NCBI RefSeq assembly: GCF_003334405.1
Contig: NZ_QOWM01000063.1
DNA: 566 nucleotides
Strand: one strand, 5' to 3'
From: Escherichia coli
Lineage (GTDB): Bacteria; Pseudomonadota; Gammaproteobacteria; Enterobacterales; Enterobacteriaceae
Shown: in pieces, positions 1 to 566 of the stretch
How the letters are laid out: each line of letters opens with the position of its first letter
How positions within the stretch are numbered: the stretch's first letter is position 1
Notes under the pieces: model-generated
The model's input: only the letters and a program-made list of their open reading frames with translations
Database searches by the model: none
What the model was told of the DNA's origin: nothing
Made by a program: the position numbers and the translations under genes

Positions 1-57
1 GTCCTTCATCGCCTCTGACTGCCAGGGCATCCACCGTGTACGCTTAGTCGCTTAACC
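1..57 (-). rRNA. rrl: 23S ribosomal RNA, 5' end (partial; gene continues beyond the left edge of the window)
   Basis: Reverse complement of 1..57 reads GGTTAAGCGACTAAGCGTACACGGTGGATGCCCTGGCAGTCAGAGGCGATGAAGGAC, which matches the canonical mature 5' end of enterobacterial 23S rRNA as I recall it. Position 57 is the inferred mature 5' nucleotide; the exact end depends on processing. Confidence 0.93.
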
Positions 58-164
58 TCACAACCCGAAGATGTTTCTTACGATTCATCATCGTGTTGCG
101 AAAATTTGAGAGACTCACGAACAACTTTCATTGTTCAGTGTTTCAATTTTCAGCTTGATCCAGA

Positions 165-177
165 TTTTTAAAGAGCA
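165..177 (-). promoter_or_regulatory. boxA-like antitermination element in the spacer (minus-strand TGCTCTTTAAAAA)
   Basis: Reverse complement of 165..177 is TGCTCTTTAAAAA, one mismatch from the rrn boxA consensus TGCTCTTTAACAA. It sits between tRNA-Ala and 23S, where the spacer boxA lies in E. coli rrn operons. Function inferred from established knowledge of the rrn Nus-factor antitermination system, not from sequence alone. Confidence 0.55.
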
Positions 178-240
178 AAACTTCGCAGTGAACCTTTGCA
201 GGTACACTCTGAAGTATTTTTTATTTAATCACTACAGAGA

Positions 241-316
241 TGGTGGAGCTATGCGGGATCGAACCGCAGACCTCCTGCGTGCAAAGCAGGCGCTCTCCCA
301 GCTGAGCTATAGCCCC
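241..316 (-). tRNA. tRNA-Ala (anticodon UGC), 76 nt including encoded 3' CCA
   Basis: Reverse complement of 241..316 reads GGGGCTATAGCTCAGCTGGGAGAGCGCCTGCTTTGCACGCAGGAGGTCTGCGGTTCGATCCCGCATAGCTCCACCA. It has a 7-bp acceptor stem, a D-loop motif AGCTCAGCTGGGAGAGC, anticodon stem CCTGC/GCAGG with loop TTTGCAC (anticodon UGC; plus-strand gca at 281..283), a T-arm GGTTCGATCC and an encoded CCA end. It matches the E. coli spacer tRNA-Ala(UGC) as recalled. Which paralog (alaT/alaU/alaV) cannot be told from this window. Confidence 0.95.
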
Positions 317-358
317 ATAACATGTAGTTAAAACCTCTTCAAATTTGCCGTGCAAATT

Positions 359-435
<77 letters not shown>

Positions 436-503
436 GTAGAGGTTTTACTGCTCATTTTCATCAGACAATCTGTGTGAGCACTGCAAAGTACGCTTCTTTA
501 AGG

Positions 504-566
504 TAAGGAGGTGATCCAACCGCAGGTTCCCCTACGGTTACCTTGTTACGACTTCACCCCAGTCAT
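504..566 (-). rRNA. rrs: 16S ribosomal RNA, 3' end (partial; gene continues beyond the right edge of the window)
   Basis: Reverse complement of 504..566 reads ATGACTGGGGTGAAGTCGTAACAAGGTAACCGTAGGGGAACCTGCGGTTGGATCACCTCCTTA, the conserved 16S 3' terminal domain (helices 44-45) ending in the anti-Shine-Dalgarno sequence CACCTCCTTA (plus-strand taaggaggtg at 504..513). Position 504 is the inferred mature 3' nucleotide. Confidence 0.95.

Follow-up and report, generated by a model that had tools for sequence, protein, structure and literature searches.

A 66-codon open reading frame antisense to tRNA-Ala in an Escherichia coli rRNA spacer is almost certainly non-coding

RNA genes of the spacer and the frame opposite them

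The window, a stretch of 566 bases from Escherichia coli, is a 16S-23S rRNA spacer of the tRNA-Ile/tRNA-Ala type, read here on the strand opposite the rRNA transcript. ARAGORN, Rfam, RefSeq and K-12 gave the order, on one strand, of the 16S 3' end, tRNA-Ile(GAU), tRNA-Ala(UGC) and the 23S 5' end (Table 1), and no CDS is annotated at the locus in RefSeq, which, in one genome with the identical spacer, lists only 16S, tRNA-Ile, tRNA-Ala and 23S, all on the strand opposite the + strand of the window. The window was identical (100%) to sequence in many E. coli chromosomes, had a match in 5426 of the 5426 complete E. coli genomes searched and is conserved at 99% or above in most E. coli genomes. 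Its locus, gene order and RNA motifs are those of the E. coli rrnA, rrnD and rrnH spacers, with boxB-boxA and StyR-44; no difference was found from the E. coli tRNA-Ile/tRNA-Ala spacer, of which the open reading frame (ORF) discussed below is a reverse-strand reading, and the RNA features beneath that ORF are textbook. In strain 08-00022 the window's operon ends in 5S, tRNA-Thr and a second 5S and adjoins yrdA and aroE, which is the rrnD arrangement; the identical ORF is also found in K-12 rrnH.

Between the 23S 5' end and tRNA-Ala, the minus strand carries the elements of the pre-23S leader. The match to the 23S model falls below its gathering score because it is truncated. The boxA-like motif at 163-177 had no match in 200 shuffles. 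Spacer boxB-boxA elements are established in rrn operons; Berg et al. 1989, a paper cited in PMC2800207, names them in its title. The StyR-44 match spans the full model (positions 1-107 of 107) and lies just upstream of 23S; PMC2943607 describes StyR-44 as 109 nt of ribosomal operon sequence that precede 23S in all seven rrn operons and are possibly just a processing intermediate.

Table 1 Features of the 566-base window
Feature	Position	Strand	Evidence
23S rRNA 5' end	1-57	-	Rfam LSU model positions 1-57, 30.2 bits; RefSeq 23S annotation ends here
StyR-44 (RF01830), pre-23S leader segment	65-173	-	cmscan 123.3 bits (gathering score 54), E = 3.7e-21
In-frame TGA closing the frame upstream of the TTG; in-frame ATG at 71-73	107-109	+	sequence reading
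StyR-44 spacer hairpin, loop 126-129	116-140	-	StyR-44 consensus structure; centroid fold stem 119-136
Open reading frame, 66 codons, TTG start, TAA stop at 329-331	131-331	+	ORF listing; judged non-coding
boxA-like antitermination motif TGCTCTTTAAAAATC	163-177	-	single exact match; antisense inside the ORF
boxB-like hairpin, upstream of boxA on the rRNA strand	187-208	-	MFE and centroid folds; antisense inside the ORF
tRNA-Ala(UGC)	241-316	-	ARAGORN; Rfam tRNA model 65.6 bits; RefSeq tRNA-Ala; alaV in K-12
tRNA-Ile(GAU)	359-435	-	ARAGORN, Rfam
16S rRNA 3' end including the anti-Shine-Dalgarno CCTCC	504-566	-	Rfam SSU model positions 1471-1533, 61 bits; RefSeq

Apart from the 66-codon ORF on the + strand, no ORF in the window reaches 60 aa; the next longest, of 57 aa, lies on the minus strand, and the window has ten ORFs of 20 aa or more. 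A preliminary description made from the sequence had called this ORF an artefact lying opposite the rRNA transcript and fully covering tRNA-Ala, and the ARAGORN and Rfam placements of the RNA genes on the minus strand bear out that geometry: the tRNA-Ala gene lies wholly within the ORF, residues 37-62 of the peptide derive from the antisense of the tRNA, and RNA genes and motifs of the minus strand cover the span of the ORF. The same description had an ATG at 131 inside a spacer hairpin. The first codon does sit in the 5' arm of the hairpin at 116-140, as the complement of a CAA, but this codon is TTG (131-133), and the first in-frame ATG (251-253) lies inside the tRNA. An ORF of similar kind, with 39 aa and a TTG start, occupies 358-477 (+), antisense to tRNA-Ile.

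Signals of expression were evaluated around this start. No Shine-Dalgarno (SD) sequence was found before the TTG, as had been proposed; bases -20 to -4 scored +0.1 kcal/mol with the anti-SD, a value equalled or bettered at 74% of + strand positions. A scan for sigma-70-type consensus sites recovered no promoter-like site in the window or in the ~900 bases upstream. The length of the ORF is at chance level, since an ORF of at least 66 aa arose in 44% of 2000 dinucleotide-preserving shuffles of the window (mean longest 65.7), and therefore carries no signal. The peptide had also been called low-complexity and hydrophobic, and it is neither: it uses 19 residue types with an entropy of 4.02 bits of a possible 4.32, and it has a GRAVY of 0.00 and a best 19-residue hydropathy of 0.97. 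Two in-frame ATG codons lie on either side of the TTG. That at 71 is cut off from the ORF by the TGA at 107-109; that at 251 is preceded by an SD-like GGTGGAG (242-248), which is complementary to the acceptor stem and CCA end of the tRNA, with an upstream anti-SD duplex energy of -8.4 kcal/mol. Gene callers may be led by this coincidence to place starts within antisense tRNA-Ala.

Conservation of the frame and of the RNA on the opposite strand

Spacers from 11 Enterobacterales were retrieved by DNA similarity, not by gene calls, from PLSDB records holding rrn operons, and no CDS is annotated in any of the 11 according to the PLSDB gene table, which is incomplete. In the register of the E. coli ORF, these relatives have frames of 2 to 127 codons with differing starts and stops. 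Salmonella, Enterobacter ludwigii and Klebsiella aerogenes retain 24 aa read from the ATG inside the tRNA, K. pneumoniae has 93 aa, and Citrobacter freundii and Citrobacter sp. TSA-1 have 68 and 127 aa, respectively. The frames of Kosakonia (118 aa) and E. hormaechei (115 aa) continue through antisense tRNA-Ile, the antisense frames of the two tRNAs being fused into a single ORF, and in Serratia, Proteus and Providencia a start codon is absent before the tRNA. At least one indel that is not a multiple of three falls within the ORF span in 10 of the 11 relatives. Frame, start and stop are not conserved in Enterobacterales, as the artefact reading had anticipated. Even within one genome the ORF is not a unit, since K-12 rrnH carries the identical 66-aa frame intact while in K-12 rrnB, a Glu-type operon, the same TTG opens a 26-aa frame with only the first 16 residues in common.

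Several of the plasmid records are unusual in themselves. A twelfth record, CP044307.1 (plasmid pC27A-2, labelled E. coli), aligns with the spacer along 99% of the query but with only 79% identity, an unusually divergent rrn-like segment for E. coli, and was left out of the comparison as it had no antisense tRNA-Ala by the search pattern. The E. coli 'plasmid' records CP088420 and CP088766 hold frameshifted copies of the ORF on small rrn fragments; they may be assembly errors and were therefore not counted as evidence. Two other 'plasmid' records, NZ_OL790696.1 (4.8 Mb) and CP125156.1 (5.4 Mb), are chromosome-sized, while CP088634.1 (6.6 kb) and CP088420.1 (10.9 kb) are small circles of rrn fragments, and all four are probably mislabelled replicons or assembly artefacts.

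Variable alignment columns were then assigned to codon phases 1/2/3 of the E. coli frame. The counts were 11/18/12 for the nine Enterobacteriaceae (chi-square p = 0.37), 19/18/16 for all twelve sequences (p = 0.92) and 6/9/7 for the variable positions of tRNA-Ala, with no third-position excess of change in the nine, in the twelve or in tRNA-Ala genes at large. When 47 tRNA-Ala variants were compared codon by codon with the E. coli tRNA, 198 differences were non-synonymous and 105 synonymous, and the comparison of synonymous with non-synonymous change, which had been suggested as a check, gave no codon-level signal. The block at 140-195 includes boxA and shows almost no variation at any of the three codon phases in the 12 Enterobacterales, and the peptide VSIFSLIQIFKEQNFAV is therefore conserved wherever the frame agrees, as in K. 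pneumoniae and Citrobacter; taken alone, this conservation could be mistaken for that of a protein.

Conservation was instead found to follow RNA structure, as predicted in the preliminary description, with compensatory changes in RNA stems. RNAalifold on the 12 sequences gave four pairs with changes on both sides in the boxB-like hairpin. The hairpin that contains the start codon was not recovered by RNAalifold on the whole 12-species spacer alignment as that alignment was disrupted by insertions, among others in Citrobacter and Serratia, and its covariation was re-run on the insertion-free segments of seven Enterobacteriaceae. In these, 4 of 10 pairs had changed on both sides, although the four covarying pairs form two haplotypes (4 against 3 sequences) and may therefore represent a single evolutionary event. 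A stem change in this hairpin removes the TTG in Klebsiella, Enterobacter and Citrobacter. In the tRNA, the pair U49-A65 has become A49-U65 in Serratia, Proteus and Providencia, so that the only in-frame ATG reads AAG there. Standard pairing is kept in 985 of 987 stem pair cells over the 47 distinct tRNA-Ala sequences, and stems account for 16 of the 22 variable positions. The spacer boxA (163-177, -) reads TTTAAAAATC in all nine of the nine Enterobacteriaceae and TTTAACAATC in Serratia, Proteus and Providencia; the latter is presumably nearer to the boxA consensus of the rrn leader than TTTAAAAATC.

The antisense frame of tRNA-Ala and its database matches

The behaviour of the antisense frame outside this spacer was evaluated by scanning species-representative genomes with the 5' 27 bases of tRNA-Ala, which yielded 142 tRNA-Ala genes. 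The scan had been aimed at rrn spacers from many genera; 122 of the 142 were GGC-anticodon genes outside rrn operons, and they served as a change-of-context control, not as spacer homologues. The antisense frame used by the E. coli ORF was open through the whole tRNA in 137 of the 137 genes with a readable upstream limit (142 found). The other two antisense frames close 6-12 bases from the 5' end of the tRNA, a stretch covered by the fixed search pattern. The open frame extends past the tRNA by a variable distance (median 93-114 bases, counted from tRNA position 1). Of the individually listed genes, which were the 17 with a UGC anticodon, most have no start codon before the tRNA. Just 7 of 216 possible single-base changes in tRNA-Ala would give a stop in this frame. 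These results indicated that the tRNA's own sequence keeps the frame free of stops in every tRNA-Ala gene examined, whatever its genomic context, and that, given 137 open genes of 137 and so few stop-creating changes, the stop-free stretch is a passive property of tRNA-Ala and is not selected.

A protein search with the 66-aa sequence returned 325 matches, all unnamed or 'hypothetical protein' and mostly from contigs shorter than 1 kb. Among the 120 matches listed, the tRNA-derived residues 37-62 were covered by 117-119, residues 1-24 by only 8-44, and coverage changed sharply at the tRNA borders, rising from 70 to 110-119 across residues 35-37 and falling from 117 to 37 across residues 62-64. 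The flanks in these 120 measured 0-68 residues on the N-terminal side of the core and 1-87 on its C-terminal side. Several matches (P0021 and P0060 among them) are chains of several translated tRNAs, and one from Salmonella (P0063) has the spacer frame continuing into a different antisense tRNA frame. The view that such ORFs are a recurring source of spurious 'hypothetical proteins' agrees with these matches, which share only tRNA-derived residues.

The exact 66-aa product was not found among ~15 billion predicted proteins. The nearest entries (P0001, P0006 and P0018) have an amino acid where the window has the TGA at 107-109, which is read through, and the first residues of P0006 and P0018 are the MFL encoded from the in-frame ATG at 71; these entries may be real variants or sequencing errors. 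The two of the three that were checked come from E. coli contigs of 255-361 bases. Pfam-A gave no match beyond an uninformative ORC3_N at E = 0.092, and no NCBIfam family was matched by the 66-aa sequence. When the window was compared with plasmid records by BLASTN, similarity outside Enterobacterales was confined to window positions 241-320. Escherichia, mostly E. coli, is the commonest genus among the plasmid matches (573 records). Sampled rows, mostly E. coli plasmids of ~92-112 kb, match only a tRNA-Ala piece of 51-57 bases (window ~259-309) at ~86% identity, which suggests a tRNA-like sequence borne by plasmids or phage-plasmids.

Interpretation, alternatives and meaning for annotation

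Taken together, these findings leave us nearly certain that the ORF at 131-331 (+) is a non-coding open frame, a by-product of reading the antisense of the rrn spacer and tRNA-Ala, and from the absence of any coding signature we infer that nothing is likely to be translated from it. The frame arises as follows. One of the three frames antisense to tRNA-Ala is stop-free, and in E. coli this stretch runs by chance 131 bases further upstream, into the antisense of boxB/boxA and the pre-23S leader, where the first ATG, GTG or TTG of the open stretch is the TTG complementary to the CAA of a hairpin stem. All conservation in the region is explained by RNA elements of the opposite strand, namely tRNA-Ala, boxA, the boxB-like hairpin and StyR-44. 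The artefact interpretation offered earlier was thereby supported, its errors being confined to side details (the ATG and the peptide composition).

Three other readings were weighed. That the + strand is a functional antisense non-coding RNA against the pre-rRNA or tRNA-Ala, with the ORF incidental to it, is very improbable: the Rfam matches on this strand were all sub-threshold, comprising HPnc0260 (30.5 bits against a gathering score of 59), OxyS (17.5 against 75) and Plastid-ycf2 (17.6 against 65.7), and no promoter-like site of the sigma-70 type was found, while the rRNA strand accounts for all conserved blocks and covarying stems. With E-values of 0.3-0.8 and scores so far under gathering, the three matches were rejected as chance.

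Slighter still is the chance of a real 66-aa small protein, translated from the TTG at 131 on a rare antisense transcript of the rrn spacer, and the sequence would give a protein product of any kind from this ORF a similarly poor prospect. The intact frame, identical in the window and K-12 rrnH, its conservation at 99% or above in most E. coli genomes and the similar predicted proteins in public databases are what a small protein would lead one to expect, but this conservation belongs to the rRNA operon as such, Salmonella and most other Enterobacterales have lost the start and frame, and change shows no third-position excess. The lack of an SD and of a promoter-like site and the chance-level length also count against it, as does the fact that among ~15 billion predicted proteins no gene caller has ever called the exact product and that the curated annotation of K-12 MG1655 shows no CDS in the spacers of rrnH and rrnB. 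Studies of the ribosome-profiling or proteomic type commonly discard reads that come from multi-copy rrn DNA.

The least credible alternative, that only the short frame inside the tRNA is translated, from the ATG at 251 (MRDRTADLLRAKQALSQLSYSPI...) with GGTGGAG as its SD, could draw on the anti-SD pairing upstream of this ATG, on a peptide that is the part common to nearly all the matches listed and on invariance in Enterobacteriaceae, but this invariance is no more than the tRNA's, codon differences among tRNA-Ala variants are mostly non-synonymous, only 2 bases separate the SD-like run from the ATG, less than is usual, and no promoter was found; we rejected this ATG as a real start because the compensatory 49:65 swap in the tRNA stem removes it in three genera.

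Known spurious families offer the closest parallels to the preferred reading, that of a non-coding by-product. AntiFam catalogues 11 'Translated bacterial tRNA' families, Spurious_ORF_10 to Spurious_ORF_20, although the table of that paper gives neither the tRNAs nor the strands behind the 11 models, and the alignments of spurious families look protein-like because selection acts on the RNA strand (Eberhardt et al. 2012, PMC3308159). Likened by description, the ORF at 131-331 resembles these families in that its only widely conserved segment, residues 37-62, is translated tRNA and in that its database relatives are 'hypothetical proteins', some of them chains of translated tRNAs; it differs in that its N-terminal 36 residues come from the spacer (antisense boxB, boxA and StyR-44) and not from a tRNA. 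The former Pfam family PF10695 (Cw-hydrolase) was likewise an ORF antisense to rRNA (PMC3308159), with protein-like conservation made by selection on the opposite-strand RNA of an rrn operon. PF10695 lay over mature rRNA and was numerous enough to form a Pfam family, whereas the present ORF lies over spacer and tRNA, matches no Pfam family and has its exact product in no database searched.

A precedent for an expressed ORF antisense to rDNA does exist in yeast TAR1, which PMC3026818 describes as a real protein encoded antisense to 25S rDNA, with an immunodetected product and an ORF found across hemiascomycetous yeasts. TAR1 is, however, eukaryotic and its product has been detected, whereas the frame of the ORF at 131-331 is not kept even within Enterobacteriaceae and the ORF is known from sequence alone. 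That a low-level antisense transcript of the spacer might yield, from the 66-aa or the ATG 251 frame, an E. coli-specific micro-protein as a bacterial counterpart of TAR1 is hardly to be expected.

The meaning of these results is limited to annotation hygiene and involves no new biology: the ORF at 131-331 should not be annotated as a protein. Where contigs are short and RNA genes unmasked, gene callers emit 'hypothetical proteins', of which the 325 database matches are examples, and such proteins seem conserved across phyla because tRNA-Ala is conserved. ORFs opposite tRNA or rRNA-spacer sequence should be masked.

Follow-up and report, generated by a model that had tools for sequence, protein, structure and literature searches.

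An inverted repeat upstream of Escherichia coli 23S rRNA lies in the conserved central stem-loop of StyR-44

The rrnD spacer and its inverted repeat

The window analyzed here, a 566-nt stretch of an Escherichia coli genome (GCF_003334405.1, NZ_QOWM01000063.1), carries two tRNA genes detected by ARAGORN and two pieces of rRNA detected by Rfam (Table 1). All of these genes lie on its minus strand, and the window therefore is the reverse complement of a 16S - tRNA-Ile - tRNA-Ala - 23S spacer. Many E. coli genomes carry an rrn operon that is 100% identical to the window, and the best-matching operon can be assigned to rrnD because it is neighbored by aroE and yrdA and has a distal end composed of 5S - tRNA-Thr - 5S. 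We used this operon in transcript orientation as a reference locus (L001), for which the window position equals 5067 minus the L001 position. Negative positions below refer to the mature 23S 5' end, which is window position 57, and positive positions refer to the 23S trailer unless stated otherwise. The region upstream of 23S is known as the location of the second boxB-boxA-boxC set of rrn operons (PMC10250234), and its boxA and boxB-like hairpin are included in Table 1.

Table 1. Features of the 566-nt window, in window coordinates
Feature	Position	Strand	Basis
23S rRNA 5' end	1-57	-	Rfam LSU, model positions 1-57; RefSeq annotation of the identical operon
Leader strand of the classical RNase III helix: -1 to -20 (58-77) plus 23S nucleotides 1-8 (50-57)	50-77	-	Joint fold
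StyR-44 element (Rfam RF01830)	65-173	-	cmscan, full-length match
Second small local leader hairpin ACGAU-GAUGA-AUCGU	80-94 (-37 to -23)	-	MFE/centroid and joint folds
Leader UUCGC	98-102	-	Joint fold: pairs with trailer GCGGA (+21 to +25)
Leader segment E2 (AGUCUCUCA), 3' side of the hairpin	107-115	-	Joint fold
Full hairpin CAC-U-GAACAAU [GAAA] GUUGUUC-GUG	116-140	-	MFE and centroid folds, covariation
Invariant junction GAAA, 5' side of the hairpin	141-144	-	Kept in nearly all loci with the element
Leader segment E1 (AAUCUGGAUCAAGCUGAAAAUU), between boxA and the hairpin, ca. 23 nt	145-166	-	Joint fold
Spacer boxA (UGCUCUUUAAAAA)	165-177	-	Read from sequence
boxB-like hairpin upstream of boxA	187-208	-	MFE, centroid and joint folds
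tRNA-Ala (UGC)	241-316	-	ARAGORN, Rfam
tRNA-Ile	359-435	-	ARAGORN
16S rRNA 3' end	504-566	-	Rfam

The original prediction for this DNA had pointed to a short inverted repeat of gaacaa (119-124) and ttgttc (131-136) around a 6-nt gap (ctttca) and had suggested that it might form a small hairpin in the transcript, around 60 to 80 nt upstream of mature 23S in the spacer behind tRNA-Ala. All of this is borne out by our analysis: the two arms are perfect reverse complements at -62 to -79, the gene calls of ARAGORN and Rfam place them in the tRNA-Ala to 23S spacer, and the minus-strand RNA folds into a stem of 10 bp at this site. The repeat is not significant by itself, given that a perfect 6-bp repeat with a loop of 3-10 nt is present in 62% of dinucleotide-shuffled windows (with a mean of 1.17 per window) and in 36% of shuffled 183-nt spacers.

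Because the operon is transcribed from the minus strand, the RNA of relevance is GAACAAUGAAAGUUGUUC. Here, the repeat forms the core of the full hairpin found 59-83 nt upstream of 23S (-59 to -83), in which a seventh pair (U.G) closes a GAAA tetraloop (window 126-129) and three basal CAC/GUG pairs follow beyond a single bulged U (window 137). This hairpin has a predicted free energy of -9.2 kcal/mol (z = -2.97), and folding the entire 183-nt spacer recovers its 10-bp stem in the MFE and centroid structures alike. The plus-strand fold of the 18-nt repeat is weaker, with -3.2 kcal/mol and 20 of 200 shuffles scoring as well. The sequences directly bordering the hairpin are UUGAAA on its 5' side and AGUCUCUC on its 3' side, with the C of UUGAAAC being the first base of the hairpin itself. 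We found no terminator- or promoter-like signal on either strand, and an intrinsic terminator was rejected as a candidate: the stem is rich in A/U and followed by GAGUCUCUC, which does not constitute a terminator-like site.

A full-length match to StyR-44 covers the hairpin, with model positions 1-107 of 107 aligned by cmscan at 123.3 bits (E = 3.7e-21; gathering score 54), and runs from inside the spacer boxA to -8, adjoining the RNase III cut reported at -7. It is found directly upstream of 23S with tRNA-Ala and the 16S 3' end located upstream, and window 116-140 is aligned by cmscan with the model's central hairpin of 10 pairs, in a register with which independent folds and covariation agree. 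The hairpin is the already catalogued central stem-loop of StyR-44 and, as such, an ordinary part of the rRNA precursor, an identity that the original prediction had overlooked. The cloning of a 109-nt RNA from Salmonella Typhi led to the description of StyR-44, which is "part of ribosomal operon", has seven copies in both S. Typhi and E. coli, and gives a growth phase-regulated Northern blot signal in both organisms; its discoverers described it as processed from longer precursors and possibly a metastable intermediate of rRNA maturation (Chinni et al. 2010, PMC2943607). The element is present in Rfam and was reported in E. coli in 2010, and the hairpin is already known. Later papers class StyR-44 as an sRNA of unknown function. 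The listed E. coli RefSeq genomes carry no annotation over this region despite the existence of the Rfam family.

Self-complementarity and variation at the hairpin site

A scan of one genome per species with the conserved sequence just after boxA as a query returned 120 Enterobacterales loci, including those of Escherichia, Enterobacter, Citrobacter, Kluyvera, Serratia, Yersinia, Rahnella, Rouxiella, Brenneria, and Lonsdalea as well as Photorhabdus, Xenorhabdus, Proteus, Providencia, and several insect symbionts. The Rfam threshold for StyR-44 is reached in Escherichia, Enterobacter, Citrobacter, Superficieibacter, Serratia, Shimwellia, Rahnella, and Providencia. Photorhabdus, Xenorhabdus, and Proteus remain below it, yet they share the same anchors and a hairpin at the same site. 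These two nearly invariant anchors are ..CAAGCUGAAAAUUGAAA on the 5' side and AGUCUCUCAA.. on the 3' side, and the leader segments around the hairpin (..AAGCUGAAAAUUGAAA and AGUCUCUCAA..) hardly vary, its position between them being fixed. We note that UUGAAAC (141-147) and GAGUCUCUCAA (107-117) are almost invariant across Enterobacteriaceae, Yersiniaceae, Pectobacteriaceae, and Morganellaceae. In the loci of Steffania, Arsenophonus, Sodalis, and Fukatsuia (L021, L028, L116, and L117), boxA and the start of E1 are kept and the hairpin anchors are lost or diverged.

Between the anchors, the sequence is unrelated from genus to genus while its self-complementarity is kept. All 51 distinct segments from ca. 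20 genera fold as one hairpin, with a median z of -4.6 relative to shuffles and 98% of segments below -2, and their lengths (21-61 nt) ignore any reading frame, the site being inside an rRNA transcript. When the alignable subsets were aligned with plain MAFFT, the stem was found again by RNAalifold, with double substitutions at most pairs. For 13 short forms of Enterobacteriaceae, 92.3% of alignment cells are paired compared to 72.4 +/- 3.3% in shuffles (a value that none of 500 shuffles reaches), and sliding the partner by one to three columns lowers this share to 13-58%; both sides have changed at five of seven pairs, though this count of pairs is matched by 155 of the 500 shuffles. The 16 forms of Morganellaceae show 89.5% of paired cells compared to 71.2% in shuffles, and here the changes on both sides, seen at eight of nine pairs, are matched by none of 500 shuffles. 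Among the seven operons of K-12, we found three variants that differ only by a U.G or C-G closing pair and a GAAA or GAGA loop. At the base of the hairpin, RNAalifold additionally pairs GA with UC across an AA/AG internal loop.

It is this covariation together with the universal hairpin folding across lineages, rather than the repeat itself, which argues that the hairpin is real, and the comparative data point to an evolutionarily maintained RNA structure. Given that sequence and length vary freely while self-complementarity is kept, selection seems to act on the presence of a closed hairpin at this site and not on the hairpin's sequence.

The hairpins fall into length classes of ca. 21-27 nt (Escherichia, most Enterobacter, Pseudenterobacter, and Superficieibacter), 31-42 nt (Morganellaceae), and 51-61 nt (Citrobacter, Kluyvera, Shimwellia, Silvania, Serratia, Yersinia, Rahnella, Rouxiella, and Lonsdalea). 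Two classes can meet in one genome, as in Citrobacter amalonaticus S646, whose rrn operons include one with a hairpin of 51 nt and one with a hairpin of 24 nt (L114 and L115). No long form was found among 5,426 complete E. coli genomes. The long forms of Citrobacter, Kluyvera, Shimwellia, Serratia, Yersinia, Rahnella, Rouxiella, and Lonsdalea share an apical CUCCGUA (UCCGUA in two of them), which is also seen in a long form of Escherichia sp. ESNIH1 (loci L015, L017-L020, L026, L037, L038, L040, L046, L049, L056, L063, L079, and L102). This shared apex suggests an ancestral long form that would have been cut down in E. coli, and the long version at least may carry sequence-specific information, which would be left out of account by the notion that any hairpin will do.

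Pairing of the hairpin flanks with the 23S trailer

The classical pre-23S leader-trailer helix is described as comprising 27 bp or about 30 bp (PMC10250234, PMC8782170), and the RNase III cleavage sites are placed at -7 or -3 on the 5' side of 23S and at 7 nt beyond its 3' end (PMC8708148). We folded the leader (from the 3' end of tRNA-Ala to 23S position +12) jointly with the trailer (from 12 nt before the 23S 3' end to the start of 5S) and recovered this helix as near-continuous pairing of window 50-77 with the 23S 3' end and trailer positions +1 to +19, with one trailer base unpaired. The original prediction had assigned the repeat to the region that pairs with 23S 3'-flanking sequence as the RNase III processing stem. 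This is right for the sequences on either side of the hairpin, which do pair with the 3' flank, and wrong for the hairpin, given that the stem is made of leader positions -1 to -20 and 23S nucleotides 1-8. In the joint folds, the bases of the hairpin pair only with each other, and their location at -59 to -83 is distant from the cleavage sites at -7/-3 and +7. The precursor and leader strand are those of the known leader-trailer structure (Gemler et al. 2024, PMC11404451) and the hairpin is flanked by segments that pair with the trailer, but it differs from the established helix in having no trailer pairing of its own and in lying 52-76 nt upstream of the -7 cut, outside the 27-30 bp.

The hairpin is one of two leader hairpins that appear as side arms in the joint fold. 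Its pairs have probabilities of 0.69-1.0 when the leader is folded alone and of 0.90-1.0 when the trailer is present, and the same architecture is predicted in all seven operons of K-12 and in 25 further operons retaining the anchors (from Enterobacter, Citrobacter, Pseudenterobacter, Photorhabdus, Yersinia, and Lonsdalea). Because the local hairpin persists with the trailer in all of these operons, the scenario considered by the original prediction in which this segment pairs with the 3' flank in another register, leaving the hairpin unformed, does not occur.

It is the flanks of the hairpin, not the hairpin, that are complementary to the 23S trailer, with E1 upstream and E2 downstream, and the hairpin between these two trailer-pairing segments is a leader-leader helix. 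On the 3' side, UCUCUCA of E2 (107-113, -50 to -56) pairs with trailer UGAGAGA (+26 to +32) with probabilities of 0.86-1.0. This helix is colinear with that of E1 in 94% of 32 operons, though it is a weak element by itself and too short for significance relative to shuffles. On the 5' side, E1 pairs with trailer positions +35 to +56 (L001 7948-7969) with probabilities of 0.82-1.0, and its paired pieces in the window are 161-166, 156-158, and 145-154: GCUGAAAAUU (-97 to -88) pairs with trailer GAUUUUCAGC (+35 to +44), followed outward by UCA with UGA and AAUCUG with CAGAUU, which takes the pairing to -109/+56.

Since trailers carry lineage-specific insertions, we tested E1 and E2 by an anchor-based duplex search against shuffled trailers. 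E1 has a partner in the cognate trailer of all 32 operons, with free energies of -18 to -27 kcal/mol compared to about -11 kcal/mol in shuffles, and none of 200 shuffles is as good in any of these operons. The position of the partner drifts between +30 and +75 owing to the insertions. The variable base of E1 (GGA[U/A]CAAG) forms a U-A pair in 13 operons and an A-U pair in 19 and is never unpaired, which is a true compensatory switch but possibly reflects a single evolutionary event. As predicted from folds and complementarity, the leader-trailer pairing of 23S seems to extend far beyond the usual 27-30 bp and to reach the spacer boxA. The literature that we searched gave only the helix of 27-30 bp, and older primary papers or supplementary models may show the extended pairing. 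The older primary papers cited in this literature are those of Bram, Young and Steitz (1980), Berg (1989), and Liiv and Remme (1998).

In Rfam, StyR-44 is modelled as an RNA in its own right whose outer stem is formed locally, GC-GAAAAUU : AAUUUUCGC (window 97-105 / 145-154), whereas the same bases are engaged by the stronger and more widely conserved trailer helix in our joint folds; leader UUCGC (98-102), which pairs with the trailer, is the 3' strand of the outer stem. The local partner is weaker than the trailer in all 32 operons (with means of -6.1 and -10.2 kcal/mol, respectively), the probability of the outer stem is near 0 in the full-length leader, and its 3' strand AAUUUUCGC is absent outside Enterobacteriaceae. 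For these reasons, we rejected the local outer stem as the conserved partner of GCUGAAAAUU. It can form in the isolated fragment and may still do so once the fragment has been excised.

The leaders of Photorhabdus (L022-L025, L092-L100, and L109) carry CAAGCUG twice, once on each side of the hairpin, the motif being longer in L099 and L109 (CAAGCUGAA). Trailer UUCAGCUUG could pair with either of the two copies.

Possible roles of the hairpin in the rRNA precursor

On the basis of thermodynamic folds and comparative data, we think that the repeat is probably the core of a 10-bp, GNRA-capped StyR-44 stem-loop that serves as a leader-leader helix and aligns its flanks for pairing with the trailer. 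Helices of this kind are well accepted in the leader-trailer structures of rRNA precursors (Gemler et al. 2024, PMC11404451). The hairpin would fold co-transcriptionally, ca. 2.9 kb before the trailer partner of its neighbors is made, and would thereby tuck away leader sequence that lacks a trailer counterpart, amounting to about 25 nt here and up to 61 nt in other genera. This would place the two flanking leader segments side by side, and the nearly contiguous trailer UGAGAGA-AA-GAUUUUCAGC could then zip onto both of them. The result would be a three-way junction, predicted from thermodynamics and conserved complementarity, within a leader-trailer structure spanning the whole distance between the 23S termini and the spacer boxA. 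Cleavage by RNase III at -7 would free the leader piece as the StyR-44 fragment of ca. 109 nt, and the end of the StyR-44 match at -8, which abuts the published cut, counts in favor of such a release; the stable hairpin probably aids the persistence of the excised fragment.

The main rival to a positive role of the hairpin in assembly is that the site is an inert hot spot of insertions and deletions where inserts are tolerated as long as they pair with themselves and do not interfere with 23S folding or the pairing of leader and trailer, selection being purely negative, a reading that we regard as possible but unlikely. It would readily accommodate the extreme variation in sequence and length, the co-occurrence of 24-nt and 51-nt forms in a single genome of C. 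amalonaticus, loops that are not conserved across genera, and the several insect endosymbionts that keep boxA and the start of E1 with lost or diverged anchors. Variable stem-loops of rRNA, such as length variants of internal transcribed spacers or the intervening sequences in helices 25 and 45 of 23S, similarly occupy fixed positions, are self-complementary, and differ in sequence and length between lineages and even between operons of one genome. In contrast to these, the hairpin is much smaller and is removed with the leader instead of being excised alone, and we saw no sign that RNase III cuts it. Against the inert reading, all lineages that keep the anchors retain a hairpin, which is never deleted to zero, and the shortest stem still has 7 bp. 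Its position is also fixed relative to boxA, its immediate flanks are invariant in four families, and all 5,426 complete E. coli genomes have the short form without exception.

The conservation of UUGAAAC and GAGUCUCUCAA exceeds what pairing with a variable trailer would need, which hints at an additional constraint on the flanks of the junction. A bolder version of the leader-leader helix would have a conserved three-way junction reaching boxA in which E1 is the 23S counterpart of boxC, the invariant flanks are a specific recognition platform for an assembly factor or nuclease, and hairpin length (short, or long with the apical CUCCGUA) tunes 50S assembly or the decay of the leader differently from operon to operon; we put this forward as speculation and would not expect it to hold in full. 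The 16S leader has its nearly invariant boxC 18-19 nt downstream of boxA, and this sequence serves as the leader strand in the 16S leader-trailer helix (Warner et al. 2023, PMC10250234). E1 likewise is a near-invariant leader sequence soon after boxA that appears to form a long-range helix with the trailer in which covariation is detectable. It differs in belonging to another rRNA and having another sequence, the 23S version is known from sequence and folds, and the likeness is one to the neighbor of the hairpin.

We consider it improbable that the stem-loop is a stabilizer or a protein- or target-binding element of a trans-acting sRNA, i.e., that StyR-44 is a regulator released from the precursor. 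Such a role is favored by the growth phase-regulated, discrete 109-nt RNA on Northern blots of S. Typhi and E. coli (PMC2943607), by the induction of all seven copies (log2 FC >= 6.5) within 5 min of carolacton treatment in an E. coli TolC strain, and by the listing of StyR-44 among the sRNAs of Pectobacterium, and a stable stem with a GNRA cap would suit it. The discoverers themselves, however, allow for a mere metastable intermediate of maturation (PMC2943607), and the carolacton paper describes the function of StyR-44 as unknown. The abundance of such an RNA would track rRNA synthesis and processing anyway. Its hairpin lacks any conserved stretch that might serve as a seed, the parts of StyR-44 that are conserved are those complementary to the 23S trailer, and we see no support for a trans-acting role in the sequence. 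The best explanation for the conserved sequences of StyR-44 is one in cis, in which they provide the leader strand for an extended leader-trailer structure of 23S and do not act as a regulatory sRNA, and this calls for caution in treating StyR-44 as an sRNA in transcriptome studies. What our analysis may add, and what is possibly already present in the literature, is the evidence that these conserved parts are a leader strand that reaches the spacer boxA; for the hairpin, it clarifies that comparative data support a real structure under structural selection that is located outside the RNase III stem.

A nut-like boxB, in which the GNRA-type loop near boxA would be bound by a factor of the rrn antitermination complex, has very little in its favor. 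The hairpin is located 24 nt downstream of the spacer boxA, and its GAAA or GAGA loops in E. coli recall the boxA-boxB order of phage lambda, but the loop varies in other genera (GCUCA, UUUAAU, ACCGA, CCGUAAUA, and others), and this lack of conservation makes a boxB-like protein site unlikely. In addition, rrn operons already have a boxB-like hairpin, which lies upstream of boxA, and the role of rrn boxB is itself puzzling in the absence of a host N protein (PMC10250234). Finally, the notion that the repeat is due to chance, as its frequency in shuffled spacers might suggest, or that pairing with the 23S 3' flank in another register prevents the local hairpin is hardly credible and already contradicted by comparative data, given the covariation and universal hairpin potential at this site, the high pair probabilities of the hairpin with its cognate trailer, and the lack of alternative trailer pairing in any operon with the element.

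Elsewhere in the window, the strongest local hairpin is formed by a perfect 9-bp inverted repeat (CAAATTTGC acg GCAAATTTG; 340-360) in the 42-nt spacer between tRNA-Ile and tRNA-Ala. Two 13-nt arms (329-341 and 435-447; 92% complementary) bracket tRNA-Ile and could enclose it by a helix in the precursor. Another two arms of 23 nt (168-190 and 479-501; 74% complementary) bracket both tRNAs and join the first nucleotides after the 16S 3' end to the spacer boxA and the 3' half of boxB, which may be due to chance or a by-product of the similarity between leader boxA and spacer boxA. Plus-strand Rfam matches to OxyS (172-268), Plastid-ycf2 (243-316), and HPnc0260 (361-392) were taken as chance, because their scores are far below gathering, they lie on the non-transcribed strand, and two of them overlap a tRNA in antisense. 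At the second small leader hairpin (80-94), K-12 rrnG and rrnD (L124 and L125) have the window's ACGAUGAUGAAUCGU swapped for a shorter CUCUGAAGUG, while the window, being rrnD of another strain, carries the long version and is nearly identical to K-12 rrnH, a pattern that looks like mosaic exchange between operons.

Follow-up and report, generated by a model that had tools for sequence, protein, structure and literature searches.

The 566-nucleotide stretch of DNA analysed in this study (hereafter the window) is the 16S-23S intergenic spacer of an Escherichia coli rrn operon, given as the non-transcribed strand. Read along the minus strand, the features present are the 3' end of the 16S rRNA (positions 504-566), tRNA-Ile(GAU) (359-435), tRNA-Ala(UGC) (241-316), a boxA motif and the 5' end of the 23S rRNA (1-57), and the spacer is of the tRNA-Ile/tRNA-Ala type. 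In BLAST searches, the window was matched in all of the 5,426 E. coli genomes searched, with identity per genome taken from the best place in each record (BLAST summaries), and the rrn spacers of many complete E. coli genomes were 100% identical to the entire window. In the first of the identical genomes, that of strain 08-00022, the matching operon adjoins yrdA, which corresponds to the rrnD position. The RefSeq annotation at this locus is restricted to rRNAs and tRNAs and, as had been stated in the initial annotation, the boxA element is omitted at the gene level.

The plus strand of the window at positions 455-480 is ATCAGACAATCTGTGTGAGCAC, a near-repeat of the leader segment ATCAGACAATCTGTGTGGGCAC which lies directly after the leader boxA and which includes boxC. 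The sense strand in this region is therefore the trailer side of the RNase III leader-trailer helix of pre-16S.

The boxA motif, the proposed NusB-NusE binding site, is located on the minus strand at positions 165-177. The plus strand at these positions is TTTTTAAAGAGCA, the reverse complement of which is TGCTCTTTAAAAA, present in the pre-rRNA as UGCUCUUUAAAAA. Compared with the consensus TGCTCTTTAACAA, there was a single mismatch (C to A at position 11), with nucleotides 1-10 and 12-13 matching exactly, which is the one-base difference originally described for the minus strand. The nine-nucleotide consensus of the literature, UGCUCUUUA (nucleotides 1-9), was matched at all nine positions. The motif starts 63 nt past tRNA-Ala and 120 nt ahead of the mature 23S 5' end, and the location between these two genes that had been assigned to it is correct. 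It was the only site within the window with no more than one mismatch to TGCTCTTTAACAA; based on the base composition, 0.00086 such sites would be expected on both strands of the window, and 18 of 20,000 shuffled windows contained one or more. When the literature was searched in full text for the 13-mer or the 12-mer, in exact DNA or RNA form, only an unrelated riboswitch paper was retrieved, and the 13-mer was not printed as a boxA in the literature searched.

All seven rrn operons of E. coli K-12 MG1655 (approximately 6 kb each) were scanned on both strands for sites with two or fewer mismatches to the consensus. Exactly two matches were present in each operon, both on the sense strand, and these were the leader boxA and the spacer boxA. 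The leader boxA, with the sequence TGCTCTTTAACAA, was located 144 nt ahead of 16S in all seven operons. The spacer boxA, TGCTCTTTAAAAA, was identical in all seven, in spacers of the Ile/Ala and Glu types alike. The motif had been termed a variant, but the word is slightly misleading because TGCTCTTTAAAAA is the fixed form in every E. coli spacer and matches UGCUCUUUA perfectly. The distance from the spacer boxA to 23S was 111 nt in rrnD and rrnG, and 120 nt in rrnA, rrnB, rrnC, rrnE and rrnH.

The region between the last tRNA and 23S was aligned for the seven K-12 operons together with the window. The Ile/Ala and Glu spacers were unrelated up to TTTGCTCTTTAAAAA and almost invariant from there on, with homology between the two spacer types starting only at TTTGCTC. 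In K-12 rrnD and rrnG, a different segment that is 9 nt shorter (CTC---TGAAGTG) replaces CACGATGATGAATCGTAAG (window positions 77-95, minus strand) in the stretch that separates boxA from the 23S stem, and this accounts for the position of their boxA at -111 rather than at -120. The window carries the long form CACGATGATGAATCGTAAG despite the rrnD position of the operon in strain 08-00022, which suggests an exchange of spacer variants between operons.

A boxB-like hairpin, ACUUCAGAGUGUACCUGCAAAGGUUCACUGCGAAGU, was predicted on the minus strand at positions 180-215 (-15.5 kcal/mol, z = -2.65), ending 2 nt before boxA. Two unrelated sequences found at the same place in the Glu-type spacers were also predicted to fold (-15.9 and -10.3 kcal/mol) and ended 1-2 nt before boxA, and the K-12 spacers therefore contain three versions of the hairpin (Ile/Ala type; Glu type of rrnB, rrnC and rrnE; Glu type of rrnG). 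The structure and the position of the spacer hairpin are kept without conservation of its sequence. A hairpin just ahead of boxA was also found in both leader variants, that is, in the boxB-then-boxA order of rrn operons. Antitermination in rrn operons reportedly does not require boxB. No base pairing of boxA itself was predicted in either the minimum-energy or the centroid fold of a local RNA of 59 nt, nor in the centroid fold of the whole spacer. This prediction fits the recognition of boxA as single-stranded RNA.

To extend the comparison to other bacteria, a conserved segment from the 5' region of 23S, GGTGGATGCCYTGGCA, was used as an anchor, and 120 loci were obtained from a collection with one genome per species. 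The specificity of the 16-nt anchor GGTGGATGCCTTGGCA for 23S is imperfect, and a few of the 120 loci are not rRNA operons, such as a Klebsiella MAG contig (L078) where the anchor matched by chance in a protein-coding region (501-516). When diverse bacteria were scanned by Hamming distance with the E. coli 13-mer, sense and antisense strands gave similar results at 3-5 mismatches. This indicated that the 13-mer scan was too centred on E. coli, and the cross-species comparison was instead based on a degenerate core and on 7-mer enrichment free of any preset sequence. The motifs that recurred in the Hamming scan included TGTTCTTTGAAAA, which is found in Bacilli, and TGTTCTTTGACAA, which is shared by several other phyla.

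The 7-mers were counted in 88 non-redundant regions of 300 nt upstream of 23S. The commonest on the sense strand were GTTCTTT and TCTTTGA (18 of the 88 regions each) and TTTGACA (16 regions). These three outranked the words contributed by tRNAs and by the 16S 3' end, and on the antisense strand each was present in only 2-3 regions. The degenerate core YTCYTTRAMA was present on the sense strand in 20 of the 88 regions, one of these matches (L094) being the 16S 3' end CACCTCCTTA; it was found in 0/88 on the antisense strand and in 0/88 of the 23S-internal controls, and shuffling gave a mean of 0.4 and a maximum of 3. The carriers of the core included Bacilli, Heliorestis, Vibrio, Pseudomonas, Glaciecola, Pantoea and Sphingomonadales, and further carriers were found among Bdellovibrionaceae, Myxococcales, Gemmatimonadota, Rhodothermia and Marinimicrobia. 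As judged from these motif counts, the spacer boxA is widespread and strand-specific in bacteria, rather than universal at the stringency of YTCYTTRAMA. The spacer boxA of other bacteria (TGTTCTTTGAAAA, TGTTCTTTGACAA) resembles that of E. coli in its core, its strand and its location upstream of 23S; it differs in having T rather than C at position 3 and G rather than A at position 9 in most non-gammaproteobacterial lineages, and in its distance to 23S, which ranges between roughly 50 and 270 nt.

The spacer element reportedly antiterminates and affects the efficiency of 23S synthesis, according to work by Berg et al. in 1989 and by Pfeiffer and Hartmann in 1997, as cited in PMC6614797 and PMC4807359. 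In E. coli rrn operons, boxA and boxB are present in both the leader and the spacer, NusB:NusE recognises boxA (consensus UGCUCUUUA), and modification of RNA polymerase at boxA, in leader and spacer alike, suppresses Rho-dependent termination (PMC6614797). The earlier statement that this is a known functional element in Nus-dependent antitermination is borne out by the literature (PMC6614797, PMC10250234, PMC6614801). The present analysis contributes the sequence, strand, position, uniqueness, hairpin and conservation of the element, and Nus binding, antitermination and 23S yield are taken from published work. With these lines of evidence combined, we are highly confident that positions 165-177 of the minus strand are the spacer boxA of an E. 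coli rrn operon, a Nus-loading antiterminator element. Both the form and the position are canonical for this textbook cis-acting element, which was already known, and the copy in this window is an ordinary one.

The leader boxA TGCTCTTTAACAA, which is located downstream of P2, and the spacer boxA are identical at 12 of 13 nucleotides, including all of nucleotides 1-10. They are also alike in lying on the sense strand, in being preceded by a boxB-like hairpin and in occurring once each per operon. They differ at position 11, which is C in the leader and A in all seven spacers, and in their distance to the gene that follows (144 nt before 16S for the leader, and 111-120 nt before 23S for the spacer). 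In the crystal structure of NusB-NusE, the base-specific contacts are restricted to boxA nucleotides 1-8 (PMC3177189). As these contacted nucleotides are all consensus in the spacer boxA, we infer that the C to A change at position 11 would be neutral for NusB-NusE binding; the published affinities are those of the leader form, NusB:NusE binding the boxA of the rrnG leader with a Kd of 5-8 nM (PMC2800207).

The same position may matter for cleavage by MazF. The leader boxA contains a MazF ACA cleavage site (PMC12541390), whereas the spacer boxA with A11, UUUGCUCUUUAAAAAUCUGG as RNA, contains no ACA, and the nearest ACA triplets on the sense strand are at window positions 141 and 134. As the fixed C11 to A change removes the ACA, the spacer boxA may escape cleavage and be resistant to MazF.

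The boxA of phage lambda nutL and nutR is also a single-stranded NusB-NusE site which nucleates a processive antitermination complex (PMC2800207, PMC3177189). The order in lambda is boxA-spacer-boxB, with the N protein bound by boxB, whereas the order in rrn operons is reversed and the N protein is not involved. NusB:NusE binding to the lambda boxA is also approximately 10-fold weaker than to the rrn boxA (PMC2800207).

The most likely sequence of events at the spacer boxA is as follows. The nascent RNA would fold the boxB-like hairpin, and single-stranded UGCUCUUUA(AAAA) would emerge just after it and be bound by the NusB-NusE(S10) heterodimer. NusA, NusG, SuhB and S4 would then join, so that the rRNA antitermination complex (rrnTAC) would be formed or renewed on RNA polymerase before the 2.9-kb untranslated 23S gene, and the modified polymerase would resist Rho-dependent termination and elongate faster. 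A second boxA would be needed in the operon because the co-transcriptional excision of pre-16S by RNase III presumably removes the leader boxA. The spacer boxA would stay tethered to the polymerase, and because of this tethering the neighbouring 5' strand of the leader-trailer helix of pre-23S would remain close to the RNA exit channel until the trailer has been transcribed, as in a 'delivery' or chaperone model.

The last of these steps is the basis of an alternative reading, in which the spacer boxA binds Nus factors but has as its main job the tethering of pre-23S RNA for folding and processing, rather than the blocking of Rho. It differs from the antiterminator reading in the dominant output only, and such a tether would aid RNase III processing and 50S assembly. 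The 19 nt directly 3' of boxA (146-164, minus strand; UCUGGAUCAAGCUGAAAAU / TCTGGATCAAGCTGAAAAT) were predicted to be the 5' strand of a long-range pairing with the 23S-5S spacer. In rrnH, 17 of these 19 bases are complementary to AUUUUCAGCCUGAUACAGA / ATTTTCAGCCTGATACAGA in that spacer (L002, approximately 5405-5423), and the duplex (-21.1 kcal/mol) was better than 100 of 100 shuffles and better than every window inside 23S. The 25 nt following boxA were then compared with the 23S trailer in the 12 non-redundant loci for which both were available, E. coli rrnH included. The duplex with the trailer beat all 100 shuffles and the 23S-internal controls in 8 of the 12 loci, namely E. coli and 7 of the 11 others (two Neobacillus loci, Heliorestis, Sphingomonadales, Glaciecola, Solirubrobacterales and Pseudomonas), and the Vibrio locus was borderline.

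Closer to the mature rRNA, the 19 nt directly upstream of 23S (58-76, minus strand) are the leader side of the RNase III processing stem of pre-23S, and in a cofold of rrnH an uninterrupted pairing of this strand with the 3' end of 23S and the trailer was predicted. The pre-23S leader-trailer helix has been described as having 27 bp, and a second boxB-boxA-boxC set has been placed upstream of the 23S gene (PMC10250234). In the leader, a GU-rich boxC lies 18-19 nt downstream of boxA (PMC10250234), whereas no GU-rich copy of boxC was seen by eye at that distance past the spacer boxA, where the bases that are predicted to pair with the trailer are found instead. The GU-rich sequence GGGUUGUGAGG is present in the processing stem, approximately 100 nt downstream of the spacer boxA.

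The predicted pairing of the boxA-adjacent strand with the trailer, which is based on energy, fits the delivery model, in which the rrnTAC retains the nut-like elements of both leader and spacer and presents 5' regions to their emerging 3' partners (PMC6614801). Mutations of the leader boxA, moreover, affect the quality of 30S and not just its yield (PMC10250234). Against tethering as the main job, the long-range pairing was predicted from energies, with shuffles as controls, and not from covariation, the tethering experiments were all performed on the leader and 16S rather than on the spacer and 23S, and the spacer element is credited with antitermination activity and with an effect on the efficiency of 23S synthesis. 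We therefore regard it as rather unlikely that tethering outweighs antitermination at this element. A related proposal, tentative and less likely than not, is that in many phyla the spacer boxA abuts the 5' strand of a leader-trailer pairing that extends the pre-23S helix, as the duplex predictions suggest, and that its conserved job would be to tether this strand to the polymerase until the trailer emerges.

The spacer boxA also overlaps with a match to the Rfam family StyR-44 (RF01830), at positions 65-173 of the minus strand, with a score of 123.3 bits compared to a gathering score of 54 (E = 3.7e-21) and spanning the full length of the model (positions 1-107). The match begins at nucleotide 5 of boxA and stops 8 nt short of the mature 23S 5' end, at what we take to be the RNase III cut position. 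StyR-44 shares with the spacer boxA the last 9 nt of boxA and continues through the downstream spacer to that point; it differs in lacking boxA nucleotides 1-4 and in being a family of cloned RNA fragments, rather than a protein-binding signal. A growth-rate-regulated species of 109 nt was cloned, and northern blots detected it in both S. Typhi and E. coli (PMC2943607).

The strong Rfam match over positions 173 to 65 and the growth-rate-regulated 109-nt species on northern blots could be read as signs of a free-standing regulatory sRNA whose 5' part is the conserved block, with the likeness to boxA being secondary. We consider this very improbable. With its start inside boxA and its end at the RNase III cut site, the fragment looks as if it was excised; its discoverers describe it as part of the ribosomal operon and as processed from longer precursors, possibly being a metastable maturation intermediate (PMC2943607); and the family covers boxA only partly, while the cross-phyla conservation centres on the boxA core. 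StyR-44 is thus probably an excised spacer fragment, a by-product of spacer processing and not an independent gene. Rfam matches to OxyS, HPnc0260 and Plastid-ycf2 were well under their gathering scores, two of them being antisense to tRNAs, and were discarded as chance matches.

The notion that 165-177 is a functionless chance likeness has practically no probability left: the spacer is AT-rich and the 3' half of the motif (AAAAA) is of low complexity, but only about 0.0009 sites would be expected, the motif is invariant across seven operons whose upstream spacers have diverged, and its cross-phyla conservation is strand-specific, so that the operon comparison, the cross-phyla enrichment and the expected-site count have effectively refuted it already.

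The preferred reading of this site as the Nus-loading spacer boxA has consequences mainly for annotation. The element, a genuine regulatory RNA signal, is missed by annotation at the gene level, and the value of recording it lies in a complete annotation of the locus, where it marks the presumed loading or renewal point of the rRNA antitermination and chaperone complex for 23S synthesis. It also serves as a reminder that the 'sRNA' StyR-44 of Rfam, probably a remnant of spacer processing, overlaps with a cis-acting element that was already known. If the tethering proposal is true, it would extend the 'delivery' model of 16S to 23S, with the E. coli strand at 164-146 finding its partner approximately 3 kb downstream.

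Follow-up and report, generated by a model that had tools for sequence, protein, structure and literature searches.

The 566-nt stretch of Escherichia coli DNA analysed here (the window) carries, on its minus strand, part of an rrn operon with a 16S-23S spacer of the Ile/Ala type (Table 1). It is 100% identical to many E. coli rrn Ile/Ala spacers, and a match is present in all 5426 complete E. coli genomes. Our analysis centres on the short spacer between the two tRNA genes, within which a search with Rfam covariance models (E ≤ 1) returned no match (317-358). One Rfam match, HPnc0260, is sub-threshold (30.5 bits versus a gathering score of 59; E = 0.34) and antisense, lying on the plus strand over the tRNA-Ile gene and touching only the final two positions of the hairpin described below.

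Table 1. Features of the window and of the spacer between its two tRNA genes, numbered from the first nucleotide of the window.
Feature	Position	Strand	Basis
16S 3' end	566-504	-	
Leader-trailer (bracket) helix, 5' arm UAAAACCUCU, ending 2 nt before tRNA-Ile +1	438-447	-	Inverted repeat, folding, permutation test
tRNA-Ile(GAU) gene, CCA at 361-359	359-435	-	ARAGORN; Rfam tRNA, 66.3 bits
tRNA-Ile/tRNA-Ala spacer, 42 nt, short form, fixed in E. coli	317-358	-	ARAGORN
RNA hairpin	340-360	-	Inverted-repeat search and folding
Hairpin 5' arm CAAAUUUGC	360-352	-	
AAUU directly 3' of CCA, within hairpin 5' arm	355-358	-	Sequence compared with PMC2241853, Table 3
Hairpin loop ACG	351-349	-	
Hairpin 3' arm GCAAAUUUG	348-340	-	
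Bracket helix, 3' arm AGAGGUUUUA, beginning 1 nt past the hairpin	329-338	-	Inverted repeat, folding, permutation test
12-nt stretch ACUACAUGUUAU between bracket helix and tRNA-Ala	317-328	-	Folding
tRNA-Ala(UGC) gene	241-316	-	ARAGORN; Rfam
Spacer boxA and 23S leader	173-65	-	Rfam family StyR-44 match
23S 5' end, first 57 nt	57-1	-	

The first-pass annotation had drawn attention to an 8-mer, CAAATTTG, present at 340-347 and again at 353-360 with CCGTG (348-352) between the copies, and this is indeed what the sequence contains; the 8-mer being self-complementary, calling it a 'duplicated palindrome' or a 'perfect inverted repeat' amounts to the same. The placement of this element also agrees with the ARAGORN predictions, with the CCA at 359-361, an overlap of 2 nt and a spacer of 42 nt (317-358). 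The potential hairpin proposed on this basis stands, but its size, given as an 8-bp stem with a 5-nt loop, needs correction: the arms extend over 340-348 and 352-360, yielding 9 bp closed by a 3-nt loop. Three of the nine pairs are G-C, and the stem is followed by AAGAGG. The hairpin begins with the last two nucleotides of the tRNA-Ile CCA, its second C and its A, which are contacts used by RNase P. In isolation, the hairpin has a predicted free energy of -6.9 kcal/mol (z = -4.4), and an equally good fold was obtained in none of 200 dinucleotide shuffles. Dinucleotide shuffling of the window produced perfect hairpins of at least 9 bp with loops of 3-8 nt 22 times in 2000 (1.1%), and shuffling of the 45-nt segment consisting of the CCA and the spacer did so 22 times in 20000 (0.11%). 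The hairpin is thus a real and non-random feature.

Whether the stem is favoured beside the flanking tRNA structures, a point on which the first-pass annotation had made its proposal depend, was addressed by folding with both cloverleaves enforced. All nine pairs were retained under these settings, with probabilities of 0.985-1.0. The unpaired probability of the last two CCA nucleotides, as well as of the adjoining AAUU, is at most 0.01 in the wild-type model, and rises to 0.8-1.0 for the same nucleotides once the hairpin is disrupted or deleted. Under unconstrained folding, the probability of the tRNA-Ile acceptor stem is 0.71, and drops to 0.03-0.15 when the hairpin is not intact. All these perturbation values are outputs of a nearest-neighbour model for unmodified RNA.

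To assess the hairpin across species, one genome per species was scanned using the 3' half of tRNA-Ile alone as the pattern, so that the spacer was not pre-selected. The scan yielded 120 loci, mainly from Enterobacterales with a few from Oceanospirillales, and the approximately 100 unique Ile/Ala spacers among them range in length from 16 to about 215 nt. In most genera, the spacer is 105-120 nt long and its first ~85 nt form a long imperfect hairpin (~80 nt, ~25 bp) which begins at the CCA or within it. Of the 99 unique spacers, 49 have a helix of 5 or more stacked base pairs beginning within the CCA or at the first position after it, compared to a mean of 15.5 and a maximum of 22 in shuffled sequences. 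The spacers of 10 loci with this long form were searched against Rfam and produced no match.

Compensatory changes were sought in 53 canonical long forms aligned by MAFFT alone, without fitting to any structure (alignment A2). RNAalifold predicted 25 pairs from A2, with compensatory changes at 21 of them. Counting pairs directly, 92.3% of the positions concerned can pair, versus 72.1% in shuffled alignments and 27-45% when the arms are slid against each other. Double changes fill 279 cells compared to 81.6 in shuffled alignments, and the observed value was reached in none of 500 shuffles; the sequences are not phylogenetically independent, so that this figure, like the other shuffle and permutation results reported here, overstates the significance. 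For the helix at the base of the hairpin (columns 5-9 with 86-90), double changes are seen at all five pairs and 96.9% of the combinations are paired. The three basal pairs (A-U, U-A and U-A) are nearly invariant across A2; given that they barely vary, a constraint on sequence, such as an RNase E site, is inseparable from a constraint on pairing at these positions. The long form further contains an invariant U.G wobble, which indicates that the constraint applies to the transcribed RNA strand rather than to the DNA.

When RNAalifold was applied to all 71 long spacers (A1), only an apical 5-bp stem was recovered, owing to outlier lineages (Photorhabdus, Xenorhabdus, Hafnia and endosymbionts) and to register shifts, a problem that was solved by restricting the alignment to the canonical forms in A2. 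An alignment-free comparison of cognate and non-cognate arms of the base helix gave a weak signal (-5.64 versus -4.98 kcal/mol, with the cognate combination better in 63 of 95 cases), because the arms are AU-rich and alike between species. Overall, A2 demonstrates that a helix at the position of the hairpin is maintained by compensatory change in Enterobacterales. The suggestion that the element is a conserved feature of enterobacterial Ile/Ala spacers holds for structure but not for sequence, and the 42-nt form of E. coli is a derived, truncated minority version.

The relationship between the E. coli hairpin and the long form can be followed in a further alignment (A4), of short, intermediate and long spacers, through a nested series of spacer deletions, with lengths of 114, 110, 109, 106, 105, 75, 61, 51, 45, 42 and 36 nt. 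All members of the series keep CCAAATTnnnnCTG as 5' flank and AATT...GAGnTT...AACTAC as 3' flank, and the interior is lost stepwise. The base helix of the long form, AAUUn/nAAUU at or next to the CCA, is present in E. coli, where CAAAUUUGC and GCAAAUUUG align with columns 5-9 and 86-90 of A2 and with the flanks in A4. By contrast, the internal loop of the long form (C-UGC-GUU / GCC-UUG, containing the invariant U.G) is absent from the 42-nt spacer and the covarying apical hairpin (GCAUAC-N4-GUAUGC) has been deleted, marking the E. coli element as a truncated derivative rather than a full member of the group. The short forms of Escherichia, Citrobacter and Enterobacter have the loops ACG, ACC, GAU, GAA and CCU on a stem that is kept; for instance, the stem at one Enterobacter asburiae locus (L012) carries a U-A to C-G double change together with a change of U-A to U-G. 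The long form and its internal loop are found also in Oceanospirillales (loci L003 and L077), which makes the long form ancestral and the E. coli form derived.

Within E. coli itself, the short form was identified in 5408 of the 5426 complete genomes, with a median of 3 copies, and none of the E. coli genomes searched for the long form carries it. As the spacer is homogenised in its entirety, this conservation carries no information on selection. About 65 nt of the element have disappeared from E. coli at no evident cost, and in some Xenorhabdus spacers, 16-20 nt in length, the hairpin is missing altogether. We regard it as very probable that the hairpin of E. coli is real, that it is under selection as an RNA helix, and that it is the homologue of the base of the long hairpin.

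The window contains a second helix, which the first-pass annotation does not mention and which encloses tRNA-Ile together with the hairpin. The repeat finder returned a 13-nt inverted repeat (329-341 with 435-447), of which 10 pairs (447-438 with 329-338) can form alongside the tRNA and the hairpin. With both cloverleaves enforced, these pairs of the bracket helix have probabilities of 0.46-1.0, mostly 0.8-1.0. The predicted result is a three-way junction consisting, in order, of the leader-trailer helix, 2 nt, the acceptor stem, 2 nt (A73 and C74), the hairpin and 1 nt. Apart from the two helices, the spacer has a single sizeable segment, the 12-nt stretch at 317-328, the pairing of which varies with the context: it is open in one cloverleaf-constrained fold and weakly paired in another as well as in folds of the isolated spacer.

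In an alignment-free comparison, the cognate 13-nt leader pairs with the spacer tail at -9.74 kcal/mol versus -5.42 kcal/mol for non-cognate leaders, taken from other species, and the cognate combination is better in 85 of 92 cases. When the set is reduced to 51 distinct leaders, each entered once, the mean is -9.06 kcal/mol, compared to -5.52 for permuted combinations (best, -6.77), and none of 10000 permutations was as low. The arms are unrelated in sequence between lineages, as exemplified by AAAACCUCU/AGAGGUUUU, ACAUCUCUG/CAGAGAUGG, AUUAUCG/CGAUAAU, GGUAUC/GAUACC and GUAUCAU/AUGAUAC. Even within a single genome of Enterobacter asburiae, the leaders of two operons (L011 and L012) each match their own tail, and the bracket helix is kept in those Xenorhabdus spacers which are devoid of the hairpin. 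The covariation of the bracket helix is established from the permutation test: MAFFT alignment of the leader, an artificial linker and the tail led to prediction of the linker only, and alignment-based counting of bracket pairs failed because the position of the 3' arm relative to tRNA-Ala shifts between lineages.

A corresponding bracket around tRNA-Ala was considered as a general feature and rejected (p = 0.12). Extension to spacers containing tRNA-Glu was rejected as well: of the two E. coli variants, L121 is predicted to fold in this way but the rrnB-like L242 is not, and none of the 130 tRNA-Glu matches obtained in a metagenome scan lies within an rrn spacer. The arrangement of bracket helix and hairpin is accordingly claimed for tRNA-Ile alone.

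Both helices have counterparts among described RNA elements. The enterobacterial spacer helix occupies the same operon slot as the V2 helix of cyanobacteria (16S, tRNA-Ile, helix, tRNA-Ala, boxB/boxA, 23S), between tRNA-Ile(GAU) and tRNA-Ala(UGC), and like V2 it is a single loop-interrupted stem of very variable length, with 0 to about 25 pairs among the relatives studied here versus 7-90 bp in V2 (PMC8997340). However, V2 belongs to a different phylum and serves as a taxonomic marker without a defined function, the resemblance being positional only. In enterobacteria, the helix begins at the CCA or within it and is enclosed by a leader-trailer helix of tRNA-Ile, and we found no such features described for V2. 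The bracket helix resembles the leader-trailer helices of 16S, 23S and 5S rRNA, in which complementary, covarying flanking sequences enclose the mature RNA (PMC10250234), and the flanks of tRNA-Ile have these properties. It differs from these rRNA stalks in length (about 10 bp compared to tens of base pairs), in having no mapped RNase III site, and in its content, which is a tRNA with a hairpin instead of an rRNA, with no equivalent around tRNA-Ala. At only 10 bp, it also falls short of an RNase III processing stalk, a long duplex of about two helical turns or more that is cleaved by this enzyme. Our literature search retrieved no description of either the hairpin or the bracket helix for enterobacterial tRNA-Ile, although one may exist in the first papers on the spacer, from the late 1970s; likewise, it retrieved no end-mapping or mutagenesis of the ileT-alaT spacer.

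The position of the hairpin is of interest with regard to RNase E. Sites of this enzyme have been mapped, with high efficiency of cleavage, directly after leuU (CCAA|A|UUCC) and metU (CCAAAUUCU) (PMC2241853, Table 3). The sequence CCAAAUU that spans the 3' end of tRNA-Ile reproduces this context, and the A/U-rich stretch expected 1-3 nt past the CCA is provided by CCAAAUUUG; the consensus of the Enterobacterales at the same place is CCAAAUUC. In E. coli, this candidate site is predicted to be paired, with an unpaired probability of at most 0.01. A related arrangement is seen at the Rho-independent terminators located 3' of the CCA in leuU, the metT operon and leuX, where a stem-loop likewise comes after CCA-AAUU; in these transcripts, RNase E cuts in the AAUU, and the terminator hairpin, if retained, inhibits RNase P (PMC2241853). 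Unlike the terminators, the hairpin studied here is internal to a polycistronic transcript and AU-rich, and is not a terminator, having no U-tract; moreover, the AAUU precedes the stem in the former and sits inside the stem in the latter. Cutting by RNase E beside tRNAs requires an adjacent structured element, either a neighbouring tRNA or just a simple stem-loop (PMC9841416), and the tandem of tRNA-Ile, hairpin and tRNA-Ala offers structures of the kind that activate the enzyme through its duplex-binding groove. In the model substrates of RNase E, however, the segment between such structures is single-stranded, whereas here it is predicted to be paired.

The first-pass annotation had proposed effects on processing on both sides of the spacer, and the two differ in plausibility. 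An influence of the hairpin on 3' processing of tRNA-Ile appears plausible because the 5' arm coincides with the CCA-AAUU sequence, which is predicted to be buried in the stem. An influence on 5' processing of tRNA-Ala appears less likely, since the hairpin ends 23 nt upstream and, beyond the bracket helix, the weakly structured stretch 317-328 intervenes. That the hairpin actually gates processing in E. coli is a tentative proposal, which we consider possible but somewhat doubtful.

Both the hairpin and the bracket helix are energetically favoured in their context and preserved between species through compensatory change. We lean, with reserve, towards the interpretation that the hairpin is a self-contained spacer helix, the base of an ancestral hairpin, which tidies the precursor junction and may gate nuclease access. 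The Escherichia-type short form has lost the interior of that hairpin and retains the flanks, which now pair as the hairpin of E. coli, and hairpin and bracket are predicted to close together a compact three-way junction around pre-tRNA-Ile. By pairing with itself, the AU-rich trailer could be prevented from interfering with tRNA folding, and the hairpin may at the same time hold the two arms of the bracket together. It would also bury the CCA-proximal AAUU together with the last two CCA nucleotides, so that endonuclease access to the 3' side of tRNA-Ile might be delayed, or ordered relative to the other cuts. E. coli would then represent the minimal helix, any extra role of the long-form internal loop having been lost. 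The architecture as such is genuine and fairly ordinary for a precursor RNA. If the interpretation is correct, the two halves of this much-studied spacer are not filler but hold pre-tRNA-Ile in a defined three-way junction, and the hairpin arm of the junction covers precisely the sequence where tRNA 3' maturation by RNase E usually begins, which would be a concrete reason why processing of rrn-embedded tRNAs may keep a set order.

A more ambitious version of the same idea is that enterobacterial rrn operons contain a dedicated tRNA-Ile precursor module. The junction of bracket, hairpin and acceptor stem would hide the RNase E site and the 3'-terminal CA, and would thereby order RNase E, RNase P and the exonucleases or act as a folding checkpoint before release. 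The long-form loop CUGCGUU/GCCUUG, which is invariant, common to Enterobacterales and Oceanospirillales and not in Rfam, would in this version be the recognition site for a factor that Escherichia has dispensed with. We consider this elaboration unlikely in its entirety.

The main alternative reading is that the E. coli hairpin is functionless, a neutral relic in which the basal arms came to adjoin after a deletion within a long palindromic hairpin. Its persistence would then reflect constraint on the 5' arm as the CCA-proximal AAUU site together with homogenisation of the rrn operons by gene conversion. Such a history accommodates the extreme plasticity of spacer length (16 to about 215 nt) with its graded deletion series, the existence of Xenorhabdus spacers that are entirely free of the hairpin, and the near invariance in sequence of the three basal pairs, whereas the uniformity across E. 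coli is silent on selection. It is harder to reconcile with the finding that pairing rather than sequence is kept, as evidenced by double changes at all five base-helix pairs among the 53 long forms. In the short forms, likewise, the loop varies at every position but the stem changes only in a compensatory manner (L012), and independent truncations to 36, 42, 45, 49, 51, 61 and 75 nt mostly retain a closed helix at or beside the CCA. On balance, a functionless remnant seems improbable to us; were it the correct explanation, the locus would provide a tidy example of deletions inside a hairpin leaving a smaller hairpin behind.

The remaining explanations fare considerably worse. Cleavage by RNase III, either of the hairpin alone or of the hairpin stacked on the bracket, might separate tRNA-Ile from tRNA-Ala in the way that the 16S and 23S helices are used. 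In other genera, the long form is a quasi-continuous duplex of ~25 pairs with small internal loops and thus resembles RNase III substrates in length and character, and in E. coli the 9-bp hairpin and the 10-bp bracket, lying 1 nt apart, could stack to about 19 bp. Nevertheless, a 9-bp AU-rich stem is far shorter than the usual substrates, and the catalogued RNase III sites of E. coli rrn operons, which flank 16S, 23S and 5S and lie 3' of alaT and gltT, include none between ileT and alaT (PMC6212723; PMC5371410). In addition, the E. coli lineage has lost most of the duplex, arguing against an essential role there, and we regard this explanation as very unlikely.

Nor is it at all likely that the hairpin protects a trailer fragment which acts in trans as a stable small RNA, comparable to the 3'ETS and ITS sponges known from other tRNA operons. 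Other tRNA transcripts of E. coli have been documented to yield functional spacer fragments upon cleavage by RNase E (cited in PMC9514646), and a hairpin could stabilise such a fragment, but an AU-rich stem of -6.9 kcal/mol protects little, the literature search gave no report of a fragment of this kind, and the sequence is unconserved and highly variable in length between genera, unlike a trans-acting seed.

A DNA-level element, in which the tandem CAAATTTG palindromes bind a dimeric protein or extrude a cruciform, is suggested by the perfectly palindromic DNA sequence of both 8-mers and by the symmetry of the pair, yet hardly credible: the arms in relatives are not individually palindromic (for example, AAUUCGC/GCGGAUU) but remain mutually complementary, the homologous helices hold G.U pairs, including the invariant U.G, which would be mismatches in DNA and on the opposite strand, and a promoter scan of the window returned no promoter-like site. 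Equally hard to credit is a transcriptional pause or terminator-like hairpin acting on RNA polymerase between the two tRNA genes, which would be formed in the nascent RNA of a very heavily transcribed operon, as the stem is not G+C-rich, is followed by AAGAGG instead of a U-tract and was not among terminator predictions (0 terminator-like sites in a scan of the window), and rrn operons are transcribed under an antitermination complex (PMC10250234).

Beyond E. coli, the comparative data point to a conserved and uncatalogued RNA hairpin in most other enteric bacteria. The length polymorphism of the Ile/Ala spacer that is exploited in ITS typing would, in turn, reflect the stepwise truncation of this one helix.

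The 9-bp stem-loop that starts at the second C of the tRNA-Ile CCA is bracketed, together with tRNA-Ile itself, by a helix in which the 5' leader of tRNA-Ile pairs with its trailer. This leader-trailer helix is kept throughout the Enterobacterales in wholly different sequences from one lineage to another (permutation test, 0/10000). Ile/Ala spacers can vary greatly in length even between operons of the same genome, measuring 49 and 36 nt in Enterobacter asburiae (L011 and L012) and 120 and 16 nt in Xenorhabdus yunnanensis (L061 and L062), as well as between two genome records labelled Citrobacter amalonaticus (42 and 114 nt; L059 and L073). In E. asburiae, the tail of each operon is matched by its own leader (AAUCUC/GAGAUU versus AACCUCU/AGAGGUU).

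Coordinates of the paired elements and comparison loci (positions in the window unless a locus is named)
Feature	Location	Strand	Details
Leader-trailer helix around tRNA-Ile and hairpin	438-447 with 329-338	minus-strand RNA	10 bp; tRNA-Ile 5' leader and spacer directly past the hairpin
Pairing on either side of tRNA-Ala	323-328 with 231-236		6 bp; ACUACA/UGUAGU
Long inverted repeat	168-190 with 479-501		23 nt, 74% complementary
StyR-44 match	65-173	minus	123 bits
Long-form hairpin, example	L067:1801-1888	-	
Long-form hairpin, example	L036:222-309	+	
Long-form hairpin, example	L003:459-553	-	
E. coli tRNA-Glu spacer	L121:236-460		
E. coli tRNA-Glu spacer	L242:188-520		

The same design is predicted, from single sequences, for one variant of the E. 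coli tRNA-Glu spacers, in which a 7-bp hairpin from the second C of CCA is combined with an 8-bp leader-trailer helix. The predicted single-sequence fold of the rrnB-like Glu-spacer variant differs, with the leader pairing with trailer positions +2 to +6 (5 bp) and no hairpin. E. coli tRNA-Ala is flanked by short complementary segments; across species, cognate tRNA-Ala leaders and trailers pair no better than non-cognate ones (p = 0.12). The window also contains a longer inverted repeat, the arms of which correspond to the spacer boxA region upstream of the 23S gene and to the sequence directly past 16S. Such pairing, if formed, would enclose both tRNA-Ile and tRNA-Ala. The leader boxA region pairs with the 16S trailer, and the repeat may be a mere by-product of the likeness of the spacer boxA to that region.

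In the long form of the Ile/Ala hairpin (~80 nt), of which E. coli has the truncated base, an internal loop is nearly invariant in the MAFFT alignment of 53 canonical spacers (columns 19-25 and 72-77), with C-UGC-GUU facing GCC-UUG and an invariant U.G pair, and the apex is a covarying GCAUAC-N4-GUAUGC hairpin. Both elements, which are lacking in E. coli, are common to the Enterobacterales and Oceanospirillales, match no Rfam family and together represent a candidate recognition motif. In Neptuniibacter and Marinobacterium (L077, L081, L093 and L094), the genuine tRNA-Ile is followed downstream by a degenerate tRNA-Ile-like copy, in which a longer hairpin, CACCCCACTCTTTATAAAAGAAAGGGGGGTG or similar, takes the place of the anticodon arm; in L081 and L094, the 3' end of the copy is degenerate too. 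ARAGORN did not call the copy in any of the four loci and called no tRNAs at all in L093.

The Rfam 'sRNA' family StyR-44 also matches the window. Because the matched stretch consists of the spacer boxA and the 23S leader, StyR-44 is a description of part of the rrn spacer and no independent gene. Finally, 42-nt Ile/Ala spacers identical to that of E. coli are present on contigs from metagenome-assembled genomes labelled Bacillota (L050) and uncultured Desulfovibrio (L112), most likely reflecting E. coli contamination or misbinning.
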